Source: Escherichia phage vB_EcoM-172859UKE1. From it: a stretch of 64,000 nt of DNA. The stretch lies in the sequence record MZ234025.1. One strand, given 5' to 3'. A program made the translations under genes and the position numbers. Position 1 is the first letter of the stretch, and every line of letters starts with the position of its first letter. The notes below the pieces were generated by a model. The model saw nothing but the letters and a program-made list of their open reading frames with translations. It searched no databases and had not been told where the DNA came from. Below, one piece after another: positions 1 through 64,000 of the stretch.

Positions 1-456
1 TTCAGTCAAATCATTCCATGGGTACCATTCATCATTATAATATATTTCTTTTATGTTTTCACTTATCATTAATGCCTTGTTGTCATAAAACTTTTCAGGG
101 AAAGAAAAACGTATTTTTATACCAGCAACATCAAGTTCAGGTTCGACTAGTTCTTTTTGATATATCTCAAATGGTGCAGTTTTTTCTTTAGAGCATTTAG
201 GGCAAGTGAAAATAACGGGAACTTTTGTTTTGCCTATAGAGCCTGCAAAAACTTGCAGGAATATAAATGGTTGCCATGTTTTAGGGTACTCGCCAAAATA
301 ATCATCAATCAGATCGGCAATTATTTCTTTTTGTTCTTGCGGCGAACGATGTTCGATATCATTTCTAACTAGTAAAAAGTCTCTATAATCCGCCACAGTG
401 AACGGCTTAAAACGATGAACACCATCCGGTAATTTACAACGAATTATATTAGCCAT
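1..456 (-). CDS. 51: Partial CDS (N-terminal 152 codons, continues beyond window start); by gene order the baseplate hub assembly protein gp51
   Basis: Open reverse-strand frame from ATG (456-454) to window edge, [16 protein letters not shown]...CPKCSKEK; GGAG SD upstream; divergent from gene 26 as in T4. Name from synteny only. Confidence 0.5.
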
Positions 457-473
457 AATTACTCCTTTTCTAT

Positions 474-481
474 TATTTATA
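474..481 (-). promoter_or_regulatory. T4-type late promoter box TATAAATA (for gene 51)
   Basis: Exact TATAAATA on minus strand about 20 nt upstream of the gene 51 start. Confidence 0.6.
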
Positions 482-485
482 AATA
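478..485 (+). promoter_or_regulatory. T4-type late promoter box TATAAATA (for gene 26)
   Basis: Exact TATAAATA on plus strand upstream of AAGGAG SD and ATG 504; overlaps the divergent minus-strand box. Confidence 0.6.
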
Positions 486-503
486 CACAATAAAGGAGTT
501 AAC

Positions 504-1130
504 ATGTACAAATATACGTTTACCGTACGTTTAGGCGATAAAGAAGTGAATTGTAGAGCCTTTACTTTAAAAGAATATTTAGGACTCATAGGTGCGCGGG
601 CTACCGGTACTATTGAATCAGCAGTGAACAATATTATCACTAATTGCTCTAACGCTAAAAACTTGACTAAACAAGAAGCCGAGTTATTGTTGGTAAATCT
701 GTGGGCACATTCGTTAGGTGAAGTGAATCAAGAACACACCTGGAATTGTTCCTGTGGGCATTCATTTCAAGTCTATATGAATTTATTGCACACTCAATTA
801 GATGAACAGGCCGATCCCTGGTATTCGTTTAGTGGTATTAAAATTAAGTTCCGTCAACCTAAATTATTTGATGATAAAAATATCGCATTAATGATTGCTT
901 CATGTATTGAGGCTGTTTTTGTCAATGGAGAGTCCATCCCTGTTGAAGATTTAACTGAAGCAGAAATAAACGACCTTTACGGCCTTATAACAGAAGATGA
1001 CATGATCAATATTAAAAATCTTTTGGTATCACCATCAATTTATCTGGCAACCCCTATTAAATGTCCCAAATGCGGGGCGTCACACGTTCACACAATACGA
1101 GGCCTCAAAGAATTCTTTGAGTTACTATAA
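504..1130 (+). CDS. 26: Baseplate hub subunit gp26
   Basis: 208-aa ORF, same length as T4 gp26; lies between 51 and 25; strong SD; Cys pairs CSCG...CPKCG. Confidence 0.7.
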   Translation: MYKYTFTVRLGDKEVNCRAFTLKEYLGLIGARATGTIESAVNNIITNCSNAKNLTKQEAELLLVNLWAHSLGEVNQEHTWNCSCGHSFQVYMNLLHTQLDEQADPWYSFSGIKIKFRQPKLFDDKNIALMIASCIEAVFVNGESIPVEDLTEAEINDLYGLITEDDMINIKNLLVSPSIYLATPIKCPKCGASHVHTIRGLKEFFELL

Positions 1131-1528
1131 TGTCTAATATCAATAAACTTTATTCAGATATCGATCCAGAAATGCGTATGGATTGGAACAAGGACGTTGC
1201 TCGTTCTGTAGGACTTCGTTCTATTAAAAATAGTCTTCTTGGCATAGTGACAACTAGAAAAGGCTCACGCCCCTTCGACCCTGAATTTGGATGCGATTTG
1301 GTCGACGAACTTTTCGAGAACATGACACCGCTTACAGCCGATACGATTGAGCGTAATATCCAGGCAGCCGTCCGTAACTATGAGCCGCGCATCGACAAAC
1401 TTTCTGTAAGTGTAACGCCAGTATATGATGACTATACAGTTATAGTAGAGATTAGATTTTCGGTCGTAGATAATCCTGATGATATCGAACAAATCAAACT
1501 TCAGTTAGCATCAAGCAATAGAGTGTAA
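1130..1528 (+). CDS. 25: Baseplate wedge subunit gp25
   Basis: 132 aa; matches recalled T4 gp25 (MSNINKLYSDIDPEM...IEQIKLQLASSNRV); start overlaps gene 26 stop (TAATG). Confidence 0.9.
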   Translation: MSNINKLYSDIDPEMRMDWNKDVARSVGLRSIKNSLLGIVTTRKGSRPFDPEFGCDLVDELFENMTPLTADTIERNIQAAVRNYEPRIDKLSVSVTPVYDDYTVIVEIRFSVVDNPDDIEQIKLQLASSNRV

Positions 1529-1553
1529 TGCTTCAAGGCAACCTATGTATAAT
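1527..1553 (+). promoter_or_regulatory. T4 middle (MotA-dependent) promoter for uvsY
   Basis: MotA box aaTGCTTcA at 1527-1535, 12-nt spacer, TATAAT at 1548-1553. Confidence 0.6.
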
Positions 1554-1608
1554 GGTTTTAGGTCCTTCCGATACAGCCGGGAGATTATTAGTTAAAAGAG
1601 AGAATATT

Positions 1609-2022
1609 ATGAAGCTGGAAGATTTACAGGAAGAGTTAGACGCAGACTTAGCTATTGATACGACAAAGTTGCAATATGAGACGGCGAATAATGTTAAGTT
1701 ATACAGCAAATGGCTACGTAAGCACTCATTTATTCGTAAAGAAATGTTGCGTATAGAGACTCAGAAGAAAACTGCTCTAAAAGCAAGATTAGACTACTAC
1801 TCGGGACGAGGTGACGGTGATGAATTCAGTATGGACCGATACGAGAAATCTGAAATGAAAACTGTCCTGGCTGCAGATAAAGATGTGCTTAAAATAGAGA
1901 CTACTTTACAATACTGGGGAATTTTACTTGAGTTCTGTAGTGGTGCACTTGACGCAGTTAAATCTCGTAGTTTTGCACTTAAACATATCCAGGATATGCG
2001 AGAATTTGAAGCGGGGCAATAA
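1609..2022 (+). CDS. uvsY: UvsY recombination mediator protein
   Basis: 137-aa product from ATG 1609 (MKLEDLQEEL...DMREFEAGQ) matches recalled T4 UvsY; the ORF-track start at 1528 would span the promoter. Confidence 0.9.
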   Translation: MKLEDLQEELDADLAIDTTKLQYETANNVKLYSKWLRKHSFIRKEMLRIETQKKTALKARLDYYSGRGDGDEFSMDRYEKSEMKTVLAADKDVLKIETTLQYWGILLEFCSGALDAVKSRSFALKHIQDMREFEAGQ

Positions 2023-2246
2023 TGCGTTATTCAATTGAAGATGCCTTTAATAATGATGAAGAATTTGAAACTGAAATTAAATTCTTAATGGAAAAGTATC
2101 GTCTACGTCGTCAGGATATTCGTATCCTGGCAGACCACCCGTGTGGTGAAGACGTCCTTTATATTAAAGGAAAATTTGCCGGATATCTTGATGAATATTT
2201 TTATTCTAAAGATATGGGCATTGATATGCATATGAGAGTTGTATAA
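2022..2246 (+). CDS. UvsY.-1-like small protein
   Basis: 74-aa ORF, start overlapping uvsY stop; position as in T4. Confidence 0.6.
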   Translation: MRYSIEDAFNNDEEFETEIKFLMEKYRLRRQDIRILADHPCGEDVLYIKGKFAGYLDEYFYSKDMGIDMHMRVV

Positions 2247-2249
2247 ATA
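2242..2249 (+). promoter_or_regulatory. T4-type late promoter box TATAAATA
   Basis: Exact TATAAATA about 30 nt upstream of the 2279 ATG. Confidence 0.5.
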
Positions 2250-2278
2250 GATATGTAATTTCAACTTAGGAGGCAATC

Positions 2279-2446
2279 ATGTCAGATAAGATTTGTGTTG
2301 TCTGTAAAACTCCAATCGATTCTGCATTGGTTGTTGAAACAGACAAAGGACCAGCACATCCTGGTCCTTGTTATAATTATGTCCAACAATTGCCGGTTTC
2401 AGAAAGTTCAGAAGAGCAATTGAACGAAACCCAACTTTTACTATAG
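2279..2446 (+). CDS. Small Cys-containing protein (uvsY.-2-like), 55 aa
   Basis: ATG preceded by AGGAGG SD; MSDKICVVCKTPIDS...; below the 60-aa cutoff of the ORF track. Confidence 0.55.
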   Translation: MSDKICVVCKTPIDSALVVETDKGPAHPGPCYNYVQQLPVSESSEEQLNETQLLL

Positions 2447-2471
2447 TGTTACCTTTTTGCCTATGGTTTTT

Positions 2472-2501
2472 GGCCCTTCCAAAAAGGTCGGGCCTTTTTT
2501 T
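2472..2501 (+). terminator. Rho-independent terminator hairpin
   Basis: GGCCC...GGGCC stem followed by T7 run, between convergent uvsY.-2 and uvsW.1. Confidence 0.6.
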
Positions 2502-2503
2502 AA

Positions 2504-2737
2504 TTAGAAGTCTTCTTCCACATCCTCATCATCGTCGCCTTCAAGTTCGGCACGCTTACCTGCTAAGGCATCCCTGACAGAAATATCATCTGTATCTTTT
2601 AATTCCGTTTCTTTTATACGTTTCTTATAATAAGCTTCCAATTCTTCAAGCCCTTCTAAGGTATGACAACTAGCAATTTTACCCATGAATTCGTCAATAG
2701 ATGCTTCGTATAAAAATTGTTTAAATTCAAGTACCAT
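2504..2737 (-). CDS. uvsW.1: UvsW.1 (small acidic partner of UvsW helicase)
   Basis: 77 aa with acidic C-terminus DDDEDVEEDF, immediately downstream of uvsW as in T4. Confidence 0.8.
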   Translation of the reverse strand: MVLEFKQFLYEASIDEFMGKIASCHTLEGLEELEAYYKKRIKETELKDTDDISVRDALAGKRAELEGDDDEDVEEDF

Positions 2738-2762
2738 TTTTATCTCCTAAGGGCCGAAGCCC

Positions 2763-4277
2763 TTATAAATTAATTGTTTTCATTACATAGTTAAATTTCT
2801 CATCAGCGTAACGTTGGATACGATCAATACCGTGTTTTAACAAGTAATTAAGATGAGTATACTTCTTTTTAGTATTTAATGATTTAGGTTTTACACCTGC
2901 GTCATCTATGAGATCCCAAACTGTAGCAACAGCTTTAGAACCGTGCTTACGAAGCACACGACCTACGGTTTGAAGTACGATAATTTTTGATTTAACACCA
3001 TGGGCAAAAATAACATGATGAAGATTCTTGACTGAAATACCAGTAGAGAATACTCCATATGATGCGACAATAATAATGCCTTTACCATTTTCTGCCATGA
3101 CTTTAAGCGCGTTACGTGTTTCAGTATCAACTTCACCTGATACGTAATAAACTTTTTCGTATCCAAGCTCTTTAATAGCTTCAAATATTTCTTTACCGTG
3201 TGTAACGTGTTTAAACATTACAAAGGCGTTCTCGTCTTTCTTAGCCAATTTGACCGAAAGTTGAGCAATCCACTTTGTACGACGTTTTAGTCCGGTAATA
3301 ATTTTAACTTCTTCTTGGTATGTTTTACCTTTTAATTTAATGGCGAATTCGTCCGGATAACGAAGGAAAATACTATTAATCTTAAGCTCAGTTACCTGTC
3401 CGTCTTCCATTAATTTAGACGTGCTAACAGGACGGAAGATTTCGCCGAACATGCCTACGTACTGCATTACATTGGCTTTTCCGTCTCTTAATGAGCCAGA
3501 TAAACCGAATTTAAACATGCAATTATTTAATCCTGAGATGATTGAAGAAATACTTTTGCCTGTTGCTAAGTGGCATTCATCGTTCATCATCATACCGAAC
3601 TGAGAGAACCATTCTTTAGGCTGCTTAACTACCGTTTGCCATGTGCCAACAATAATTGGAGCGTCGTTTTTAGATTTGTCCGCTTTATCAGCACCACCGC
3701 CAATTTTCTTAATCATCGAATGACTAAACAAGCGATAATCAACAAAATCATTAGCCATCTGGGTTGTCAATGCTGTTGTAGGGACGATAATGAGAATTTT
3801 ACCTTCATAGTTCTCTAGATAATACCGAGCTAAAAGTGCTTGGATTAGTGATTTACCTGCTGATGTCGGAAGGTTTAAAATTCGACGACGATTAACTAGC
3901 CCTTCATATACTGCATCTTTTTGATACCAATGTGGTTCGATTTTGGCGTTGCCTGAATAAATTTCTTGTTTAGAAAGCCATGCGTCAAAATCTTCCCTGG
4001 TAAGGTCTTCAGTCTCAAAGATTTTAGGGTCAATCCATACAGAATAACTCATATTGTTACAGAACTTTTTTATTTGTCCTACAAGTCCATATGGTAACAA
4101 ACGATTGTAATCTAAAAGTCGAATTCTACCGTCCCATTGCCCATAGCGATATTTTGGGTTAAATTTATACCCGTCAGCTTCAAAGCTAAAAAAGTCACGA
4201 AGTTCGTAAAACGTACTTTCGTCGCATTCAATGCGCACGTGACTAAAATCATGAAAATGTACTTTAATGTCAGTCAT
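2763..4277 (-). CDS. uvsW: UvsW DNA/RNA helicase (SF2)
   Basis: 504 aa; Walker A PTSAGKS, DECH box; length and position match T4 UvsW. Confidence 0.9.
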   Translation of the reverse strand: MTDIKVHFHDFSHVRIECDESTFYELRDFFSFEADGYKFNPKYRYGQWDGRIRLLDYNRLLPYGLVGQIKKFCNNMSYSVWIDPKIFETEDLTREDFDAWLSKQEIYSGNAKIEPHWYQKDAVYEGLVNRRRILNLPTSAGKSLIQALLARYYLENYEGKILIIVPTTALTTQMANDFVDYRLFSHSMIKKIGGGADKADKSKNDAPIIVGTWQTVVKQPKEWFSQFGMMMNDECHLATGKSISSIISGLNNCMFKFGLSGSLRDGKANVMQYVGMFGEIFRPVSTSKLMEDGQVTELKINSIFLRYPDEFAIKLKGKTYQEEVKIITGLKRRTKWIAQLSVKLAKKDENAFVMFKHVTHGKEIFEAIKELGYEKVYYVSGEVDTETRNALKVMAENGKGIIIVASYGVFSTGISVKNLHHVIFAHGVKSKIIVLQTVGRVLRKHGSKAVATVWDLIDDAGVKPKSLNTKKKYTHLNYLLKHGIDRIQRYADEKFNYVMKTINL

Positions 4278-4306
4278 GTCAAATTACCATGTAATAAATA
4301 TAGTTA

Positions 4307-4314
4307 TATTTATA
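4307..4314 (-). promoter_or_regulatory. T4-type late promoter box TATAAATA (for uvsW)
   Basis: Exact TATAAATA on minus strand about 30 nt upstream of uvsW ATG. Confidence 0.55.
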
Positions 4315-4327
4315 ATGAGGAAATATC

Positions 4328-4996
4328 ATGATCGATAAAGACTATATTGAAGAGTTACGTGCTCTTTCTGATAAAAAGGAAGCCAAAGCTAAACTGTTTG
4401 AATATGCGGAACAATTTGGCATTAGTGTTAAGAAAACAAAATCATTCGATAATATTGTTATTGATATCGAAGAAGCTCTTAACGCACTGGCTGATGAACC
4501 ATTACCTGAAACTGATGGATTATCTATCACTGATTTAATTACTGCCGCAGACGATGTGGACGGTGTTAATTTCACCAACGAAGAAGTTAAAGAAGAAGCT
4601 ATTCTGTTGTTTGATTCTCCAACAGAACAAGTTGAAGTATTAGAAGTTGTCGAACAAGAAAAAGAATTCGACCATGATAAATTCGAAGAAGCAATTACTC
4701 AGGTTGTTGAATCTGAAAAAGAGCCTGAGTCAGAGGTAAATAAAGAAGTAAAATTTGTTCTGCCTGAAAATTTTAGTCCTACGCTCATTAAATTAGGCAA
4801 AGGCCTAGGATATGTTACTGTTCCTTGGTGGATTTATCAATGGATAGCCGAAACCCCAGATTGGAAATCTCGCCCAACTAGTTTTGTGCATGCTTCTGCT
4901 CACCAAACATTATTTAGCTTAATTTATTATATTAATCGCGATGGATCAGTTCTAATTCGTGAAACTCGTAATTCTTCTTTCGTAACATTAAAATAA
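4328..4996 (+). CDS. inh: Inh, inhibitor of prohead protease gp21
   Basis: 222 aa, acidic N-terminal half; size and position (between uvsW and hoc) match T4 Inh. Confidence 0.75.
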   Translation: MIDKDYIEELRALSDKKEAKAKLFEYAEQFGISVKKTKSFDNIVIDIEEALNALADEPLPETDGLSITDLITAADDVDGVNFTNEEVKEEAILLFDSPTEQVEVLEVVEQEKEFDHDKFEEAITQVVESEKEPESEVNKEVKFVLPENFSPTLIKLGKGLGYVTVPWWIYQWIAETPDWKSRPTSFVHASAHQTLFSLIYYINRDGSVLIRETRNSSFVTLK

Positions 4997-5005
4997 GGAT
5001 AACTT

Positions 5006-5785
5006 ATGGCTTTTACAGTTGATATAACTCCTAAAACACCTACTGGAGTTATAGATCAGACTCAGCAGTTTACTGCTACACCCAGTGGTCAAACTGGAGA
5101 TGGACCTATTACATATGCTTGGACTGTAGATGATGTTCCACAAGATGGAGCTGAAGCAACTTTTAGTTATGTACTAAAAGGACCTGCCGGTCAAAAGACT
5201 ATTAAAGTAGTTGCAACAAACCCAGTCCTAGACGCTGAAGCTGAAACAGCAGAAGCTACTACAACTATCACAGTTCAAAATAAGACACAAACGACCACCT
5301 TAGCTGTAACTCCTAATAGCCCTGACGCTGGAGTAATTGGAACAGCTATTGAATTTACTGCTACTTTAGCTTCGCAGCCATCGGGCGCAAACGCTACTTA
5401 TCAATGGTATGTAGATGATTCTCCTGTGGGCGAAGCAACTAACGCTACGTTCAATTACACTCCTGCCGAAAGCGGGGTAAAAAGAATTAAGTGTGTGGCT
5501 CAAGTAACTGCGACAGATTATGATGCACTAAGCGTTACTTCTAATGAAGTATCACTGACTGTTAATAAAAAGACACAGACAACTACTTTGGCAGTAACTC
5601 CCGATAGTCCTTCAGCTGGAGTAATTGGAACCCCAGTTCAATTTACTGCTGCCTTAGCTTCTCAACCAGTTGGAGCGTCTGCTACGTATCAGTGGTATGT
5701 AGATGATTCACAAGTTGGTGGAGAAACTAACTCTACATTTAGCTATACTCCAACTACAAGTGGAGTTAAAAAATTAAATGCGTAG
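5006..5785 (+). CDS. hoc: Hoc outer capsid protein, N-terminal part (Ig-like domains 1-3), ended by a frameshift
   Basis: Tandem Ig-like repeats (TQTTTLAVTP...YQWYVDD...); frame ends at TAG 5783-5785 after an A6 run; continues in another frame (see 5863..6423). Confidence 0.8.
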   Translation: MAFTVDITPKTPTGVIDQTQQFTATPSGQTGDGPITYAWTVDDVPQDGAEATFSYVLKGPAGQKTIKVVATNPVLDAEAETAEATTTITVQNKTQTTTLAVTPNSPDAGVIGTAIEFTATLASQPSGANATYQWYVDDSPVGEATNATFNYTPAESGVKRIKCVAQVTATDYDALSVTSNEVSLTVNKKTQTTTLAVTPDSPSAGVIGTPVQFTAALASQPVGASATYQWYVDDSQVGGETNSTFSYTPTTSGVKKLNA

Positions 5786-5859
5786 CCCAAGTAACCGCGG
5801 CAGATTATGATGCAAAGGAAGTTACTTCTAATGAAGTATCATTAACGGTTAATAAGAAG
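5281..5859 (+). repeat. Tandem direct repeat (2 x ~289 bp) encoding duplicated Hoc Ig-like domains
   Basis: Copy 1 about 5281-5570 and copy 2 about 5571-5859 align at the nucleotide level at most positions (identity not computed). Confidence 0.8.
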
Positions 5860-5862
5860 ACA

Positions 5863-6423
5863 ATGAATCCACAGGTTACATTGACTCCTCCTTCTATTAA
5901 CGTTCAGCAAGATGCTTCAGCTACATTTACCGCTAATGTCACTGATGCTCCAGAAGAAGCGCAAATTGCGTATTCATGGAAGAAAGATTCTTCTCCTGTA
6001 GAAGGATCAACTAATGTATATACCGTTGATACCTCATCTATTGGAAGTCAAACTATTGAAGTTACTGCAACTGTTACTGCTACTGATTATGATAGCAAAA
6101 CTATTACAGCAGAAGGTCAAGTTCAGGTAACTGATAAAGTTGCTCCAGAACCAGAAGGTGAATTACCTTATGTTCATCCTCTTCCACATCGTACTTCAGC
6201 TTACATCTGGTGCGGTTGGTGGGTTATGGATGAAATCCAAAAAATGACTGAAGAAGGTAAAGATTGGAAAACTGAAGATCCAGATAGTAAATACTACCTG
6301 CATCGTTACACTCTTCAGAAGATGATGAAAGACTACCCAGAAGTTGATGTTCAAGAATCACGTAATGGATACATCATCCATAAAACTGCTTTGGAAACTG
6401 GTATCATCTATACATATCCATAA
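5863..6423 (+). CDS. hoc: Hoc outer capsid protein, C-terminal part (4th Ig-like domain plus capsid-binding domain)
   Basis: C-terminus ...WCGWWVMDEIQKMTEEGKDW...ETGIIYTYP as recalled for T4 Hoc; this frame is open back to 5770, overlapping the upstream frame. Confidence 0.8.
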   Translation: MNPQVTLTPPSINVQQDASATFTANVTDAPEEAQIAYSWKKDSSPVEGSTNVYTVDTSSIGSQTIEVTATVTATDYDSKTITAEGQVQVTDKVAPEPEGELPYVHPLPHRTSAYIWCGWWVMDEIQKMTEEGKDWKTEDPDSKYYLHRYTLQKMMKDYPEVDVQESRNGYIIHKTALETGIIYTYP

Positions 6424-6429
6424 TTGTAA

Positions 6430-6450
6430 GGGGCTTCGGCCCCTTTCTTC
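6430..6450 (+). terminator. Rho-independent terminator after hoc
   Basis: GGGGC-TTCG-GCCCC hairpin followed by a T-rich run. Confidence 0.65.
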
Positions 6451-6524
6451 GTTTTTAAAGCATACAAAACACAACTTGAGATTGATGTATATAATGGCAC
6501 AAACCAAATAATACGGGATTGATT

Positions 6525-6719
6525 ATGAGAGCTGAAGTTGAAGTTTATACATTACATGAGGCGGGATTTTCATTCGTAGAAATTGCTCAAAAAATCGGTT
6601 TACAACCTAAAGAAGTTGGATTACTATGGACTAAAGCCGAGACAGCTCGGTCAAAGTTTAAAGCAAAAGAAAAAGTTGTATACCGTAAACGTCTGATTAA
6701 TAAAAAGGTGAAGAAATGA
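6525..6719 (+). CDS. Hypothetical small protein with helix-turn-helix-like segment
   Basis: 64 aa from ATG 6525; FSFVEIAQKIGLQPKEV resembles an HTH; basic C-terminus. Confidence 0.5.
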   Translation: MRAEVEVYTLHEAGFSFVEIAQKIGLQPKEVGLLWTKAETARSKFKAKEKVVYRKRLINKKVKK

Positions 6720-6967
6720 GTTTTGCACAGGAATTAAGAGAAAGGGCTCTGGCCACTAAAGCCAATTTGTTGAGTGATTTTATTACTAACTTCTCAGTAA
6801 TAGCAGAGAAAGCTGCTGACAAAGGTCAGACACAATTCACGTACTATCCATCAAAGAATGATTTAACTATCACCGAGCAAGTCGGGCAGTGGTTACGTGA
6901 TAATGGCTTTCAGTATAAAATTAATCACGACCAGCGTGATGGTCATTGGATAGAAATCAAGTTCTAA
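6716..6967 (+). CDS. Hypothetical protein (83 aa)
   Basis: ORF with start overlapping upstream stop; position of T4 24.2/24.3. Confidence 0.5.
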   Translation: MSFAQELRERALATKANLLSDFITNFSVIAEKAADKGQTQFTYYPSKNDLTITEQVGQWLRDNGFQYKINHDQRDGHWIEIKF

Positions 6968-6995
6968 TATGCTTTACAATTTTTGATGGTATAAT
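6968..6995 (+). promoter_or_regulatory. T4 middle (MotA-dependent) promoter for rnlB
   Basis: MotA box ATGCTTTA at 6969-6976, 13-nt spacer, TGgTATAAT at 6987-6995. Confidence 0.55.
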
Positions 6996-7086
6996 GAATC
7001 TAGGTTCTATCCATTCAAATTAAACATCTGGTCAGAGACAGAGTCTCTGCTAATTATTTTGATATTATTATTTATAATGGTGATTT

Positions 7087-8085
7087 ATGTTTAAGAAATA
7101 CAGCAGTCTTGAAAACCACTACAACTCTAAGTTTATTGAAAAACTCTACACTAATGGTTTGACTACTGGTGTTTGGGTAGCACGTGAGAAAATCCATGGG
7201 ACCAACTTCTCGTTAATAATTGAACGTGACAACGTCACATGCGCCAAGCGCACAGGCCCTATTCTTCCAGCAGAAGATTTTTATGGTTATGAAATCGTAC
7301 TCAAGAAGTATGATAAAGCTATTAAAGCCGTTCAGGAATTCATGTACACAGCTCGAGCCGTATCATATCAAGTATTCGGTGAATTCGCTGGTGGTGGAAT
7401 CCAGAAAGGTGTTGACTACGGTGAAAAAGATTTTTATGTGTTCGATATCCTTATCAATACAGAAAGTGGTGATAATACGTATTTGACTGATTACGAAATG
7501 CAAGATTTCTGTAATGAATTCGGTTTTAAAATGGCACCAATGCTTGGTCGTGGCACATTTGATGCTCTTATCATGATTCCAAACGACCTTGATTCCGTCT
7601 TAGCCGCTTATAATGCTACAGCGTCAGAAGACCTTGTCGAAGCAAATAATTGTGTATTTGATGCTAATGTTATTGGCGATAATACGGCAGAAGGTTATGT
7701 TCTGAAGCCTTGTTTCCCTAAATGGCTGCCAAACGGTACTCGTGTAGCTATTAAGTGCAAGAACTCTAAATTCAGTGAAAAGAAAAAGTCTGATAAGCCT
7801 ATTAAAACTCAGGTTCCATTAACCGAAATTGACAAAAACTTGCTTGATGTTCTAGCTTGTTATGTTACATTAAATCGTGTTAATAATGTGATTTCTAAGA
7901 TTGGGACTGTAACGCCAAAAGATTTTGGCAAAGTGATGGGATTGACTGTTCAAGATATTCTGGAAGAAACTTCTCGTGAAGGTATTGTATTAACATCATC
8001 TGATAATCCGAATCTTGTTAAGAAAGAATTAGTCCGAATGGTGCAAGATGTTCTGCGTCCTGCATGGATTGAATTAGTATCATAA
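7087..8085 (+). CDS. rnlB: RNA ligase 2 (Rnl2)
   Basis: 332 aa; matches recalled T4 Rnl2 ([21 protein letters not shown]...[10 protein letters not shown]...RPAWIELVS), lysine-containing KIHGTN motif. Confidence 0.9.
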
Positions 8086-8093
8086 CGAAAAAA

Positions 8094-8114
8094 GGGACCT
8101 TATGGTCCCTTTTT
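8094..8114. terminator. Bidirectional terminator between convergent rnlB and gene 24
   Basis: GGGACC-ttat-GGTCCC hairpin flanked by an A-run upstream and a T-run downstream. Confidence 0.7.
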
Positions 8115-8115
8115 A

Positions 8116-9396
8116 TTAGTCTATAATAATTTTAGGCAATTTAACACCGAGTAAAACAGACAAGTCTGAACGTCCTGCCATTTTATCCATGTCCCCACCA
8201 TCAATTATTCTCGCTTCTTTTTCGTCTTTTGCTACTGTGTAAGGATTTGCTGATAAAGCATATCTAACCAATAATCCGATAGACGGTTGCAAGCTTTCTG
8301 GATCAACTACAACTTTAAAAGCACCGACATGTTCCGGGTCATCTAAATCTACTCCTTCAGTGTATGGAGCATAAAAGATTGACCCTACAATTTCTTTTTC
8401 GCCGATATTTTCTACAACACCCACAACAACATAATCTAACGGGCTGTTGGTATCGCAGTAAAGAGGTAATCCATTTGCCAAGAATCCATAAGCATTTTGT
8501 GAAAGATACTTGTCATCTTCTGGCTTATGTTTTAACCAACCAGAAGCAGCAAGAATAGCAGCTGCACGAGCTGAGGCTACACAAAACGTTGCAGTATAAG
8601 TTGTCTCTTTTTGAATGTGTGATACCATTTCACACACCATTCGATATAATGAACGACCTGCTTCTGGAGCGGATGCATAACTCAAGTCAATAAATCCGGT
8701 GTCAGTAATTCCAGTAACTTTATAACGTTTCGATACAGTAATTAAAGACTGAAGAATATCTTTATTAATTTCATCAGCCATTTCAGTAGCAAGCAAATCT
8801 TCTAAGAAGTTAGGGGCATCAAATCCATTAGCTTCCAAATCTTGCGCTAATTCAACCGTGAGGCCAGTTTTAAGTTTACGAGATTTGACTGAAGTTTGCC
8901 ATTTATTAATCTGGAATCTTGCATCAGAAATTTCGCTACCAGAGCTTTCAAATTTGCTTGTTACCGCTGCATCTGAAAATAACCGTACCTTTAAATGAAC
9001 GATTGCAATCTGAAGAGCTAATTCTAGATCACTTTCTTGAATATCTGCAAATGGTGCATCTTCTAACACTTTATAGACGATATTATTATATTTGAAAAAA
9101 TCGCCTTTATTTAGTGTGACTTTTGATTCTTCTGTGAGTTCGGTAATTTTTTCTCGGTCTACATATCCAGCTTCACCCGCATAAGTAGCACCAGTTTTAA
9201 ATGTGAATTCGTTATCCGGGTTAAGATATTTGATACCATAAAAAGCAGCAACAGGTTGATTAGTTCTTTGTGTTGCTACAATGTCAGAATATATTAATTT
9301 AGTCGTAGCGCGAGTCAAAGCAACGAGATTTGGGCGACCAATTGAGTTGCTAGTAGACGTTGTAGATTCACGCAATAATTTTTGGATTTTACTCAT
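8116..9396 (-). CDS. 24: Capsid vertex protein gp24
   Basis: 426 aa; gp23 paralog downstream of gene 23 as in T4. Confidence 0.9.
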   Translation of the reverse strand: MSKIQKLLRESTTSTSNSIGRPNLVALTRATTKLIYSDIVATQRTNQPVAAFYGIKYLNPDNEFTFKTGATYAGEAGYVDREKITELTEESKVTLNKGDFFKYNNIVYKVLEDAPFADIQESDLELALQIAIVHLKVRLFSDAAVTSKFESSGSEISDARFQINKWQTSVKSRKLKTGLTVELAQDLEANGFDAPNFLEDLLATEMADEINKDILQSLITVSKRYKVTGITDTGFIDLSYASAPEAGRSLYRMVCEMVSHIQKETTYTATFCVASARAAAILAASGWLKHKPEDDKYLSQNAYGFLANGLPLYCDTNSPLDYVVVGVVENIGEKEIVGSIFYAPYTEGVDLDDPEHVGAFKVVVDPESLQPSIGLLVRYALSANPYTVAKDEKEARIIDGGDMDKMAGRSDLSVLLGVKLPKIIID

Positions 9397-9423
9397 TGCA
9401 TTTTTTCCTTATGTGATATAGAT

Positions 9424-9431
9424 TATTTATA
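9424..9431 (-). promoter_or_regulatory. T4-type late promoter box TATAAATA (for gene 24)
   Basis: Exact TATAAATA on minus strand about 30 nt upstream of gene 24 ATG. Confidence 0.6.
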
Positions 9432-9437
9432 AAGATT

Positions 9438-9467
9438 GTTTACAACGTATTTGGTATGTGATACTAT
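9438..9467 (+). promoter_or_regulatory. Early sigma70-type promoter (GTTTAC -35, TGaTACTAT -10)
   Basis: GTTTAC at 9438-9443, 18-nt spacer, TACTAT at 9462-9467; same cassette as at 45750-45813. Confidence 0.55.
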
Positions 9468-9503
9468 AGACTTATCAACTACAGAGGAGTAAACAAAATG
9501 ACT
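9462..9503 (+). repeat. 42-bp promoter/RBS cassette, exact copy of 45772..45813
   Basis: tactatagacttatcaactacagaggagtaaacaaaatgact occurs identically at both loci. Confidence 0.85.
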
Positions 9504-9767
9504 AAAGCACGTTTCTTACGAGATACTTTAAAAGTTCTGGAAGCTGAAGCAGTTAAGTTAGTAGAAAAATATGGTGCAAAAGTTAATGGTAATGCCTTCA
9601 ACAAAGTATGGATGAAAGTTGATTCTGAAGCTCGAGCTAAAGGTTATTGGGCCACTGATAAACTTGCATCATTCAAAAACAAAGACGGTTCTCCAGCATA
9701 TGTCCAAGAAGGTATGCCTAATTGGCAAAATATTTTGAAAACTTACATCGAAATTGCACAGAAATAA
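9498..9767 (+). CDS. Hypothetical protein (89 aa) inserted between genes 24 and 23 on the opposite strand
   Basis: ORF with GAGGAG SD; MTKARFLRDTLKVLEAE...; own early-type promoter; no recognisable domain. Confidence 0.65.
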   Translation: MTKARFLRDTLKVLEAEAVKLVEKYGAKVNGNAFNKVWMKVDSEARAKGYWATDKLASFKNKDGSPAYVQEGMPNWQNILKTYIEIAQK

Positions 9768-9777
9768 AACCAAAAAT

Positions 9778-9795
9778 GGGAGACCGAAGTCTCCC
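9778..9795 (-). terminator. Terminator hairpin downstream of gene 23
   Basis: GGGAGAC-cgaa-GTCTCCC hairpin; a T-run follows on the minus strand. Confidence 0.65.
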
Positions 9796-9819
9796 AAAAT
9801 AAGATTTAATCAATTAAGA

Positions 9820-11388
9820 TTAGATGCCTTTTACATATACACGTCTAAAGTAAGCGTTCTTACCAAGGCTGTTCAGGATAGACGGCATACCGGACTGGAT
9901 GCGAGCACCTGGAGCCTGCAGGGAACTTTCAGCAAACGGGTTAACACCGATACCGTAACGAGTTTTAAAGCCCATTACCGGCTGGAAGTTCTTAGGATCG
10001 GAACCACGCAGTGGGGTAAGTGCAACGTAAGGAGCATAGTAAATACCTGCATCCATTTCGTTAGCGCCTTTGTAACCAACGGTGAAGTAATCCTGTTTAG
10101 CATACTGGTCGATGTATACGCGGTATTTACCGCCAAGTACACCGGCAAATACAGACTTAGTAGTGTCGGTATTAAAACCAGAAGCCAGACCCTGTGCAGC
10201 GTAAGAAATACCAGTATCAACTGAAGCCAGTACGTTAACTACGTTACGGGAAGCGATAATGAAGTTACCTTCACCACGACCGGTTTGACGAGCAATTTCA
10301 ACTGCTTCTTTATCAATCTGGAACAACAGAGCTTTAAAGCTTTCACCGGCCCAACGAGCACCACGGATATCAATCGGGTCCTGGAAGTCGAATACACCAG
10401 CTTTAGAACCAACGATATTAGTCATACCAGATTTACCAACCTGAGCGGAGTAGTTAATCCAGTCAACAACTTCACGGTTGATTTCCAGCATAATTTCAGT
10501 AGCAAGAATACCACTCAGTTCAGCATCAGCATCCATACCGTGTACTGCACGGAGGTCTTGTGCCAATTCGATGGAGTAAGCTGCTTTCAGCTGACGAGAT
10601 TTAGCTTCAATAACTTGTTTGTCGATACGGAAGCCCATTTCGTTCCACGGGTTGTCGGTAGAACCATTGAAGCCTTCCTGAAGTTCAGCGATAGAAGTAG
10701 CCATACCTTCAGCGATTTCTACCAGTACACCTGCTTCCATTTGTTTGATAATTTCTGCATCCAGCAATTCTGGGGTAGAAGCCTCAGCGCTAATGGTAAC
10801 AACTTTAGTGGCCTGAAGATAAGTAGAACCAGTTTCAGCGAAGAAGTGATAATAAATGTCGCCGGCTACAGTGGACATACCAGCGGTAACAGGAGCAAAT
10901 GCTTTTGCAGCACCCTGACCAGAGAACATCGCATCTGGAGCATACATCGGATGGAAAGCTTCTTTAGCGTCAGCAGCGATAGGGTCTTTACCATATACTG
11001 CACGGAGAGCAAATACCTGACCGGTAGGGCTGTTCATAGGCTGAACACCACAAATATCAAAAGCGATCAGATTAGGAATAGCACGACGAACCATACCCAT
11101 AACTGCCGGCCCAATTTGGGTTACTGCACCAGAGGTTTGACCTGCTGCGATGTTCTGAGCATTATAACCGTGGTCACCACCAATTTCAGCTTCGGTCAAG
11201 AAAGAACCAAATGCCTGAGCGATTTTCTCGTCTTTATATTCAGGGGATACTTCGAAATCTTTTTCCTGGTTTTCGAAGATTTTAGCGATAATAGCCTGCT
11301 TGCTATTAGCGATTTCCGGCAGGCCTTCACCTTCCAGCAGTTCTTTCCATTTGTCTACGAGCTGAGCTTTAGTTTTGATAGTAGTCAT
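9820..11388 (-). CDS. 23: Major capsid protein gp23
   Basis: 522 aa; matches recalled T4 gp23 over most of its length (MTTIKTKAQL...NAYFRRVYVKGI). Confidence 0.97.
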   Translation of the reverse strand: MTTIKTKAQLVDKWKELLEGEGLPEIANSKQAIIAKIFENQEKDFEVSPEYKDEKIAQAFGSFLTEAEIGGDHGYNAQNIAAGQTSGAVTQIGPAVMGMVRRAIPNLIAFDICGVQPMNSPTGQVFALRAVYGKDPIAADAKEAFHPMYAPDAMFSGQGAAKAFAPVTAGMSTVAGDIYYHFFAETGSTYLQATKVVTISAEASTPELLDAEIIKQMEAGVLVEIAEGMATSIAELQEGFNGSTDNPWNEMGFRIDKQVIEAKSRQLKAAYSIELAQDLRAVHGMDADAELSGILATEIMLEINREVVDWINYSAQVGKSGMTNIVGSKAGVFDFQDPIDIRGARWAGESFKALLFQIDKEAVEIARQTGRGEGNFIIASRNVVNVLASVDTGISYAAQGLASGFNTDTTKSVFAGVLGGKYRVYIDQYAKQDYFTVGYKGANEMDAGIYYAPYVALTPLRGSDPKNFQPVMGFKTRYGIGVNPFAESSLQAPGARIQSGMPSILNSLGKNAYFRRVYVKGI

Positions 11389-11405
11389 TTGTGTTAACCT
11401 TTAAA

Positions 11406-12218
11406 TTAGAAACGAGATGCGACTTTCGCATATAAACTTACATTAGAATTCTGTTCTACCTGAGTTGTGGTAGTGTCAACTGCTTCGGCAACAAAATTAA
11501 GACCGGCAGCGTCATTGTCAACTGTATTTATACTTTCGGTAATAGCGGCTTCTTCTTTAGTAGAACCTTTAACCATTTCTACAATAGCAGTTAACTTAGT
11601 ACCAAATGCGTCAGAATAATCCATACCTTCAACCAGGCCAATAACTTTTTCTTTCTGAGATTCAGTCAGGTCTTTTACGCTTTCATTAATAGCGGTTTCA
11701 CGCTGAACGTAATTGATATATGCATCACGTTTGGTAACTTCTTCGAACAAACGAGCGGTTTCTTCTTTATGTTCGGCCAGCTCTTCTTCCATTTCTGCTA
11801 CAACATCTACAGATTCTTCTGGAACAACAACGTTATGTTCAACAAACAGTTCTTTCAGACCACCAAGCATGGATTCGAACAAATCAGCTTTAATGCCTTT
11901 ATCAACTGCGATTTGGTTTTCTGCGAGCCATTCTTTTGCAAGATGGTCTAGGAATTTAGAAGCTTGTTCAGCCAATTTTTTATCAGCTTTCTCTTCAGCA
12001 TCTTCTTTAGCCTTTTCAACTTCTTCTTCGGCTTTTTCGGCGATGGCTTTGATATGAGATTCAGCCAGTTTGACTGCTTCCTGCTTAACGGTGGCTTCGA
12101 ATACAGTGCTGAAATTAGCTTTAACGTCCGGAGACAGTTCTACTGATTCGAAAACACTATTAAGAGCAACTGAAGTCTCGATGTTCTGAGCTTCTTTCAA
12201 AAGTTGTTCTTTGATCAT
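11406..12218 (-). CDS. 22: Prohead core scaffold protein gp22
   Basis: 270-aa acidic coiled-coil protein directly upstream of gene 23. Confidence 0.9.
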   Translation of the reverse strand: MIKEQLLKEAQNIETSVALNSVFESVELSPDVKANFSTVFEATVKQEAVKLAESHIKAIAEKAEEEVEKAKEDAEEKADKKLAEQASKFLDHLAKEWLAENQIAVDKGIKADLFESMLGGLKELFVEHNVVVPEESVDVVAEMEEELAEHKEETARLFEEVTKRDAYINYVQRETAINESVKDLTESQKEKVIGLVEGMDYSDAFGTKLTAIVEMVKGSTKEEAAITESINTVDNDAAGLNFVAEAVDTTTTQVEQNSNVSLYAKVASRF

Positions 12219-12248
12219 TTTAGTGTCCTGTGGTTTAGATTACATTAT

Positions 12249-12256
12249 TATTTATA
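12249..12256 (-). promoter_or_regulatory. T4-type late promoter box TATAAATA (for gene 22)
   Basis: Exact TATAAATA on minus strand at the 3' end of gene 21. Confidence 0.55.
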
Positions 12257-12893
12257 ATGCTTTTAAACTCTCTGCGAGAGCTTTAAATGCTTCGTCAGCA
12301 CTGTTTTTGGTGATTTCCACCGAATTTTCTGATTCTGATATTTGTTTAGGAGTAACCCAAGCATCTGGAGCAGAAGGTCCCCATACGGCATCTACGCCGA
12401 CGGTTAATTTAAATCCTTCGTTCACGATACGGTACCCTTTATTGGTGTCGGTTAAAGAACCAAGACCACGAGAGGAAACACCTGGAATCCAACCAGCTCG
12501 TATATTAGCAGCTAATTTATCGCCGGGACCGTGGTCGCCTTCAATAATTCTAGCACGTCCATATACATCGTTTCCTTTCCACCACATATCTTCAATAATG
12601 ATAGCGGCTTGCATAGGGTCAACATTTGCACGAGGTGGATGGTTTAATTCTCCAAGGGCTTGTTTGGTTGCGACTTGTTCTTTAATATAGTCACTTACTG
12701 CTTTTTCCAAAACACGTTTAGGATATAAACGTTTATTTCGGTTAACAACCTCTGCCTGAAGAAAAATACCTTCTATATAAAGCCCTGGTTTTAAGCCAGA
12801 ATCTTTTCCATCATGAGATTCCAACATTGGAACGCCATCAATAATCTCACCGGGTTGACCCCAAGTTTCAATAAGTAACTCGGGTTTATTCAT
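12252..12893 (-). CDS. 21: Prohead core protease gp21
   Basis: 213 aa; position and size as T4 gp21. Confidence 0.9.
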   Translation of the reverse strand: MNKPELLIETWGQPGEIIDGVPMLESHDGKDSGLKPGLYIEGIFLQAEVVNRNKRLYPKRVLEKAVSDYIKEQVATKQALGELNHPPRANVDPMQAAIIIEDMWWKGNDVYGRARIIEGDHGPGDKLAANIRAGWIPGVSSRGLGSLTDTNKGYRIVNEGFKLTVGVDAVWGPSAPDAWVTPKQISESENSVEITKNSADEAFKALAESLKAL

Positions 12894-13318
12894 TAGCTTA
12901 ATCCTAATGCTTTACGACGTTTAAGAGCCTTTTTACGCTTACGCAAGCCTTTAACTTGGCCTGAAGGGTTAGCTTTTTTAGCTTTAACGACCTTACGAGC
13001 GATTTGTCTACGTTTTGCTTTAGAAAGACCAGTTGTTTGGAACGCGTTACGTTCACGAGTTTTACGGTCTTTAGTGCGGGTGACTTCACCACGAGAAGAA
13101 ACATGTTTAACGATAAACTCATTTAACTGTTCTTCATTAATAATGGAAGCCATTGCAACAGCTAAATCCGTTTCAGTTTCAAGCATGTTCTCGATAATAG
13201 TATTTATATCGTCAATATCGAGAGCAGAAGACAATGCATCGATTCGGCCCTGTGCTTCAGGAATAAGTGCTTCGACATTTTCGAGTACCAATTCATAAGA
13301 TTCAGGGATAAGATACAT
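12893..13318 (-). CDS. 68: Prohead core protein gp68
   Basis: 141 aa with basic C-terminus, between 67 and 21. Confidence 0.85.
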
Positions 13319-13554
13319 TATTCATCGTCCTCATCATCTTCGTCTTCGTCGTCATCGCCTTCATCAGCGTCGTCTTCCGAAGCTTTAGCTTTCTTTTCTT
13401 CTTCAGGTTCTTCGCCTTCAATCAAAAATTGAGAAGCGATTTCTGCTTTGCGTGCTTCAATCAAACAAACCGTTTTTTCTGCCATTGCACTTTCAAAAAA
13501 CTTTCGAGTAGCAACGAGGTCGTTTGATTTAATAGCTTGAATTAAATCGTCCAT
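13318..13554 (-). CDS. 67: Prohead core protein gp67
   Basis: 78 aa with poly-acidic C-terminus ([12 protein letters not shown]). Confidence 0.85.
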
Positions 13555-15125
13555 TAAAAATCCTCTTGTTCTTGGTCGGGGTCTTGGAAACGAGCCTCTT
13601 TCGACTCTTCTTCAATTTGCTTAGCCTCTTGTTCAATTTCCTCATCAGACATCTGAAGAATATCTTTCATAGCTGTTCTGTGAGAAATATATTTACCAAT
13701 AAATGGTTCGGCCATCTGAAGCATATTAATGCGACGCTCCAGAATCTCAGCATCCTTTAATTCCGAGAAATAACTATCCCGATGAAATTTTATCTTAATA
13801 TTATTTATTTCATCATTCCACTCATCTTCTGTAATAATTCCTTTAAGAATTAAATTAGTTTTAAGCGGGTCTAGGAATATCTCTTCAAATTTATGTTGCA
13901 GCTCACGAATAAATTTACCAAATGACAATTCATCTCGTGTAATAGAAGTACCAGCATCAAACTGTATACCACCTTGGTCACTTGGAATACGGGTAATAGG
14001 AATACGTAAAGCCATATAAAGCGCATTACGGAACCAACGTACATCTTCCATATTTCCAGTATTATCTGCACCTGGTAATGTGTCAACTTCTGTTACTGCT
14101 TTACCATCACGTCGTTGTAACCAATAATCTTCGGTCATCGACATAATATGCTGCTGGTTTTTAATCTTGCCTGTAGTAGCATCATATGCAATACGGTTTT
14201 TCATCGTATTCATAACATGTTGCATATGTTCTGCTGCTTTTCTTGAAGGCATATTACCTGTATCAACGTACCATACACGACGATCGGGAGCACGAGTAAT
14301 ACGATAAATTACGACGGCATCTTCAAGAAGTTTTAATTGGTTCGCTGGCTTAATAGCCCGATGCAAATAACCGATGATATTTTTACCACAACAATCAACT
14401 AAACCAGAATGGGCATAAACAATCGCGGCTTTAGGGATTTTTATTTTTGTGCCAGCTTCATATATGCGACCATCACAAGCATAAGATTCGTGTGATGTGT
14501 CATAAATGAAATATTCTTTATAACCCTTGACTATTTTAACACCGGCTTCAGTGGTTGTAATAACTTCACGGACATATTGAACTTGACGTGGGTCTAAACG
14601 ACGAAGCTCTTTAATACCTTCTTTAGGGCGTTTAGGGTCAATAATTTTATGGAAGAAAATTCGAGAATCTACATACCAACGCCTAAAATGGTCTGAACCT
14701 TTACGTTGGAAAGATAAATGATTCAACACTTCGTTAAATTCATCCAACATCATTGATTTGATATTTGGACTAAATTTTGTGTTGTCTAAATTTATAGAAA
14801 CGACTTCTGTATCATCTTCATACACGATAGCATCAGAAACTATTTCAGAGACCGCGTTATCCACTTCATAGTTCGTCATCAAATTTCGATACGTATCGAT
14901 TAATTCACGGGTTGATTTAAGCCCCGGTTCTTGACTACCGAACATTCTCTGAAACATAGCATTATATGTTTGCTGTGCTTCATTTTCAGATACTTCGTAT
15001 TCTTTAGCGCCGTCGTCTAATTTTGGTGCGGTGATAGATTCTAAATTTTCTTTTTCTTGGTCTTTGTAATCACGTTCGTCCATTTTTGCCCATGGAGCAA
15101 ACAAACTTAAGATATTAAATTTCAT
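13554..15125 (-). CDS. 20: Portal vertex protein gp20
   Basis: 523 aa; size and position as T4 gp20. Confidence 0.92.
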
Positions 15126-15153
15126 TGTATTCTCCGAATGGGAATTATAGTTA

Positions 15154-15161
15154 TATTTATA
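15154..15161 (-). promoter_or_regulatory. T4-type late promoter box TATAAATA (for gene 20)
   Basis: Exact TATAAATA on minus strand about 30 nt upstream of gene 20 ATG. Confidence 0.6.
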
Positions 15162-15209
15162 TGGACTTCTCCGTCATCACGGGAAGCTGGGGATTTCTCC
15201 CCAACCAGA

Positions 15210-15701
15210 TTATTCCCACCAATCAAGAGCAAGAGTTACTTCGAACGTTTCAATCTCGTTATTCGAATCCCAATCAAGAGATACTTCACCGACGTTAGTA
15301 GGCCACAAGCCAACAATTTCAACTTCTTTAGTGACCGTTTTAGCATCACGAGCAAATTGACGAACGATAGCAGACTTTTTATATTCAGCAGGTTTACCAC
15401 CGGTAATTTCATTACCTTGTCCTGCTGCAATACCTTGCCAATCAACAAATTTCTGACGAATGCTATGAGCATCATCGTTCATTACTGTAATAGTCCAATC
15501 ATCGAATGTACGATCACCGGCCACGTTAATTTTACGGTTCATATAAGAAACAGGAACCTTTTCAACGATCGCAGCAGGAAGAGCCGTAGCACGACACTGG
15601 AAGCTAAAGTTTTGCCCAAGATAAGAGATTTCTACTTCGAACAGGTTAGGGCGAGCGAAATCACCTGATTCGAAGGCACGAGTTACGTCATCTACAAACA
15701 T
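15210..15701 (-). CDS. 19: Tail tube protein gp19
   Basis: 163 aa, as T4 gp19. Confidence 0.92.
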   Translation of the reverse strand: MFVDDVTRAFESGDFARPNLFEVEISYLGQNFSFQCRATALPAAIVEKVPVSYMNRKINVAGDRTFDDWTITVMNDDAHSIRQKFVDWQGIAAGQGNEITGGKPAEYKKSAIVRQFARDAKTVTKEVEIVGLWPTNVGEVSLDWDSNNEIETFEVTLALDWWE

Positions 15702-15773
15702 ATTAGCCTCTGTAGTAATATGGGCTTAGGATTAACCTGATGCCCATAGAATTAATTTTTAAACGATATAGTA

Positions 15774-15781
15774 TATTTATA
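15774..15781 (-). promoter_or_regulatory. T4-type late promoter box TATAAATA (for gene 19)
   Basis: Exact TATAAATA on minus strand; adjacent 8-bp perfect palindrome ATGGGCTA/TAGCCCAT at 15781-15802. Confidence 0.55.
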
Positions 15782-15813
15782 TGGGCTACCGAAATAGCCC
15801 ATCAGGCGTCTTA

Positions 15814-17796
15814 TTAGGCACCTACAGCACCAATTAGTTCGTCGAAATCGGCACCAGTTGCTGTTGCTACAAAGTTCAACGTAATATAATTTATCGAGCG
15901 GGCAGGTTGTAAGTAGAAAGTAGCTACAAATTCATTACGGTCGATAACTGCTGGTGTGTTATTGGTAGTATCACAAACAACTTTAAAGTTATATACACCA
16001 CCGAGAGCTTTAATACCCTGTAGATATTGAGAAGTCTCTGTACGGAAAGAAGAACGGGTAAATGCGTTGTTCAATTCAAACAGGCGATATTTAGATGCTG
16101 AACCAATGTTCGTTTTAACCATATTGAACAAACGACGAACGTTAATACGGTCAAATGGTGAAGGAACAGAAGTGGCAGTTTTATCACCATACAGAACATA
16201 CCCATCACCACCGGTACCAGTAACAGGGTTAATAGCTTCCTGGTACAAACGATCACGCTGCGCTTGGCGAGTTTCAATTGCAAGCTTAATAACGTTAAGA
16301 ATTTGCCCACGGTTATAACCGGCAGGAGACATCCAAGGCTGAGAAATATTGTCTGTGCGAGCACAAAGACCGGCAATATCAGCAGCTAATGGAACCCAAC
16401 GATTCACATCATTATATTTGTCATATTGATATTTATAGTTACCGTCAATAGCAGCATAAGTAGAACTTACATTAAAGTTATTATCAGTGTAAGTTCCTGA
16501 CGCAGTACGCCAATCAACCAGATTATCAACTGCACGATTAACAGGAATACCGACTATAGTTGCACGTGGTGGTGAGCAAAGAACCAAGCAATCTTGGCGA
16601 GAATCACCAATTGCTACAACATGTTTCTGAACTGTAGAAGCAACTTCTAAAGATTCACCTGCACAAGAACCAGCAATAAACAACTGCGCATTAACAGATT
16701 CACGGTCAGCAAACAAATCCCAAGCTTCCATTAAATCACCAGCGTCAACAGTTTCATTAGATGATAAGCCGCCGCCCAGTTTGATTACGCCAGAGAAACC
16801 TTTTGGCCAACCTTGTGCAGTAGCGAAAATATAATTGCTTGCGCCTTTAGCAAAGAAATCATCAATAAAGATATTACTACCATAAATATCGCGTTCACCA
16901 CGTTTAGTAGAAAGAACTACACTCTGGACTACAGCATCGTTACGACGAACGATAATTGCATATTGGTCATCAGTTTGTGGACCATACCCAAAGATTGCTT
17001 TAGCCGTAGATGCACGAGTACCACCATCAGGATAAATTTTTAACTGGGCTGAAGCACCTTTGTCATAGTCTGCTTTAGATACGATTTCAATTTCGAGCTG
17101 GTCGCCAAGTTCACCAGGATAAAGAGCAACTACGCCTGGGACACCATATTTTTTAATAGATTCTTGGAAAGTTAGAGAAGTAATAGCTTCTTCAGAAGTT
17201 TCAACTTCAGTTAACAAAATACCCGAATCGGTTACGATAGAACCAATTGTAATAACGCCAGAGAGACCAGAAGAAGAACTGGCAACTTCGGCGGTCCAGT
17301 TAGAACCCAATGCCGGATATTCATTAATTTCTTTTGCACGAGCAATAATTTTACCGGTTGGGATATAAATGTTACGAATTTTACCATCGACATCAACTGA
17401 AGTGACATAACCATCTGCTTCAACAGTTTCGGTCAAATACTTAACGATAATTTTATCACCAACTGCATAGTTACTACCAGCAGCAGAGATTGTGAATTCA
17501 ATATTGCCTGCTACAGGAGATGAGTTCTTAGCAGTATCACGATCAACTGCGCGTACAACACGAAGGTCATTACCATATTGAAGGAAGTTCATAGCAGACA
17601 TGAAATAATCTGCTGTATCCGTATTAGGAGTACCAAACATATCAACCAATGCAACTTCATCAGTGATTTGTTTAATCTGGAATGCAGGTCCCCATTGGAA
17701 TTTTCCAGCCAGGGCAGCAGTACCAGTGGAGTTATTAACTACAGTACTCTGTACGGTAGTTTCTTTGAGCTCAACGCCCGGAGAGAGAAGTGCCAT
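15814..17796 (-). CDS. 18: Tail sheath protein gp18
   Basis: 660 aa, as T4 gp18. Confidence 0.95.
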   Translation of the reverse strand: MALLSPGVELKETTVQSTVVNNSTGTAALAGKFQWGPAFQIKQITDEVALVDMFGTPNTDTADYFMSAMNFLQYGNDLRVVRAVDRDTAKNSSPVAGNIEFTISAAGSNYAVGDKIIVKYLTETVEADGYVTSVDVDGKIRNIYIPTGKIIARAKEINEYPALGSNWTAEVASSSSGLSGVITIGSIVTDSGILLTEVETSEEAITSLTFQESIKKYGVPGVVALYPGELGDQLEIEIVSKADYDKGASAQLKIYPDGGTRASTAKAIFGYGPQTDDQYAIIVRRNDAVVQSVVLSTKRGERDIYGSNIFIDDFFAKGASNYIFATAQGWPKGFSGVIKLGGGLSSNETVDAGDLMEAWDLFADRESVNAQLFIAGSCAGESLEVASTVQKHVVAIGDSRQDCLVLCSPPRATIVGIPVNRAVDNLVDWRTASGTYTDNNFNVSSTYAAIDGNYKYQYDKYNDVNRWVPLAADIAGLCARTDNISQPWMSPAGYNRGQILNVIKLAIETRQAQRDRLYQEAINPVTGTGGDGYVLYGDKTATSVPSPFDRINVRRLFNMVKTNIGSASKYRLFELNNAFTRSSFRTETSQYLQGIKALGGVYNFKVVCDTTNNTPAVIDRNEFVATFYLQPARSINYITLNFVATATGADFDELIGAVGA

Positions 17797-17823
17797 TTTA
17801 ATTCCTCTTAATTTGCTTTATTT

Positions 17824-20149
<2,326 letters not shown>

Positions 20150-20974
20150 TTATTGTTTTCTAGGACCAGGAGGGGTTGGTGGAGTCGGGATTGGAATATC
20201 ATGAGTATAAGTTTGTTCAACTTCACCATTCCAATCTTGTGCTTCAACGTCTCTCGGTTTAATTTCTGTATCAACTGATTCAAAAACGCTGGCGGCTGTT
20301 TGAAGGTCTCGTTCATTAGCATGAAAATCAAGATAAGTCGTTTTAATAAGGCCTTCAGCTGCGCCTACCGGAGGATACATCCATCCATTTACTTCAAATG
20401 TTAATGACCACTCTAAACGTCGACGAGATAAATTATCACCGTCTATTTGTTCATCCATTGCTGCTGCCATCCATACGACTTTAATATCCCTTTCAAATGG
20501 AATATCCTGCCCATATTGCTCAATCATAGTCGTATTAAAATGCGGCTGAAAATATGGAATAATTTGCTCAACGATTTGGAACATATCATCTTCATAACGA
20601 GTAAAGATGCTCAGTTCAAAAATCATTTTAATTGGTGATGGGTTGTATTGGTCTACAATATCCTTAGTCGATTTACTCAAAAGAGAGTTATTCAATATAT
20701 TCGTTTTAAACGTTGGGTTATAAACGAAATCTACCATTTGGAGATTTATACGCGGTAGAATAGTTTCGACTTTAGCCACATCTTCTTGTGAGTTTATAGA
20801 GGTCCATTTATTAAGTTTCATCATAAAGTGCTCTTTAGATGCATACGTAATAGGAACTCTAATTAATTTATTGCCTGTAGACAATTGACGGTTAACTTGG
20901 ATATTTGAAAACAAATCGCCCATCATTGTGATATATCGCCTGAACGACGAGTTGTAAAAATAGCCAAACATCAT
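20150..20974 (-). CDS. 15: Tail sheath stabilizer and completion protein gp15
   Basis: 274 aa, position as T4 gp15. Confidence 0.9.
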   Translation of the reverse strand: MMFGYFYNSSFRRYITMMGDLFSNIQVNRQLSTGNKLIRVPITYASKEHFMMKLNKWTSINSQEDVAKVETILPRINLQMVDFVYNPTFKTNILNNSLLSKSTKDIVDQYNPSPIKMIFELSIFTRYEDDMFQIVEQIIPYFQPHFNTTMIEQYGQDIPFERDIKVVWMAAAMDEQIDGDNLSRRRLEWSLTFEVNGWMYPPVGAAEGLIKTTYLDFHANERDLQTAASVFESVDTEIKPRDVEAQDWNGEVEQTYTHDIPIPTPPTPPGPRKQ

Positions 20975-21023
20975 TTCTCCTAACCGGCCTTTCGACCGGT
21001 GTTTGCTTTATCTTATCTATTTA

Positions 21024-21788
21024 TTAATTCATAAACCCATCGTCAAATGGTGAATTTTGTCTACCACGGTTGTTAACTACTACATACGGCTCAACGTATT
21101 CACTTGCCTCTGAATTGATTTGCTCAACTTCAGAATATTCATCGATATTAATGTCATGGATACCGTCAAGATTTCTAACAGGGTTAAGTTCCAAGTCACT
21201 AAATTCAGGTATATTGATACCTTCATTTTTCTGAAGCACCGGATTGATTTCTTCGCCAGAGTAAATAAACTTGCCTGCAGTAATTTTACGAATCGCATTT
21301 TTACCTACTTGATAGAATGGGTCATATGGTTCAACCCAGTTAATCTCAAACAAACTGTTGTCCATTGGGAAGTATATTAAATCACCTTCCTTGGGCTCCT
21401 GATTGTTGACCTGGTGTTTGAAAAGACCCGGGTTAATAGATAATGTAACTTCGTCTTGAACTTGCATTCCGAAGTTGCTGAAGAACGATTTCGCTCCTTC
21501 ATAACCTTCAAATGAGTTCAGATATGCCGCAAATTTCCATGCTTTAGTAAATTTATTTTTAAGGTCCTCACCAAAGATAAGGTCCACAGCAACATATTCA
21601 CGTGGAACATAAAAACATTCAATACCGCGCATTTGTATGCTTTCTGCCACTAGAACATCGGCTAATGTCTGACTATTCTCATAATTATTAAAATTGACAA
21701 ATGGATTGAGGATTTCGGTCTCATTTGTCTGAGAATACCCACCACGATTTTCTAGCTTGGCGAAAAGATTTTTATCATAAGTTGCCAT
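21024..21788 (-). CDS. 14: Neck protein gp14
   Basis: 254 aa. Confidence 0.9.
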
Positions 21789-21789
21789 A

Positions 21790-22716
21790 TTAACCTACCA
21801 AAATACCTGCAGGAGGGTCCAGTAAATATAACTCTTCTCGTAAAGCTTCTTTCTCTAAACGAGCTTCTTCAATTAATCGAACACCATCAACAGTGACGCC
21901 ACCCGGTAACATCATACCTTGATGTTTAGCAAGAATTTGTCCATTAAGCTCTTTAGCTAATGCAGTTGCATAATCTTTAACCCAGCGGTTGTTATATGCG
22001 CCTTGTTTGGTTGCAGGATCTTCACCAACTCGACGTCCGACCAAATTATGGTCTGGATTATCATAACGTTCAGAAATAGACCATGAATCACGAGGACCGA
22101 CCTGTCCATACCCTACTGTATTTCCTACCATCTTATGGGTCTCGATATAAGAGCGAACATACGATTCAACGATAATGACATCTTTCTGTCTAAAGTTACC
22201 CATTACTTTTAATTGCTCGTTTGCAGAGTTAAACCAAAAATCTGGAAGAGGAGCAATCATATCTTGAAGCATACCCATATAAGATACTAATTGAGAATAA
22301 TACCCGAGGTCAGCGCCAAAAGCGTTCGGGCCGTAGAATTTACCACAATTACTACCCATACCACCTGAAACACCAGCCATTCCTAAAAGGAAATCAGTGA
22401 ACCATGGATAAGTTGCATTACCATCCATTGAAGTAATAGAGCCAACATTTGTTCTTATAATTCTTGTTACAGCAAATACGTTAGAACCGCGCATATCAAA
22501 TACGCCATGACGGTATTTTTCTTCGTCATCAACAAAAAATACATGGAAACCTTTATTCAACCCGTCAAAATGGTATTCGCCATAAAGTTCTAACGCTCGT
22601 GAAATACAATCATAAATTTGGTCTGTAGTTAATTCAACATTTACAATAGGAGCGCCTAAACGACGTAATATTACGTCCTTTAATTCTTTAGGGTTTTGTG
22701 CATTATAACCTGACAT
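21790..22716 (-). CDS. 13: Neck protein gp13
   Basis: 308 aa. Confidence 0.9.
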
Positions 22717-22748
22717 ATAAATCCTTTAGGGCCCGAAGGCCCTTTTCA

Positions 22749-24197
22749 TTAAGCTGTAGGAAGTTCAACCCATGCACCATCTTTGCGAACATAGAATTTA
22801 CCGTCTGAAGGAGCATCTTCAATATATCCAGCGTCCTTAAGAGTTTGGATTTCAGCTTCTGCAGCGGCCAAATCAGTTTCAAGAGTAGCAATTCTAGAAG
22901 TTAAACCATTAATTGTCGTATCATGACTTTTAACTGTAGGCAATATACCTCGTTCTTCAACAGTCGAACCATTTGGGTTGGTGCCATTTATAAGAGTATT
23001 TAATGTGTTTACAGAACCCTTAATTCCTGTGGAATTAGTCCCAACATCAGTTTGAATGTTCTGAATGTCATTACTCAGCCCACCGATAGTTCCTTCGAGC
23101 TCTCGAGTACGATAAAGCAAAGAGCCGTCTGGTTCCGGTTTCCCACCTGAAGCGTCAACACCGACTACGTTATTTAACCATGACACATTAAAACGCAATC
23201 CTGACGAAGAATCAGAGCCGACAACAGTGTTCAATGCTCCGATAGCATCAGTATTGAGTTTAATACGTCCTTGGATTGTAGTAGGCAAATCATCGGCGCC
23301 AATGGCAGTTTCTACCGTAGTCAAACGAGGTTTAATACCGCCTGATTGATTGAGCTCAAGATTAATGTCATTTATTGCTGAACTATTCGCATTAGTTGTA
23401 GTAATAATAGAAGTCGTATTAGGATACCCAATAGACTGTTTAATGCCATCCAAGTCAGCATTTTGACGCGACAAAGTTAAATCAATACTAGAAAGACGAC
23501 TAAACACTGGGGTAGTGAAAGAAGTACGAGGTCCCATTTCTTCGCGCAAGTGTTCGACTTCAAGAGTTAAAGAGCCAACATCAGAATCAGCAAATTTAGT
23601 TTCTAAATCAGTTAATCGAACACCGTGGTCAACAATTACGGAGCTATTAGTCATAATACGGCGTTTCATACCAGTGCTATCATTTCCTGGAGTAGGAACC
23701 CCATTAATATCTTGACCAGTATATTGTCCTAATTCGTTTTTAATCCAAAGCAGGTCGTTACGAACAGTTCTATAAACTGAATCTGTTTCCTGATTATAAA
23801 CACCAATATCATCAGTATTCGCATCAATATGTTCATTCAAATCATTCAATTCACTAGCGTGGGTTTGAACTGTGACTTTAATGACATCTATATCTTGGGT
23901 GTTCTGGCCTATCTGTGCAAGAGCATCAACATCCCCAGAAACATCTAAAATACCTTGAATAACTTTGATATCTTCATTGGCTGTATTCAAAGAAGATGCT
24001 ATAGTTTTAATATTAACATCTAACGCTTCTACATTACGTTGAACTTCAACAATAGGACGGTTCATTACACCTTCAGAACCGTATTTTGTGTCAGCACCTG
24101 TTATTTCTTCATCGTTTTTAATCCATTCAATACGACTCTGACCCGCGTCTGGCGGGCCGTCAACATATGGTAAATCTACCAGAGTTATATCAGCCAT
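22749..24197 (-). CDS. wac: Fibritin (whisker) protein
   Basis: 482 aa, coiled-coil repeats, C-terminal foldon-like GYIEDAPSDGKFYVRKDGAWVELPTA. Confidence 0.92.
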   Translation of the reverse strand: MADITLVDLPYVDGPPDAGQSRIEWIKNDEEITGADTKYGSEGVMNRPIVEVQRNVEALDVNIKTIASSLNTANEDIKVIQGILDVSGDVDALAQIGQNTQDIDVIKVTVQTHASELNDLNEHIDANTDDIGVYNQETDSVYRTVRNDLLWIKNELGQYTGQDINGVPTPGNDSTGMKRRIMTNSSVIVDHGVRLTDLETKFADSDVGSLTLEVEHLREEMGPRTSFTTPVFSRLSSIDLTLSRQNADLDGIKQSIGYPNTTSIITTTNANSSAINDINLELNQSGGIKPRLTTVETAIGADDLPTTIQGRIKLNTDAIGALNTVVGSDSSSGLRFNVSWLNNVVGVDASGGKPEPDGSLLYRTRELEGTIGGLSNDIQNIQTDVGTNSTGIKGSVNTLNTLINGTNPNGSTVEERGILPTVKSHDTTINGLTSRIATLETDLAAAEAEIQTLKDAGYIEDAPSDGKFYVRKDGAWVELPTA

Positions 24198-25780
24198 TAT
24201 TTTACCTTAATGATATAGTTTAAAGAAATATTCCATGGACGAGTTTCATTTCCAATTAATTCTGGACGATTCATGGTATATTTAGAGTTACGCTGAGACG
24301 CTGGATCAATTTCATATCCCTCGTTAGTAAAATATGAACGGTTATCCCAGTCAAGTCCTTTACGAGTACCAACAAAGTTTGAACGACGAGTATTACCAAA
24401 TGCACCGGAATCGTCATGTTCACCAAAACCACCAGCATGCTTATGATATGACATCTGTTGTTTTTGCACTTCACCAACATATCCACCGGTACAACCTACC
24501 GCTAGACGAGGCTTACCGAATTGGTCATTACCATTAACATTAGGGTTAGTTAAATGGTTACCACGACCTGAGCCACGAACAAATAATCCACGCATATCAG
24601 GCAAGCCTGGGTTAGAAGAACTACCACCATATCGTGTCCCAATTCTAGAAGCATATACCGGACATTCTGAAGCAGAAACGGTCCCACCGTGGCAGAAGCG
24701 CCAGTCAGAACTCGGTAAACTATCTGCAGCCCACATTGTAATAGCGCCAACTGGAAGAATTCGGTCTAATTCATTTTGAGTCACAATACGATTGCCTTGA
24801 ATATAACCGCCGGTCATATTGACATTACCAGTTATATTAGCGCCACCAGAACCAACCGTCAACGTATTATTAATGCGAAGCGTGCCATTAATAGTTTGTC
24901 CGCCTCGTTGGTGGATAACATCAGCATTCCAAGCAAGGGCAGAAGAACCATCACCACCTGATTGGCTACCCGCTTGTGTAGTTAAACGAACAACTCCACG
25001 TAAAGAAGTTGTAGCCCCACGCCCGTTTAATGTTGCGCCGGTCACTACAACTGAAGAGTTGTTACTATTTACTTCAGTCTGTGTCCCTAGTTTAACGACA
25101 CCTTTATTAGTTTCTGATGCTACTGAATTCATAAAGGTATAAGGTGAAATTGCATAGCCTTCACGCAGGGTGCCTTGTTGTGCTTGAGCAACTGTAGCTA
25201 AACGAACAACACCTGTAATAGATTCGGTGGCGTCACTATTATTTGGAGCAATTTGTGAAATAAGTTTAATTGCTAATTGTTGTGTTTTTAACGGGGTCAT
25301 TGCCGTTGTATCGTCAGAACCAGCTAATGCCGCAGCAGAAGTTGAAATTTTAATTACACCATTTGTTGCTTCTGTTGACACTTTTGTCTGAAATACATTG
25401 TCTATTTTTTGATTCAATTTAAGCGGAGTAATTGATGCATCGTCAATAGTTCCTGTTACTGCTTCATCTTCAGTAGCATAACGAGTTAAGCCATATTGAG
25501 TTTCGGTTGCATTAGGATATTGTAGACGAGCATTCAGTGTTGCCGGAGTAACAGCTTTACTATTATCTAATCCATCAATAACTTCTTGTGGAGTAGCTAT
25601 TTGAATAATTCCTGGTGTAGTAGTTGTTGCTTCCGGTACACCATTAACACCTGAAGGAGAAATAGCAGCTAATGCGGCTTGGACATTAGTGACTGTATCT
25701 GGAAAATTCGACCCCGTAGGGTCGAATTCAACGTAAATGGATTCGTTTGAAACGTGTTGGTATGTATTGTTATTACTCAT
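24197..25780 (-). CDS. 12: Short tail fiber protein gp12
   Basis: 527 aa, same length as T4 gp12. Confidence 0.92.
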
Positions 25781-26436
25781 GAGGCTCTCACAAAGTGGTA
25801 GAAAACGGTAGGAGTATCATGGTTATCAAGAGTAACCGTTTGGGCACCCAATAAATTCCATGTTCCGTATCCGGATTTTGCTTCAGACAAAATTTCTTGC
25901 GAAATTGTTACACCAAACGAAGCATATGTTGGCAACACATGACGTTGGTTATCTAAATATGTCACCTGAAGTTTATTACCTTCAGACGGATGGTCTTTAT
26001 AAGAAGAAATAGCGATTTGATTAGCAATGGCTTCTTGTAAAGCTATACGAACTTGTGCCGTTAATTCGTTATCAGTCATACCGATTGTTGCTTTAACAGC
26101 AAGTCCAAATACGTTAATAACGACCGGCGTTCCAGGGGCCAAAGTATCGTCGAGAACATCACCAGAAAAAGTCCAATAATCAACTTGTGCTGTACCTTCA
26201 GGCGATACGCCTGAAGTATTTGTGACAACAGTACCAATATCAGCTCGTGCCATATTATGGACATCATTTATTGCAGATTCTACGTTAGCATCATAAAAAC
26301 CGCGAGCTAACTGAGAAATAGTCACGGAACCTACAGCTTGGTTGTTTAAAACATCAATTTGAGCTGGATTTTTTCTGTAATTCAAAAAATCAGCATGACG
26401 GGAAATAACTCCCGCCTTTGTATTAAGTACAGTCAT
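25777..26436 (-). CDS. 11: Baseplate wedge subunit gp11
   Basis: 219 aa from internal ATG ([13 protein letters not shown]...), matching recalled T4 gp11; start overlaps gene 10 stop. Confidence 0.9.
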
Positions 26437-28241
26437 TATGCAATCCTTACCCAACGGTATACAGTTATAGATGGCTGAATATTAGTTATAGAACGCGCTG
26501 GAACATGAGATTCATTAGTCTTTGCATGGTCTTCACGATATTTAGTGTAAATAGGACCTTCTGCATCTGGGTCGTATTGACAACCGCCTATAATTACTGT
26601 ACCATTATCATCAGAAATAAGAACCTTTTCATCGGTTTGTGTAGCTGGTAAATCAGCATTTTCTAATGTGATGGTTGTTACACCAACGGTACCACCTGCG
26701 GTATGAGTAGGGTTACCATTGACGTCAAGGTCATTATTATTTAATGCAAAATTAGGATCCGACGCGTCGTCATTCCAACCTGCTAATACTTTGCCTTGTC
26801 CCCAAATTTTCCACGAACCAAAACCTAAATAAGTGGCCGGATTATTAGGGTTAACCGCATTTTCGTAAATAGTCCCGACAGGATAAATTGTATCAAATAT
26901 TGCTGAAATAGTCGAGAATTCACGTTCATACTTAGGAACAGGTTCTACATTAGGCCATCCAATTTTATCGAAATCGGTTAATGCAACGTCACCAGTAATT
27001 TCAATGTTAGACCCTTGAGAAACATATTTCTCGTCAGCGACATCAAGGATTTCTTCCATTTCAAGAAGAGTTCCTAAATCGTTATTAAACCATGTGATGG
27101 TAATAATGTCTTGGTCTTCAAATTGACGGTCAAACAGAATTGCGCTAGGGATATTATCGGTATATTCAATCGCATAATCTGTATACGATTGAGTCCATGT
27201 CCCACCGAGATTAGCGCATGACTCTTCAGAATCAGCATCCACGCCTTCACAACGGAAAATAGGAGTTCCAACAGTACCAGCTAATTCTTGGAGAATACCA
27301 TTGAAGCGAACTTCTAATGAATTCGGGTTAGGTGGTTCTGTAGGATTAATACCAAATGCTGTAAATGGAATAGACCTGAATGTACTCAAATCAGTGACGT
27401 AAATACTTCCGTCAATAGACTTTTTAGCAGTCAATTTACTATCTAAAATGCGAACTTGGCGACGAGTATATGAACTACGCCACTGAGAAACACCATCTAG
27501 GAATGTTTCAATTTGTACAGTGTCTCCAACATTACATGGTTGGCGTAATCTAATATTAAATCCATCAAGTGCAACCAGTTCACCAGGATTAGCGCCTGGA
27601 GAACCAAAATCACTATTATCACTGAATACATCACCATAATACAATTCGTTGCCACGATGTTTTACGCGAATGTTGTTAACGTTATAAGAGGTCCCGTTAA
27701 AAACATCCATGAAATCGGTCTGACCTTGGGTTTCAACCAGATATTCTCTACGAGCAACATTACTAATGTCAGAGCTAACTATTTTATCAATTTGTTTGTT
27801 CTTGATGTATTCCCAACGTCCAGGAGCACAATAAACTAATTCTAAGTCAGAGAACTGAACGTTAATTTCTACCGGAGATGAAGAACCTTTAATCGTGTCT
27901 CCGTTTGCCGGAATTAAAGTAACAGGGTTAATGTTCCAAGTTGCAAATACGTCACGAGCACGAATAACTTTATTATAGTCTGCAATTGTCCCTTTAGGAA
28001 GATTTACTGAAACTCGTCCAGAAGTAGTATTAATTGCATAAGATTTACCCCAAGCAGCCTTAAGATTAAGACCATCAGCCGCATCATAAGTCTTCCACGC
28101 ACCAGCGGCGTAAGGAACTTCACCATCACCTAATTCATAATAGATTTCGTCAAAGTTCTCATTTATTTTTTCACCACCTCGACGAAGGTAATCGCCTTGT
28201 CCGTCATCAACGACGTTACCAATTTTAATATTTTGTTTCAT
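26436..28241 (-). CDS. 10: Baseplate wedge subunit gp10
   Basis: 601 aa. Confidence 0.92.
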
Positions 28242-29113
28242 TATTGAGCGACCCCAATTTTCTGAGTTGAGATAATTTTAACTGCTGAACGTAATCCAAT
28301 AATATCGGATGTAATCGTCATAGTAGCAAAGTTGTTAATAATACTAAAGCTAATATTAGCAATCTCGTCGGTTTCATCTACATTACCAACTCGCATTACT
28401 GCAAATTCGGTAGAAAGAACTTCTGAGTTAATTGTATCTATTAGAATATTTATTTCGCATGTTTTTATTTTTCTACCGTCGGCGGATTGGCATGTAACAA
28501 GCAATTTAGCCATGTTATAATCTGTGCGATAAAACAGAGGAATAGAAACTGTGTTTCCTGTAAGACCCCAAGTCCCATCGACGGGAGATTCTTTCTGCCC
28601 AAACATGCTATCAGTAGAATAATTCCATACTGAAGTTGGCCCATTAATTTCAACACAACGAAGAACAACATGGGTATAAGGGGTGGAAATAACAAGATTA
28701 TTAAGAACACCTTTAATCGAACCATCGGTTACTTGGATACTTAAAGGATTGTTAACAGAAATAGACCCATTAGAGTTTATGAATTCCACAGAGTCACCTA
28801 ATTCAGGACGGTCAATAATAACAATCACACCGCCATCAGAAGCATCAATATCATGCATGGTGCCGGGTTTAATAGGAGTTTGATAATCGACCGCCTTTCC
28901 TTTTTGATAATAACCTGTGGCATGAATAGTTTGACCTGTAGGTCCGGTTCCATCTGCTACGGCCATTTTACGTTGATCGCCAAATGCATTGTAAATAGCG
29001 TTGATATCGTCATTTATTTTATTACCACCGTCGAATAAGATATCACCTGTTGAGGCATTACCAATTTCGCCGGTATCGATTAATTGTTTAGGAGTTTGCT
29101 TAAAAAATGCCAT
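28241..29113 (-). CDS. 9: Baseplate wedge subunit gp9 (long tail fiber attachment)
   Basis: 290 aa. Confidence 0.9.
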   Translation of the reverse strand: MAFFKQTPKQLIDTGEIGNASTGDILFDGGNKINDDINAIYNAFGDQRKMAVADGTGPTGQTIHATGYYQKGKAVDYQTPIKPGTMHDIDASDGGVIVIIDRPELGDSVEFINSNGSISVNNPLSIQVTDGSIKGVLNNLVISTPYTHVVLRCVEINGPTSVWNYSTDSMFGQKESPVDGTWGLTGNTVSIPLFYRTDYNMAKLLVTCQSADGRKIKTCEINILIDTINSEVLSTEFAVMRVGNVDETDEIANISFSIINNFATMTITSDIIGLRSAVKIISTQKIGVAQ

Positions 29114-29145
29114 AATTCTGCCTTTTGTTGTCCGATATTATATTC

Positions 29146-29153
29146 TATTTATA
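29146..29153 (-). promoter_or_regulatory. T4-type late promoter box TATAAATA (for gene 9)
   Basis: Exact TATAAATA on minus strand between the gene 8 terminator and gene 9. Confidence 0.6.
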
Positions 29154-29164
29154 GATACAAAAAT

Positions 29165-29182
29165 GGGAGCCCGAAGGCTCCC
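29165..29182 (-). terminator. Terminator hairpin after gene 8
   Basis: GGGAGCC-cgaa-GGCTCCC hairpin; a T-run follows on the minus strand. Confidence 0.65.
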
Positions 29183-29185
29183 TAA

Positions 29186-30190
29186 TTAAAACATAAACAA
29201 AATGTTAATTTCTTCTGTTTGGTCCATTGCCATAATAACAGGTGGTCGGTTTTCCATATAAATCATTTCACCAGAATGACGCTGCAGGTCTCTAGGGTCG
29301 TAATAATCCTTTTCTGCTTTAACATTAGGGTCATTTGGATTTTTCTTAGCTTCTAACGGGTTTGCGATAATTGATATCTGTCTAAAACCCTTGTTACCAG
29401 GCAAAGCTGCCTCAGGGAAATAAACCGAATCAAAATATGCTTTAAACCGCATCGTATTGGCTTTAACACGGTAAATCAAGCCATAGTCGTCTTGTTGCCA
29501 AGTTAAGTTATTTTCGTATCCCCAACGCGTAGGGTCTTCTTTAATTTCTTCCGGCCATGGAACTACAAGATATTCGTTAGTGCAACGGTTAATTGACACA
29601 TCGGCAGGAATCTCATAAAGATATTCCCAAATATATCCATCACCGGTTTCGATAACCCCATTAGCATCGCCTCTGCCTTCAGGAGGAGACATAGAACGAA
29701 CAGACGGGGTCCATTTACCACCCAATTTAAGACATTCATCTTTATTATCTAAAGATTCTATTGAACAGAGCCCTACGTCAGGGACATCTAAACAACGGTA
29801 AATTAACCAACCGGCTCCAACTTCTGTCGCGTTGTACGGAGCAGTATTACATGCGACTATATCGTTAATTCTAAACGTGTAAGGGTCTGGATATCGCACA
29901 TCTCCCCAATCACGCCTAGGAATAACAGAATCTAACATTGAAGGTAAAACTTTAACGGTACCCATCATATGGGTCCACATATCAGTAACACCAAGAACAG
30001 AATCTGTAGGATAAGGTGGGGCGAAGCCCACCTCATTTTCATTTGACGCCCAAGGCTCTGAACGCCCAAATGTAATATAAATGGAGTTCTTATCGTCTCC
30101 ATCCCCAACTGAATTGTAAAAATTCAGCATTTTCTCTGTTCTAAATTTTGATGTAACTATTGCACGATAGATAACACTTGAATCATTCAT
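29186..30190 (-). CDS. 8: Baseplate wedge subunit gp8
   Basis: 334 aa. Confidence 0.92.
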   Translation of the reverse strand: MNDSSVIYRAIVTSKFRTEKMLNFYNSVGDGDDKNSIYITFGRSEPWASNENEVGFAPPYPTDSVLGVTDMWTHMMGTVKVLPSMLDSVIPRRDWGDVRYPDPYTFRINDIVACNTAPYNATEVGAGWLIYRCLDVPDVGLCSIESLDNKDECLKLGGKWTPSVRSMSPPEGRGDANGVIETGDGYIWEYLYEIPADVSINRCTNEYLVVPWPEEIKEDPTRWGYENNLTWQQDDYGLIYRVKANTMRFKAYFDSVYFPEAALPGNKGFRQISIIANPLEAKKNPNDPNVKAEKDYYDPRDLQRHSGEMIYMENRPPVIMAMDQTEEINILFMF

Positions 30191-33100
30191 CTAATTTAAC
30201 CTGTGGTGGATTCACGGGGTCTCTTGGATTTCCTACATTATCGATTAACCGCTGTTCAACCAAATCTCTAAATCTAGAGAATGTTGTTCCGGACGCATCA
30301 AATAATGGGCTCATCAGTTTACGTCGTTCCGATGGAAGTTGACCTTGAAATATGGAGTTATTGTTTTCAGCGTTATAATCTTCAGGTAATGGATAATCTT
30401 GACCAGCCATAGGGCCTATTTCATATATCGCTTTACCTGTAATAGGGTCAAACTCAACATTTCCTTGTGGGTCTAATTTAGCCACTCGGTCTGCATATTT
30501 AGTCGGTAATCCAGAATCCCACTTATAGTTTTTGTATTTATTAATAATGGTTTCAACATGTTTAAGTGTTAATCCGGTGTTAATAAACATTGTGAGAAGG
30601 GTAATTGCGATAAATCCAAATCCAACCGGATGAACAAAACGTAATACGTCTGATTTCCAACGAGATGATGGAAGTTTAGATTTAATCTTCATTACGTAGT
30701 ATGCTCTACCACGATTTATGTAATCGATGTTGTTCTGAGAAAGCTCTTTACCTTTAATACCACGAACAATTTCACCTTCAAAACCAGGGAGTCTTTCAGC
30801 TTTAACTTCCTGTCCTTGGATTAAACGACCTAAGAGGTTGTGAATTGTTACAGCCCATTGTAATTTACCTTTAGAGTAACTTCTCTCGATATACGTCACA
30901 TTACAACGTCCTGTAGCGGTGTATATGGTTTGTCCGACCAAATCTTCTGTCAACGAATCAGATTCAATGATGATATCATATTCAGTCCCGGAACTAGATT
31001 CAATTTCAATTTCAACATCTTCGTTATAAAGCACTTTAAACAAGAATTTATATGATGCTTCAGTTCCTTTAGTTGAATAGAAGTCATAACTTCTTGATTC
31101 AAAGAAACGAGACACTAAATCGCGTTTTTCGGCGTTTAAGTAAATGTTTCGTTTATAAATCTCAGACCATAAGTATTCCCACGCATGTTCTTCGCGCGGA
31201 TATTGATTTTTAATAAGATTTAAAAGGTTGTTATAATGAGTCCCATAACCGTCAGAAAGATACCGAATATAAGCCTCGCAGAATGCTTCGAAGTTTGTAT
31301 TATCTAAAAGATAAGACTCTGGCATCATTGTAGTGAGCAATGGTCGTAAATCTGGGTCCGCAATACCATTCTCTTCCACAGGAGTCCATGTGGTATCTTT
31401 TTCTTGGTTTTGTAACGATGCTGTTAAGAATATATTAGTAGGCTTCCAAATTATAGAAACATTATCTCTAACACGATAACTAAAATCATAATAAGAAATA
31501 ATCTCACCTGATGCTTTATAGAAAATCATGCCAGATGCATATTTTTTAAATCCGGTGAAATCTACGTTAGGCATAACTATTGTACAGTCACCGTCCTTCC
31601 AATATTCATGAACTTCACGGTCTGAAGAACTAAGTGGATGATTCTCAATAACCTTAGTGTAAAGTAAATCAGAATAAATTACAACGGCCTTGTCTGAGTT
31701 ATTAATCCAACAACGAGTACCAGACTTTCTAGAATAACTAAAGAATGGCTCAGCATAGTATTCCATTGGTTGAGGAGTGAACGATTCCCATTGAGAGTCT
31801 TCAGTTGAAATAAATGCCATCATATGATAATGTTTATCAGCCAACCATTCGCGAGGATACTCATATTTAACAGCACCGATTAAACCGTACTTGACTTGTG
31901 TTTTTGGGTCATCAACAATATCCGATTCTAGAAATTTAAAATTACTAGATGAAATAGATAACTCAACACCATCAGTAGACATACTGGTGTACCCAGGTTC
32001 AATACGACGGCGTTCTTCTTCAGTATTACCAAACACACGTTTAAATGTGCCAGCATCATGGTCTAGAACGTAAATACCCTTATCAACAGAATCAACAATA
32101 GGAGTAGTCCTCGGGTCATCGTTAAGATTAACAACTTCACCGATAATCAGTGCAAATATTTTACCACCGACAGAATCCATTTTATAGCAAACTGCCTTAG
32201 GGTTACCTGTGATGTTAAATGTTTCTTGTTCAAACAAACGTTCGGAATACGTCGGAGATAACGGGTCTGAATCAATAGGGGCATTACTAGTTTTAATAAA
32301 ACGAACTTTATCTCGAGCAGCAACGTATACATAATCGTCATTGCAAACGATAGCTTCTGCAATACGTGACACGTTAGCAGGTAATGATGCGTAGTTACCA
32401 AATATTTCTACATCAAATCCTAAATTTAACTGGTCACCAATTTTAGCAAATGTTATATCTTGAGAACTAAATCTCACATCATCAGCAGACCAACGAACGT
32501 CAGTTGATTTACGCCCGTAAAATAATTTATCATACCCAAGAACATACGTGGTATAATCTGTCTGGTAATACACTGTTCTTGATACAGGGTACCCTACACG
32601 GTCATTAAACAATTTAACCGATTTCCAGGTTTGTCCCTTATCATTAGAGACTTTAACCACAGGCTGATACCGTTCAAACAAATAAAGAATTCCTTCGGAT
32701 TCCATCAAATAAACACGGTTTATATCATGACACACCTGTTGAATCGAACCTTGAATTTCATGATACTCATTTTCGCCAATAATGAAATTTTTAATAGATG
32801 AAATATCCGCATAAGCAGGGCTAAATTGGAACGATTCATTCATTAGAGCTGCCATTATAGTGTCGTTATTAAAATCGACATAAGCCATGTTGTTATTTGT
32901 AAATTTTTCTCTAATAAAAGTGTTAGCCAATTGCATTTCAATCATATGTTGAAATGTATACGCGTTAGTCTGAAATGATTCAAATATTTCGGTGTATACC
33001 CAATCAGATCTCTCGAAGCCTTCGGCTGCAGTTGATACACGAATAATATAAGAAGTTAATGGGTCTAAGCTACTTTCGAACCAGTTGCTATTAGGAGTAT

Positions 33101-33281
33101 ATCCTAAATTTATCCATCTGTAGCTGGCAGGGGGAATTATTTCCCCGTCTGCCGTTTTAGTCTCAGCGATTTCTACGAAATAGTAGAAATTAGCACCAAC
33201 GTCATCCCAGCGTATTTGAACTTGGTTAGCGGACAACTTGGATATTCTGAGACTTGTGACTGCTGGCGCTTTTACTGTCAT
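30183..33281 (-). CDS. 7: Baseplate wedge initiator gp7
   Basis: 1032 aa, same length as T4 gp7. Confidence 0.95.
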   Translation of the reverse strand: MTVKAPAVTSLRISKLSANQVQIRWDDVGANFYYFVEIAETKTADGEIIPPASYRWINLGYTPNSNWFESSLDPLTSYIIRVSTAAEGFERSDWVYTEIFESFQTNAYTFQHMIEMQLANTFIREKFTNNNMAYVDFNNDTIMAALMNESFQFSPAYADISSIKNFIIGENEYHEIQGSIQQVCHDINRVYLMESEGILYLFERYQPVVKVSNDKGQTWKSVKLFNDRVGYPVSRTVYYQTDYTTYVLGYDKLFYGRKSTDVRWSADDVRFSSQDITFAKIGDQLNLGFDVEIFGNYASLPANVSRIAEAIVCNDDYVYVAARDKVRFIKTSNAPIDSDPLSPTYSERLFEQETFNITGNPKAVCYKMDSVGGKIFALIIGEVVNLNDDPRTTPIVDSVDKGIYVLDHDAGTFKRVFGNTEEERRRIEPGYTSMSTDGVELSISSSNFKFLESDIVDDPKTQVKYGLIGAVKYEYPREWLADKHYHMMAFISTEDSQWESFTPQPMEYYAEPFFSYSRKSGTRCWINNSDKAVVIYSDLLYTKVIENHPLSSSDREVHEYWKDGDCTIVMPNVDFTGFKKYASGMIFYKASGEIISYYDFSYRVRDNVSIIWKPTNIFLTASLQNQEKDTTWTPVEENGIADPDLRPLLTTMMPESYLLDNTNFEAFCEAYIRYLSDGYGTHYNNLLNLIKNQYPREEHAWEYLWSEIYKRNIYLNAEKRDLVSRFFESRSYDFYSTKGTEASYKFLFKVLYNEDVEIEIESSSGTEYDIIIESDSLTEDLVGQTIYTATGRCNVTYIERSYSKGKLQWAVTIHNLLGRLIQGQEVKAERLPGFEGEIVRGIKGKELSQNNIDYINRGRAYYVMKIKSKLPSSRWKSDVLRFVHPVGFGFIAITLLTMFINTGLTLKHVETIINKYKNYKWDSGLPTKYADRVAKLDPQGNVEFDPITGKAIYEIGPMAGQDYPLPEDYNAENNNSIFQGQLPSERRKLMSPLFDASGTTFSRFRDLVEQRLIDNVGNPRDPVNPPQVKLDE

Positions 33282-35251
33282 TGTGAAATAGGCTCCAAAT
33301 CTATAGTTAAGTACTGAGGACGTAAGTCATTTTCGAATACAATTAAAGAACCATCCTTTGTAAAAATAATATCATCTGCAGGGTCGGAATAAAGTTCAAT
33401 TGTTTGAACTTCAAAACGGTCTGAAGTGAGGTCAATTTTAGCAATGTTCCAATAAATCGAATCGGCAGGATAATTCACTTCACCAATTGAATAGTATTTG
33501 TTTCGTCCGTCAGTAACAGTAAGTTTATTAAAATCATTACCTGTATAAGGTTGTATATTTTCGTTTTCAACAACATCACCGTCTGCAAATGGACCAATAA
33601 TAACTTGACCTATGCCACGGTCATTACGGTCAGAAGATACTATGCGAACACCGTATTTAATAGTTTCGTTTGCATTTTCTGGATTAGGTCTGTGCGAATC
33701 AAACGAGAATATATTAGATTCCATCGATCTATCTTTAATCTGATTATTGTATTTAATACCGGCCTCAGGCGTTTTATAGAAGTTTTGTACTTCGCGAACC
33801 ATTTGAATAGTAGCTGAAGAACCAATAATAGAAATATCTGCATCATCGACATAAGTTAGCATTTTAGATTTTGCAAACGATGAGTTAAAAATTTCTACAT
33901 CTTCAATATAATAACGGTCTATTTTATTAATAATCTGCCCTTCAAGATATTGTTCTGATTCTTGGAGTTTATTCAACGCGTATGTAACTTTGATATTCAT
34001 TTTGATAAACAAATAATCAGGCGAAATAACAACAGGTGTAATAGTCCCTAAGTTATAATCATTCAAATAGTTTTTGATATCATCACGTTGAACAGAAGTC
34101 AAATACAATCCAGATTTAGGCTTAGCAGCAATATATGCGTACCCTGGTTTAGATGAATCTGTGAATGTTTGAACCGCTTGAATAATAGAACCAAACCGCT
34201 CAGAGACGAATGTGTCATAGTCGGAAGCAGTTACACAACGTTGTTGAGTTTCGCGTTTAATTGTGCCTAATTCGCGGATACGTTCAATATCTTCAGGGTC
34301 ACCACCGCCGTCAGCCCCAACAAAGTCTGGGTTATTGCTAGGGTTCTCGTTAATATCGATTACCGTGATATTAGCTAATGTATCAGCATAAGAAAATCCT
34401 ACAGCACCGTTAGCATCTGCGCCATTAGTAGAAATATACTCAATTACGATTTTAGAACCCTGAACAGGTTTAAGGCCACCAATATAGTTAGATGTTAACG
34501 CACCTTCTGACGTGTTAATAGAGATTTCGCCTTCACCAAAATAAAATTCGGTGTTCCCATCAACTGTTTCACGCATATAATAGATTGTTGACGTAGAACC
34601 AGCGTGAACCATCGACTTACGAGTCCAGTTAATCCATTCTGCTCCGTCAACATACAACTTAACCAAATTACGGTCAATATTCTTATCACGAATAATGATA
34701 GGTTTTAATCTATCAAATGTTAATTCAGTGCGAACAATACGTCCTTGAGCTAATCGAAGACGTGGAAAATATTGGTTATTTTTGTCTTTAACTACAATGA
34801 CATCTTCAGTAGAAACAAAGTTATACGGGTTAACAGAAGTATCTTTAGCGTATGCTAAGAAACGAGTGCCACGTGGAATGGTGATATAGTTTCTATTTAA
34901 TGCATCTGTACATGTGAGCATAATTTCTGTTTGTGCTGCTGATTTAGATGAAGGCAGATATCCGTTATCTTGAGCCGCTTGTACAACAGAACTACGCAAG
35001 TTTGCAGTACGCATAAAACTTTCATACACTGCACTATTACTGAACTGTTGGATGTAAAGAGTGTTATATGCTAAAAGGTCACACAATACGTTTAAACGCG
35101 AACCTTCAAAATCATAATCAAGAAATTCATTCTGCCCATTGAGCCATTCAATAATGTTCTGTTTGATTTCGGCAAATGTGCCCCCGATAAAAATCTCGGG
35201 AATAGCATTCGCTGTTCGGGTTAATTGATAATTTACAGGAGTGTTTGGCAT
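33278..35251 (-). CDS. 6: Baseplate wedge subunit gp6
   Basis: 657 aa from internal ATG (MPNTPVNYQLTRTANAIPEIF...) matching recalled T4 gp6 N-terminus; the longer ORF-track start would overlap 5.4. Confidence 0.9.
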   Translation of the reverse strand: MPNTPVNYQLTRTANAIPEIFIGGTFAEIKQNIIEWLNGQNEFLDYDFEGSRLNVLCDLLAYNTLYIQQFSNSAVYESFMRTANLRSSVVQAAQDNGYLPSSKSAAQTEIMLTCTDALNRNYITIPRGTRFLAYAKDTSVNPYNFVSTEDVIVVKDKNNQYFPRLRLAQGRIVRTELTFDRLKPIIIRDKNIDRNLVKLYVDGAEWINWTRKSMVHAGSTSTIYYMRETVDGNTEFYFGEGEISINTSEGALTSNYIGGLKPVQGSKIVIEYISTNGADANGAVGFSYADTLANITVIDINENPSNNPDFVGADGGGDPEDIERIRELGTIKRETQQRCVTASDYDTFVSERFGSIIQAVQTFTDSSKPGYAYIAAKPKSGLYLTSVQRDDIKNYLNDYNLGTITPVVISPDYLFIKMNIKVTYALNKLQESEQYLEGQIINKIDRYYIEDVEIFNSSFAKSKMLTYVDDADISIIGSSATIQMVREVQNFYKTPEAGIKYNNQIKDRSMESNIFSFDSHRPNPENANETIKYGVRIVSSDRNDRGIGQVIIGPFADGDVVENENIQPYTGNDFNKLTVTDGRNKYYSIGEVNYPADSIYWNIAKIDLTSDRFEVQTIELYSDPADDIIFTKDGSLIVFENDLRPQYLTIDLEPISQ

Positions 35252-35259
35252 TTTAATTC

Positions 35260-35553
35260 CTATTTTATAAAGACTTTTGACGAGGCCTGAGAAACAGTAT
35301 CCCCGCATGAAATTGGGTCAGCCATTTGAACGGCCTTTTTACCGGTGACGTATACTTTAGATGTACGAGGTTCAGTAACACCTCCATGAGTCTCGTATGG
35401 TTTTTTAATTTCTGTATGAGGTGTTATTTGGTCTCCTGCCACAAGAACAGGAATACCGCCGGTGAACACTTTAGATTGGGAAGCATTTATTACAGTAGGA
35501 GGCCATGCTTCATGACCTGTTGTAACGCACTTGTCGTAACTTAAGCCAGACAT
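35260..35553 (-). CDS. 5.4: PAAR-repeat baseplate spike tip protein gp5.4
   Basis: 97 aa from MSGLSYDKC..., PAAR-type motifs, between genes 5 and 6. Confidence 0.8.
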
Positions 35554-35555
35554 TT

Positions 35556-36071
35556 TCACGGCCTCACATAAACATAGTTTCGTAATTGATGAGCCCATTT
35601 GCTCCAATTTCCTACTATAGTTTTTGTATAAACCTTAGTAAGAGTTTTTTGTACTGGAGCCGGTGGAGGTTCTGTACCAGAGTCACTTCTAGAACCGCCT
35701 GATGAACTTTCTTCTTGGTAGTTATAAATCATTTCAACCGTATAACTAAACACTTTACGAAGATTCTGAGGAGCTCTCCACAAATATAACTGTGTGGACT
35801 CATCTTTTGGTAAATCATCCCATGAAGATGCGGTTTCAAAATCATCATTTAATCGGTATTTCAATGCGTCCGAAGAAAAGCTAAACACACTTTCATATGT
35901 TCCATATAAACGATTACCATCTACCGTAATGCCTTGTGTCGGTTCATAATCTGTTATATTTATTGACACTAAAGTTTCGGTTGTTTCTAACTGTGGAGTA
36001 AAAAGGACGTCAATAGACGCCCCTTCCATGTCTTCTCCTAAGTCGGTATTTAAAGGAAGTATTTGTGCCAT
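35556..36071 (-). CDS. 5.1: gp5.1-like hypothetical protein
   Basis: 171-aa ORF between gene 5 and 5.4. Confidence 0.6.
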
Positions 36072-36074
36072 ATA

Positions 36075-37808
36075 TTACCCAATATCAATACGAGATCCGT
36101 CAACGGTGTATTGTCCTGAAGCTACTGAGCTCATTGTAGACATTGTTTCTGCCCAATCCCCGGCAACAGTCATATCAACATTACCATTAACAGTCCATTT
36201 AACGTTTCCGTTGACGGTGTAATCATGATTCCCTTCGACCTGAGTTTTAGCATCACCTTTAACAAGAATATCTGCATTTCCGTCAACAACTATTTTGATA
36301 TTACCCTTAACGTAAAGAGTTCCATCGCCTTCAACAGTTTTAGATTGGTTACCACGAATAAAGATTGTGTCATTGCCGTCTATTTGATGGAGGCGGTCTG
36401 CCATGTTATAATATATTTCATTAGCACCAACGTTAACAAGCTTATCGCCAGAAATCAAGAAGTTCCCATCGCCATTAGTGATGTCAAAAAGGTCTTCTAC
36501 AGTTTTACGAGTACGACGGCCGGATGGAGAAACTTCCTCATATGACCCTGTTGGATGAACTAAGCGATAACGTTCATTACCTGGAGTATCGTCAAATTCT
36601 TGGATATGACCACTTTCTGTTTCCATAGCATGAACGTATGGATACTCACCACGATAACTTGATTCCGGTTCTTTAAAAAGGATACGTGAATCTAATGGAA
36701 CAGGAGGACCAGCCGGGTCTTCTGGATCGGTATTTCTAGTAACTAAATCGGCACCAACTCCTGGTGAAGGTGGTGTTTTAACAGGAACACCGTATGATTC
36801 CATGTTACCTGTTAAAATAATTGTTGTTACACGTGAAGCGCGTCCTTTAGTCTGTTGGAACCATAATGAATCGCGTCCAGATTTGTATGCAGTTTTCCAA
36901 TCGCCTGCGGCCATTGCTTTAAGCATAGTATTGAATTTTGCTACACCACCAACGCCCATTTGGAAACACATGTTTTCTAATGCCATTTGACGAGACCTGT
37001 TCATTTTAGCATAAACAGGACCTACTTTAGAATTAGAACGAATGTCTTTCTGCATCTTAGCAAGGTCTTTCTCAAATAACGCTGTTGCTTCTTCTAATGT
37101 AATAGTTCCGGGATTTCCTGTTACTTCACGCCCTACTTGATCAGATAACAATTTATTAATTCGAGACATATCTCGGGTCTTTTCCATTACGATAAGGTGT
37201 CCAATACCTACTGTAGGATACCCAAGATGGTCCCAATACACTTTATCACGAAGACCTTCGTCACGACGTAACATTTCTGTTATTGTAAAATTAGGGTCGT
37301 CATCTTCTGGAATATTTGCTAAATCTGTATCGTCTGGGTTTATACCGTAATCCAAGTTGTTATCTTGAATTACGTTAGAGTTCGAATAATAACCAGCTTC
37401 ACCACCTTGGTTTAATACGTTCGTATCATTACCTAAACGTCGCGGATACTGGCCTGTCGGGTCTGAAAAACCTTCAAGTCTATTAGGCTTTTCACGTACG
37501 ATTCCGCCGTATGTACCAAGTACGATCCCGTTTGTTTTCCATTTGTCTAAGAAATGACCATATACTCGAGTTCCTTCAACAGGACCTGTAACAGAACCAC
37601 CAATACCTGACATTGATGCAGACGTAATAGGTTGAATAACAGTCATCCATGGAAGTTTTTCTGTAGGAATACCTTGTACATCACCTTGTGCTCTCTGTGC
37701 CGGATGAAGACCAACGACTCGAACTCGAACTCGCCCTTGTTTTAATGGGTCCATTCTGTCTTCGACAACACCCACGAACCAATTAAGACTACTGCTAATC
37801 ATTTCCAT
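36075..37808 (-). CDS. 5: Baseplate hub subunit and tail lysozyme gp5
   Basis: 577 aa; lysozyme domain plus C-terminal beta-helix VxGxxxxx repeats. Confidence 0.95.
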   Translation of the reverse strand: MEMISSSLNWFVGVVEDRMDPLKQGRVRVRVVGLHPAQRAQGDVQGIPTEKLPWMTVIQPITSASMSGIGGSVTGPVEGTRVYGHFLDKWKTNGIVLGTYGGIVREKPNRLEGFSDPTGQYPRRLGNDTNVLNQGGEAGYYSNSNVIQDNNLDYGINPDDTDLANIPEDDDPNFTITEMLRRDEGLRDKVYWDHLGYPTVGIGHLIVMEKTRDMSRINKLLSDQVGREVTGNPGTITLEEATALFEKDLAKMQKDIRSNSKVGPVYAKMNRSRQMALENMCFQMGVGGVAKFNTMLKAMAAGDWKTAYKSGRDSLWFQQTKGRASRVTTIILTGNMESYGVPVKTPPSPGVGADLVTRNTDPEDPAGPPVPLDSRILFKEPESSYRGEYPYVHAMETESGHIQEFDDTPGNERYRLVHPTGSYEEVSPSGRRTRKTVEDLFDITNGDGNFLISGDKLVNVGANEIYYNMADRLHQIDGNDTIFIRGNQSKTVEGDGTLYVKGNIKIVVDGNADILVKGDAKTQVEGNHDYTVNGNVKWTVNGNVDMTVAGDWAETMSTMSSVASGQYTVDGSRIDIG

Positions 37809-38383
37809 TATGCAATCTCCATCTCACGAATCAAATCTGTGATAAACGAGTTTATATCTTCTTTTGCAACAATTTTTATTTTACGAAGTTTTTCATTATC
37901 TAATACTGCCGCTTCATAAGTATCTACCGCAGCTAAAGGTCCTTTATATTGCGGATACTTACGAGCTTCATCACCTTTATCGTACCACACTAAAGGCTCA
38001 TCCGGATATGAAACCAAATTGTAAAATTTCTCACGGTTCTCGTTAATATGATAAAGAATTTGGTCGCCGCCTGCATTAGCATATTTCTGAATAGAAGCTT
38101 GATACGCTGCTTCCTGAGATGTAATCCAACCATAATACGGGTCGTAGTTGTCATTACACATCAAAAGGACCCAGTATAATTGAGGGTTGCCATAAATGAT
38201 ATTCGCTAGTTCTTCAGGACGCGGAGAGCCTTTAATATAATAAGAACGTAATCTATAATTGGCAGCAACACGCTTAAAGTACTCTTTATAGTTACGAAAT
38301 ATGTCTGTCATAGGAATAGTAGGTGCATTCTTATCAACTGTTTTAGCACTATATCCTATTGGGTCGAAGAATGTAAATAACAA
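37808..38383 (-). CDS. 53: Baseplate wedge subunit gp53
   Basis: 191 aa, upstream of gene 5. Confidence 0.85.
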   Translation of the reverse strand: MLFTFFDPIGYSAKTVDKNAPTIPMTDIFRNYKEYFKRVAANYRLRSYYIKGSPRPEELANIIYGNPQLYWVLLMCNDNYDPYYGWITSQEAAYQASIQKYANAGGDQILYHINENREKFYNLVSYPDEPLVWYDKGDEARKYPQYKGPLAAVDTYEAAVLDNEKLRKIKIVAKEDINSFITDLIREMEIA

Positions 38384-38410
38384 GATAGTCTCCTTCCAAT
38401 ATGAAATTGG

Positions 38411-38418
38411 TATAAATA
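38411..38418 (+). promoter_or_regulatory. T4-type late promoter box TATAAATA (for gene 4)
   Basis: Exact TATAAATA upstream of AGGAGG SD and ATG 38445. Confidence 0.6.
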
Positions 38419-38427
38419 ATAATACTA

Positions 38428-38435
38428 TTTATAAG
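38428..38435 (-). promoter_or_regulatory. T4-type late promoter box TATAAATA (for gene 53)
   Basis: Exact TATAAATA on minus strand in the divergent 53/4 intergenic region. Confidence 0.6.
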
Positions 38436-38444
38436 GAGGACAAC

Positions 38445-38894
38445 ATGGCCTACTCTGGTAAATGGGTCCCAAAAAATTTAAAAAAATACCGTGGAGACCA
38501 TACCAAAATAACGTATCGTTCAAACTGGGAAAAATTCTTTTTCGAATGGTTGGATAAAAATCCAGAAATTATTGCATGGGGTAGTGAAACAGCAGTAATT
38601 CCATATTTTTGTAATGCTGAAGGTAAGAAACGTCGATACTATATGGACATATGGATGAAAGATGCATCAGGTCAAGAGTTCTTTGTAGAAATAAAACCAA
38701 AGAAAGAAACTCAGCCACCTATTAAGCCTGCAAATCTTACTACCGCAGCAAAGAAACGTTATATGAATGAAATATATACCTGGTCTGTGAACTGCGACAA
38801 ATGGAAAGCTGCCTCAGCTGTTGCTGAAAAGAGAAATATAAAATTTCGAGTTCTAACCGAAGATGGTCTTAGAAAACTCGGATACAAGGGGTAA
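38445..38894 (+). CDS. 4: Head completion protein gp4
   Basis: 149 aa from ATG 38445 (strong AGGAGG SD); the ORF-track start at 38301 spans the promoter. Confidence 0.85.
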
Positions 38895-38896
38895 TT

Positions 38897-39718
38897 ATGA
38901 GCATATTCCAAATTATATCTGAAGGCGTACAAGCCCCTAAGATTGCTCAGTCTATGAATGAAAGAAAATGGATTGAGATAGGATTAGAATACAAGAAAGC
39001 TAAAGAGAAAGGAATCACTGCAAAAGCATTTGCAGAATCAAAAGGAATAAAATACTCGTCGTTTACATCTGCAATGTCTAGATATGCATCATCTATTAAA
39101 ACTGCACAGAAAATTGAAACGCTTGAATCTAAACCTAAAAATAAACTCAATAAGCAAGAACGTCAACTTCTGATGATAAACTCGTTTCGCAGTTCAATAC
39201 GAGAAAAGATTAGAAATGAAGGCGCAGCAGTAAACAATAAATCATCTAAGTGGTTTGTTGAAACAATTAAGAAAAGTGTAAAAGGTCATAAAGTAGTCAA
39301 GCCTACGCCAGGCAAAATTTATACTTACGTGTATGATGCTAAACATAAAGATACTCTGCCGTATTGGGACAGATATCCTTTGATTATTTATTTAGGATTA
39401 GGTAAACATAATTTGATGTATGGGTTAAACTTGCACTATATCCCACCTAAAGCACGACAACAGTTTCTTGAAGAATTGCTGAAGCAATATGCTAGCACAA
39501 CCACTATTACTAATAACACAAAGTTGAAGATAGACTGGAGCAAGGTGAAAGGATTTCAAGGTGCTGACAAAATGATTAAAGCATACCTGCCAGGCCACAT
39601 TAGAGGAACAATAACAGAAATAGCTCCTAAAGACTGGGCTAACATAATCATGTTACCTACTCAGCAGTTTATGTCAAAAGGAAAACGTTTCTCTGCGAAT
39701 ACTGTTTGGAAATCTTAA
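38897..39718 (+). CDS. 2: DNA end protector protein gp2
   Basis: 273 aa, as T4 gp2. Confidence 0.85.
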
Positions 39719-39820
39719 TTCTATTCTCTTCCGTTCTTCTGATATTCTGTTGAACCGGATTAATGGAAGAGACCTAAAACCATTATACTGCATTTTTATT
39801 AAAGCGTTTTTGAGGTGCTT

Positions 39821-40405
39821 ATGACTCGTCCAGCGAGACAGATTTTTAACCAAACAAATATAACAAACTTTGTTGTGGATATCCCAGATAGTACACGAAC
39901 TTCAGGTTTTGTGCTCAATGCCCAAACGGCTCCATTGCCAGGTGTGAGAATTCCTGTTGTTGAAACTGTGACAGGCACGATGGGGTTAGGACGTGCAATG
40001 CGCGCAGGCACTACATTTGAATATGACCCTTTTATTGTACGCTTTATAGTTGATGAAGACATGACGTCCTGGATGAACATGTATAAATGGATGCTCAGCA
40101 CTAATAACTATATAACCGGTCATAATACAGCCCACTCCGATGGTCCTGAGTTTGTTACTTTGCACATTTTAAACAACAATAAGACTGAAGTAGTTTTGAC
40201 GGCGAATTTCTATAAACCATGGATTTCTGATTTGAGTGAAATTGAATTTAGTTACACTGAAGACTCTGACCCTGCCGTTACGTGCGTAGCAACTATTCAC
40301 TATGCGTATATGACGATAGAAAAAGATGGTGAAGTCATTGTATCTCAACAACCACGTCAAACGGTCGAATCTAAATCCATTTCTAGACACCCTTCCTTGC
40401 GTTAA
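39821..40405 (+). CDS. 3: Tail completion and sheath stabilizer protein gp3
   Basis: About 194 aa from ATG 39821; position between 2 and 1. Confidence 0.8.
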   Translation: MTRPARQIFNQTNITNFVVDIPDSTRTSGFVLNAQTAPLPGVRIPVVETVTGTMGLGRAMRAGTTFEYDPFIVRFIVDEDMTSWMNMYKWMLSTNNYITGHNTAHSDGPEFVTLHILNNNKTEVVLTANFYKPWISDLSEIEFSYTEDSDPAVTCVATIHYAYMTIEKDGEVIVSQQPRQTVESKSISRHPSLR

Positions 40406-40458
40406 TCGCTTCTAGCTCCGTATGTTATAATCACTCATAAATTATATGAGGAAAACCT

Positions 40459-41193
40459 ATGGAGCTAATCTTTTTAAGTGGCATCAAACGTAGTGGCAAA
40501 GATACTACTGCTGATTACATCAATTCAAACTTTAAATCCGTAAAATACCAATTGGCATATCCGATTAAAGACGCTCTAGCAATAGCCTGGGGGCGTAAAC
40601 ATGCTGAAAACCCTGATGTATTCACCGAGTTGAAATACGAATACTTTGAAGGCATTGGATACGACCGTGAAACACCATTAAATCTCAATAAGTTGGATGT
40701 TATTGAATTATTGGAAGAAGCGCTAATTTATTTGCAAAGTCAATATTTACCGATTAATAATGTTAAAGTATTATCATCGTTAGAAGGTGGATATTCGTAT
40801 CTAGATATTAAACCATATGAAGCCCTGCGTGAAGCTATAAATAATATCAACGACACATGGTCAATCCGCCGTCTTATGCAAGCCCTCGGTACGGATGTTG
40901 TCGTTAATTTATTTGACCGTATGTATTGGGTTAAGCTTTTTGCATTAAACTATATGGATTATATTGGAAGTGATTTCGATTACTATGTTGTAACCGATAC
41001 ACGTCAAGTCCATGAAATGGAAACCGCTAGAGCGATGGGTGCTACAGTTATTCATGTGGTTCGCTCTGGTACGGAATCCACCGATAAACATATTACAGAA
41101 GCTGGGTTGCCTATTGAAGAAGGCGATTTAGTTATTACAAACGACGGCTCTTTAGAAGAGCTTTATTCTAAAATTGAAACAATCTTAAGGTAA
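40459..41193 (+). CDS. 1: Deoxynucleoside monophosphate kinase gp1
   Basis: 244 aa; P-loop GIKRSGKDT; matches recalled T4 dNMP kinase N-terminus. Confidence 0.9.
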   Translation: MELIFLSGIKRSGKDTTADYINSNFKSVKYQLAYPIKDALAIAWGRKHAENPDVFTELKYEYFEGIGYDRETPLNLNKLDVIELLEEALIYLQSQYLPINNVKVLSSLEGGYSYLDIKPYEALREAINNINDTWSIRRLMQALGTDVVVNLFDRMYWVKLFALNYMDYIGSDFDYYVVTDTRQVHEMETARAMGATVIHVVRSGTESTDKHITEAGLPIEEGDLVITNDGSLEELYSKIETILR

Positions 41194-41197
41194 TAAA

Positions 41198-41883
<686 letters not shown>

Positions 41884-41896
41884 TTTTCACAAAACA

Positions 41897-41926
41897 GTTT
41901 ACATAAGGATGATGGTGTGTTACTAT
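41897..41926 (+). promoter_or_regulatory. Early promoter with embedded inverted repeat
   Basis: GTTTAC at 41897-41902, 18-nt spacer, TACTAT at 41921-41926; inverted repeat GGATGAT/ATCATCC flanks the -10. Confidence 0.6.
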
Positions 41927-41960
41927 CATCCTATCAAATAAACAACCTCAAGGAAATAAA

Positions 41961-42248
41961 ATGAAAACTTATCAAGAGTTTATATCACCTATTGCTAACG
42001 TTTCTACTCTGACCGAAGCAACCCTTACTTCCGAAGTTATTAAAGCAAATAAAGGACGTGAGGGTAAACCAATGATTAGTCTGGCTGACGGCGAAGAAGT
42101 AAAAGGTACTGTTTACTTAGGGGATGGATGGTCTGCTAAGAAAGACGGCGCTACTATTGTTATCTCTCCGGCTGAAGAGACCGCACTGTTTAAAGCTAAG
42201 CATATTTCTGTAGCTCAGCTTAAAATTATTGCAAAAACTCTTCTGTAA
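41961..42248 (+). CDS. ipI: Internal protein I-like (capsid-targeted, DNA co-injected)
   Basis: 95 aa (length of T4 IPI precursor); N-terminal capsid targeting sequence MKTYQEFI...LTE; position after 57B. Confidence 0.65.
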   Translation: MKTYQEFISPIANVSTLTEATLTSEVIKANKGREGKPMISLADGEEVKGTVYLGDGWSAKKDGATIVISPAEETALFKAKHISVAQLKIIAKTLL

Positions 42249-42251
42249 GTA

Positions 42252-42281
42252 GTTTACACGCTGATAGGACTATGTTATAGT
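42252..42281 (+). promoter_or_regulatory. Early promoter within palindromic cassette
   Basis: GTTTAC at 42252-42257, 18-nt spacer, TGtTATAGT; lies in the 28-bp palindrome GATAGGACTAtgttatagTAGTCCTATC. Confidence 0.6.
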
Positions 42282-42290
42282 AGTCCTATC
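42263..42290 (+). repeat. 28-bp palindromic promoter element (copy 1 of 4)
   Basis: Identical to 49071..49098 and 61235..61262; one mismatch at 50635..50662; truncated copy at 45981..46000. Confidence 0.85.
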
Positions 42291-42318
42291 AAAACAAATG
42301 AGTAAATGGAGAAATAAA

Positions 42319-42504
42319 ATGAAACGCGCTGAACTGATTCGTAATGTTGCTGTAGTAATTGCTTCAATGGCTTTTAGTTTTTCGATGTTTGTAGGATTCA
42401 TTTGTGGACTACTGACAACAACTGAAAACTCTAACTCATTGGTAGTAGCATTTCTAATCGGCTTAATCGCTATCGTTATGGATAAAATTGCAAAAGGTGA
42501 GTAA
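42319..42504 (+). CDS. Small membrane protein (61 aa, two predicted TM helices)
   Basis: ATG 42319 preceded by GGAG; hydrophobic segments VAVVIASMAFSFSMFVGFICGLL and LVVAFLIGLIAIVM. Confidence 0.55.
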   Translation: MKRAELIRNVAVVIASMAFSFSMFVGFICGLLTTTENSNSLVVAFLIGLIAIVMDKIAKGE

Positions 42505-42505
42505 A

Positions 42506-42868
42506 ATGAAATATCACGTATATGCGGATTTTGAAGCAAATCCTTCTAAAGACCCTGATTGTCGTTTGATACGCAGACCATTTGATTCGGCAGCTCAAGC
42601 ATGGGCTTGGATTAAAACTTGTACTCCTTCTTACATTTTCTTTGAAGTGGTAGACGATAACGGTGTTCTGCATCCAGAACCCACAGAAACTATTAATTTC
42701 CTTCTGTTTGCTGGTTACGACTGTTATCCTCTTGGCGGTATCGATGATCTTGTTGCTACAGGAAAAACTGTTGAAGCTCTTCGCGAAATTTATAAAAACG
42801 CGGAAGAAAATTTTGACTGGTATCATATTGTTGATGCTCATACCTTTGAAGTGGTGGAACACTCATGA
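42506..42868 (+). CDS. Hypothetical protein (120 aa)
   Basis: ORF with GGTGAG SD, tightly packed in operon. Confidence 0.55.
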   Translation: MKYHVYADFEANPSKDPDCRLIRRPFDSAAQAWAWIKTCTPSYIFFEVVDDNGVLHPEPTETINFLLFAGYDCYPLGGIDDLVATGKTVEALREIYKNAEENFDWYHIVDAHTFEVVEHS

Positions 42869-43155
42869 TTCTTTATGCTAAAGTAAAATCTGTCGAGAAT
42901 GGATATGAAAGCGATCAACGTGCAGCTAAAGCACTAGTCGATGACTACGGTATTCTGACTAACTTTGAGGTTGAAAAGGTTTATATCGACCGTTCATCTT
43001 CACAGGTTAAATTACTCTGCGAAGACAATAAATTTAACACAGTTAACTTTGATTTCTTTATTGAAACAGAAAAAGGCCCTCTTGAATATGATATTTTCAA
43101 GAATCCTTTGAAATTACGTTGCATTGAATATAATTACATTAATATGGTACGGTGA
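42865..43155 (+). CDS. Hypothetical protein (96 aa)
   Basis: ATGA start/stop overlap with upstream ORF. Confidence 0.55.
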   Translation: MILYAKVKSVENGYESDQRAAKALVDDYGILTNFEVEKVYIDRSSSQVKLLCEDNKFNTVNFDFFIETEKGPLEYDIFKNPLKLRCIEYNYINMVR

Positions 43156-43159
43156 GTAA

Positions 43160-43675
43160 ATGAATATTTGTTTAGGCAGTACAATTCCTAAGGGTTACGT
43201 AATTGATGTCACTACTTGGGAAAATGACGGCGACAACTATAAAACCAAAACATTATTTGGTGTGGAAGAGCATGAGCTCCAACAGTTTAAATATCTCTTG
43301 AAGAAATTTAAGAGTCGTCATTCTAGCACTAAAGCTGAACGTTACTGTGGTAATACACCATTCAGTGATTGCTCGCTTTTAATCTATGAATACTTGGTTG
43401 AAGGACTGTTCTCAGACCAGCTTTATCCAGAATTCATTAAAAAGGTCTTTGGTATTGAAGTCGACCTTGGTGATAAATCTGAAGAAGACGAAGCCCGCGT
43501 ATTCGACCTGTTCTTTGTGAAAGGCGATGAGATATCTCAAGGACTTATTGATATTCTTGGCTATGCTTCTGAATACTACGACTATGATTTCTTGCGTGTA
43601 GTTGAACGTGTTGAATTCGCTTATATTGAAGAAGAAATTGTTTTGCCAACTGTTAAAATGATTGATTTGCTTTAA
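43160..43675 (+). CDS. Hypothetical protein (171 aa)
   Basis: ORF with GGTGAG SD; acidic C-terminal half. Confidence 0.55.
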   Translation: MNICLGSTIPKGYVIDVTTWENDGDNYKTKTLFGVEEHELQQFKYLLKKFKSRHSSTKAERYCGNTPFSDCSLLIYEYLVEGLFSDQLYPEFIKKVFGIEVDLGDKSEEDEARVFDLFFVKGDEISQGLIDILGYASEYYDYDFLRVVERVEFAYIEEEIVLPTVKMIDLL

Positions 43676-43754
43676 GAATTATGTGGTATTATTAATTCAT
43701 ACCCTCTATTACCAAAGGTGCTCTAAAGTGCCTTTCATAATAGAAAGTTATTTA

Positions 43755-43829
43755 GGCCCTGTAGCTCAATGGGAGAGCTGTCAGCTCATAACTGATAGGT
43801 AGCTGGATCGAAACCAGCCAGGGTCACCA
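43755..43829 (+). tRNA. tRNA-Met (anticodon CAT; could be initiator, elongator or lysidine-modified Ile2)
   Basis: Hand-folded cloverleaf: 7-bp acceptor stem, D arm GCTC/GAGC, anticodon loop CTCATAA, T arm GCTGG/CCAGC, encoded CCA; T-loop ATCGAAA is atypical. Confidence 0.75.
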
Positions 43830-43832
43830 ATC

Positions 43833-43909
<77 letters not shown>

Positions 43910-43927
43910 ACTTTAAGTGAGGAAAAT

Positions 43928-44272
43928 ATGAAAGGCAATATTTATCTGGTAGTTCATGACTTAACGTTTTATTTTAACGAACGTGAAACAGTTATTTCCG
44001 ACCGGTTGATTAATTCGTTATATCAACACGCTGATTACGTTTATTTCCAAAATGAATTTGGCCATTGGAAGTTTCTTAAAAACCGTTCAGGGTTAACTAG
44101 TTTTGAATACTTTGACCGTAAAGACCTTTTAAACGAAATTCCATTACAACATCGGTTCCAGAAACGCGAATCACTATACTATTGTCGTCATATACCAAAT
44201 GCTGAATGTGTTAATGAAGCGATTAATCTATGGCGGCGGCGTCGAGAGCAAATTGATGATATGCCAAAATAA
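43928..44272 (+). CDS. Hypothetical protein (114 aa)
   Basis: ATG 43928 after GAGG SD, just downstream of the tRNAs; the ORF-track start at 43880 would overlap tRNA-Arg. Confidence 0.55.
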   Translation: MKGNIYLVVHDLTFYFNERETVISDRLINSLYQHADYVYFQNEFGHWKFLKNRSGLTSFEYFDRKDLLNEIPLQHRFQKRESLYYCRHIPNAECVNEAINLWRRRREQIDDMPK

Positions 44273-44273
44273 G

Positions 44274-44583
44274 AAGCCGGGTCGCTACCGGCAAGTCGTC
44301 GGACTGATGTTCCCTGAGTAAGGACTGGTCTTAATAAATCTTTACGATTTGTTAATATCCCCTTACATCACAGCAGAAACGGCGCACCGAATTATCGATT
44401 CGAGGAAATATCTTTGCCGTAAGCCGAGTAGCGTTTTTGACGGAACGTTCGGATATGGTCGAGATATGGCCTTTTAAAAATATTGAGTAGCGTCAACTGC
44501 TTAATAACCGGGTTCGAATCCCGGCGTTTCGTACAAACACTTGCCTTAGCAGGTGGAACCCCGACAAGGTTGCCGCAAGGCTT
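44274..44583 (+). ncRNA. Candidate stable noncoding RNA region next to the tRNA genes
   Basis: About 310 nt without a credible ORF, GC-richer than surroundings, tRNA-like T-arm CCGGG-TTCGAAT-CCCGG at 44508-44524, ends at a strong terminator; analogous to T4 stable RNAs by position. Confidence 0.3.
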
Positions 44584-44612
44584 AGCCCCTTCCGAAAGGT
44601 CGGGGCTTTTTG
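44584..44612 (+). terminator. Rho-independent terminator
   Basis: AGCCCC...GGGGCT hairpin followed by TTTTT; near-identical copy at 60733. Confidence 0.7.
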
Positions 44613-44656
44613 GCATAATAATAAATAGATAAGTTAATTAACTTAGGAAAAGCAAC

Positions 44657-45121
44657 ATGAAATCATACGCTGAATTTTTGACTGAACAATCTAGTTCAGA
44701 TGTAAAAGCCGCTGCGATTGCAGCAATTCAAGCAGGTAAATATTCTTACAAAGACGCCTCTGATGAAGAACGTTTCCGTTTTATTAGAGATTTTAAAGCC
44801 GAAGGTTTTACTAATGCTAATACTGTTAGCCGAGTTTTTAAAAGCCTAGCTGCATCAGGTGAATTGTTCCAGAAAGCTACAGGTAAAGCACCTGCGCCAA
44901 AAACAGACCCTAAAGCAGCTCAAGAAAAAAATATCGCCAAAGGAATTATTTCTAAGTATGAAGCAATTCTTAAAGAGCTTTTAGTAATCAAAACAGAAGG
45001 CCAGAAACTGGCACGAGCACATAGCTTCAAAGATAATCCTCACGCTCATAGCCTTGAGTATGTTGAAGATATCCAAAAACTTATTAAAGACCGTATCTGG
45101 TCTGCTAAACAAATTAAATAA
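44657..45121 (+). CDS. Internal-protein-like protein with CTS-like N-terminus (154 aa)
   Basis: N-terminus MKSYAEFLTE resembles the T4 capsid targeting sequence MKTYQEFIAE. Confidence 0.55.
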   Translation: MKSYAEFLTEQSSSDVKAAAIAAIQAGKYSYKDASDEERFRFIRDFKAEGFTNANTVSRVFKSLAASGELFQKATGKAPAPKTDPKAAQEKNIAKGIISKYEAILKELLVIKTEGQKLARAHSFKDNPHAHSLEYVEDIQKLIKDRIWSAKQIK

Positions 45122-45126
45122 TAGAA

Positions 45127-45155
45127 TGCCCCTTCCTTATGGTTGGGGCCTTTTG
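45127..45155 (+). terminator. Rho-independent terminator
   Basis: GCCCC...GGGGC hairpin followed by a T-rich run. Confidence 0.6.
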
Positions 45156-45187
45156 GTATCTAGGGCATAAAAATATTTCATAAAGAT

Positions 45188-45216
45188 GTTTACTTCTTCT
45201 AAGGACATGATACTAT
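45188..45216 (+). promoter_or_regulatory. Early promoter
   Basis: GTTTAC at 45188-45193, 17-nt spacer, TACTAT at 45211-45216. Confidence 0.55.
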
Positions 45217-45244
45217 AGACTTATCAACCATAGAGGAAAATGTT

Positions 45245-45748
45245 ATGAGTCTTTACACTGAACTGAATAAAAAATCTGAAGAATCTGCTGAAACTATTTT
45301 TAAAAACGTGCAAAAGCGTATTTTGGAAAAGATGTATGATGCAGCATCTAAAGGTGAAAAATCTTGCCGGTTTCCGATGAGGTGTTCTTCTGATTTATGC
45401 GCAAATACTATTGAATGGCTGGAAAGTGAAGGTCTTACGGTAGAGAAAAACCCGGCGACTTCTATTGACGGCGAATCATATATTAGTATTTCTTGGGATA
45501 AATCAAGGGTAGAAGAGAAAGATGGTGATTGGGTTGTAGATGTTAAAACTTCTGATGGTGGACGTTCTGTTGAAGTTTCGGCTGTAGTTAAAGGTACCCA
45601 CGAACAAAGGACTTGGGGTTGGGGTGGTGAAGAAAAAGAAATTGTTCTTAGTGTGATTGCCAGGTCAACTAGTAATAAAATTGCACAAAGCATCATTGAC
45701 GCTGCAATTGCTGAAGCAGAAAAAATTTGCAAAATTAAAAATAAATGA
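45245..45748 (+). CDS. Hypothetical protein (167 aa)
   Basis: ORF following promoter and GAGGAA SD. Confidence 0.55.
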   Translation: MSLYTELNKKSEESAETIFKNVQKRILEKMYDAASKGEKSCRFPMRCSSDLCANTIEWLESEGLTVEKNPATSIDGESYISISWDKSRVEEKDGDWVVDVKTSDGGRSVEVSAVVKGTHEQRTWGWGGEEKEIVLSVIARSTSNKIAQSIIDAAIAEAEKICKIKNK

Positions 45749-45749
45749 T

Positions 45750-45777
45750 GTACAAACGCCAAGGATGGTGGTACTAT
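45750..45777 (+). promoter_or_regulatory. Early promoter (weaker -35 GTACAA)
   Basis: -10 TACTAT at 45772-45777 inside the 42-bp cassette duplicated at 9462. Confidence 0.45.
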
Positions 45778-45813
45778 AGACTTATCAACTACAGAGGAGT
45801 AAACAAAATGACT
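45772..45813 (+). repeat. 42-bp promoter/RBS cassette, exact copy of 9462..9503
   Basis: Identical sequence including -10, GAGGAG SD and ATG ACT. Confidence 0.85.
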
Positions 45814-45972
45814 ACTTTAATTATTTGGTTCGATGAAAATGAAGAAACATACTGTGTGAATATTGGTGAAAGTCCAATGCCTGAATTTGAATCCTCGGAT
45901 AAAAACTCTGTTGTATCTTGGGCTGAAGGTTATAAAGCAGCTAAAGGTGACGTTGAAATAATTTACATCTAA
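45808..45972 (+). CDS. Hypothetical small protein (54 aa)
   Basis: ATG 45808 after GAGGAG SD within the duplicated cassette; the ORF-track start at 45745 spans the promoter. Confidence 0.5.
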   Translation: MTTLIIWFDENEETYCVNIGESPMPEFESSDKNSVVSWAEGYKAAKGDVEIIYI

Positions 45973-45990
45973 GTAAGTTTATGTTATAGT
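45961..45990 (+). promoter_or_regulatory. Early promoter (truncated palindromic cassette)
   Basis: ATTTAC at 45961-45966, 18-nt spacer, TATAGT at 45985-45990; only the right arm of the palindrome is present. Confidence 0.45.
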
Positions 45991-46018
45991 AGTCCTATCA
46001 AATCAAGAGGAAAACAAA

Positions 46019-46246
46019 ATGGCTAAAGTTAGTATTGATGTCGTTGATTATGAATACACAGAAGAAGTTATTCGCAACCGCCACCCTGAAGTTCGTATCG
46101 ATTCAGTCCAAGATTCCAAGTTCTGGACAACTGAGCTTAATCTGAGTGGTCCTTATGAAGCTGTTAAGAAGTTCATGGTTGAAGAATACTGCGAAGGCAT
46201 GCACCCCGAAGACGCCAAGTTTTATGTCAATTTGATTAAAAAATAA
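46019..46246 (+). CDS. Hypothetical protein (75 aa)
   Basis: ORF after AGAGGAAAA SD. Confidence 0.5.
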   Translation: MAKVSIDVVDYEYTEEVIRNRHPEVRIDSVQDSKFWTTELNLSGPYEAVKKFMVEEYCEGMHPEDAKFYVNLIKK

Positions 46247-46275
46247 TTTACAAACTCTTGAGAGCAGAGTATAAT
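46246..46275 (+). promoter_or_regulatory. Promoter with -10 TATAAT in the loop of an inverted repeat
   Basis: ATTTAC at 46246-46251, 18-nt spacer, TATAAT at 46270-46275; arms GAGAGCA/TGCTCTC. Confidence 0.5.
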
Positions 46276-46316
46276 GCTCTCGTTGGATAATAAACCACCA
46301 ATTGAAAGGTAATAAT

Positions 46317-46910
46317 ATGAACACACTGAAGAAACTTGTTGAATTCATCCGCACTAAACTTGGTACTGCTATGGCTAAAAATCTGACTGTCGAAGAACAG
46401 TATAACGCAGCTGCAGATAAGTTGATTACCCAAATCAAAGAACTAAAAACGGCTTCTGTTAAATCTATTAATGAAGAAAAACGTATTCGCGAACTTGTTA
46501 ATGAAAAGAACAAACAAGCCGCTTCTAAGGAACGTGAAATTCGTAAGCTCTTGGCTGAAGGACAAGATGTTACCATGCATGCTAAGCTTGGTCTTCTGTA
46601 TCGTCGAACTGCCGAACAACTTAATACAAAAGCTGACGGGTATGCCGCTATGCGAATTGAAATTGCTCGTAAGGTGGTTGAACTTGATGATGCTCGTCAG
46701 AATCTGGCAATCAAACTCGAATACATTCGTGAAACTCGAGCAGCCAACGCCCTTGGTATCTCTACGGCTGATGATGTAATTGAAATCGCTGCACTGACTA
46801 AGGTTGATATCGAAGACACTCTGACTCGTGTTGAAACGTTCAATGGCACTCCAGCCGGCGTCGAAACCACTTCTGCTGATGTACAAGAATATATTAACTC
46901 TTTGAAATAA
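46317..46910 (+). CDS. Coiled-coil protein, possibly PspA/IM30-like (197 aa)
   Basis: ATG 46317 (the ORF-track TTG start at 46302 is unlikely); long heptad-rich helices; PspA resemblance is by eye only. Confidence 0.5.
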
Positions 46911-46918
46911 AATAATAC

Positions 46919-46940
46919 GGAGGACTCCGGTCCTCCTTTT
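46919..46940 (+). terminator. Rho-independent terminator
   Basis: GGAGGAC-tccg-GTCCTCC hairpin followed by TTTT. Confidence 0.7.
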
Positions 46941-46959
46941 GGATAATAAAGGAGTTAAC

Positions 46960-47562
46960 ATGCGAAACCAAAATAATGATATTGACTCAATGTTCGAAGA
47001 GTTCCGAGATAAGGTAAATCCACCTACGTCTTTAGTTGATTCATTACGATATGTTGCAACCGGACGTAAATGGTACTGGTCGTCTTCTTATGAGACTACT
47101 GAGAAAACGGCTAGCCATAGCAGAAAATCTTTATTAGCCCCAGGTATTATGATTCATGATATCGGAGCTATTGCTAAACTAGTTGCAGACCATGATATTA
47201 GATTCACTGATTTCGTTGCTCCTACATGGTCTGTTTGTTGTTTAAACACTGAATTGGAATATATCAGCGAACGCTCTGAAGATTATTATGGTTTTAGAGA
47301 TAAGCTTCTGAGGTCTAATATGTTTTATATCGATACAGAAGTTCTAGTCGATAATAAAAAATATTACTTTACGTTAATCATCGATTCTGAAACTATGTAT
47401 GAAGGCAAGCCTTTGCTTAAAAGAGTTGATGCTTTAAGTGCTATTGATGCGCTTTATGAAACTATGGTTGTTAGTCCTAATTTCACTAACAATTTAATCC
47501 TTGAGCAATTTATTATGGAATGTAGAGAATATGTCAAAGCCAACCCTGTACATGCCAATTAA
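46960..47562 (+). CDS. Hypothetical protein (200 aa)
   Basis: ATG 46960 after AAAGGAG SD. Confidence 0.55.
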   Translation: MRNQNNDIDSMFEEFRDKVNPPTSLVDSLRYVATGRKWYWSSSYETTEKTASHSRKSLLAPGIMIHDIGAIAKLVADHDIRFTDFVAPTWSVCCLNTELEYISERSEDYYGFRDKLLRSNMFYIDTEVLVDNKKYYFTLIIDSETMYEGKPLLKRVDALSAIDALYETMVVSPNFTNNLILEQFIMECREYVKANPVHAN

Positions 47563-47926
47563 GCCCTGGGCGTATGAATACAAGCGTAAATTAATCCCAA
47601 ACGAAGTACTATTTGGCCCTATTTTAGCTTTAGCATTTTTAATCTTTATGATTGTAGGAGCTGTTTTAGATTCTAGTGAAGTTATATCGTCTGATGCAGT
47701 GTTTTTACTTATTATAGCCGGGTCGTTTATTGTGCCATTTTTATTAATGCCTATTAACTGGGTGGGATATTGGTACCAAGGCCGTCATCACAGAGCTCGA
47801 GTTCGTGAATGGAAAGTTCAGTGCGCAAAAGCCAAAGCTCAGTATGATGAAGCTGTTAAAAAGTATGAATATGAAGAAGCTATGGAATTCGTTAAGGAAA
47901 TAAGATGCAAAAGCCTCAACTCTTAA
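47531..47926 (+). CDS. Membrane protein (two TM helices, basic C-terminal helix); start uncertain (47531 or 47552)
   Basis: Hydrophobic segments LFGPILALAFLIFMIVGAVL and AVFLLIIAGSFIVPFLLMPI; overlaps upstream ORF. Confidence 0.5.
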   Translation: MSKPTLYMPIKPWAYEYKRKLIPNEVLFGPILALAFLIFMIVGAVLDSSEVISSDAVFLLIIAGSFIVPFLLMPINWVGYWYQGRHHRARVREWKVQCAKAKAQYDEAVKKYEYEEAMEFVKEIRCKSLNS

Positions 47927-48264
47927 CCGTATGGCCTTCTCTTGGTGAGAACATTCTAATTTTTATTATGAGTATTGGCATGGGATTTGCCTTTGGATTA
48001 GTTGGATTTCTTATTGACGGCGTTGTGTTAGGATTTATAGGGAACACTGGTGGATTCACAGACCAATGGCAGGACTTACGATATACTCAAGCCTTTGCAT
48101 CAATCGCATCCTTTTGTACAGTAGTCTATTTTTACTACGATTTTATAAACCATAACAAGAAAAATAAAAAGGTTTACGCTTCTCAAATGATTAGTTATAA
48201 TGAACTCCTAGCTAGACGTGAAAATGAAACAATCGAAAACTTTATTAAGGAATGTAGAAAATGA
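47905..48264 (+). CDS. Membrane protein, member of the C-terminal ENFIKECR family
   Basis: 119 aa; TM segment plus C-terminal ...ETIENFIKECRK, shared with ORFs at 50680 and 51673. Confidence 0.55.
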   Translation: MQKPQLLTVWPSLGENILIFIMSIGMGFAFGLVGFLIDGVVLGFIGNTGGFTDQWQDLRYTQAFASIASFCTVVYFYYDFINHNKKNKKVYASQMISYNELLARRENETIENFIKECRK

Positions 48265-48566
48265 GTAAGATTATTGAAATTAAAGTACCAGAGTTTAATG
48301 ATGCCAAATCCGCTTCAGATGCAATTTATAAACTTCTGAATCAAGCTGAACGTATCGAAGAAGAAGCAACAAAGATCGCAGACCAATATGCCGTATCATT
48401 TTCTGTAGGTGATTATGGTAGCGGTCGTACTTATTATCCTAAGGGTGAAATCGTATCCCAGTGGATGAAAGATGAAATTGAAAATAATGGTGGCGATGTT
48501 AAGCGTGAAGGTAATGGTTACGTTATTACTGAAGGTGCTTGGGTTTCGTCTTCTGCGTTGTGCTAA
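48261..48566 (+). CDS. Hypothetical protein, paralog family member 1 (C-terminal GWVSSS..C)
   Basis: 101 aa ending GAWVSSSALC. Confidence 0.55.
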   Translation: MSKIIEIKVPEFNDAKSASDAIYKLLNQAERIEEEATKIADQYAVSFSVGDYGSGRTYYPKGEIVSQWMKDEIENNGGDVKREGNGYVITEGAWVSSSALC

Positions 48567-48575
48567 GGAATCATT

Positions 48576-48848
48576 ATGTCTAAAGAACAAACCGAACTGG
48601 CTGAAGCTGTAGCAAAAATCTATGCAGCTATTGAGGCTGCCAAAGAAATTGCTGATAAACAAAACACAACATTCGACTTGTATCCAGCTTATGGTATGGG
48701 TGGAACCTATCATTCACCCGGACATCTTAAAGCCGATCTTGAACGTTGTACAAAAAACGGTTATGCTGAATGGGCTGATGTTTATCAATACGACTACAAC
48801 CTGAGCCTTGAAGATGGTGGTTGGGTTGCATCTTCACACACTTGCTAA
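48576..48848 (+). CDS. Hypothetical protein, paralog family member 2
   Basis: 90 aa ending GGWVASSHTC; SD AAGGAA. Confidence 0.55.
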   Translation: MSKEQTELAEAVAKIYAAIEAAKEIADKQNTTFDLYPAYGMGGTYHSPGHLKADLERCTKNGYAEWADVYQYDYNLSLEDGGWVASSHTC

Positions 48849-48857
48849 GGAAACCAT

Positions 48858-49055
48858 ATGTCTCGTGAATTAGATTGTGCTGTACGTACCGCGGTAGCTG
48901 CTCTAGAAAACCTGTTCCAAATTGCAACAGAAGAACGCGAAGAAGTTACATTATGGATTGAAGATAACGCAGGTCTGAATCTCCAGGACGCGATCTCATT
49001 ATCTAATAATAGCATTACTGTTCAAGGCTGGGTATCGTCTAGTTATTCTTGCTAA
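48858..49055 (+). CDS. Hypothetical protein, paralog family member 3
   Basis: 65 aa ending QGWVSSSYSC; SD AAGGAAA. Confidence 0.55.
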   Translation: MSRELDCAVRTAVAALENLFQIATEEREEVTLWIEDNAGLNLQDAISLSNNSITVQGWVSSSYSC

Positions 49056-49059
49056 AACA

Positions 49060-49089
49060 GTTTACAATAAGATAGGACTATGTTATAGT
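49060..49089 (+). promoter_or_regulatory. Early promoter within palindromic cassette
   Basis: GTTTAC at 49060-49065, TGtTATAGT -10; exact 28-bp palindrome copy at 49071-49098. Confidence 0.6.
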
Positions 49090-49117
49090 AGTCCTATCAA
49101 ATTAAATGGAGTCCGCA

Positions 49118-49357
49118 ATGATTTATTACGAAAGTATCGGAACCAAAGTGATTGGTAAAACCATTACTCGTGAAAAGTTTGCAAAGATATTCGATATGCG
49201 TTATAAAAAATCTGAACACAAAGGCATCCGATTCGAAGATGCGCACTGTACAATTTGCCCTTATAATGAAGACATAAATGGTACAATCGTTCCATTGGTA
49301 GAGGCTTCACATGATGACCTCTGGGATGAATATAATATCGCATGTCGTGAAATTTAA
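49118..49357 (+). CDS. Hypothetical protein (79 aa)
   Basis: ATG 49118 after GGAG; the ATG at 49106 lies within the conserved AAATGGAG cassette. Confidence 0.5.
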   Translation: MIYYESIGTKVIGKTITREKFAKIFDMRYKKSEHKGIRFEDAHCTICPYNEDINGTIVPLVEASHDDLWDEYNIACREI

Positions 49358-49385
49358 GTTAATGAATTAATCCGAGGAAAATATT

Positions 49386-50342
49386 ATGATGTTAGTTATT
49401 GGTTCTCGTGCACTTCACTATCATGGTCTTATTGATTCTAGCGCTATCAAAAATAGTGATTGGGACTTTATTGCGGACCAAGGTTCTTGGAATGCATTCA
49501 AAAATCAAATGATGGGTGTATATGTTCACCAAGATAACCCTGATGTCCAAGTTTTCAAATGCTTCCATAATGGACGCGAAACTCATTTTGAAGCATATAT
49601 TGTTCCGGCGATCACTAATGTCCGTGAATTAGTCGGTGAACTCACTCCTGAAGATTTCACGTCTTCTTATGACCTTTTAAAATACGCCAAGAAAAATTTG
49701 ACTAAAGACCGTTTGACCGGGTTTTACTGGGCAACTCCTGAGATATGTCTTGCAATTAAAATGTCTCATCGTTTCAAGAAAAATAATCCATTCTTTTTAA
49801 AGACTATGAACCATATTCAGTATCTTCGCGGTAAAGGTGTTACACTGAACGATGAACTTACTGAAATTATGCTGAAACGCCAGAAAGAAACTTTGAACTA
49901 TGCTCACCCGGTTCTTGACACTTCTAAAAGTGCGTTCTTTAAAGATGACATCTATACATATGACCATGATACTATTCATGAAGCCATTGCACTAACTGAC
50001 CAGCCTGCTTATAAGTTTTATATGAAAGAAGGCTCAGAAGTTATGACATCACGCGAGAAGTTCGAATCATTACCAGAAATGGTTAAATTAGCCGGTGTAT
50101 ATGAAGAAGCTTGTGTATTAGCTCTTGAACGTTCACAGATTCCTAACGACTTTAAAATCCATCCGAGTGATAGTTTTATGATGGCCCTTGAAAAGGTCTG
50201 TACATCAATCACATCAGGATGGTTCCGTGAGTTCGCTTGGGAAAATTATAGCAAAGTAGTAAGTATGTACCAAAGCTTAGGACATGACGATTACGTCAAG
50301 CGTTTCAAACAAAACTTTCATATGGTAAAACCTTTCAAATAA
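49386..50342 (+). CDS. Hypothetical protein (318 aa) with a weak nucleotidyltransferase-like GS...DxD N-terminal motif
   Basis: IGSRALHYHGL...NSDWDF near N-terminus; longest ORF of the accessory region. Confidence 0.6.
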   Translation: MMLVIGSRALHYHGLIDSSAIKNSDWDFIADQGSWNAFKNQMMGVYVHQDNPDVQVFKCFHNGRETHFEAYIVPAITNVRELVGELTPEDFTSSYDLLKYAKKNLTKDRLTGFYWATPEICLAIKMSHRFKKNNPFFLKTMNHIQYLRGKGVTLNDELTEIMLKRQKETLNYAHPVLDTSKSAFFKDDIYTYDHDTIHEAIALTDQPAYKFYMKEGSEVMTSREKFESLPEMVKLAGVYEEACVLALERSQIPNDFKIHPSDSFMMALEKVCTSITSGWFREFAWENYSKVVSMYQSLGHDDYVKRFKQNFHMVKPFK

Positions 50343-50354
50343 TTTCACAAAACA

Positions 50355-50384
50355 GTTTACAAGGTCTGTAGTTGTTGATACTAT
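50355..50384 (+). promoter_or_regulatory. Early promoter with inverted repeat
   Basis: GTTTAC at 50355-50360, 18-nt spacer, TACTAT at 50379-50384; arms AGGTCTGTAG/CTATAGACCT. Confidence 0.6.
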
Positions 50385-50422
50385 AGACCTATCAAAACAA
50401 ATGAGTGAATGGAGATATAAAA

Positions 50423-50623
50423 ATGACTACTTTGAATAAACGTTTCGGTAAAGCTAAACCTGGTTGTGCAGCAGAACGTCGTTATGTTTTCGCTCAGTTA
50501 GAAGATGTAGAGTATCAGATTAATCAAGTTCACATTACTGGTATCGAGCCTATGTGTGGCCTTGAAGCTCTTCGTGAAGTTCGTGATGGGTATCGTCGTG
50601 ACATCGAAGAAATGTCAAAATAA
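50423..50623 (+). CDS. Hypothetical small protein (66 aa)
   Basis: ATG 50423 after GGAG within the conserved RBS cassette. Confidence 0.5.
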   Translation: MTTLNKRFGKAKPGCAAERRYVFAQLEDVEYQINQVHITGIEPMCGLEALREVRDGYRRDIEEMSK

Positions 50624-50624
50624 G

Positions 50625-50653
50625 TGTACAAACTGATAGGGCTATGTTATAGT
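50625..50653 (+). promoter_or_regulatory. Early promoter within palindromic cassette
   Basis: GTGTAC -35, TATAGT -10; 28-bp palindrome with one mismatch at 50635-50662. Confidence 0.55.
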
Positions 50654-50679
50654 AGTCCTATCAACTTGAGGAGAATATT

Positions 50680-50985
50680 ATGAAATTAACAGAAACCAAC
50701 CGAATCGGTCTTTTTACAATATTTGCATCGCTTTTTTACGCAGCTCTTTCTGTTGCAGTATTACAAAAGGCTTACGATATGGATGGTGTTCCTGGTTGTA
50801 TATTTTTATCACCGTTTTTATTATTCGTCGGAGCTTTGATATTATATGCCACGTCCGGTTTAGACCATAATGTCTGGGTCAATTATAAACGTAAATTGTC
50901 CGAAGAAGAACACGCAGAAGCTCGTAAAAAAGCTATTGAATCTACCAATCTAGAAAATTTCATTAAAGAATGTCGAGGAAAATAA
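50680..50985 (+). CDS. Membrane protein, ENFIKECR family
   Basis: 101 aa; two hydrophobic segments; C-terminus ...STNLENFIKECRGK. Confidence 0.55.
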   Translation: MKLTETNRIGLFTIFASLFYAALSVAVLQKAYDMDGVPGCIFLSPFLLFVGALILYATSGLDHNVWVNYKRKLSEEEHAEARKKAIESTNLENFIKECRGK

Positions 50986-50986
50986 T

Positions 50987-51673
50987 ATGAATAGTTCTAA
51001 AGTGTTTAATAGTCAAGCTCGTGCAGTAGGTGGTTTTGCCGGCGGTATTTCTAATGATAAAATCAAGAACGAGCCTATGTTCTTCAACTGTAGTTTAGAA
51101 TTTGCTTATAATAACGGCGGTCCTATTACTCGCTCTTTCATTATGAACTTGCCGGATGATTGGAACACCGACCAGGTTGTATTTGATTCACGAGTCCACA
51201 TGCTGATGCCTGGTTGGTATCCTGCAATCCCAGGCTATCACCATGATGACGTACCACGCCCAGATATTCCAGTTGGTCAACACTTTATTACTGCAGGACA
51301 ACCTGACTATGACAACCCTCGTTACCATTCTGAACATATTCTTGGTCTTGTTAACGCTGATGTGTGTCCTACTCATTTTGCAACAGGAACTGCGGAGTTC
51401 AGTCAGATTCCTTATGGCGAACTTATCTATCGCCAGTGGCACAAAGAAGTCCTCGAAAAAATTGAAAAAGGTGAACTAGAGAAATGGGAAGCTCCAGATC
51501 GTACTCTTCTTCAGTTTGATTGGCAAACATGGCACACTGGTTCTCGTGCAATTAGTAACGGATGGCGTTGGTTCGGACGTGTATCTCGTAATACAGACCG
51601 AGTTAAAAAGATTACCAATGAAATTCGTGTCAATGCTCAAGTTTATCTGGAATTCCCTATGGAAGGCTGGTAA
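50987..51673 (+). CDS. Hypothetical protein (228 aa)
   Basis: ORF after GGAAAA SD, Trp/His-rich. Confidence 0.55.
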   Translation: MNSSKVFNSQARAVGGFAGGISNDKIKNEPMFFNCSLEFAYNNGGPITRSFIMNLPDDWNTDQVVFDSRVHMLMPGWYPAIPGYHHDDVPRPDIPVGQHFITAGQPDYDNPRYHSEHILGLVNADVCPTHFATGTAEFSQIPYGELIYRQWHKEVLEKIEKGELEKWEAPDRTLLQFDWQTWHTGSRAISNGWRWFGRVSRNTDRVKKITNEIRVNAQVYLEFPMEGW

Positions 51674-52164
51674 TGATACATAAAATTCACTGGGCAAACA
51701 TGGACGATGACGACGAAGGTACTTCATATTATTCTATAGATTGGACAGGATGTCCATCCTACTTAGTGAAACGTCATTGTCAAGCATTTAAAATCGACCA
51801 GCCAGCAGGTATTATTGTGAACAGATACATTAACGGATATCAACCTATCGATGAAGTAATACGAACAACTCAAGCTGAGCTTGAAAAGTTTTTCAATAAG
51901 TGCCAATGGATAACAGGATGGATTATATTTGTACCGTCAGTGTGGTTTTTTAGTACTAAGGTGAGTTCTTTCGGTTTTGTTGATATTATTGCTATCTTAT
52001 TAGCATCTAGTATCATAAGTGTTGTTGGTGGCATCATTGGCGGCGGTACCGCCGCCATCATTATTAATCTTATTAAAAGTAGTTTACAAGAACATAAAGA
52101 CAAGATAAAAGCCAAGAATAATGAAGTTGAACGTTTTATTACCGAATGCAGGAATTTGAGATGA
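51673..52164 (+). CDS. Membrane protein, ENFIKECR family
   Basis: 163 aa; C-terminal TM region and ...NNEVERFITECRNLR. Confidence 0.55.
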   Translation: MIHKIHWANMDDDDEGTSYYSIDWTGCPSYLVKRHCQAFKIDQPAGIIVNRYINGYQPIDEVIRTTQAELEKFFNKCQWITGWIIFVPSVWFFSTKVSSFGFVDIIAILLASSIISVVGGIIGGGTAAIIINLIKSSLQEHKDKIKAKNNEVERFITECRNLR

Positions 52165-52397
52165 GTATAGCAATTTACATTAAATCAGAATCATGTGATA
52201 GTTATCTGTACACATATGATAAAGATGTGTCAGAAGAAAAAATCAAAGACGATCTTAATATGGACCTTGATTTGTTCCGTCCTATTGCAGATTACAAACT
52301 TGCGGTCTCTAATAGTGAAAGTCCATCTAAAGAAACGCGCATTGAAGAATTTATGTCAGAATTAATGGCCAAATCATGGGACCGAGATGATGAGTAA
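52161..52397 (+). CDS. Hypothetical acidic protein (78 aa)
   Basis: ATGA overlap with upstream stop. Confidence 0.45.
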   Translation: MSIAIYIKSESCDSYLYTYDKDVSEEKIKDDLNMDLDLFRPIADYKLAVSNSESPSKETRIEEFMSELMAKSWDRDDE

Positions 52398-52845
52398 GAA
52401 AAATAAAGTGAAAGAACTATCAGCCGGTATTATCTTCATGACAAAAGATAAAGAGTTATTCATGGGGCGTGTAACTGGTTCTCGTCCTAAAGGTGCATTA
52501 GCTCATCGGTGGGATATTCCTAAAGGCCGTGTCGAACCCGGCGAATCTCCTATTGAAGCCGCTATTCGTGAATGCGAAGAAGAAACTGGGTTTACACAAT
52601 ATGACCCTGCCTTCCTGAAAGACCTAGGTGAACATAATTACTCAGACAATAAGAATATTCATCTGTTCCTATATACCATCCCTGTAGAGCACGAGCAATT
52701 CAGAAACAGTGTTTGTAATTCTTATCATACATTCCCAGACGGACGACAGATTCCTGAATTTGATGCATTCGCTTTAATTAAACCTTCTCAATGGGAATAT
52801 GTAATGGGCAAATCATTATATAAGGTGCTCACTACCCTCCTATAA
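52387..52845 (+). CDS. nudE: Nudix hydrolase NudE
   Basis: 152 aa; Nudix box GRVEPGESPIEAAIRECEEETG; directly upstream of e as in T4. Confidence 0.85.
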   Translation: MMSKKNKVKELSAGIIFMTKDKELFMGRVTGSRPKGALAHRWDIPKGRVEPGESPIEAAIRECEEETGFTQYDPAFLKDLGEHNYSDNKNIHLFLYTIPVEHEQFRNSVCNSYHTFPDGRQIPEFDAFALIKPSQWEYVMGKSLYKVLTTLL

Positions 52846-52855
52846 GTAATAAATA

Positions 52856-52875
52856 CCTCCTATAAACGTGGGAGG
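52856..52875 (+). promoter_or_regulatory. RBS-sequestering hairpin with embedded late-promoter-like box upstream of e
   Basis: CCTCC...GGAGG inverted repeat enclosing TATAAACG; the right arm is the SD of e. Confidence 0.45.
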
Positions 52876-52879
52876 TATT

Positions 52880-53368
52880 ATGAATATATTTGAAATGCTT
52901 CGTAATGACGAAGGTCTTAGACTGACTTTATACAAAGACACTGAAGGCTTTTGGACGATTGGCATAGGCCATTTAGTAACAAAGAACCCGTCTTTAGCCG
53001 TAGCTAAAGCTGAACTTGACAGAATGATCGGTCGTAAATGCAACGGTACAATTACCCTTGATGAGGCTGAAAAGCTATTTAATGAAGACGTTGATAAAGC
53101 CGTTCGCGGAATCTTGGGTAATGCTAAACTTAAACCGGTATACGATTCTTTAGATGCGGTTCGTCGATGTGCATTGGTCAATATGGTCTTCCAAATGGGT
53201 GTAGCAGGCGTCGCCGGTTTTACTAATTCTCTTCGTATGCTTCAACAGAAACGTTGGGACGAAGCGGCAGTAAATCTAGCCCAATCTAAATGGTATCGTC
53301 AGACACCTAATCGCGCGAAACGCGTAATCTCAACATTTAAAACAGGAACTTGGAAAGCGTATATATGA
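52880..53368 (+). CDS. e: Lysozyme (endolysin) e
   Basis: 162 aa from ATG 52880; matches recalled T4 lysozyme ([20 protein letters not shown]...TGTW). Confidence 0.95.
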
Positions 53369-53646
53369 AAACATATAGTGAATTTTTATCAGAATCTATT
53401 CTTAGCGAAGCTACTGACACATTTGCAACTAAGCTAGGTGCAGCTTTGGTTGAAGCTGAAAGTCTATTAGCACGTATTTCTGAACTTGCTAGTAAGATAG
53501 ATACTCGCAAATTTGAGCGCACTAGTGATATCGTTAAGCTTGAAGCATTGTTGCGCATGTGCGATAAACCGGAAGAAATCGCTAAGAACGGCTCTCTAAT
53601 GAAACAACGTCTTGAAAAATATATTTCAGGCGCTTCAGAAAAATAG
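53365..53646 (+). CDS. Internal-protein-like protein with CTS (93 aa)
   Basis: N-terminus [10 protein letters not shown]; located between e and denV where T4 has ipIII/ipII. Confidence 0.6.
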
Positions 53647-53647
53647 T

Positions 53648-53677
53648 GTTTACTTCCTCCAAGAGTTTTGATACTAT
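53648..53677 (+). promoter_or_regulatory. Early promoter with inverted repeat whose right arm contains the SD
   Basis: GTTTAC at 53648-53653, 18-nt spacer, TACTAT at 53672-53677; arms TTCCTCCAAG/CTTGGAGGAA. Confidence 0.6.
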
Positions 53678-53704
53678 ACATTCATCAACTACTTGGAGGA
53701 AATT

Positions 53705-54118
53705 ATGACCCGTATCAATTTAACACTTGTTTCTGAACTGGCCGACCAACATCTTATGGCTGAGTATCGTGAATTACCTCGTGTATTCGGTGCAGTCCGT
53801 AAACATGTCCAAAACGGTAAACGTGTAAAAGATTTTAAAATCTCTCCAACATTTATCTTAGGCACAGGTCACGTAACATTCTTTTACGACAAACTCGAAT
53901 TTTTACGTTTACGACAAATCGAGCTAATCGCTGAATGTTTGAAACGTGGTTTCAAAATCAAGGACACGACAGTCCAGGATATTTCCGACATCCCTGCCGA
54001 ATTTCGTAATAATTATGTCCCGTCCGAAGCGTCCATTGCGATAAGTCAAGCACGCTTAGATGAAAAAATTGCTCAACGTCCGACTTGGTACAAATACTAT
54101 GGTAAATCAATTTACTAA
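53705..54118 (+). CDS. denV: Endonuclease V (pyrimidine dimer DNA glycosylase) DenV
   Basis: 137 aa from ATG 53705; matches recalled T4 endonuclease V ([34 protein letters not shown]...). Confidence 0.95.
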
Positions 54119-54124
54119 GGAAAA

Positions 54125-54241
54125 ATGAAAATGTATCAAGAATTTATCATTGAAGCAGATGCCAAAGGTCCTAAAGTAGATGTTGACGATATTGGATACG
54201 ATTTTAACAACTTCGGAATTATTTCTGGCGGTAAAGCTTAA
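54125..54241 (+). CDS. Mini internal-protein-like peptide with CTS (38 aa)
   Basis: MKMYQEFIIEADAKG...; AAGGAAAA SD; below the ORF-track cutoff. Confidence 0.4.
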   Translation: MKMYQEFIIEADAKGPKVDVDDIGYDFNNFGIISGGKA

Positions 54242-54244
54242 ATT

Positions 54245-54274
54245 GTTTACGCTTAAGTATTAATATGGTATAAT
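54245..54274 (+). promoter_or_regulatory. Early promoter (near-consensus)
   Basis: GTTTAC at 54245-54250, 18-nt spacer, TGgTATAAT at 54266-54274. Confidence 0.65.
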
Positions 54275-54304
54275 TACTCTATCAAAACAAACAAGGAAAC
54301 AAAA

Positions 54305-54619
54305 ATGAAAACGTATAAAGAATTTATTGCAGAATCCGCCAACCAACGCGTTGAAGGCGGTTATATTTGGATTGAACAAGTTGAACCACCGAGCCGCACT
54401 TCTACAGGTAAATGGAAAATTACTGTTGATGGTCCTGGTGGTAAACGTAGGACCCTTAAAGAAATTAATGGGTACTATGAAGAAGCTCTTTCGGATGCAG
54501 GAACTTACATGATGCAAATCATGATTAAAAACCCTGAAAACCGTTTTGCAGCTAAAGTCTTCCGTCGCATCGGTAATAAACTTTATGATGCATACTCTAA
54601 AAACTTCCCTAAAGAATAA
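54305..54619 (+). CDS. Internal-protein-like protein with CTS (104 aa)
   Basis: N-terminus MKTYKEFIAE. Confidence 0.6.
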   Translation: MKTYKEFIAESANQRVEGGYIWIEQVEPPSRTSTGKWKITVDGPGGKRRTLKEINGYYEEALSDAGTYMMQIMIKNPENRFAAKVFRRIGNKLYDAYSKNFPKE

Positions 54620-54644
54620 CATAAATTAAAACAATAGGAACAAA

Positions 54645-54974
54645 ATGAAAACGTATCAAGAGTTTATCACTGAAGTTACATTATCTGCGGAACAGAAAGC
54701 TGCTATCGAAGAAGGTAAAAATCCCAAAGTAACATATAAAGTAAATAGTAAAGGCGTTTTTGATGGTTTGGTTCAAGACCCTGAATTGAAAAAAGCTCTT
54801 TCTAAAACTAATGCGTACTTTGCTCCTAAATTTAACACAGCCGGTGTACTTATTGGATTGGATGTATTCAACTCTAAAGGTGTTCTATCTAGTGCCTTTG
54901 GTTATGCCGCTAACAAAATTACCAAAGCTGCATGGGAATCCAATACCAAACAAGCTCAAAAGCCTAGAGTATAA
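54645..54974 (+). CDS. Internal-protein-like protein with CTS (109 aa)
   Basis: N-terminus MKTYQEFITE. Confidence 0.6.
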   Translation: MKTYQEFITEVTLSAEQKAAIEEGKNPKVTYKVNSKGVFDGLVQDPELKKALSKTNAYFAPKFNTAGVLIGLDVFNSKGVLSSAFGYAANKITKAAWESNTKQAQKPRV

Positions 54975-55081
54975 TTCTTGCCTAATAAAGGGAAACGCAA
55001 CCTCTCCTCATGAACGTCGAGTCCTCTGAGTGATGTACCTTTTCCAACCTGTAATAAGGTCGAGCCCAAGTGCGGTAATGG

Positions 55082-55111
55082 GTTTACATAGCGAGTCGAA
55101 GGACCTAACAT
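55082..55111 (+). promoter_or_regulatory. Putative early promoter
   Basis: GTTTAC at 55082-55087, 18-nt spacer, TAACAT. Confidence 0.4.
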
Positions 55112-55147
55112 GTGCCACGGAATGGCCCCAACCTTAAGAGAAACTAA

Positions 55148-55687
55148 ATGAGAACATTTTTAACCGGACCTTATCTATCCCTGATGAATGCTTTTACACA
55201 CCATTCTGATGCTAGAGTAGAAGAAATTTGTAAGAACGGTTATGCCCCACCGTTTGAAGACGTACTCAAGCAGTACTGTACACTTCGTTTAGACGGCGGC
55301 AGACAATCCGGTAAATCAATTGCTGTGACTAATTTTGCTGCTAATTGGTTGTATGATGGCGGAACAGTTATTGTTCTTTCTAATACTTCAGCTTACGCTA
55401 AAATTTCTGCCGGCAACATTGAAAAAGAATTTTCTCGATATTCTAGCGATGATATTCGATTCCGTTTATTTACTGATTCTGTCCGTAGTTTTATTGGTAA
55501 TGAAGGACATAAATTCCGTGGATTAACGCTTTCTCGTATTCTGTACATAATTGACGAGCCTATTAAAGCTCCTGATATGGATAAGATTTACGACATCCAT
55601 ATTAAAACAGTCCAACACTGTTGCAAAAGCAAATATTGCATCGGCGGTAATGCTCGTCCTCAATTTTTTGTGATTGGAATGCAATGA
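55148..55687 (+). CDS. P-loop NTPase of unknown function (179 aa)
   Basis: Walker A GGRQSGKS and Walker B-like ILYIIDEP. Confidence 0.6.
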   Translation: MRTFLTGPYLSLMNAFTHHSDARVEEICKNGYAPPFEDVLKQYCTLRLDGGRQSGKSIAVTNFAANWLYDGGTVIVLSNTSAYAKISAGNIEKEFSRYSSDDIRFRLFTDSVRSFIGNEGHKFRGLTLSRILYIIDEPIKAPDMDKIYDIHIKTVQHCCKSKYCIGGNARPQFFVIGMQ

Positions 55688-55992
55688 TGACAACTATTGA
55701 AGTTTTTGAGTATTGTTATAACAGCCCAGTATGCAATAAAAGGGCTCTTGTAGAAAATTATGAGATTTACCATTTTAAACCTAAACGATATCGTTTGACT
55801 AAAGGTCCGTTCGCAGGGCAGCAGGTTCTTTGTACTGCTCCTAATGCACGGTTGATGACTAGTATTCCGCATTTCAAAATGGAATTTATTGATGGGCCAT
55901 TTAAGGGATTAATAACTCAAAGTTTAATGGCGTTTAATTCCGATCCATTTTTGATTAAAGAAAAATCTTGGATAAATTTATTTTCTAATTGA
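55684..55992 (+). CDS. Hypothetical protein (102 aa)
   Basis: ATGA overlap with upstream ORF. Confidence 0.5.
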   Translation: MMTTIEVFEYCYNSPVCNKRALVENYEIYHFKPKRYRLTKGPFAGQQVLCTAPNARLMTSIPHFKMEFIDGPFKGLITQSLMAFNSDPFLIKEKSWINLFSN

Positions 55993-55998
55993 GGTTAT

Positions 55999-56361
55999 AT
56001 GAAAGCATATCAAATTCTTGAAGGTGAACATAAAGGCACTATTTATTTTGAAGACGGTACTCAAGCCCGGATTATTGTCTCTAAGACTTTTAAAGAAGAC
56101 GCTATTGTAGATCCAGAAATTTTCTACGGTTTGAATGCTCGTGAAATTGAAATTGAACATCAACCTAAAGTTAAAATTGAAGGTGGTCAACACCTGAACG
56201 TTAACGTTCTGCGTCGCGAAACTCTGGAAGATGCAGTTAAGCATCCGGAAAAATATCCGCAGCTGACCATCCGTGTATCCGGTTATGCAGTTCGCTTTAA
56301 CTCTCTGACTCCGGAACAGCAGCGCGACGTTATCGCTCGTACCTTTACCGAGAGTCTATAA
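55999..56361 (+). CDS. Autonomous glycyl radical cofactor GrcA/YfiD-like protein
   Basis: 120 aa; C-terminal ~60 residues ([60 protein letters not shown]) match recalled E. coli GrcA; host-like codon usage there. Confidence 0.85.
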
Positions 56362-56585
56362 TGGCTAAATTGATTATAGAAGGGTCTGAAGATGTTTTAA
56401 AATGTTTTGCCGCCTGGTTTAGTTGCTCAGGCGAGCAATCATTCATTGAAGCATTTAGAATTGGTGATATTACTGGAAACTATCCGACAACTGATATCAC
56501 TGTACGTGGATATGGTATTAATGAGCCTATCCAATTGGTCGAATATGACCTTGCCACAGATGAGGAAATTCCTTATGTCGATTGA
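56361..56585 (+). CDS. Hypothetical protein (74 aa)
   Basis: TAATG overlap with upstream ORF. Confidence 0.5.
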   Translation: MAKLIIEGSEDVLKCFAAWFSCSGEQSFIEAFRIGDITGNYPTTDITVRGYGINEPIQLVEYDLATDEEIPYVD

Positions 56586-56820
56586 AGACATCAAAGGCTA
56601 CAAGCCGCATACCGATGATAAAATCGGTAAAGTGAACGCTATTAAAGATGCCGAAGTTCGTTTAGGACTTATTCTAGACGCCCTGGCAGAAGAAGCATTA
56701 TCAGCAAATACTCCTGAAGCTCTGACGGCTTTGTCCCAATTGAACTGTGCTAAAGAACGCCTAAAGGAATCTAGTATGTGGGCTTGTCGTGCGGTATTTC
56801 AACCAGAGGAAAAATACTAA
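56575..56820 (+). CDS. Hypothetical protein (81 aa)
   Basis: ATG 56575 after GAGGAA SD; the ORF-track start at 56407 overlaps the upstream gene. Confidence 0.5.
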
Positions 56821-57119
56821 TGGCTCAAATCCTATCAGGCTTTGGAACTCATTATGAAGCATCTCGACGCATAACTGAAAGCAATCCTTTTGGCCTTGTT
56901 CCGAAGCACAAGAAAATTCAAAGCCTTGATGACTTTGAGAATCGCTTATGGGCCCTCTTTAATGAGTACAAGGCATATCTGAAAGAAGACGCTGACGATT
57001 GTCTTGAAGAAGATGAGATTGCGTATTACGAACAACGCCTTGAACAGCTCAAGAACTTCCACCAGGTTCGTGACGAAGTATCTAAAGCAGTTAAAAAGTT
57101 AATTCCTTTCAAAGAGTAG
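56820..57119 (+). CDS. Hypothetical protein (99 aa)
   Basis: ATG 56820 after AGAGGA SD; the ORF-track start at 56778 is less likely. Confidence 0.5.
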
Positions 57120-57147
57120 TTTACTTCTCCTCTAGTTGTGTTACTAT
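57119..57147 (+). promoter_or_regulatory. Early promoter with 14-bp inverted repeat whose right arm contains the SD
   Basis: GTTTAC at 57119-57124, 17-nt spacer, TACTAT at 57142-57147; arms TTCTCCTCTAGTTG (57125-57138) / CAACTAGAGGAGAA (57156-57169). Confidence 0.65.
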
Positions 57148-57175
57148 AGACCTGTCAACTAGAGGAGAAATCAAA

Positions 57176-57634
57176 ATGACTATCAATTCAGACGTTTTTA
57201 TCCGCCGTAATAAACTCCGTCGAATCTTTGAAACGGAGTTCCGCAAAATAAATGCCAGTATAAAAGATGCTGCAAAGTCTCTTGGACTACCAGGCTTTCA
57301 TATCAAGTATTCTCAACATCTCTTAGATCGTGCCATCCAGAGAGAAATAGATGAGAATTACGTTTTTGAATTATTTCGTAAAGTAAAAAATCATGTTAAA
57401 GAAGTTGCAGAATTTTTATCAATGCCGGCACGTCCAGATGTTGATGAAGATTTTGTCGAAGGTGTCGAATATCGCCCAGGCCGTTTAGAAATAACTGATG
57501 GAAATCTTTGGTTAGGACTTACAGTTTGTCGCGAAAATCCGGCATTCAAAATGAAGACTCTTCAATGCAGAATGGCTATTATTAACAATAAACGACTACC
57601 AGGAAAAGCTTCTAAAGCAGTGATTAAAATCTAG
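57176..57634 (+). CDS. regB: RegB site-specific endoribonuclease
   Basis: 152 aa; matches recalled T4 RegB (MTIN..VFIRRNKLRR...YSQHLLDRAIQREIDE...GKASKAVIK). Confidence 0.9.
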   Translation: MTINSDVFIRRNKLRRIFETEFRKINASIKDAAKSLGLPGFHIKYSQHLLDRAIQREIDENYVFELFRKVKNHVKEVAEFLSMPARPDVDEDFVEGVEYRPGRLEITDGNLWLGLTVCRENPAFKMKTLQCRMAIINNKRLPGKASKAVIKI

Positions 57635-57642
57635 AGGTAAAC

Positions 57643-58185
57643 ATGAGAAAAGCACTACTCGCTGGTCTATTTGCTCTTTCGTTATCAGCACATAGCTCCG
57701 AGCATACTTTTAGTAATGTCCAACTCGATAACTTGAATTATGCTTATCAGTTTGGGGAACAGTTTTCTAAGGATGGAAAATTTAAAACGCATGAAAATAT
57801 GCATAAGAAAGGACTTGGATACATAATGGCCGCAATACTATGGCAGGAATCATCTGCTGGTATTAATCTTAAAGATAAGAAAGGTCACCATGCGTATGGA
57901 ATGTTCCAAAATTATCTACCAACAATGAGGGCAAGAATTAACCAGCTTGGTTATAATATGACTGATGCCCAAATTAAGAAAATGCTATCTAAGCGGTCTA
58001 ATTCAACCAGATGGGCTTATATCGAATTTTCTTATTGGTTAAATATACATAATGGGGATATAAGAAAAGCTATATCCTCATACAATGCGGGATGGAAGAC
58101 AAGTGCTGGAAGTAAATATGCTTCTGAAGTCCTAGAAAAGGCTAATTACCTTAAATCAAATAAACTACTGGAAATAAAAGAATGA
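57643..58185 (+). CDS. Putative secreted lytic transglycosylase (SLT-like)
   Basis: Signal-peptide-like N-terminus; ES motif (WQESSAG) and AYNxG-like SSYNAG typical of SLT domains. Confidence 0.55.
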   Translation: MRKALLAGLFALSLSAHSSEHTFSNVQLDNLNYAYQFGEQFSKDGKFKTHENMHKKGLGYIMAAILWQESSAGINLKDKKGHHAYGMFQNYLPTMRARINQLGYNMTDAQIKKMLSKRSNSTRWAYIEFSYWLNIHNGDIRKAISSYNAGWKTSAGSKYASEVLEKANYLKSNKLLEIKE

Positions 58186-58529
58186 CCAAAATGTTGGCTT
58201 TAATAGTTGGCTTGGTTTCATTTAACACTCTTGCTAATACTACATATACTGATGTAACGGAGTATACAAACAGAACGGCGTCTGATTATTGTGGTAAAAG
58301 TCAAGAGTGTAAAGTAGATTTTTCACAAAAATTGTTATATGCGTATAAAGACGGAGAAAAAGATGGGGCGTCTAGTAGGTTCAAGGCGTCTACCTTAATT
58401 AAAAGATACTATAAAAAATGGCAAATATTAGAATGCTCGGTGGCGGAACCTAAAGATAAGGCAGCATGCAATTCTATGGTGGACCGTCTAGTTGACTCTT
58501 ATACTAGAGGACTTGCAGCAAGTGATTAA
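58182..58529 (+). CDS. Putative secreted Cys-containing protein (115 aa)
   Basis: N-terminal signal-like MTKMLALIVGLVSFNTLA; four Cys. Confidence 0.5.
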   Translation: MTKMLALIVGLVSFNTLANTTYTDVTEYTNRTASDYCGKSQECKVDFSQKLLYAYKDGEKDGASSRFKASTLIKRYYKKWQILECSVAEPKDKAACNSMVDRLVDSYTRGLAASD

Positions 58530-58989
58530 AAACTATATCAAGGGCGATATTGTCGCCCTGTTTTCTAAAGGTAATAATATTGCTCATGGGTGTAATTGTT
58601 TTCATACAATGGGCGCTGGTGTGGCAGGACAATTAGCAAAGGCTTATCCAAAAATTCTGGAAGCCGATAAACTTCAAACCGAATTCGGAGACGAGTCTAA
58701 ACTCGGGTCTTATTCGGTTTATGAAAAATATTTTAAGACCCATAAAGCTTATTGCTTTAATCTTTATACACAGTTTGAGCCTGGACCTAATTTTGAGTAC
58801 TCTGCTTTAATGAATTGTATAATAGAATTAAATAAATTCGGAAAGAATAAGATAACAAAGCCTTTAATTTATATGCCAAGAATTGGTGCTGGTATCGGTG
58901 GCGGAAACTGGGATATCATCGAAGAGATTTTAGATACGTATTCCACTAAACTAGAAATTGTGATTGTTGATTGGGAACCATTATTATGA
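58492..58989 (+). CDS. Macro-domain-like protein (start uncertain, ATG 58492 or GTG 58522)
   Basis: Motifs GDIV, HGCNCFHTMGAGVAGQL and PRIGAGIGGGNW resemble macro-domain GDIT / NAAN..GGGV / GxxG signatures. Confidence 0.6.
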   Translation: MTLILEDLQQVIKNYIKGDIVALFSKGNNIAHGCNCFHTMGAGVAGQLAKAYPKILEADKLQTEFGDESKLGSYSVYEKYFKTHKAYCFNLYTQFEPGPNFEYSALMNCIIELNKFGKNKITKPLIYMPRIGAGIGGGNWDIIEEILDTYSTKLEIVIVDWEPLL

Positions 58990-59198
58990 ATATACATTAT
59001 CCACATCCATACGACCCAAAGAATAAGGCAGTAATTATTCGTCAATGGGAACGCATTTGTCGTACTAAATGTCCAATTAATAGTCCACATGATGTAGATA
59101 AAGACTACATTGGAACATTCGTTGAATATACCTTTATTGATAAGAAAGGTCGTAAACAGCATGTAGAAGAATACTGCTTAAAGGTGACATGGTTATGA
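58986..59198 (+). CDS. Hypothetical protein (70 aa)
   Basis: ATGA overlap with upstream stop. Confidence 0.45.
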   Translation: MNIHYPHPYDPKNKAVIIRQWERICRTKCPINSPHDVDKDYIGTFVEYTFIDKKGRKQHVEEYCLKVTWL

Positions 59199-59401
59199 GC
59201 CAAACAAAAATTCTTACAGGCGCTAAATGCGAAAAATGCGAATGGCCTGTAGTTTTTGCTTTATGCAATGACGAAATGGCTTGTGATTTTGATTATTGGT
59301 GTTACTGTTCGAACAAAGGTTGTAGTAATCATAAAGGTGAAGGGTTTTACTCAGGATTTTACCCTTACCCAGATTTCGTTAAAGAAGGTGAACCTAAATG
59401 A
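59195..59401 (+). CDS. Cys-rich small protein (68 aa), possible zinc ribbon
   Basis: CEKCEW...CDFDYWCYCSNKGC. Confidence 0.5.
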   Translation: MSQTKILTGAKCEKCEWPVVFALCNDEMACDFDYWCYCSNKGCSNHKGEGFYSGFYPYPDFVKEGEPK

Positions 59402-59580
59402 AATTGACTAAAGAAGAGAAAGCTAAACTGTTCGAACTTATCCATGACCTATTGGATGAACAAGCAGCCACCAATGCGTACGATGAATATGCTCCTTTGA
59501 CGGACGAAGAATATCACGCATTGATGGAATCATTTGACAGGAAAGAACAAGAACTCATTGACTACGTGAATTCACTATAA
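59398..59580 (+). CDS. Hypothetical protein (60 aa)
   Basis: ATGA overlap; helical acidic protein. Confidence 0.45.
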   Translation: MKLTKEEKAKLFELIHDLLDEQAATNAYDEYAPLTDEEYHALMESFDRKEQELIDYVNSL

Positions 59581-59589
59581 GGGACTCTT

Positions 59590-60171
59590 ATGGCTAGTTT
59601 AATTTTTACATATGCCGCTATGAATGCTGGTAAGTCCGCTTCATTACTTACTGCCGCACATAACTATAAAGAACGTGGCATGGGTGTATTAGTTCTTAAA
59701 CCGGCTATTGATACTCGCGATTCAAAAGGTGAAATAGTCTCTCGTATTGGTATTCGTCAGGATGCCAATATAATTACAAAAGACATGGACATCTTTGAAT
59801 TCTATAAATGGGCTGCAGCACAAAAGGATATTCATTGTGTATTTGTTGACGAAGCTCAGTTCTTAACTACTGAAAAGGTGTATCAACTTAGTCGTATTGT
59901 TGACGTATACAATGTGCCAGTAATGGCATATGGACTACGAACAGATTTTAAAGGTAATCTATTTGAAGGTTCTCAAGCATTAATGGCTATTGCCGATAAG
60001 CTTGTTGAACTTAAAGGTGTCTGTCATTGTGGTAAAAAGGCCACAATGGTAGCTAGAGTCACGGAAGACGGACTTCCAATTACAGATGGCAGTCAAATTG
60101 AAATTGGTGATACTGATAGATACGTGTCATTATGCCGGAAGCATTGGAATGATTTGACAGGGTTGTTATAA
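59590..60171 (+). CDS. tk: Thymidine kinase
   Basis: 193 aa; matches recalled T4 Tk (MASLIFTYAAMNAGKSASLL...CRKHWN). Confidence 0.95.
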   Translation: MASLIFTYAAMNAGKSASLLTAAHNYKERGMGVLVLKPAIDTRDSKGEIVSRIGIRQDANIITKDMDIFEFYKWAAAQKDIHCVFVDEAQFLTTEKVYQLSRIVDVYNVPVMAYGLRTDFKGNLFEGSQALMAIADKLVELKGVCHCGKKATMVARVTEDGLPITDGSQIEIGDTDRYVSLCRKHWNDLTGLL

Positions 60172-60198
60172 ATACTAATATCTAACCAAGAGGTATAT

Positions 60199-60411
60199 AT
60201 GCAGCAATTAAACGAAAGACAACTTCGTAATCTTACTGTAACCCAATTGGATGAAATCCGAAGAGAATTAGGACATTCTATTTCTCATTTAAATGAGGAT
60301 ATCCGTCAAACTGGTTCTAAAGCTGATTATACACGCAAGCGCAAGCTGGAAAAATACCTCACAGATGTTAAGGCCGTCCAAAGGCGAAAAATAAATACTG
60401 GCCAAAATTAA
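60199..60411 (+). CDS. Hypothetical basic protein (70 aa), rI.-1 position
   Basis: ORF after AAGAGG SD between tk and rI. Confidence 0.5.
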
Positions 60412-60423
60412 CAGGAGGCCTAT

Positions 60424-60726
60424 ATGGCCTTAAGAGCGATAGCTGTCATAGCGATGCTGGGGTTTTTTGCAGCAACAACTCCTATCGTTGGTACTGCACA
60501 TATCGACCCATATTTTGATAACTTTATGGAATCAGGGATTAAAAACGTATATACTTTGTTTGAAATTCAAAATGTCGAGAATTCTGAAAAATTCTATAAG
60601 TATATGGCAAAGCATTACAAAAATAGTCCCTGTGATGATGCATTTGAATGTCATGAACAAGGCATAAAAACCGCCAGACAATTTGCTGAGTTCATGAAAA
60701 TAAAATTAGAGCCTACATCTATCTAA
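60424..60726 (+). CDS. rI: Lysis inhibition regulator RI (periplasmic antiholin)
   Basis: 100 aa; signal-anchor N-terminus; matches recalled T4 RI (DP.FD.FMESGI..VY.LFE...PC...FEC). Confidence 0.65.
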   Translation: MALRAIAVIAMLGFFAATTPIVGTAHIDPYFDNFMESGIKNVYTLFEIQNVENSEKFYKYMAKHYKNSPCDDAFECHEQGIKTARQFAEFMKIKLEPTSI

Positions 60727-60732
60727 TTTAAT

Positions 60733-60761
60733 AGCCCCTTCCGAAAGGTTGGGGCTTTTTG
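60733..60761 (+). terminator. Rho-independent terminator (copy of the 44584 element)
   Basis: AGCCCC-ttccgaaaggtt-GGGGCT followed by TTTTT. Confidence 0.7.
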
Positions 60762-60771
60762 GCATTTAGCA

Positions 60772-60800
60772 GTTTACTTTTCCTCAGGTTGTGTTATAGT
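60772..60800 (+). promoter_or_regulatory. Early promoter
   Basis: GTTTAC at 60772-60777, 17-nt spacer, TGtTATAGT. Confidence 0.6.
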
Positions 60801-60827
60801 AGACCTTACTTACTAGAGGAGAACGTT

Positions 60828-61007
60828 ATGTCACGTAAAGAAAAAATTTCTAAGTTAATGTTTTTGATTGAAGAGTACGCTAATGCGGTATCTGATTGGG
60901 AAAATGCTCATGGTTGCGAAGATGGAGACATCGACATTAACAGAGCTATGAAAAAGATGGCCGATACGCACACCGAATTGCAAATGTATGTTAACGAGAT
61001 TATGTGA
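60828..61007 (+). CDS. Hypothetical protein (59 aa)
   Basis: ATG 60828 after GAGGAGAA SD; the ORF-track start at 60759 spans terminator and promoter. Confidence 0.45.
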   Translation: MSRKEKISKLMFLIEEYANAVSDWENAHGCEDGDIDINRAMKKMADTHTELQMYVNEIM

Positions 61008-61014
61008 GGATATT

Positions 61015-61224
61015 ATGCTTTACGATTATACTGGAAAATCTGAAGACGGTGTACTTGAACTTTTACCTGAAAGCGCTGAAGATGACGATATGACGACGGT
61101 GATGTTTTGTAAAAATGGCCCTGGGGATAAGGGATGGATTTATCTTCGTCAAGAAAATGACTTAATTGTTTTGGACCCTAAACAAGTTGAAGAACTTTAT
61201 CAACATTTAAAACACAATCGGTAG
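61015..61224 (+). CDS. Hypothetical acidic protein (69 aa)
   Basis: ATG 61015 after GAGGA SD. Confidence 0.45.
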   Translation: MLYDYTGKSEDGVLELLPESAEDDDMTTVMFCKNGPGDKGWIYLRQENDLIVLDPKQVEELYQHLKHNR

Positions 61225-61253
61225 TTTACAACTTGATAGGACTATGTTATAGT
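61224..61253 (+). promoter_or_regulatory. Early promoter within palindromic cassette
   Basis: GTTTAC at 61224-61229, TGtTATAGT -10; exact 28-bp palindrome copy at 61235-61262. Confidence 0.6.
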
Positions 61254-61281
61254 AGTCCTATCAAAACGAACGGAGAACAAA

Positions 61282-61392
61282 ATGAAACTTTTGCTTATCG
61301 CTTATGTTGTAGTACAATACAATTATCCGATGTTTACTTATAACATGGTAAACGGCATAGTGAATCTTATTGAAACGAGTATGGTAAAATGA
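61282..61392 (+). CDS. Small hydrophobic peptide (36 aa)
   Basis: MKLLLIAYVVVQYNYPMF...; CGGAG SD; ATGA-coupled to the next ORF. Confidence 0.35.
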   Translation: MKLLLIAYVVVQYNYPMFTYNMVNGIVNLIETSMVK

Positions 61393-61568
61393 CCCGTGAA
61401 CAAGCTAATAAATTGATGGACCTTATCCATGACTTACGTGAAGCCGATTCAGATTTGAATGATGTAGCTTATCATGCGGTAAATGATAACGGAGACTTTT
61501 ATGAAAATCAGGTTGACGCTTGCCAGAATGCTTTGGTGAATTTTGTTGAAACTTTAATTGGTGAATAA
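61389..61568 (+). CDS. Hypothetical acidic protein (59 aa)
   Basis: ATGA overlap with the preceding peptide ORF. Confidence 0.4.
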   Translation: MTREQANKLMDLIHDLREADSDLNDVAYHAVNDNGDFYENQVDACQNALVNFVETLIGE

Positions 61569-61569
61569 T

Positions 61570-62100
61570 ATGAAAACTGTAATTGAAACAACTGAATTGT
61601 TTGGTGATTTATGTATTGAAAAACGCGGTTATGCTTACGTTCTGACGCAAGAAGATGATGCTGTTACTATTCTTCCTATGGAACTGGACAAGATTTTGAA
61701 ACTCAATCCACCAGGCCATGCATCTGTAATTAACATTGACGAAGACCTTCAAGTTCGTTTTTATCATGGACTTTATAGTGGGGTTAATATCGAAACTGAA
61801 GACGAATGTTTTTCTATTAATAATTGGAAAACATTCGTCACTAAGGTGAAAGAATTCGTGGAATCTGAAACAGCCAAAAAGGCCAAACTTCAATGGGCTA
61901 AATGCCGTAATGCTTTTATTACAAATCAGGACAACCCTGACTATACAACAGTCCTGAGCGTTAATCCTTCTTATGAAGATGGAGACGTCGTAGTTATTCG
62001 CCAAATTGATGACCTTCGTCAACATATCATTACATTAGACAAAGATGAAGCAGTTGCTCTTAAAGCTTATCTCGATTCTATTATCCCGACTTTGAAATAA
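61570..62100 (+). CDS. Hypothetical protein (176 aa)
   Basis: ATG 61570 directly after the upstream stop. Confidence 0.55.
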   Translation: MKTVIETTELFGDLCIEKRGYAYVLTQEDDAVTILPMELDKILKLNPPGHASVINIDEDLQVRFYHGLYSGVNIETEDECFSINNWKTFVTKVKEFVESETAKKAKLQWAKCRNAFITNQDNPDYTTVLSVNPSYEDGDVVVIRQIDDLRQHIITLDKDEAVALKAYLDSIIPTLK

Positions 62101-62109
62101 GGAATTATT

Positions 62110-62583
62110 ATGATTATCAATGAAAACTCTTGGCACTTTAAAATTTATGCCACGTTCAATAGTACGTGGAATCGTCCGAAAACATTATGTGCTTATTTTT
62201 GGAAAACGTTTATTCCGGTATTGGCTGTTTCAATTGTTGGATTTGCAACTTTAGCAGGTGCCGCAATCATTGGCCAAGAAATTTTAATTAAATTCTTTGT
62301 CTTTAGTAGTTTATGGACATTAGTTCCTGCTTCAATTGGTATAGGCATTTTAACAATATCAGTAATGGTTCTTATTGCTGTCGGGGCGGTAATTGGTCCG
62401 TCTTGGTTGTTAGACAAATATAACGACAGAAAATATTATAAAGAAATTGAGCTCATTGCACAAAACCAAGAACGAATTAAAAATGGACTTGAGCCTATTG
62501 AACGTAAGAAATCATTAATAGGTGAATACCTTAAAGCTCGTAAAGAAAAAGTCTGTCCTACTCTTGAATATAAGGCTAAATGA
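62110..62583 (+). CDS. Membrane protein (157 aa, several TM helices)
   Basis: Hydrophobic segments FIPVLAVSIVGFATLAGAAIIG and GIGILTISVMVLIAVGAVIG. Confidence 0.55.
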   Translation: MIINENSWHFKIYATFNSTWNRPKTLCAYFWKTFIPVLAVSIVGFATLAGAAIIGQEILIKFFVFSSLWTLVPASIGIGILTISVMVLIAVGAVIGPSWLLDKYNDRKYYKEIELIAQNQERIKNGLEPIERKKSLIGEYLKARKEKVCPTLEYKAK

Positions 62584-63569
62584 TGAAAACAATTATGAAA
62601 GGCTACTTTGGTAGCCACCTTTATGGAACGTCTACTCCTGAATCTGACGTCGATTTTAAAGAAATTTATGTCCCTCATGCTCGTGATATCTTGACCGGTA
62701 ACGTTAAAGAACACATGAGCAAGAACACTAACAACACTGCTTCTAAGAACACAAAAGACGACGTGGACCATGAGTTGTATAGTCTCAAATATTTCTTTAA
62801 ACTAGCTGCAGATGGTGAAACCGTCGCATTAGATATGCTTCACACTCCACAAAGTCTAGTAGTTAAATCTGATTTGCCTGATGTATGGAAGTATATTCAA
62901 GATAACAGGTCTCGTTTCTATACCACTAACATGAAATCTTATTTAGGGTATGTCCGTAAGCAAGCTTCTAAATATGGTGTCAAGGGTTCTCGACTGGCTG
63001 TTCTTCGTCAAGCCCTTAAACGTTCTAATGAATGGGGACAATACTTTGATAATGGTGCGGTAATTCGTTTATCACATATGAAGAATGTTCTGCCTGTAGG
63101 TGAATTTGCTTCATGGGTTGAAACCGAAAACGAGAAAACAGGTAAGCAAACATTCTATAATCTATTAGACCGTAAATTCCAAGACACGTTAACCAATAAA
63201 GAGTTCAATGCCATCCTGGTTAAACTGGAAGAGAACTATGGTGAACGTGCTCGTAAGGCGGAAGCCAACGAAGGTATTGACTGGAAAGCATTGAGTCATG
63301 CATGTCGTGGTGGACTTCAATTATTGGAAATTTACAAAACCGGTGACCTGGTTTACCCGCTTCAGGATGCTCCATTTATTCTTGATGTTAAGCTTGGTAA
63401 ACATACGTTTAAAACTGTACAAGAATTCCTAGAAGATATCGTTGACCAAGTTGAACAAGCATCAGAACAAGCCGCTAAGAACGGTATGCAACAAAAAGTA
63501 GATATGAGTTTCTGGGATGATTTCCTTGAGCAAGTCTATCTCGAAAATCATAATTCTTACTATAAATAA
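62580..63569 (+). CDS. Putative nucleotidyltransferase (pol-beta-like fold), 329 aa
   Basis: Canonical minimal NTase motif GS-x9-DxD near the N-terminus: YFGSHLYGTSTPESDVDF. Confidence 0.6.
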   Translation: MMKTIMKGYFGSHLYGTSTPESDVDFKEIYVPHARDILTGNVKEHMSKNTNNTASKNTKDDVDHELYSLKYFFKLAADGETVALDMLHTPQSLVVKSDLPDVWKYIQDNRSRFYTTNMKSYLGYVRKQASKYGVKGSRLAVLRQALKRSNEWGQYFDNGAVIRLSHMKNVLPVGEFASWVETENEKTGKQTFYNLLDRKFQDTLTNKEFNAILVKLEENYGERARKAEANEGIDWKALSHACRGGLQLLEIYKTGDLVYPLQDAPFILDVKLGKHTFKTVQEFLEDIVDQVEQASEQAAKNGMQQKVDMSFWDDFLEQVYLENHNSYYK

Positions 63570-63600
63570 ATAGATAAATAACCATTCACTTGAGGTAAAT

Positions 63601-63882
63601 ATGAAAAAATTAGTAATTGGTTTATTCGCAGTAATGATGGCGTTCTCTGTTGGTGCTACCACGGGTGCAGCCAGCGGTAGTGCAGGAGCTGGTGGTAACC
63701 AGTCTTCTGGGCCTTCCAACGGTTCGGTAAATGCATCACATTCTCAGGGTATTGAGAATATCAAATCAAGCTATATTAATAGCACTGCCGGACAAGCAAC
63801 TGAAGCATGGTCAAAGGGTCGAGTAGTTACTCGCTCCGTATTCTGTGATATGCCTAATTATGTTGCTAAGTGCGATAAGTAA
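63601..63882 (+). CDS. Putative secreted Gly/Ser-rich protein (93 aa)
   Basis: Signal-peptide-like MKKLVIGLFAVMMAFSVGA, low-complexity G/S/N region, two C-terminal Cys. Confidence 0.5.
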   Translation: MKKLVIGLFAVMMAFSVGATTGAASGSAGAGGNQSSGPSNGSVNASHSQGIENIKSSYINSTAGQATEAWSKGRVVTRSVFCDMPNYVAKCDK

Positions 63883-63887
63883 ATGTG

Positions 63888-63906
63888 GGGACCTTCGGGT
63901 CCCTTT
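63888..63906 (+). terminator. Rho-independent terminator
   Basis: GGGACC-ttcg-GGTCCC hairpin followed by a T-rich run. Confidence 0.6.
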
Positions 63907-63933
63907 AGGGGGTTAAAATATTTTTAAAAAGTA

Positions 63934-63962
63934 GTGTACATGCTTTTAGGATATGTTATTAT
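63934..63962 (+). promoter_or_regulatory. Early promoter at window end
   Basis: GTGTAC -35, TGtTATTAT -10, followed by the conserved AAATGAGTAAAT.GGAGAA RBS cassette; gene lies beyond the window. Confidence 0.45.
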
Positions 63963-64000
63963 AGACCTATCGAAACGAAATGAGTAAATTGGAGAATAAA

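Follow-up and report, generated by a model that had tools for sequence, protein, structure and literature searches.

A capsid-targeting-type leader on a gene between rnaC and e.8 of T4-like phages: a probable further internal protein

Introduction

Directly after the tRNA/stable-RNA region of Escherichia phage vB_EcoM-172859UKE1, an ORF of the plus strand (44657-45121, ATG start) encodes a protein of 154 aa whose N-terminus reads MKSYAEFLTE. Positions are those of the window, that is, the whole stretch of 64,000 nucleotides analysed here (MZ234025.1). The question raised by this locus is whether such a start marks one more protein that travels in the phage head and enters the host with the DNA, or whether the resemblance to the leaders of such proteins is misleading. 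The capsid targeting sequence (CTS), comprising about the first ten residues of IPIII and IPII (MKTYQEFIAE), is enough for foreign proteins to be packaged in T4 heads (PMC9026906). Among the internal proteins (Ips), Ip1, Ip2 and Ip3 are specific anti-restriction effectors, each of which blocks a distinct GmrSD enzyme, and the Ip repertoire of T-even phages has been described at two loci (PMC12373910). The gene considered here belongs to neither the ipI nor the ipII/ipIII locus, but has rnaC on one side and the e.8-side genes on the other. An initial annotation, made from the letters of the window, had proposed that it encodes a further injected protein or is a case of leader shuffling, and both proposals are weighed below.

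The gene and its neighbourhood

The ORF is preceded, 8 nt 5' of its ATG, by a Shine-Dalgarno sequence read as AGGAA (44645-44649, plus strand), which is likewise kept in homologous loci. Its DNA is 100% identical in E. coli O157 typing phage 3, in APCEc01 and in other phages of Mosigvirus, which are T4-like Straboviridae, and comparison with alleles of related phages gave dN/dS values of 0.07-0.20. The product matches PHROG 2280 ('unknown function') with an E-value of 1.4e-53, residues 1-154 aligning with profile positions 1-172 of 178. By tblastn it was found in 511 phage records, its Klebsiella homologue in 521 and the core gene gp1 in 1320, which places the family in about 521 of about 1320 gp1-bearing T4-like phage records. 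In all matching records inspected the ORF is labelled 'hypothetical protein'. Taken together, the dN/dS values, the Shine-Dalgarno sequence, the full-length PHROG match and the 511 tblastn records establish ORF 44657-45121 as a true gene under purifying selection.

On its 5' side lie, in order, ipI (41961-42248; Pfam IPI_T4), the homologues of tRNA.4, tRNA.3 and tRNA.2, tRNA-Met, tRNA-Arg, and the homologues of rnaD and rnaC. The last of these (species 1 stable RNA; 44395-44533, plus strand) is near-identical to T4 rnaC when aligned to the NC_000866 annotation, and closes the tRNA/stable-RNA operon as its final product. Rfam, which has no rnaC model, returned only the two tRNAs in this neighbourhood. 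The gene therefore adjoins the tRNA/stable-RNA region, as had been described. It was also said to sit apart from the other IP-like genes, and it does: the window's other CTS genes are ipI at 41961 and four more at 53365-54974, lying 2.4 kb (end to start) and 8.2 kb away, respectively. Two small ORFs of the surroundings may be mentioned. One (43925-44272), a homologue of RB68_139 and RB69ORF150c, is placed between tRNA-Arg and the rnaD homologue, where the T4 operon is pure RNA. The other (54125-54241) is a CTS ORF of 38 aa (MKMYQEFIIE..., PHROG 35655) whose mature peptide would have 28 residues; in relatives, an ORF of 86 aa likewise begins with MKMYQEFI.

The two terminator hairpins reported to bracket the gene are indeed in place. 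The upstream one (44584-44611, plus strand), a hairpin with a T-run, is the intrinsic terminator of the tRNA/stable-RNA operon. The downstream one (45128-45154, plus strand) was identified in the sequence itself, and its folding gave -16.4 kcal/mol and a z-score of -2.8; it has just four T, and the terminator scan returned only the upstream hairpin. Alignment showed that the two are diverged copies of a direct repeat, which is almost perfect in RB68. Gene and promoter thus form a cassette of about 540 bp with direct terminator repeats at both ends. T4 has a single terminator copy, which agrees with the upstream copy in its left flank and with the downstream copy in its right flank, so T4 lacks exactly the promoter and gene between the repeats. 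Gain or loss of the cassette would proceed via recombination between the terminator repeats. This arrangement is reminiscent of the PeSL cassettes of T4-type phages, in which promoter/stem-loop repeats have been proposed to drive indels (Arbiol 2010; Comeau 2014, PMC4122927): in both, a repeated stem-loop flanks a variable gene, and presence or absence is explained by recombination between the repeats. While a PeSL combines an early promoter with a stem-loop, here the operon terminator serves as the stem-loop and the promoter motif is of the late type. Since the gene is missing from T4, PST and ValerieMcCarty03, it is dispensable, as Ips are.

The leader as a capsid targeting sequence

To score the leader, a ten-residue log-odds profile was derived from 20 leaders of the two classical Ip loci, taken from T4, RB68, the window and eight IMG/VR relatives, with the PHROG 2280-type family left out. 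In the window, MKSYAEFLTE (44657-44686, plus strand) reached 21.6 bits and ranked sixth of 1715 candidate starts. The five above it (28.6-36.3 bits) are the window's other CTS genes, all of which are in the training set, and the best non-CTS start scored 8.3 bits. True leaders, scored by leave-one-out, ranged from 18.9 to 36.4 bits, and MKSYAEFLTE falls inside this range. Specificity was controlled by a scan of the whole T4 genome with a profile whose training set contained no T4 leader. Just four of 4023 starts exceeded 10 bits, namely IPII and IPIII (35.9 each), gene 61.1 (27.0) and IPI (19.4), the fifth-best start having 9.5 bits. With the same non-T4 profile MKSYAEFLTE obtained 22.0 bits, more than the proven IPI. 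The likeness of this leader to a CTS is not due to chance; the diverged CTS that the initial annotation had recognised is significant in a leader-specific profile from whose training the family was excluded.

The residues that matter point in the same direction. In the summary of Mullaney & Black (1996) given in PMC9026906, CTS residues 4 and 7 weigh most in targeting, and residues 8 and 10 in gp21 processing. The leader of ORF 44657 retains all four, with Tyr4 and Phe7 on the targeting side and Leu8 and Glu10 on the cleavage side, so that profile scores and key residues both support reading it as a CTS ending in the gp21 cleavage motif L-T-E. Near alleles carry MKTYNEFLTE, which scores 31 bits. 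Leader codons vary synonymously between alleles of the family, which implies constraint at the protein level. Furthermore, [LI]-x-E closes the leader in every family member, even where indels occur just ahead of the motif, as in MKTYNEFLMTE, MKSYAQFLNEAVLNE, MLEYSEFLKELFCE and MISFNEFVDGNLITE, which have inserted residues and nevertheless end in this way.

Two observations weigh on the other side. The distant members found in Klebsiella phages have degenerate leaders, MKFKEFLAE and MITFNDILAE, with ungapped scores of -8 and 10 bits, and these count against a packaged protein. The idea that they follow a 'CTS dialect' of their own phage genus is unsupported, as they do not match the Ips of a phage in the same genus, which have canonical leaders (MKTYKEFITE and MKTYQEFLNE). 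The second observation concerns T4 gene 61.1, whose 54-aa product begins MKTFKEFIKE followed by DMVAG (27 bits; L018 18966-19130, minus strand). The gene sits in the early primase region, and gp61.1 is missing from the core proteins named in a 2023 review of the T4 head. Like ORF 44657 it has a CTS-like start outside both classical Ip loci; it differs in its length, in belonging to an early gene cluster and in its unrelated sequence. Because a strong CTS-like start is found here on a protein not listed in the core, the CTS motif alone is no proof of packaging, and the positive predictive value of the leader profile may fall short of 100%.

Late promoter and head machinery

A T4-type late promoter motif, AATAAATA (44620-44627, plus strand), stands 37 nt before the ATG; it is the A(-13) variant of TATAAATA. 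In 11 of 12 homologous loci, these 11 being from E. coli phages and Jiaodavirus, the T-run of the terminator is followed at once by a late-promoter motif, at a distance of 34-48 nt from the ATG. The perfect TATAAATA is present in eight of the 12 and AATAAATA in three (the window and other Mosigvirus loci), while the twelfth has CATAAATA about 88 nt upstream. That the window carries the variant and not the consensus counts against the packaged-protein reading; A(-13) is the commonest natural variant, found in 9 of 50 T4 late promoters (PMC2988020). The promoter scan found no sigma-70-type promoter upstream of ORF 44657. In this the gene differs from ipI (41961) and the 54305 gene of the same window, which are preceded by early-type promoters, whereas ORF 44657 has the late-type motif only. 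Late transcription from AATAAATA would be the natural reading of the motif.

The machinery that a CTS-bearing protein would need is also encoded. The T4-type head module, with gp20 (portal), gp67, gp68, gp21, gp22, gp23 and gp24, is complete within the window (8116-15125, minus strand). The prohead protease gp21 (12252-12893, minus strand; Pfam PF03420, E 3e-107) is the enzyme expected to remove the leader, and the gp22 scaffold matches PF25623.

The mature protein

The description of the product as Lys/Ala-rich and helical was accurate: of its 154 residues 21 are Lys and 23 Ala, and the AlphaFold model (pLDDT 74) has six helices and a disordered leader. Without its first ten residues the protein would have 144 aa, 16 kDa, a pI of 9.6 and 20 Lys. 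Three parts can be distinguished in the model. The mature N-terminal domain (residues 11-71; 44687-44869, plus strand) is predicted to be a three-helix bundle, with helices within 13-67 and pLDDT of 78-88, and has the motif AGKYSYKD-SDE-RF-F-RD-KAEGF. It is followed by a Pro/Lys/Ala-rich linker (residues 72-84; 44870-44908, plus strand) of low pLDDT without secondary structure, and by a C-terminal antiparallel helical region (residues 85-154; 44909-45118, plus strand), modelled as a long hairpin spanning 85-151.

At the boundary of linker and C-domain lies an A7 homopolymer run (44925-44931, plus strand), which is a frameshift point in database variants. A frameshift at this run shortens P0007 to 108 aa and P0008 to 93 aa, and in some complete genomes (H83, H84) the gene is in two pieces. 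These frameshifts could be sequencing errors or real truncations to the N-domain.

Profile searches, which had been suggested for the mature region, were productive in one respect: the full-length match to PHROG 2280 stands, while Pfam and NCBIfam yielded only sub-threshold noise (GemA, MerR and others, E about 0.1). An exhaustive HMMER search returned family members, chimeras and one weak match to a PPR-like repeat protein, and nothing else. In that match, the N-domain motif SDEERFRFIRDFKAEGFT (residues 33-72) is faintly like the repeat unit TSDAERQRLFAQMQAAGVTP of the 869-aa protein P0016 (E 1e-4), a resemblance that may be due to chance. The predicted mature fold gave no informative structural match. 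None of these results hints at a binding partner of the mature protein, a point against the packaged-protein reading. The alignment with T4 IPIII is confined to the leader, so homology between the mature parts was rejected, and no likeness to Ip1-3 in sequence or fold was found beyond the leader.

Family members and a paralogue at the same locus

Comparison of the locus across related phages, also proposed at the outset, showed that the cassette may be present, absent (as in T4), or accompanied by a second CTS-led gene. In Jiaodavirus and Marfavirus phages of Klebsiella, the corresponding place, beyond the last tRNA and the stable RNAs, is taken by a member of 177 aa. Its N-domain is about 59% identical, and its C-terminal half aligns poorly by BLAST. 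Certain relatives in Mosigvirus and Tequatrovirus have, directly downstream of the ORF 44657 homologue, another ORF that is led by a CTS, encodes 187 aa (MKTYAEFLTE...) and has its own AATAAATA (L006, 10591-11154; L012 and L013, from about 10600). Only the leader of this ORF aligns with the ORF 44657 product by BLAST; its match to PHROG 2280 at E 4e-53 identifies it as a distant paralogue. Full-length matches to the same profile were likewise obtained for the Klebsiella homologues, P0010 and P0017. The 187-aa form is absent from the window and is the only one in RB69 (L016, 11429-11991, minus strand), where a frameshift splits it into ORF149c and ORF148c; the RB69 record labels these 'hypothetical' and the classical Ips 'internal head protein'. 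The family thus comprises two subfamilies, paralogous to each other and both led by a CTS, in the gap between rnaC and e.8, and this gap is a third CTS locus, in which different phages have no such gene, one or two.

The two halves of the protein vary differently depending on the comparison. Between Mosigvirus and Tequatrovirus alleles (window 44657-45118 against L003, L007, L009 and L011) the C-domain is 90-97% identical and the N-domain only 60-65%, while between E. coli and Klebsiella phages the N-domain is the recognisably conserved half. Three composite proteins were also noted in the database. In P0009 the final 31 residues of the ORF 44657 product follow a tRNA.3-like N-terminus, a junction that would require loss of the entire tRNA/stable-RNA region; in P0013 the Klebsiella form is fused to the downstream gene; and P0014, in which 38 family residues lie inside an unrelated protein, is probably an assembly chimera. 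Literature searches by ORF names and leader strings, whose coverage left out Repoila et al. (1994) and most subscription journals, returned no paper naming the PHROG 2280-type family.

Proposed route into the head and the host

The reading preferred here, with a probability of roughly 0.7, is that the ORF 44657 product is a late-made, basic pre-protein of the T4 'internal protein' type, packaged by means of its CTS, trimmed after Glu10 and injected. The further, probably injected protein suggested by the initial annotation thus finds support at the sequence level in the profile scores, the four key positions, the [LI]-x-E ending, the late motif and the presence of gp21 and the scaffold. To judge by the motif, transcription of the gene would be late and would be driven by a gp55-type promoter immediately beyond the terminator that closes the tRNA/stable-RNA operon. 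MKSYAEFLTE would then carry the pre-protein into the gp22 scaffolding core of the prohead, where gp21 would cut after Glu10 and leave a basic protein of 144 residues with a three-helix domain, a linker and a helical hairpin. By analogy to Ip1-3, the mature protein would remain with the packaged DNA and enter the host with it. Once there, it would most probably counter first-response defence of the host, as Ip1-3 do, but this last step is speculative, and an anti-defence role is suggested by that analogy.

In several respects the protein resembles known Ips. T4 IPII and IPIII and the Ip4-Ip13 type variants of T-even phages, encoded at the ipI and ipII/ipIII loci, have the same kind of ten-residue MKTYQEFIAE-type leader ending in [LI]-x-E, and T4-type Ips are likewise small, basic, Lys-rich, dispensable, patchy among close relatives and encoded alongside the same gp21/gp22 head module. 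In comparison with IPII and IPIII, the mature sequence is unrelated and the locus, between rnaC and e.8, is a third one; and whereas classical Ips change fast, the N-domain of this protein is conserved across phage genera. T4 IPI (PF11634, a GmrSD inhibitor) shares the CTS lead and the gp21 processing predicted for ORF 44657, and its leader is also diverged (MKTFKEFTST...ITE), with a profile score below that of ORF 44657. IPI has a 19-residue propeptide, a compact alpha/beta fold and a known target, in contrast to the all-helical fold predicted for the ORF 44657 product. As to virions, the literature yielded no proteome from any phage with the gene. The inspectable proteome of T4-like Klebsiella phages (Jiaodavirus ValerieMcCarty03/04) comes from phages without the gene, the RB69 paper deals with DNA sugars only, and the papers on Yersinia fPS and Kosakonia Kc304 contain no proteome.

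Alternative readings

The strongest competitor, which is nevertheless considered rather improbable, is that the gene encodes a cytoplasmic late protein, neither packaged nor injected, whose CTS-like start is a relic or convergent and whose function might relate to its tRNA/stable-RNA neighbours. The degenerate leaders in Klebsiella phages are compatible with this, as are the CTS-like start of T4 gene 61.1, which is absent from the listed core proteins, and an N-domain unusually conserved for an Ip. Against it stand the conservation of the late-promoter motif and the retention of the four mapped leader positions and the cleavage motif over hundreds of genomes in which the codons vary synonymously. 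Moreover, since the ten CTS residues suffice for loading into T4 heads (PMC9026906), a late-made protein that starts with MKSYAEFLTE would be expected to be loaded.

Somewhat less probable again is a protein that is packaged by its CTS but acts only in the head, as a basic DNA counterion or packaging-density protein, with no role after injection. The mature pI of 9.6 with 20 Lys would suit such a function, as would an N-domain conserved across genera, and the Lys of T4 internal proteins touch DNA phosphates in the head (PMC3012670). This explanation has to contend with T4, PST and numerous relatives whose head is the same but which do without the gene, and with the fact that all three T4 Ips with identified targets are anti-restriction effectors. 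Paralogues and differing C-terminal halves are, in addition, what would be expected under an arms race.

Leader shuffling, in which an unrelated gene lately gained its leader by recombination with an Ip gene, was the other proposal of the initial annotation and is very unlikely as the origin of this leader. Every family member has such a leader, including the distant ones and the paralogous subfamily, which makes it ancestral to the family and shuffling unnecessary. What survives of the proposal is a short patch at codons 3-5. Set against an allele of 96% identity, the window shows 99% identity in the DNA of the N-domain, but these codons differ at five of nine bases, and the variants K-S-Y-A and K-T-Y-N are spread independently of genus, both occurring in both genera. 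The exchanged patch, whose DNA recurs in no other CTS gene of the window, lies inside the leader, between alleles of one gene, and the mosaic points to short-patch exchange among alleles. Finally, a spurious ORF within an intergenic spacer, for which the 'hypothetical protein' labels of the records are the sole support, is excluded for practical purposes by dN/dS of 0.07-0.20, the Shine-Dalgarno sequence, the full-length PHROG match (E 1e-53) and the 511 phage records matched by tblastn.

Implications

The packaged and injected internal protein remains the preferred reading, and the evidence supports an internal protein led by a CTS, at a locus that had so far passed without remark, the CTS reading of PHROG 2280 being added here on the strength of sequence comparison. 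A wider proposal may tentatively be drawn from it, although the odds are against it at present: PHROG 2280 would mark a third Ip locus, widespread in T4-like phages of enterobacteria, whose late-made, CTS-loaded and injected products disable a host first-response defence other than the targets of Ip1-3, and whose cassette was lost by T4. As part of this same tentative proposal, a genus-spanning three-helix N-domain would be combined with a C-terminal half that differs by subfamily and genus.

The approach is of use beyond this gene, for a simple leader profile can pick candidates for packaged proteins genome-wide, and it also flags T4 gene 61.1. Should the wider proposal be true, loss of the cassette in T4 would explain why a third Ip locus has been overlooked. 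The ORF 44657 family, which occurs in roughly 40% of the T4-like enterobacterial phages sequenced, would then extend the Ip repertoire to a third locus and provide a testable candidate for a new counter-defence protein.

Follow-up and report, generated by a model that had tools for sequence, protein, structure and literature searches.

PspB and PspC bring PspA to the inner membrane, and LiaI anchors LiaH in a comparable way. In ESCRT-III systems, MIM helices serve as short docking motifs that are bound by MIT domains. T4-type phages reportedly exchange genes in PeSL (promoter-early stem-loop) cassettes, which Arbiol and colleagues are said to have described in 2010. For the T4 proteins e.2 to e.5, neither the annotations nor the family names nor the literature searched name a function or a shared C-terminal tail; precomputed Pfam families among T4 e.5 to e.2 are PF26876 and PF26896.

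The locus described here is part of a 64,000-nucleotide stretch of the Escherichia phage vB_EcoM-172859UKE1 (record MZ234025.1); this whole stretch is the window. It comes from a phage of the Mosigvirus type (a T4-like phage), and the region corresponds to T4 genes e.6 to e.1, with synteny to the T4 region at 65.5-74 kb. Five proteins, A to E, carry a C-terminal tail of the form hxxF[IV]xxCR, in four clean copies (A, C, D and E) and a degenerate fifth (B):

46317-46910, + strand: e.6 homologue of the PspA/IM30/Vipp1 family (ESCRT-III-like), outside the coordinates of the original prediction
46919-46936, + strand: GC-rich tetraloop hairpin with a U tract between e.6 and gene A (terminator scan)
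46960-47562, + strand: protein A, T4 e.5 homologue, 200 amino acids, soluble; tail LEQFIMECR at 47500-47526
47531-47926, + strand: protein B, T4 e.4 homologue with two transmembrane segments; degenerate tail AMEFVKEIR at 47879-47905
47905-48264, + strand: protein C, T4 e.3 homologue, membrane protein; tail IENFIKECR at 48232-48258
50635-50662, + strand: promoter/stem-loop element of 28 nt, 18 nt upstream of gene D (pattern search)
50680-50985, + strand: protein D, 101 amino acids, two transmembrane segments, Mosigvirus only; tail LENFIKECR at 50950-50976
51673-52164, + strand: protein E, T4 e.2-like N-terminal domain followed by a transmembrane region; tail VERFITECR at 52126-52152

The original prediction had singled out C, D and E; all three open reading frames are present on the + strand with the ends that it quoted (...ETIENFIKECRK, ...LENFIKECRGK and ...VERFITECRNLR). 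Its three tail copies are real, but the clean copy in A and the degenerate one in B had been missed. T4 e.5, e.4, e.3 and e.2 (PHROGs 2607, 2604, 2330 and 2203) are the orthologues of A, B, C and the N-terminal part of E, and these keep the T4 gene order between the tRNA region and nudE/e. D and E are 3.8-4.8 kb away from e.6, with unrelated genes intervening. The 28-nt element has four copies in the window (at 42263, 49071, 50635 and 61235; none expected, by pattern search), and the copy upstream of gene D overlaps a promoter-like site at 50625-50653.

The tail is highly specific to these genes. In a six-frame scan of the window, the pattern F[ILMV]xEC has only four matches, all on the + strand and all 1-11 residues before the stop codon of a real gene; thus, chance cannot explain the motif. 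With a tail HMM the four copies score 24-30 bits (next-best open reading frame of the window: 5.5 bits). In ~170 kb of Mosigvirus genome, an HMM from 21 tails of six genera identified no copies but these four, with scores of 16.8-20.7 bits, versus 8.6 bits for a junk open reading frame. The consensus across phages is [LIV]-[EKND]-x-[F/I]-[IV]-x-x-[C/A]-[R/K], its distance to the C-terminus varies between 1 and 23 residues across carriers, and the hydrophobic residues at -3, 0, +1 and +4 fall on one helical face. The mean hydrophobic moment of the tails is 0.51 in comparison to 0.34 for shuffled sequences, a modest excess, as 18% of the shuffles reach the observed mean.

Protein A is 47% identical to T4 e.5 (blastp, E 3e-66), belongs to phrog_2607 and has no hydrophobic segment by Kyte-Doolittle hydropathy. 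Its C-terminus (...LEQFIMECREYVKANPVHAN) continues for 11 residues after the tail, into the beginning of the following gene. The e.5 family has just four residues that are invariant across seven genera, N96, F184, C188 and R189, three of them in the tail, and the tail is all that protein A has in common with distant family members (BLASTP, 6-10% coverage). AlphaFold2 drew this tail as a helix, at low confidence and in a poor model (mean pLDDT 50). Protein B is 52% identical to T4 e.4 (blastp, 7e-55) and has two hydrophobic segments; in its C-terminus (...AMEFVKEIRCKSLNS) the Cys is replaced by Ile, with a Cys two residues later. This tail gave no score with the tail HMM; it fits the generalised motif, like the variants FIKNVRRK and FIKEVRRK. 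Protein C is 35% identical to T4 e.3 (E 8e-24) and a member of phrog_2330. Protein D was found by tblastn in 149 records, every one a Mosigvirus-type Escherichia or Shigella phage; it is outside all T4 orthologous groups and no counterpart was found in T4. It matches phrog_9798 and, weakly, phrog_2203 (E 5e-4), the family of protein E, over the part consisting of transmembrane region and tail. Protein E is a member of phrog_2203 with an N-terminus that matches T4 e.2 (E 6e-8), and Enterobacter phage Q7622 encodes a full-length homologue including the tail. The PHROG matches behind the orthology with T4 e.5 to e.2 range from 1e-50 to 1e-95.

Hydropathy plots confirmed the hydrophobic transmembrane segments expected for C, D and E. 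B and D have two such segments each; C and E have a long hydrophobic stretch and a second segment that is weaker or merged. Lys/Arg clusters come after the last transmembrane segment of the membrane carriers, and the topology is derived from hydropathy and charge only. The carriers had been described as a family of small membrane proteins, but protein A is soluble and this is thus not simply a membrane-protein family. Outside the window the tail is likewise found on proteins of 92-315 amino acids, some of them soluble, and overall on members of at least 11 unrelated PHROGs with no assigned function (2607, 13418, 22749, 2330, 9798, 2203, 10543, 10830, 30144, 22510 and 32323). The suggested duplication and divergence applies to a part of the carriers: D and E look like true paralogues from their sequence match, and two adjacent genes of phage Q7622 have the ending ...FVKGCRNGR in common, but A, B, C and D/E show no significant similarity to one another outside the tail. 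Pfam scans of A to E at E<=0.1 returned neither PspB nor PspC, nor any other significant match, and carriers from other genomes had no Pfam match either.

The block opens with e.6, a member of the PspA/IM30/Vipp1 (ESCRT-III) family. An e.6 homologue matches PspA 4WHE at 99.9% in a published HHpred search, and the family was already stated in a genome note (PMC7862958). Our own data agree: the AlphaFold2 model has a long helical hairpin (pLDDT >90 over residues 30-130), and the top 10 Foldseek hits in the PDB are all Vipp1 (E 4e-4 to 1.7e-2). Vipp1 also provides the top four hits when a profile of 10 e.6 orthologues is compared with PDB sequences (E 0.008-0.035), with a colinear alignment over residues 3-142. 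The e.6 protein of the window itself has no match to PF04012 at E<0.1; two distant relatives that match it by phmmer, P0090 (E 3e-7) and P0089 (E 1.8e-7), pass the gathering score of this Pfam family (39.0 and 35.1 versus 33.9 bits). The e.6 gene is conserved in more than 1,100 phage records. Its position directly upstream of the carriers is an informative piece of context that the original prediction had not noticed.

Nine further T4-type genera have the tail as well, in one to five copies per genome: Tequatrovirus, Dhakavirus, Moonvirus, Kanagawavirus, Marfavirus, Jiaodavirus, Tegunavirus, Tulanevirus and Pseudotevenvirus. In T4 itself, e.5 and e.3 have the same tail (EKFVKECRE and KEFVIDCRK). 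T4 e.2 is truncated before the tail: the tail coding sequence (...NLNNFITECRKLK) follows two stop codons in the same frame and is unannotated. At 15 of 18 loci, the motif is present on the gene that comes right after the e.6 homologue, despite differing flanks (tRNA/nudE-e block, nrd genes or DnaB/ligase), although the loci are not fully independent, as T4-type early regions are syntenic anyway. The e.6-like loci L030 and L032 are without a tail-bearing neighbour, and in L029 the immediate neighbour has no tail. A hairpin is found in the equivalent position at all 16 loci examined, with differing stem sequences. On distant metagenomic contigs, the tail is present on 11 of the 27 genes that lie up to four positions after the PspA-like gene, in comparison to 2 of 40 other genes (Fisher p 4e-4, for a pattern drawn up post hoc, after the data had been seen). 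All nine tails of this distant clade combine I at position 0 with A at +4, a combination that is found in none of the tails from T4-type phages and locus L031: there, position 0 is F, W or Y, and 31 of 35 tails have Cys at +4. Such a concerted change from F/C to I/A is what a shared, co-evolving partner would produce, and it shows that the Cys acts as a packing residue rather than as a chemical group.

The tail is conserved at the protein level by selection. In eight Mosigvirus genomes, the tails of four genes have no amino-acid change and the fifth has one I to V exchange, while the remainder of each carrier protein is variable; the tails are on real, translated, selected proteins. The codons of 23 tails carry most of their information in the first two positions and little in the third, with TTT (18) and TTC (5) used for Phe, TGT (12) and TGC (10) for Cys, and AGA/AGG (14) and CGA/CGT (9) for Arg. 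As synonymous sites vary, the conservation is not that of a DNA repeat, and a repeated DNA element unrelated to expression, named with the original prediction as the finding that would overturn it, does not account for the tails. A variant of this idea is that the sequence serves the downstream gene by ribosome binding or translational coupling, or serves cassette recombination, with the peptide being incidental. In the window and in T4, the distance from each tail to the start codon that follows is indeed 8-16 nt (at most other loci 7-16 nt, at some up to 66 nt), the Arg codon and the codon after it often spell AGGA or GAGG at Shine-Dalgarno distance, and within Mosigvirus the synonymous variety is somewhat lower in tails (5 per 45 codons, versus about 0.2 per codon elsewhere in the genes). 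However, any C-terminus in this tightly packed region adjoins the following start, the distance spans 7 to 66 nt, the CGT variants have no Shine-Dalgarno-like sequence at all, and the longest exact DNA match between the window copies is about 8 nt, too short for recombination. Together with the free mixing of synonymous codons and the use of both Arg codon families, this has already largely refuted a nucleotide-level role, which now has hardly any probability left. The tail could instead control stability and set how long early proteins last, either as a C-terminal degron or as a protective cap recognised by a host protease, and a short, transferable C-terminal motif on unrelated early proteins would suit this. 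We regard it as improbable: a terminal degron would not typically be placed anywhere from 1 to 23 residues before the C-terminus, the motif is confined to one gene block rather than spread over the early genes of the genome, and its tie to the PspA-like gene would be left unexplained.

Superinfection exclusion or modulation of host membranes by paralogous small membrane proteins, as originally suggested, is similarly improbable. It is true that four of the five window carriers are small proteins with two transmembrane segments by hydropathy, that D and E resemble paralogues, and that the carriers are early genes, in a type of phage with known small membrane exclusion proteins. However, nothing in our data supports exclusion: A and other carriers are soluble, A, B, C and D/E lack significant similarity outside the tail, the genes for Imm and Sp are at a different locus in phages of this type, and a blastp comparison of A to E with proteins of phage SSE1 (Imm, Sp, an Imm-like protein, Ac, RI and holin T) gave a best E of only 0.2. 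A more serious alternative is a docking or oligomerisation helix with a partner other than e.6: the carriers could bind each other through their tails and form a hetero-oligomeric membrane complex, or there could be a single host protein to which all of them bind (PspA/PspF of the host, a protease or a chaperone, for example). The amphipathic helix, the presence of several carriers per genome with unrelated N-terminal parts and the clade-wise alternation of F/C and I/A would be as expected. All main tails of the three E. coli-phage genera have an acidic residue directly before the Cys, in 10 cases Glu and in one Asp, apart from an additional tail of JS98, which has Tyr there, and the degenerate copies of the e.4 type. 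Phages that infect other hosts vary at this residue, and a host partner could explain the difference. However, the three genera are close relatives and the Glu pattern may simply be inherited, and a different partner would leave the tie of the motif to a PspA-like gene across changing flanks unexplained; on balance, we consider this alternative rather unlikely, though far from negligible.

Protein-level selection and the near-constant adjacency to a PspA/Vipp1-type gene argue that the tail is probably a docking handle and not the mark of an exclusion family. As to the partner, our tentative preference is that the carriers bind the phage PspA homologue e.6 by their common tail: we consider this a fair possibility, suggested by gene neighbourhood only; the helicity of the tail, the binding and the physiological role are inferred. 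Early proteins of the e.6-e.2 block that are otherwise unrelated would end in a common short amphipathic helix and would bind e.6, the product of the first gene of the block, by means of it. The membrane carriers B, C, D and E would be small N-in/C-in inner-membrane proteins with a cytoplasmic tail, a location suggested by the positive-inside rule only, and may anchor the polymer-forming e.6 protein at the cytoplasmic face of the inner membrane, with the soluble carriers being regulators or clients of e.6. The likely purpose would be to keep inner membrane and proton-motive force intact during infection. More tentatively still, T4-type phages may carry a viral Psp-like membrane-maintenance module, consisting of the e.6 polymer and changeable adaptors, membrane-bound and soluble, that are connected via a portable 9-residue C-terminal helix; new adaptors would arise whenever the tail is put on a new protein.

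If this module exists, it would give a single function to T4 e.2 to e.6, which have had none assigned since the genome was sequenced. A model phage would then possess its own membrane-repair or remodelling system with a simple, mutable recognition code. This would be relevant to the question of how an energised host membrane is maintained while a phage infects the cell or inhibits its lysis, and the ESCRT-III/PspA field would gain a small viral system in which the partner motif is defined and short enough for direct testing by point mutants and peptides.

Of the described systems, Imm and Sp of T4 resemble the carriers in being small early proteins of this phage type, located in membrane or periplasm, but show no sequence similarity to them, map to another locus and have no shared tail. 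The resemblance to PeSL cassettes concerns gene D, which is restricted to Mosigvirus, lacks a T4 counterpart and is positioned directly behind a repeated promoter/stem-loop element; this fits an acquisition by cassette shuffling. The PeSL-like element is distinct from the tail, which is itself no DNA repeat. With the MIM/MIT pairs, the phage tail would share the principle of a short amphipathic helix near the C-terminus as portable handle in an ESCRT-III-superfamily setting; however, the MIM is on the ESCRT-III protein itself while the phage tail is on the putative partners, and the sequences are unrelated. The Psp and Lia systems are comparable: there too, a PspA-family gene is directly upstream of small inner-membrane proteins, C-terminal helices of predicted cytoplasmic location are the putative recruiting elements, and a hairpin separates the gene of the abundant polymer from the adaptor genes. 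Unlike Psp and Lia, the putative module is viral and has several interchangeable carriers per genome, some soluble and all with one short motif for putative e.6 binding. The carriers are outside the PspB and PspC sequence families, but, by analogy, may work like adaptors of the PspB/PspC type.

The stretch comes from a Mosigvirus, a T4-like phage (Straboviridae, Tevenvirinae), and the 6 kb around the genes that share the C-terminal motif hxxF[IV]xxCR (the tail, with the Phe as position 0) share 98.3% identity with Shigella phage SSE1 and 95-96% with many other Mosigvirus genomes. All genes of this region are on the + strand and closely packed. Gene order was assigned by comparison with T4, and tail carriers are named A to E:

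46317-46910, + strand, homologue of T4 e.6
46960-47562, + strand, A, homologue of T4 e.5
47531-47926, + strand, B, homologue of T4 e.4
47905-48264, + strand, C, homologue of T4 e.3
48261-49055, + strand, three small paralogues ending in W-x-S-S-S-x-x-C
49386-50342, + strand, DUF7277/DUF7275 protein, preceded by further small genes
50680-50985, + strand, D
50987-51673, + strand, widely conserved 228-aa protein
51673-52164, + strand, E, with an N-terminus homologous to T4 e.2
between E and nudE, + strand, small acidic protein
52387-52845, + strand, nudE
52868-53368, + strand, lysozyme e

The original prediction was of three small membrane proteins (C, D and E) with a common C-terminal motif. The three open reading frames and the endings quoted for them match the sequence exactly, and all three have the hydrophobic segments claimed; the list of copies was incomplete, however, as a fourth clean copy is present in A (...LEQFIMECREYVKANPVHAN), which has no hydrophobic segment, and a degenerate copy in B (...AMEFVKEIRCKSLNS). 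A six-frame scan of the 64 kb for F[ILMV]xEC gave four matches, all on the + strand and near stop codons of real genes. The same four copies score 24-30 bits with a tail HMM (everything else 5.5 bits or less), and they are the only ones found in the window and the rest of the SSE1 genome by a second HMM, made from 21 tails of six genera (16.8-20.7 bits, next 8.6). The motif occurs far more often than expected by chance. Outside the tails there is no significant similarity among A to E, with the exception of a weak match (E 5e-4) between the TM-plus-tail part of D and the PHROG of E. The small soluble protein encoded at 49106-49357 (+) ends in ...EYNIACREI, loosely similar to the tail (aromatic at -4, Cys-Arg); it receives no score from the tail HMM, and its Q7622 orthologue ends in ...THNTYCYEI.

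The tails could be similar because of a repeated DNA element unrelated to expression, the alternative named with the original prediction. In a codon table of 23 tails from six genera, synonymous codons are mixed (Phe: TTT 18, TTC 5; Cys: TGT 12, TGC 10; Arg: AGA/AGG 14 versus CGA/CGT 9) and the information lies mainly at codon positions 1 and 2, with little at position 3, indicating selection on the peptide rather than a DNA repeat. Among eight Mosigvirus genomes, no amino-acid change is seen in the tails of A, B, C and E and one (I to V) in that of D, while the non-tail parts of A, B, D and E vary by 0.15-0.3 extra residues per codon. The tail lies upstream of the next start codon, by 8-16 nt in the window and in T4 and by 7-16 nt in the majority of other loci, with some reaching 66 nt; the Arg codon and its successor frequently form AGGA or GAGG at Shine-Dalgarno distance. 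This sequence looks like a secondary dual use, because there are CGT variants without it, the distance varies widely and all C-termini in this block abut the next start. The tail is also not a DNA element of the promoter-early stem-loop (PeSL) type. The record of Escherichia phage vB_EcoM-ZQ3 (MW630116) has interrupted open reading frames for A, C and E alike and a shortened nudE annotation, caused either by sequencing errors or by loss of accessory genes.

Equivalent regions were compared in T4, JS98, Moon, Q7622, Marfa, Mineola, fHe-Yen9-01, AS-gz and GAP161. Each genome has between one and five tails, in every case C-terminal and in the coding direction of this block. Among the carriers are orthologues of A, C and E as well as lineage-specific proteins: soluble proteins of 92-105 aa (Q7622 3109-3387, Marfa 4116-4424, Moon 5280-5567 and Mineola 9886-10194), extra small membrane proteins, and proteins of 288-315 aa in AS-gz and GAP161; D occurs in Mosigvirus only. 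The carriers belong to at least 11 PHROGs, every one of unknown function, and none has a Pfam match. Aligned across seven genera, the e.5 family has only four invariant residues, N96, F184, C188 and R189, three of them within the tail, and in BLASTP A has the tail alone in common with distant family members; the tail is thus the most constrained part of the carriers. In these sequence comparisons it behaves as a portable module and not as the remnant of whole-protein common descent. A search of 5.8 billion proteins with the tail alignment returned fragments of the same families only; A as single query returned three close relatives, and a related-locus search with A two near-identical loci.

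T4 e.2 itself is a truncated E-type gene. In the interval between e.2 and nudE (1976-2461 of the T4 locus from NC_000866, - strand), the e.2 frame has, past the e.2 stop codon, a second in-frame stop and then continues to ...MPWRLRRQQKIFDEKKYAQNLNNFITECRKLK*, overlapping the nudE start, and the interval also has a TM-like stretch in another frame. This intact tail may be part of an unannotated small ORF or a recent remnant. In the record of Escherichia phage Av-05 (NC_025830; classed Vequintavirinae, 121 kb), D, the 228-aa gene, E, nudE and e form a block with Mosigvirus-level identity that adjoins genes not of T4 type; the record may be a chimeric assembly.

The e.6 homologue, conserved in 1,109 phage records, is followed directly by the first tail-bearing gene at all T4-type loci. 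Several lines of evidence place e.6 in the PspA/IM30/Vipp1 family (ESCRT-III superfamily). The AF2 model from the single e.6 sequence is a long helical hairpin (pLDDT >90); Vipp1 accounts for all ten of its best Foldseek matches in the PDB, with CHMP1B and PspA next. Among PDB sequences, the top four matches to a profile made from ten orthologues are also Vipp1 (E 0.008-0.035), colinear from residue 3. An exhaustive phmmer search with e.6 found 37 relatives only, and two distant ones, P0090 and P0089, match Pfam PF04012 (PspA_IM30) with 39.0 and 35.1 bits (gathering score 33.9), two more below threshold. Single-sequence searches of PDB sequences with A, the 228-aa neighbour and e.6 gave no match. 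An hhalign comparison of E. coli PspA with the e.6 alignment also gave none, a result that we disregard. The PspA nature of e.6 is already known from one genome announcement, that of Klebsiella phage Metamorpho, with an HHpred match of 99.9% to PspA 4WHE (PMC7862958), and is little used in annotation: the protein is 'hypothetical' in most records and a 'host specificity protein' in some.

On the 3' side of the stop codon of the PspA-like gene is a GC-rich hairpin with a tetraloop (46919-46936, +), often C(UUCG)G. It is present in 16 of 16 loci (the window, L002 (T4), L005-L007, L009, L014-L017 and the distant contigs L022, L024, L025, L027, L029 and L031), with stems that differ in sequence and keep the structure, several with a U tract. 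It may act as terminator, attenuator or mRNA stabiliser and set the ratio between e.6 and the downstream genes, which would fit a polymer expressed above its adaptors.

The metagenomic contigs that encode the distant PspA-like proteins have flanks unlike T4, with a DnaB-type helicase upstream and a DNA ligase downstream. At six of eight such loci the genes just 3' of the PspA-like gene encode small TM or soluble proteins with the tail pattern, differing from T4-type tails by two concerted substitutions:

Tails encoded 3' of PspA-like genes on distant metagenomic contigs
L022: IESILARAR, IDSIIKHARSR
L024: VESILANARER, VKAIVHRARLE, IKTIIARAKS
L025: GMIINNARKS
L027: EHIIEQARNR, ADEIVTKARGR
L029: QKIVEQAREE
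L031: KEYIHECRTK, EEFIDYCKNK

The pattern [FILVMWY][ILV]xx[CA][RK] within the last 26 residues is carried by 11 of 27 genes up to four positions downstream versus 2 of 40 others (Fisher p 4e-4, indicative only, as the pattern was written after seeing the data). Within the catalogue of 44 tails, Ile at position 0 is accompanied by Ala at +4 in 9/9; the tails from T4-type loci and L031 never have the Ile/Ala combination: their position 0 is F, W or Y, and +4 is Cys in 31/35. The state of positions 0 and +4 is uniform among all paralogues of one genome: tails of one genome change together, as a common partner would produce.

As the Cys position also accepts Ala, Val, Ile, Met and Ser, the Cys does not act as a chemical group, which excludes a metal, disulfide or modification site; it is probably a small packing residue on a hydrophobic helix face formed by -3, 0, +1 and +4. 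The polar face of the tail is acidic, which excludes a cationic membrane-targeting helix. A gp21 prohead protease site of the (I/L)xE type at FIKE|C is out because the Glu is not conserved beyond E. coli phages, and a nascent-peptide effect at termination because the tail ends between 1 and 23 residues before the stop. Nothing points to superinfection exclusion, the function originally suggested, and A to E are not similar in sequence to Imm, Sp, Ac, RI or holin T.

In each of B, C, D and E, a short N-terminus is followed by a hydropathy-predicted TM hairpin, then by a Lys/Arg cluster behind the last TM segment and a charged stretch of 25-55 residues before the tail, which is predicted to be cytoplasmic by the positive-inside rule. 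From the motif, the selection on it, its distribution and its adjacency to the e.6 homologue, and with function read from comparison only, we infer a tentative mechanism: the tail would dock both the membrane carriers (B to E) and soluble ones, A among them, onto the PspA homologue of the phage, and the small membrane carriers would be anchors that bring the e.6 polymer to the inner membrane. The main rival, which we consider somewhat less likely, is that the tail helix binds another common partner, either the carriers themselves or a host protein; the uniform tails of each genome would fit a common partner in both cases, and the rival does not explain the position of the tail genes next to PspA-like genes in T4-type and distant loci. 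AF2 modelling of A with a 23-sequence alignment gave a poor model (mean pLDDT 50).

The block has further elements. The window has four copies, versus 0 expected, of a 28-nt palindrome, GATAGGRCTATGTTATAGTAGTCCTATC (42263-42290, 49071-49098, 50635-50662 and 61235-61262, all +). In a scan of the copies at 49071 and 50635, both overlap a promoter-like site; the former is just upstream of the gene at 49106 and the latter 18 nt upstream of D. The 28-nt element is similar to the PeSLs that have been described as cassette boundaries of T4-type phages, and its place before D suggests how this Mosigvirus-only gene was acquired. The tandem paralogues at 48261-48566, 48576-48848 and 48858-49055 (+), described in the preceding finding of the original prediction, end in W-[VI]-S-S-S-x-x-C at the extreme C-terminus, a second C-terminal Cys motif of the same block; Q7622, fHe-Yen9-01, JS98 and Marfa have 3-5 members each. 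The 228-aa protein is present in 472 phage records, in T4-type phages of many hosts and, with identity down to about 30%, in phages of Mycobacterium, Gordonia and Bacillus, and has neither a Pfam nor a PDB sequence match. The DUF7277 (E 9e-28) and DUF7275 (E 1e-78) protein of 318 aa has the same position in most T4-type genera examined.

The orthology with T4 e.2-e.5 is, like the membership of e.6 in the PspA family, already known or trivially derivable. Literature searches for e.3, e.5 and e.6 by gene name returned irrelevant papers only, and we found no prior description of the common tail, its spread over unrelated carriers, the selection at protein level or the coupling to a PspA homologue. 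Small membrane proteins that anchor a polymer are established in bacteria, where PspB/PspC act with PspA and LiaI with LiaH. None of the carriers belongs to the PspB/PspC family by sequence and their resemblance is a functional analogy only; what the phage block has in common with these systems is a PspA-type protein combined with small putative membrane adaptors, and it may represent a Psp/Lia-like module in a virus, with a new portable adaptor motif.

What the first reader, a model, noticed from the sequence alone, without database searches (positions are those of the whole stretch)
48261..49055. Tandem triplet of small paralogous genes with a conserved C-terminal GWV(S/A)SS..C motif
Three consecutive ORFs of 101, 90 and 65 aa end GAWVSSSALC, GGWVASSHTC and QGWVSSSYSC, each with a helical N-terminus, while the middle regions diverge. 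Tandem diversifying paralogues with a conserved terminal Cys motif suggest a rapidly evolving family, for example decoys or inhibitors with a shared anchoring or binding tail.
Basis: seen in the sequence. Interest (0 to 1): 0.55.

Follow-up and report, generated by a model that had tools for sequence, protein, structure and literature searches.

The report
Cys-tailed small proteins partnering phage nucleotidyltransferase
Three neighbouring small genes of an RB69-like phage are real, old paralogues of a large phage-only family ending in Trp-x-Ser-Ser-Ser-x-x-Cys, and this family almost always sits just upstream of one uncharacterised nucleotidyltransferase gene, pointing to an undescribed two-part phage module.

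Summary
ORFs at 48261-48566, 48576-48848 and 48858-49055 (+) are paralogues ending GAWVSSSALC, GGWVASSHTC and QGWVSSSYSC. The window is a Mosigvirus (RB69-like T-even phage). The genes are intact in relatives and under purifying selection (dN/dS about 0-0.14), so they are not rapidly evolving. They are ancient paralogues of a phage-only family: 575 clusters at 50% identity, acidic, about 65-110 aa, and 140 of 150 representatives end exactly in Cys. There is no Pfam model, no known fold and no literature.

Best reading: the small proteins are dedicated clients of this enzyme, either substrates or adaptors, and the tail is the docking or acceptor site. The linkage is shown. The mechanism is inferred.

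The parts
48261..48566 (+). ORF1, 101 aa. Family member of the 'DYGSGRTYYP' type and homologue of RB69ORF139c. The tail W94-C101 is encoded at 48540-48563.
   Evidence: AlphaFold pLDDT 89.1, with helix 15-43 plus a small beta-sheet. dN/dS is 0-0.27.
48576..48848 (+). ORF2, 90 aa. Family member of the 'AYGMGGTYH' type. The tail W83-C90 is encoded at 48822-48845.
   Evidence: dN/dS is 0.04-0.14. A replaced allele occurs in LF82-8, and a different family member occupies this slot in PECP20.
48858..49055 (+). ORF3, 65 aa. A shortened family member that keeps the N-terminal helix and the tail but lacks the YGxGxTYY block. It belongs to phrog_4882. The tail W58-C65 is encoded at 49029-49052.
   Evidence: dN/dS is 0-0.08. 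Phage phi25-307 carries a natural W-to-stop change in the tail.
49386..50342 (+). A 318-aa DUF7277+DUF7275 protein. It is a predicted pol-beta-superfamily nucleotidyltransferase of the MenT/AbiEii fold type and the conserved partner gene of the small-protein array.
49106..49357 (+). An 83-aa ORF (phrog_3723) between the array and the enzyme gene. Whether it belongs to the module is uncertain.
   Evidence: It is conserved in Mosigvirus, Dhakavirus and some other T4-like loci. hhalign against the short-tail class gives a probability of only 8.5%, so it is not a demonstrable family member.
49071..49098 (+). An 11-bp stem-loop in the ORF3-to-83-aa intergenic region. It overlaps a promoter-like site at 49061-49089 (TTTACA-17-TATAGT).
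   Evidence: -16.6 kcal/mol, z -4.3. There is no T-run after the stem. Its role was not tested.
48173..48201 (+). A sigma-70/T4-early-like promoter match (TTTACG-17-TATAAT) 60 nt upstream of ORF1, inside the e.3-like gene.
   Evidence: This is a consensus match only.

Best explanation
The three ORFs are real, expressed-type genes for small acidic cytoplasmic proteins. They belong to an old, phage-restricted family built from four elements: a long N-terminal helix, a Gly-rich YGxGxTYY loop, a variable linker, and an almost invariant C-terminal end W-x-[S/A/P]-S-S-x-x-Cys-COOH.

The family forms a conserved two-component module with the gene downstream, a nucleotidyltransferase of the MenT/AbiEii fold (DUF7277-DUF7275). 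The most likely mechanism is that the small proteins are dedicated clients of this enzyme. The shared tail would dock in the enzyme's active-site cleft and present its Ser hydroxyls and/or terminal Cys thiol for nucleotidylation, or for a follow-up reaction. The divergent bodies and linkers would give each paralogue a different downstream target. The module sits in an early, host-takeover or counter-defence type region of the genome.

Shown: paralogy, purifying selection, family size, tail invariance, the gene linkage and its polarity, and the fold class and catalytic-motif conservation of the enzyme.

Inferred: physical interaction, the tail as the interaction or acceptor site, the chemistry, and the biological role.
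For: (1) Linkage from the small-protein side. All 24 loci with enough flank that were in hand carry the enzyme gene downstream on the same strand: 18 of the 19 IMG/VR loci retrieved via the small protein, plus 6 loci from annotated phage records. The nineteenth IMG/VR locus, L008, ends inside the array. In a second retrieval, 36 of 37 loci carry it within about 1.5 kb, and the single exception ends 594 nt after the small gene.

(2) Linkage from the enzyme side. 75 of 80 loci retrieved only by enzyme homology carry 1-6 tail-bearing small ORFs: 206 upstream, 1 downstream, all on the same strand, with a median gap of 352 nt. The tail occurs in 0 of 4,268 opposite-strand ORFs.

(3) The linkage survives across unrelated phage groups and different genomic positions. 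These include Mosigvirus, Dhakavirus, Karamvirus, Tulanevirus (next to nrdD), Lazarusvirus, Phapecoctavirus, Otagovirus, Ralstonia RSP15, Menderavirus (where the order is inverted) and the jumbo Mimasvirus XbC2. All-against-all clustering of 118 loci finds only the enzyme and the small family shared across lineages.

(4) Asymmetry. The small genes were never found without the enzyme, but the enzyme sometimes occurs without them (5 of 80). This is what is expected if the small proteins depend on the enzyme.

(5) The copy number of 1-6 per single enzyme gene, with the same tail on different bodies, fits several clients of one enzyme better than one inhibitor.

(6) The invariant tail residues are chemically reactive and position-fixed. 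The last residue is Cys in 140 of 150 representatives, Ser at -5 in 143, Ser at -4 in 138 and Trp at -8 in 141. In 93 of 150 the terminal Cys is the only Cys.

(7) The enzyme keeps the pol-beta motifs GS...DxD...E and further invariant K, H, D and C residues across 34 homologues down to 46% identity. Its closest structures are enzymes that nucleotidylate hydroxyl groups: tRNA 3'-OH for MenT1/3/4, and antibiotic OH groups for ANT(2'') and LnuA.

(8) The genes are real. They are intact and under purifying selection in relatives, and the family comprises 575 clusters at 50% identity.
Against: No interaction or modification was tested, and a complex prediction was not possible with the tools.

AlphaFold places the tail partly inside the fold: strand 93-96 followed by helical turn 97-100, with pLDDT about 84 over residues 91-100 and 58 for the last residue. 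Trp may therefore be structural rather than a docking residue.

In the window, an 83-aa gene, a strong hairpin and a promoter-like site separate the array from the enzyme gene. They may not share a transcript.

No fusion protein joining the two families was found.

Many of the loci are related T4-like phages, so the counts overstate the number of independent observations.

The short enzyme homologues of actinophages and KVP40 lack this small family.

Serine or cysteine nucleotidylation by a MenT-type enzyme has no precedent known to me.
Confidence: 0.45

Rival explanations
1. Toxin-antitoxin-like arrangement. The nucleotidyltransferase is a MenT-like tRNA-modifying enzyme used by the phage, for example for host translation shut-off or tRNA-end remodelling. 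The upstream small acidic proteins are its inhibitors or regulators, as the short antitoxin MenA1 is for MenT1. Extra paralogues could neutralise host AbiE/MenT-type defence toxins.
Against: One enzyme gene is paired with 1-6 partner genes. The enzyme occurs without partners in 5 of 80 loci, but partners never occur without the enzyme, which is the opposite of what a toxin needing its antidote predicts. A profile search of PDB sequences gives no similarity to MenA1 or any other solved chain. The enzyme does not reach the Pfam AbiEii model, and only DUF7275/DUF7277 match. An invariant terminal Cys and a Ser pair are not needed for simple steric inhibition.
Confidence: 0.22
2. Independent effectors. 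The small proteins act on host targets on their own, as acidic inhibitors or decoys, or as oligomers whose terminal Cys binds a metal or forms a disulfide. They sit beside the enzyme gene only because both belong to the same mobile early-gene cassette.
For: The conserved scaffold with a hypervariable linker (6-61 aa) and the acidic charge fit a family of binders. A promoter-like site and a hairpin separate the array from the enzyme gene in this window. The short-tail subclass carries a second, internal W..SSC motif, so the motif need not be terminal.
Against: Linkage with fixed polarity persists across very different phage groups and across relocations within genomes. No other gene is shared between those loci. 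Chance co-location within about 1.5 kb in genomes of 100-370 kb would be about 1-3% per independent lineage.
Confidence: 0.18
3. The tail similarity is an artefact: non-coding DNA repeats that happen to translate alike, so the ORFs are not genes.
For: None beyond the short size of the ORFs.
Against: The frames are intact in 7 of 7 relatives for ORF1 and ORF2 and in 6 of 7 for ORF3. dN/dS is far below 1. Ser codons differ between copies. The family comprises 575 clusters at 50% identity in a 1.84-billion-protein library. The AlphaFold model is confident. RBS-like spacing is present.
Confidence: 0.01

Closest known systems
MenAT / AbiE nucleotidyltransferase toxin-antitoxin modules (MenT1-MenA1, MenT3, MenT4; AbiEii-AbiEi)
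   Different: The module is encoded by virulent phages rather than cellular TA loci. It has 1-6 partners instead of one. The partners have no sequence similarity to MenA1 or AbiEi. The enzyme is longer (318 aa, with an extra conserved helical region) and does not match the Pfam AbiEii model. Toxicity and tRNA activity are untested.
HEPN-MNT type VII toxin-antitoxin systems, in which a minimal nucleotidyltransferase poly-AMPylates a residue near the C-terminus of its partner protein (own knowledge)
   Same: The logic is the same as the proposed mechanism: a pol-beta-superfamily enzyme encoded next to a small protein that it modifies near the C-terminus.
   Different: The partner here has no HEPN domain or Rx4-6H motif, and there is no Pfam hit. 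The candidate acceptor would be Ser or Cys rather than Tyr. No modification has been shown.
RiPP precursor arrays with one modifying enzyme, in particular lanthipeptide/AviCys-type C-termini (epidermin ends S-x-x-C-COOH; own knowledge)
   Same: Several precursor-like genes lie upstream of one enzyme gene. Ser at -4 and a terminal Cys at -1 have the same spacing as the AviCys-forming Ser19...Cys22 of epidermin. The enzyme's structural relatives (ANT, Lnu) activate hydroxyl groups.
   Different: The products are predicted folded proteins of 65-110 aa, not leader-core peptides. No LanB/C/M/KC/D-type enzyme was found nearby. The conserved part is the C-terminus, not a leader. The short-tail subclass (W..SSC) has a different spacing.
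PHROG families phrog_899 and phrog_4882 (function unknown)
   Same: ORF1 and ORF2 are members of phrog_899 and ORF3 is a member of phrog_4882.
   Different: PHROGs lists them as two unrelated families with no function. The shared tail, their common ancestry and the enzyme linkage are not recorded there.

Membership tests
phrog_899 / phrog_4882 (uncharacterised phage protein families) | Significant match to the family HMM | tested here: met
   ORF1 1.3e-22 and ORF2 4.8e-19 to phrog_899. ORF3 1.1e-36 to phrog_4882.
W-x-x-S-S-(x-x)-C small-protein family (defined here) | N-terminal helix plus a C-terminal W-x-[SAP]-S-S-x-x-C at the very end of a protein of 65-110 aa | tested here: met
   All three ORFs meet it. 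148 of 150 representatives carry the motif and 140 of 150 end in Cys.
W-x-x-S-S-(x-x)-C small-protein family (defined here) | Central SF..YGxGxTYY loop | tested here: not met
   Present in ORF1 and ORF2 but absent from ORF3. The loop is therefore not required for the ORF3 subtype.
MenAT/AbiE-type nucleotidyltransferase toxin-antitoxin module | Enzyme with the MenT/AbiEii fold and catalytic S/T-x-D-x-D, Lys and Asp residues | tested here: inconclusive
MenAT/AbiE-type nucleotidyltransferase toxin-antitoxin module | Partner protein homologous to a known antitoxin (MenA1, MenA3, AbiEi) | tested here: not met
MenAT/AbiE-type nucleotidyltransferase toxin-antitoxin module | Enzyme toxic to cells and neutralised by the partner | not testable with these tools
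   Needs expression experiments.
HEPN-MNT type VII TA | Partner carries a HEPN domain with an Rx4-6H motif | tested here: not met
   No Pfam or NCBIfam hit for the three ORFs or for 50 family members.
Lanthipeptide/AviCys RiPP precursors | Dedicated dehydratase/cyclase or LanD-type decarboxylase encoded nearby | tested here: not met
   The ORFs scanned next to the array, in the window and in four related loci, give no such Pfam domain. In all-against-all clustering of 118 loci, only the enzyme and the small family are shared across lineages. The remaining clusters were not individually annotated.
Lanthipeptide/AviCys RiPP precursors | Ser/Thr at -4 and Cys as the last residue | tested here: met
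   Ser at -4 in 138 of 150 and Cys at -1 in 140 of 150. This is a resemblance only.
Ubiquitin-like/ThiS-MoaD carriers | Beta-grasp fold with a C-terminal Gly-Gly | tested here: not met
Known phage anti-defence sponges and inhibitors (Tad1/2, Acb2 etc.) and PADLOC defence proteins | Sequence or fold similarity | tested here: not met

The most novel reading that the evidence does not exclude
The module is a protein-level post-translational modification system new to phages. The MenT-fold enzyme would nucleotidylate a tail serine (or the terminal cysteine) of each small protein. The result would be either a stable protein-nucleotide conjugate or, after elimination to dehydroalanine, a C-terminal thioether (lanthionine/AviCys-like) ring with the terminal Cys. 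The array would then be a set of enzymatically 'armed' early effectors with different targets.
Probability: 0.15. Interest if true: 0.85.

Novelty: new variant of a known kind. Interest (0 to 1): 0.62.

Why it matters
The family is large: 575 clusters at 50% identity for the small proteins, and more than 2,100 clusters at 90% identity for the enzyme. It is spread over many virulent phages of Enterobacteria, Aeromonas, Acinetobacter, Pseudomonas, Ralstonia, Stenotrophomonas and Xanthomonas, including therapeutic-type T4-like and rV5-like phages. Despite this it has no Pfam model for the small proteins, no known fold, no annotation and no literature.

The strict gene linkage turns three 'hypothetical proteins' into a concrete and cheap experiment: co-express them with the enzyme and weigh them. 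If the enzyme modifies them, this would be a new use of the MenT/AbiEii fold, with protein rather than tRNA as substrate, and a new class of phage early effectors. If the small proteins inhibit the enzyme, it would be a toxin-antitoxin-like pair carried by lytic phages, relevant to host shut-off and to evasion of AbiE/MenT-type defences.

Tried and rejected
- Pfam, NCBIfam and PADLOC scans of the three ORFs and of 50 family members gave nothing above threshold.
- PDB sequence searches with the small-family profile and with the enzyme profile gave nothing relevant.
- The afdb50 library was unavailable.
- The search for related loci with the broad alignment A3 failed because no stretch was conserved enough. 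Narrower alignments worked.
- A scan of 185,579 bacterial and archaeal species genomes for YGMGGTY[YHF] found no relatives, which is consistent with a phage-only family. Only one pattern was tried.
- Literature searches for RB69ORF139c, ORF134c-139c, DUF7275, MenT plus phage-encoded, and C-terminal cysteine plus nucleotidyltransferase found nothing on this family. RlaP, the phage RNA-ligase-associated NTase, is named in PMC7824862. Its identity with this enzyme was not tested.
- The idea that the 83-aa ORF (49106-49357) is a fourth family member was rejected. An apparent BLAST link was caused by out-of-frame read-through of the conserved tail DNA, and hhalign gives a probability of only 8.5%.
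- A Rosetta-stone fusion of small protein and enzyme was searched for and none was found.
- The 'sulfurtransferase' label in phage JK45 belongs to the e.4-like membrane protein, not to the triplet.
- The 'rapid diversification' reading was rejected on dN/dS.

Full report
**What the window is.** The region 47000-50400 is 96-97% identical to Mosigvirus genomes (RB69-like T-even phages such as Shigella phage SSE1, mobillu and APCEc01). The three ORFs lie in the early, plastic region between the tRNA genes (tRNA-Met 43755-43829 and tRNA-Arg 43833-43909) and nudE/lysozyme e. Relative to T4, the neighbours are homologues of e.6, e.5, e.4 and e.3 upstream, and e.2 (weak match) and nudE downstream. 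The block ORF1-ORF2-ORF3, the 83-aa ORF, the 318-aa ORF and three further ORFs (50405-50623, 50680-50985 and 50987-51673) sits between the e.3 and e.2 homologues. It has no counterpart in T4 at that locus, nor in T4 bases 1-50000.

**Check of the observation.** The ORFs, lengths and C-termini are exactly as reported.
- ORF1's ATG overlaps the stop of the e.3-like gene. ORF2 and ORF3 each follow the previous stop by 9 nt and are preceded by GGAA.
- The tail occurs nowhere else in the six frames of the window. It occurs in 0 of 4,268 opposite-strand ORFs of 80 related loci.
- The three proteins are significantly similar pairwise (E = 7e-5 to 5e-4) and all match one family HMM.
- ORF3 is a shortened form lacking the central SF..YGxGxTYY block.
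- DNA-level repeats are only 21-25 nt long, and Ser codons differ between copies (TCT, TCA, AGT). Conservation is therefore at the protein level and the duplication is old.

**Are they genes, and are they fast-evolving?** Seven close relatives were compared.
- ORF1 and ORF2 are intact in all seven. ORF3 is intact in six; phi25-307 has a W-to-stop change in the tail.
- Nei-Gojobori dN/dS is 0-0.27 for ORF1 (few changes), 0.04-0.14 for ORF2 and 0-0.08 for ORF3. The neighbouring 318-aa gene gives 0.06-0.12. This is purifying selection, not rapid diversification.
- What changes is array content. LF82-8 carries a divergent ORF2 allele, and PECP20 has other family members in the first two slots.
- JS98-like phages carry five members and other lineages carry 1-6.

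**The family.** A profile of 11 sequences finds 575 clusters (50% identity) at E of 1e-3 or better, and 61 at 1e-10 or better, among 1.84 billion representatives. Nearly all are 70-110 aa, and the match runs to the last residue.
- In 150 representatives the last residue is Cys in 140. Trp is at -8 in 141, Ser at -5 in 143 and Ser at -4 in 138. In 93 the terminal Cys is the only Cys.
- The consensus is ...IAD..G..F.F..AYGMGGTYYP...W...G.WVSSS..C.
- The linker between the YG loop and the tail Trp varies from 6 to 61 residues.
- The proteins are acidic: ORF1-3 have pI 4.60, 4.68 and 4.05, and the family median is 4.55.
- A subclass ending W-x-x-S-S-C carries a second, internal DW..SSC-YGE motif. 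It is homologous through the N-terminal helix region (hhalign probability 96%, E = 4e-9).
- There is no Pfam, NCBIfam or PADLOC family, no PDB relative by sequence, and no paper.
- No relative was found in 185,579 cellular species genomes with the one pattern tried.

**The key finding: a fixed partner gene.** In JS98, Karamvirus AS6, Aeromonas phiAS4 (where the genes lie beside nrdD, a different genomic place) and the Xanthomonas jumbo phage XbC2, the small genes are followed by a gene of about 300 aa with Pfam DUF7277+DUF7275. This is the same family as window 49386-50342. The linkage was then measured from both sides.
- From the small-protein side, first set. All 24 loci with enough flank that were in hand have that gene downstream on the same strand: 18 of the 19 IMG/VR loci retrieved through the small protein, plus 6 loci from annotated phage records. 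The nineteenth IMG/VR locus, L008, ends inside the array.
- From the small-protein side, second set. A retrieval with a different query gave 36 of 37. The exception is a contig that ends 594 nt after the small gene.
- From the enzyme side. Of 80 loci retrieved only through the 318-aa protein, 74 carry tail-bearing small ORFs by HMM or strict tail pattern, and a 75th has the variant tail ...NWDSSTC.
- Polarity and spacing. 206 small genes lie upstream and 1 downstream, all on the same strand, with 0-6 copies per locus and a median gap of 352 nt.
- Taxonomic spread. The association also holds in Phapecoctavirus ESCO13, Otagovirus phiPsa397, Ralstonia phage RSP15, Acinetobacter Lazarusvirus and, with inverted order, Stenotrophomonas Yut3.
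- Specificity. Clustering all ORFs of 118 loci shows that only these two families are shared across lineages.
- Caveat. Many loci are related T4-like phages, so the counts are not independent events. The spread over unrelated genera and over different genomic positions is the stronger argument.

**What the partner is.** The 318-aa protein has more than 2,100 homologous clusters. Across 34 homologues down to 46% identity it keeps G6-S7, D25-x-D27, E69, K125, H128, H174, D193-H194-D195, H198, C243, C272 and many more residues. Its AlphaFold model (pLDDT 90.9) is closest to the following structures:

This is the AbiEii/MenT branch of pol-beta nucleotidyltransferases, enzymes that add nucleotides to hydroxyl groups of tRNA 3' ends or of antibiotics. 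MenT1's catalytic residues are T39, D41 (with D43), K137 and D152 (PMC10435456). The phage protein has S24-D25-x-D27 and K125 at similar spacing, but the last Asp could not be assigned. By sequence it matches only DUF7275/DUF7277, not AbiEii, so the similarity is at fold level.

**Interpretation.** The linkage and its polarity are shown. The mechanism is inferred.

I favour a client model at 0.45. The small proteins depend on the enzyme, and the invariant tail is the element the enzyme recognises and probably modifies. The reasons are:
- the many-to-one gene ratio;
- the same tail on divergent bodies;
- the reactive nature and fixed terminal position of the invariant residues;
- the asymmetry that small genes never occur without the enzyme, while the enzyme sometimes occurs alone.

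The main rival, at 0.22, is a toxin-antitoxin-like pair in which the small proteins inhibit a MenT-like tRNA-modifying enzyme. MenA1 is a short antitoxin encoded upstream of MenT1. The acidic charge and the proximity to tRNA and RNA-ligase genes fit this model. The copy number and the asymmetry fit it less well.

A third possibility, at 0.18, is that the small proteins act on host targets independently and merely travel with the enzyme gene.

The most novel reading not excluded, at about 0.15, is serine activation by nucleotidylation followed by a C-terminal thioether. Ser(-4)...Cys(-1)-COOH has the spacing of the AviCys-forming end of epidermin (own knowledge).

**Limits.**
- No complex prediction, no coordinates for surface analysis and no expression data were available.
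- The ORF1 model rests on an alignment of 11 sequences.
- ORFs in related loci were called by a simple rule.
- The strict tail pattern was written after seeing the data, although its background rate is zero.

Noticed in passing
window 47501-47926, 47905-48264, 50680-50985 (also 46939-47562, 51673-52164, 45245-45748): A second paralogous family. These small, mostly membrane proteins (homologues of T4 e.2-e.5) end in a conserved ...(E/N)F(I/V)KECR(G)K motif with a Cys near the C-terminus. In T4-like relatives they flank and interleave the W..SS..C array (tails FIKYCRGKHVS, FISECRGR, FIDDCRRARK and others).
   Followed up: partly
window 49071-49098: A perfect 11-bp stem-loop (GATAGGACTAT...ATAGTCCTATC; -16.6 kcal/mol, z -4.3) between ORF3 and the 83-aa ORF. 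It overlaps a promoter-like TTTACA-17-TATAGT site and has no T-run. Its role is unknown (terminator, processing site or regulator).
   Followed up: partly
L003:4010-4234 (JS98 orf126), L004:3294-3527, L005:3246-3461, L010:6249-6482 and others: A subclass of the family ending in the shorter tail W-x-x-S-S-C. It carries a second, internal copy of the motif (...DW(L/N)NSSCYGE...W.PSSC). No member is found in this window, but the subclass is present in most other T4-like arrays.
   Followed up: yes
L030:4630-4968 and 5011-5322 (Streptomyces phage Annadreamy); L031:4600-4893 and 4890-5360 (Gordonia phage Lozinak); L032:3360-3656 (KVP40): The short DUF7277/DUF7275 homologues of actinophages and KVP40 lack the Cys-tail family. 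Instead they are flanked by tandem small ORFs sharing a different motif (...Y(F)xKTGYYxSWxxxxWDGxxxEVxP). This may be an analogous partner family.
   Followed up: no
L036:2098-2295 (Shigella phage phi25-307): A natural truncation of the ORF3 orthologue. The tail Trp codon is a stop (..VQG*VSSSYSC), so this phage lacks the ORF3 tail.
   Followed up: partly
L035:1501-2031 (Escherichia phage PECP20); L034:1816-2088 (LF82-8): Cassette-like replacement inside an otherwise 97%-identical region. PECP20 has a Dhakavirus-type 97-aa member and a 75-aa ...GFWFSSSMSC member in place of ORF1 and ORF2. LF82-8 has a divergent ORF2 allele (dS 0.42, dN 0.18).
   Followed up: partly
window 48261-51673 versus T4 67652-68319 (L119:7653-8320): Eight ORFs (the three small genes, the 83-aa ORF, the enzyme gene, a 72-aa ORF, the 101-aa membrane ORF 50680-50985 and the 228-aa ORF 50987-51673) lie between the homologues of T4 e.3 and e.2. 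T4 has nothing at that junction.
   Followed up: yes
L028:5006-6028 (RSP15), L030:2064-2723 (Annadreamy), L031:5850-8066 (Lozinak): In distant phages, RNA ligase genes or tRNA gene clusters lie next to or near the enzyme gene. This hints at an RNA-end function for the enzyme. It was not quantified.
   Followed up: no
L001:3532-3927 (JK45 QEG06527.1); protein P0176: Probable annotation errors in public records. The e.4-like membrane protein is labelled 'sulfurtransferase' in JK45-type records. An enzyme homologue is labelled 'prohead assembly scaffold protein' in Klebsiella phage VAC36.
   Followed up: no

Follow-up and report, generated by a model that had tools for sequence, protein, structure and literature searches.

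In canonical NTases of the Pol-beta superfamily, 9-13 residues separate the hG[GS] motif from DhD (Dy 2014, PMC3985639), and DUF1814/AbiEii proteins have an unusual spacing of 15 (PMC3985639). MenT/AbiEii enzymes (DUF1814, PF08843) are found in bacterial TA loci, where their partners are AbiEi/MenA regulators or kinases; the catalytic residues of MenT1 are D41/D43, K137 and D152 (PMC10435456). ANT(2'')-Ia and LnuA are antibiotic-resistance proteins of 160-180 aa. MntA, of the HEPN/MNT type VII TA system, is a Pol-beta NTase whose (oligo)AMPylation target is a conserved residue close to the C-terminal end of an adjacently encoded protein (PMC7641770, PMC11586414). It is a minimal enzyme of about 100-140 aa and acts on a Tyr of its partner, a HEPN RNase with an Rx4-6H motif. 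The RlaP enzymes work on damaged RNA, extending its 3' ends by one or two NMPs (10.64898/2025.12.29.696909). Finally, the described phage NAD+ counter-defences include NARP1 with its phosphatase and RyDEP extensions, and also NARP3.

We analysed a stretch of 64,000 nucleotides from Escherichia phage vB_EcoM-172859UKE1 (MZ234025.1), called the window below, in which an earlier note had picked out a 318-aa ORF with a loose NTase-like motif (the target; Table 1). Re-reading the ORF gave exactly the length and limits described before, on the + strand; the protein starts with MMLVIGSRALHYHGLIDSSAIKNSDWDFIADQ, and a GAGGAAA ribosome-binding site lies 7 nt 5' of the ATG. The region is 99.8% identical over 2.5 kb to Shigella phage SSE1 (Mosigvirus, T4-like), and in SSE1 and its relatives the gene is annotated as 'hypothetical protein'. 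In Pfam, the protein matched DUF7277 (aa 2-101, 97.2 bits) and DUF7275 (aa 120-305, 263.7 bits; gathering cut-off 27 for both), and over its full length it matched phrog_2141 (3e-149), none of the three having an assigned function. Sequence and profile searches of the PDB gave no match, NCBIfam and PADLOC gave nothing meaningful, and a literature search found no papers on its DUF, PHROG or Pfam identifiers. The family is strongly conserved and wholly uncharacterised. The superfamily of the enzyme is already known.

Table 1. Coordinates of the features discussed in the text (positions in the window unless another phage or locus is named).
Feature	Position	Strand	Details
Target gene	49386..50342	+	318 aa; DUF7277+DUF7275 protein, predicted Pol-beta-fold NTase, virus-only family
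N-terminal NTase core, aa 1-105	49386..49700	+	from model secondary structure and conservation
C-terminal helical module, aa 108-318	49707..50339	+	carries the invariant residues listed in the text
Partner protein 1	48261..48566	+	101 aa, pI 4.6, ends ...EGAWVSSSALC; phrog_899
Partner protein 2	48576..48848	+	90 aa, pI 4.7, ends ...DGGWVASSHTC; YGMGGxY motif; phrog_899
Partner protein 3	48858..49055	+	65 aa, pI 4.05, ends ...VQGWVSSSYSC; phrog_4882
Intervening 83-aa ORF	49106..49357	+	phrog_3723; tail motif absent
Promoter-like site	48173..48201	+	TTTACG, 17 nt, TATAAT; consensus match only
T4-early-type promoter-like site	49061..49089	+	TTTACA, 17 nt, TG-n-TATAGT; consensus match only
Further T4-early-type promoter-like sites	50356-50384, 50625-50653, 52174-52202
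RlaP NTase	62580-63569		329 aa; PF10127 (1e-12), phrog_388
Small predicted membrane proteins	47905-48264, 50680-50985, 51673-52164		common tail E-x-F-I-x-E-C-R (+1-3 aa)
Fourth ORF beside these	47501-47926		ends ...EFVKEIRCKSLNS
228-aa ORF	50987-51673		phrog_1843, no Pfam; several His-Asp-rich stretches
228-aa ORF, Aeromonas phage (L038)	8028-8714		similarly placed downstream of the target gene
tRNA-Met(CAT) and tRNA-Arg(TCT)	43755-43909		phage tRNA genes, adjoining
NARP1-type cassette, L036	3527-7326		beside the target gene
NARP1-type cassette, L124	9650-13881		beside the target gene
NARP1-type cassette, L043 (Vibrio phage K460)	2210-6603		beside the target gene

The GS...DWD arrangement had been judged to be more widely spaced than in canonical NTases, and this proved right, since 17 residues lie between G6-S7 and D25-W-D27. 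Across the family the spacing has a mode of 15, the same value as in DUF1814/AbiEii, and is mostly 14-19. We aligned 142 diverse members, all 35-56% identical to the query. G6 and D27 were found in 142/142, D25 in 140/142 and S7 in 138/142, and position 69 was E or D in 140/142. As these positions are kept in homologues of such low identity, the motif is not a chance match, and the family has the full three-carboxylate Pol-beta signature. An AlphaFold2 model was then built from 38 sequences. It was confident (pLDDT 91.7, pTM 0.86) and had the Pol-beta alpha/beta NTase fold: in the model, V4-I5-G6-S7 lies at the strand-helix turn after beta1 and opens the G6-S7 helix, D25-W-D27-F lies on beta2, and beta3-beta5 follow, with E69 as the third carboxylate on beta5, before about twelve helices. 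Structural matches scored 10.1 for MenT1 (146 residues aligned, 8% identity), 8.7 for TglT/MenT3, 8.5 for ANT(2''), 7.8 for MenT4, 7.7 for a fungal NTase-like antigen (5uvd), 7.6 for TM1012 (2ewr), 7.4 for a putative NTase of H. pylori (4ok0) and 7.2 for LnuA. These matches to known NTases support the NTase interpretation. In the model, the fold of the catalytic core comes closest to that of the group formed by MenT/AbiEii and ANT(2'')/Lnu. The 318-aa protein is a genuine NTase, and probably an active one.

The long hG[GS]x15DhD spacing of MenT/AbiEii is shared by the target (x = 17; family mode 15), but DUF1814 had no match in the target at E<=1, and 1/142 members matched it, at E=0.021. The Arg of motif II is absent (N-S-D-W-D-F in the target). 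Instead of motif III, KLxAaxxR, the target has the helix L-A-I-K125-M-S-H-R129, in which K to R is 4 residues and not 7, and instead of motif IV, +DxxD, it has K139-T-M-x-[D/H]143. The MenT1 residues D41/D43, K137 and D152 have spacings that resemble those of D25/D27, K125 and position 143 of the target, a correspondence of spacing only; at position 143 the target has His, where 91% of the family have Asp. The C-terminal module is about 150 aa larger than that of MenT/AbiEii and carries an HDxxH/EE/ER cluster. ANT(2'')-Ia and LnuA have no sequence relationship to the target, for which we found no evidence of an antibiotic substrate of their type. Class II CCA-adding enzymes and GlnD, which combine NTase and HD domains, are like the target in that an N-terminal NTase is followed by a helical region with conserved His/Asp.

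A second NTase is encoded in the window, and the earlier note had proposed that it and the target are distant paralogues. This 329-aa RlaP protein (Table 1; the 62580 protein) has a motif spacing of 10 (G11-S12...D23-V-D25). A search for its homologues gave only near-identical proteins (at least 98%), and a diverse RlaP set from viral contigs was used instead. When the 38-sequence target profile was compared with the 15-sequence RlaP profile by hhalign, the probability was 0.2%, so that no profile similarity was seen, and BLASTP between the two proteins gave no match. The target has no PF10127 match in Pfam, and no RlaP proteins were among its significant structural matches in BFVD. An origin by duplication within the phage would account for the N-terminal hGS...DxD of both proteins, their similar lengths and their common membership of the Pol-beta NTase superfamily. 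It is refuted at the profile level, and the Pfam and PHROG families, the motif spacing (17 against 10), the C-terminal domains, which are unrelated, and the gene neighbours all differ, leaving this reading barely credible. The two proteins have the phage in common, and their common ground is the superfamily only. Altogether, the earlier inference of an NTase stands and the paralogy does not, which corrects the idea of two paralogous NTases in one phage. The RlaP gene carries a 'thioredoxin' label in many GenBank/UniProt phage records; as PF10127 is the only significant Pfam match of its product, this is apparently a propagated mis-annotation.

Next to the fold, we looked at the distribution of the family. 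A word-indexed search with the target returned 2,117 homologues, and an exhaustive profile search returned 1,607 clusters at 50% identity; the 150 of these that were listed are mostly about 300 aa long with the same architecture. By tblastn, the family was present in 733/50,697 phage records: T4-like phages of enterobacteria, Aeromonas, Acinetobacter and Vibrio, roughly 150-kb phages of E. coli and Klebsiella, Pseudomonas Otagovirus, and phages of Stenotrophomonas, Streptomyces and Gordonia. BFVD adds the giant viruses Sylvanvirus and Satyrvirus. Their DUF7275 proteins (A0A3G5AJ90, 508 aa, and A0A3G5AE53, 571 aa, respectively) have about 200-250 extra residues. A scan of 185,579 species genomes gave five family loci only, all on MAG contigs, and the one inspected (L035) has a DNA ligase and a primase-helicase nearby and looks phage-derived. 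No bacterial or archaeal TA operon with AbiEi/MenA was found for the family in these genomes, and PADLOC was empty. The family is restricted to viruses, which argues against a bacterial TA role, and the reading of the target as a bacterial TA toxin was ruled out on this ground.

Short forms of 248-261 aa were detected in Streptomyces phage Wakanda (gp195, L041), Gordonia phage JonJames (gp15, L042) and two Vibrio phages (L043 and L046). They retain GS...DxD and the C-terminal core and skip beta3-beta5, hence the strand of the third carboxylate is absent. The residues kept even in these proteins define a universal core, made up of G6, S7, D25, D27, K125, S127, H128, K139, D143, H194, D195, H198, E240, E241, E248, R249, K270, T273 and S274. 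Invariant only in the enzymes that have a partner gene, described below, are the beta3-beta5 subdomain and R129, T140, R165, Y172, P175, K181, C272, S277, G278 and R281. Since the short forms keep the universal core with no partner nearby, the core chemistry can do without the partner. As they miss the third carboxylate, beta3-beta5 and the partner, their activity may be a different or a more basic one.

The majority of the strictly invariant residues sit outside the canonical NTase core, in the C-terminal module, where K125, H128, K139, H194-D195-x-x-H198, E240-E241, E248-R249 and S277-G278-x-x-R281 are invariant. This C-terminal stretch of 210 aa has no solved structural counterpart, and the module is novel. 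H194-D195-x-x-H198 resembles HD/PDE motifs; HD-domain and HEPN readings of the module were considered and had no fold or profile support. We also considered that the target could be an inactive NTase-fold protein serving as a binding scaffold or chaperone for small proteins. A C-terminal module conserved more than the NTase core and short forms lacking the third-carboxylate strand would fit with this. However, G6, D25 and D27 show little or no variation in any form, even the short ones, and 140/142 full-length members have an acidic residue at position 69, a pattern typical of active enzymes. We therefore hold a scaffold to be highly improbable.

To define the surroundings of the target gene, we took 93 loci, each with up to 10 kb of flanking sequence, and merged them into 29 lineages by single-linkage clustering of the target proteins at 60% identity. 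Many of these are T4-like phages of common ancestry and hence only partly independent. The commonest neighbours of all are small genes, mostly upstream of the target gene, for acidic proteins that have nothing in common but an N-terminal helix, a YGxGGxY motif and the extreme C-terminal tail, W(-8)-x-[SAP]-S(-5)-x-x-x-Cys(-1)-stop. The proteins are 41-159 aa long (median 90) with a median pI of 4.45, and the W, S and C of the tail are their sole invariant residues. A strict scan with the tail pattern detected such ORFs in 23/29 lineages, 170 on the strand of the target and 4 on the other strand (1.7 Mb), nearly all of them 0-2.5 kb upstream of the target gene in 1-4 tandem copies. In two further lineages the tail is shortened (NWDSSTC, NWDGSSC) and the small gene directly abuts the target gene. 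Thus, counting the 23 strict and 2 variant tails, a partner stands beside the NTase gene in 25/25 full-length lineages and in 0/4 short-form lineages. In the window, the three partner genes of Table 1 are the only tail-motif ORFs, and in the complete genome of Pseudomonas phage M5.1 (98.5 kb) the only ones are gp153, gp157 and gp159, with the NTase, gp161, downstream. The search was also run in reverse. Five of five homologues of the small proteins, found independently by profile, lay 0-610 bp from a DUF7277+DUF7275 gene, one of them downstream of the NTase gene with overlapping stop and start. L130 and Stenotrophomonas phage Ps15 have the partner downstream instead, so the pairing survives rearrangement. 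The small proteins belong to no Pfam family, their PHROGs have no assigned function, and we found no literature on them. These results indicate that the small acidic proteins are a near-obligate, previously unreported partner family of the NTase.

The pairing with small proteins that share a tail points to an undescribed two-part phage system. Our preferred reading, to which we give an even chance, is that an early-expressed, metal-dependent NTase and small acidic tail-tagged proteins form a conserved phage module. In such a module, NTP-Mg would be held by G6-S7, D25, D27, E69, K125 and K139, and the C-terminal tail of the partner would dock in the conserved C-terminal module through basic residues found only in the partner-associated enzymes, R129, R165, K181 and R281. 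The extra basic residues of these enzymes, as read from the alignment, may fit the binding of an acidic partner or of a C-terminal carboxylate. The NMP would then go to a hydroxyl group, with the invariant Ser of the partner tail as the likeliest acceptor, and a family of small paralogous effectors would thereby be modified or armed. What the analysis shows is the ORF, the conserved motif, the NTase fold, the restriction to viruses and the pairing of the genes in both directions; that the enzyme is active, that it touches the partner and which group accepts the NMP are inferred, the choice of Ser being a guess from its invariant hydroxyl. The module is supported by correlated loss, as the four short-form lineages lack the partner and beta3-beta5 together with R129, R165, K181, S277, G278 and R281. 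MntA, which nucleotidylates its co-encoded HepT, is the precedent and the mechanistic model (PMC7641770, PMC11586414). Compared with MntA, the target is much longer, no HEPN signal was found at its locus, its neighbours have no Pfam family and the partner invariants are only W, S and C. If the enzyme modifies its partners, protein nucleotidylation would join the repertoire of phage early functions. A bolder proposal, which we make tentatively and ourselves find doubtful, is a virus-specific protein tagging in which a MenT-like NTase would recognise the W...S...Cys-COOH tail of the arrayed, diversified small proteins and nucleotidylate Ser(-5), the terminal Cys or the carboxylate, giving NMP-armed effectors or decoys. 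If true, NMP-armed proteins would be used in host takeover or counter-defence, by an undescribed post-translational mechanism that would be conserved across a diversity on the scale of actinophages and up to giant eukaryotic viruses.

Against the preferred reading, none of the closest structural relatives is protein-directed: MenT modifies tRNA 3' ends, and the substrates of ANT and Lnu are small molecules. The target could be a MenT-like NTase of RNA or tRNA 3' ends that shuts off host translation or repairs RNA ends. The small proteins would be inhibitors or regulators and not substrates, their tail plugging the active site as the antitoxin MenA1 blocks MenT1. We consider this reading unlikely. 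The sequence-level membership of DUF1814 is absent, the median pI of the family is 6.2 and not basic, the family is virus-restricted with no bacterial TA module, and tandem, diversified partners that share only a tail would be unusual for antitoxins. Moreover, M5.1 has its tRNA cluster and RNA-repair genes at a distance of 55-70 kb, and the phage studied here already has an RNA-end NTase, RlaP. The two-part module, on our preferred reading, would give a concrete and cheaply testable two-gene system in place of a 'hypothetical protein', for a family of about 1,600 clusters found in phages and giant viruses.

We then looked at the other genes within 5 kb of the target. A Nampt-like gene was the commonest annotated neighbour (8/29 lineages), always on the strand of the target; tRNA genes were present in 9/29 lineages, a PRS-like gene of NARP1 type in 4/29 and a DprA/SLOG-like gene in 5/29. 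NARP1-type cassettes (PRS-like Adps, with or without a phosphatase, and Nampt-like Namat) stand directly beside the target gene in several unrelated phages (Table 1), and L036 has direct adjacency in the order TARGET-PRS-like-Nampt. The target could accordingly be a small-molecule NTase of the NAD+/ADP-ribose counter-defence toolkit, which might adenylylate NMN or process an ADPR-derived defence product to feed NARP1, the small proteins being unrelated neighbours. The constant strand of the Nampt-like gene, the adjacency in L036 and the closeness to the Adps-phosphatase-Namat cassette of Vibrio phage K460 favour this reading. So do the accessory enzymes known in or beside NARP1 operons, Adpp (10.64898/2026.01.28.702374) and RyDEP (10.64898/2026.05.28.727677), the closeness in fold of the small-molecule NTases ANT(2'') and LnuA, and a conserved polar pocket with a neutral pI. 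It is weakened by the absence of a Nampt or PRS-like gene from the window and of a Nampt gene within 5 kb in 21/29 lineages, by the distance of about 70 kb to the NARP1-like genes of M5.1, and by the NARP literature, where an NTase of this type is not mentioned. It would also leave the near-universal partner unexplained, and it seems to us improbable. Whether it acted on tRNA or on NAD-derived metabolites, the enzyme would be a new player in intensely studied arms races. An obligatory linkage to NARP1, tRNA or RNA-repair genes was rejected, such genes being near the target in 8-9/29 lineages and not linked to it in the window or in M5.1, where 55-70 kb separate the NTase gene from the NARP1-like, RNA-ligase and tRNA genes. 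The NARP and tRNA genes seem simply to share accessory regions with the target gene, and their association would at most reflect a loose functional theme. The YspA/SLOG/DprA-like neighbour was likewise dropped as a part of the module because of its low count.

In the window, one promoter-like site precedes the three partner genes and another precedes the 83-aa ORF and the target (Table 1). A consensus scan found no + strand terminator-like site from the first of these to the end of the target gene. When the 29 lineages were clustered, the 83-aa ORF did not come up as a recurrent neighbour; it is probably a passenger of this lineage, carried along in the same transcription unit. Further sites of the T4-early type lie downstream; from 49061 to 52202 they have TTTACA/TGTACA, a 17-nt spacing and a TG-extended -10, each before successive small genes. 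This series suggests a densely promoted early accessory region.

Other genes of the region were also noted. The small predicted membrane proteins with the E-x-F-I-x-E-C-R (FIxECR) tail are confined to the Mosigvirus-like lineage (1/29) and were rejected as a part of the module; a fourth ORF lies beside them (Table 1). The adjoining phage tRNA genes are about 5.5 kb upstream of the target. The 228-aa ORF of the window has a counterpart in Aeromonas phages, the likeness being one of size and position.
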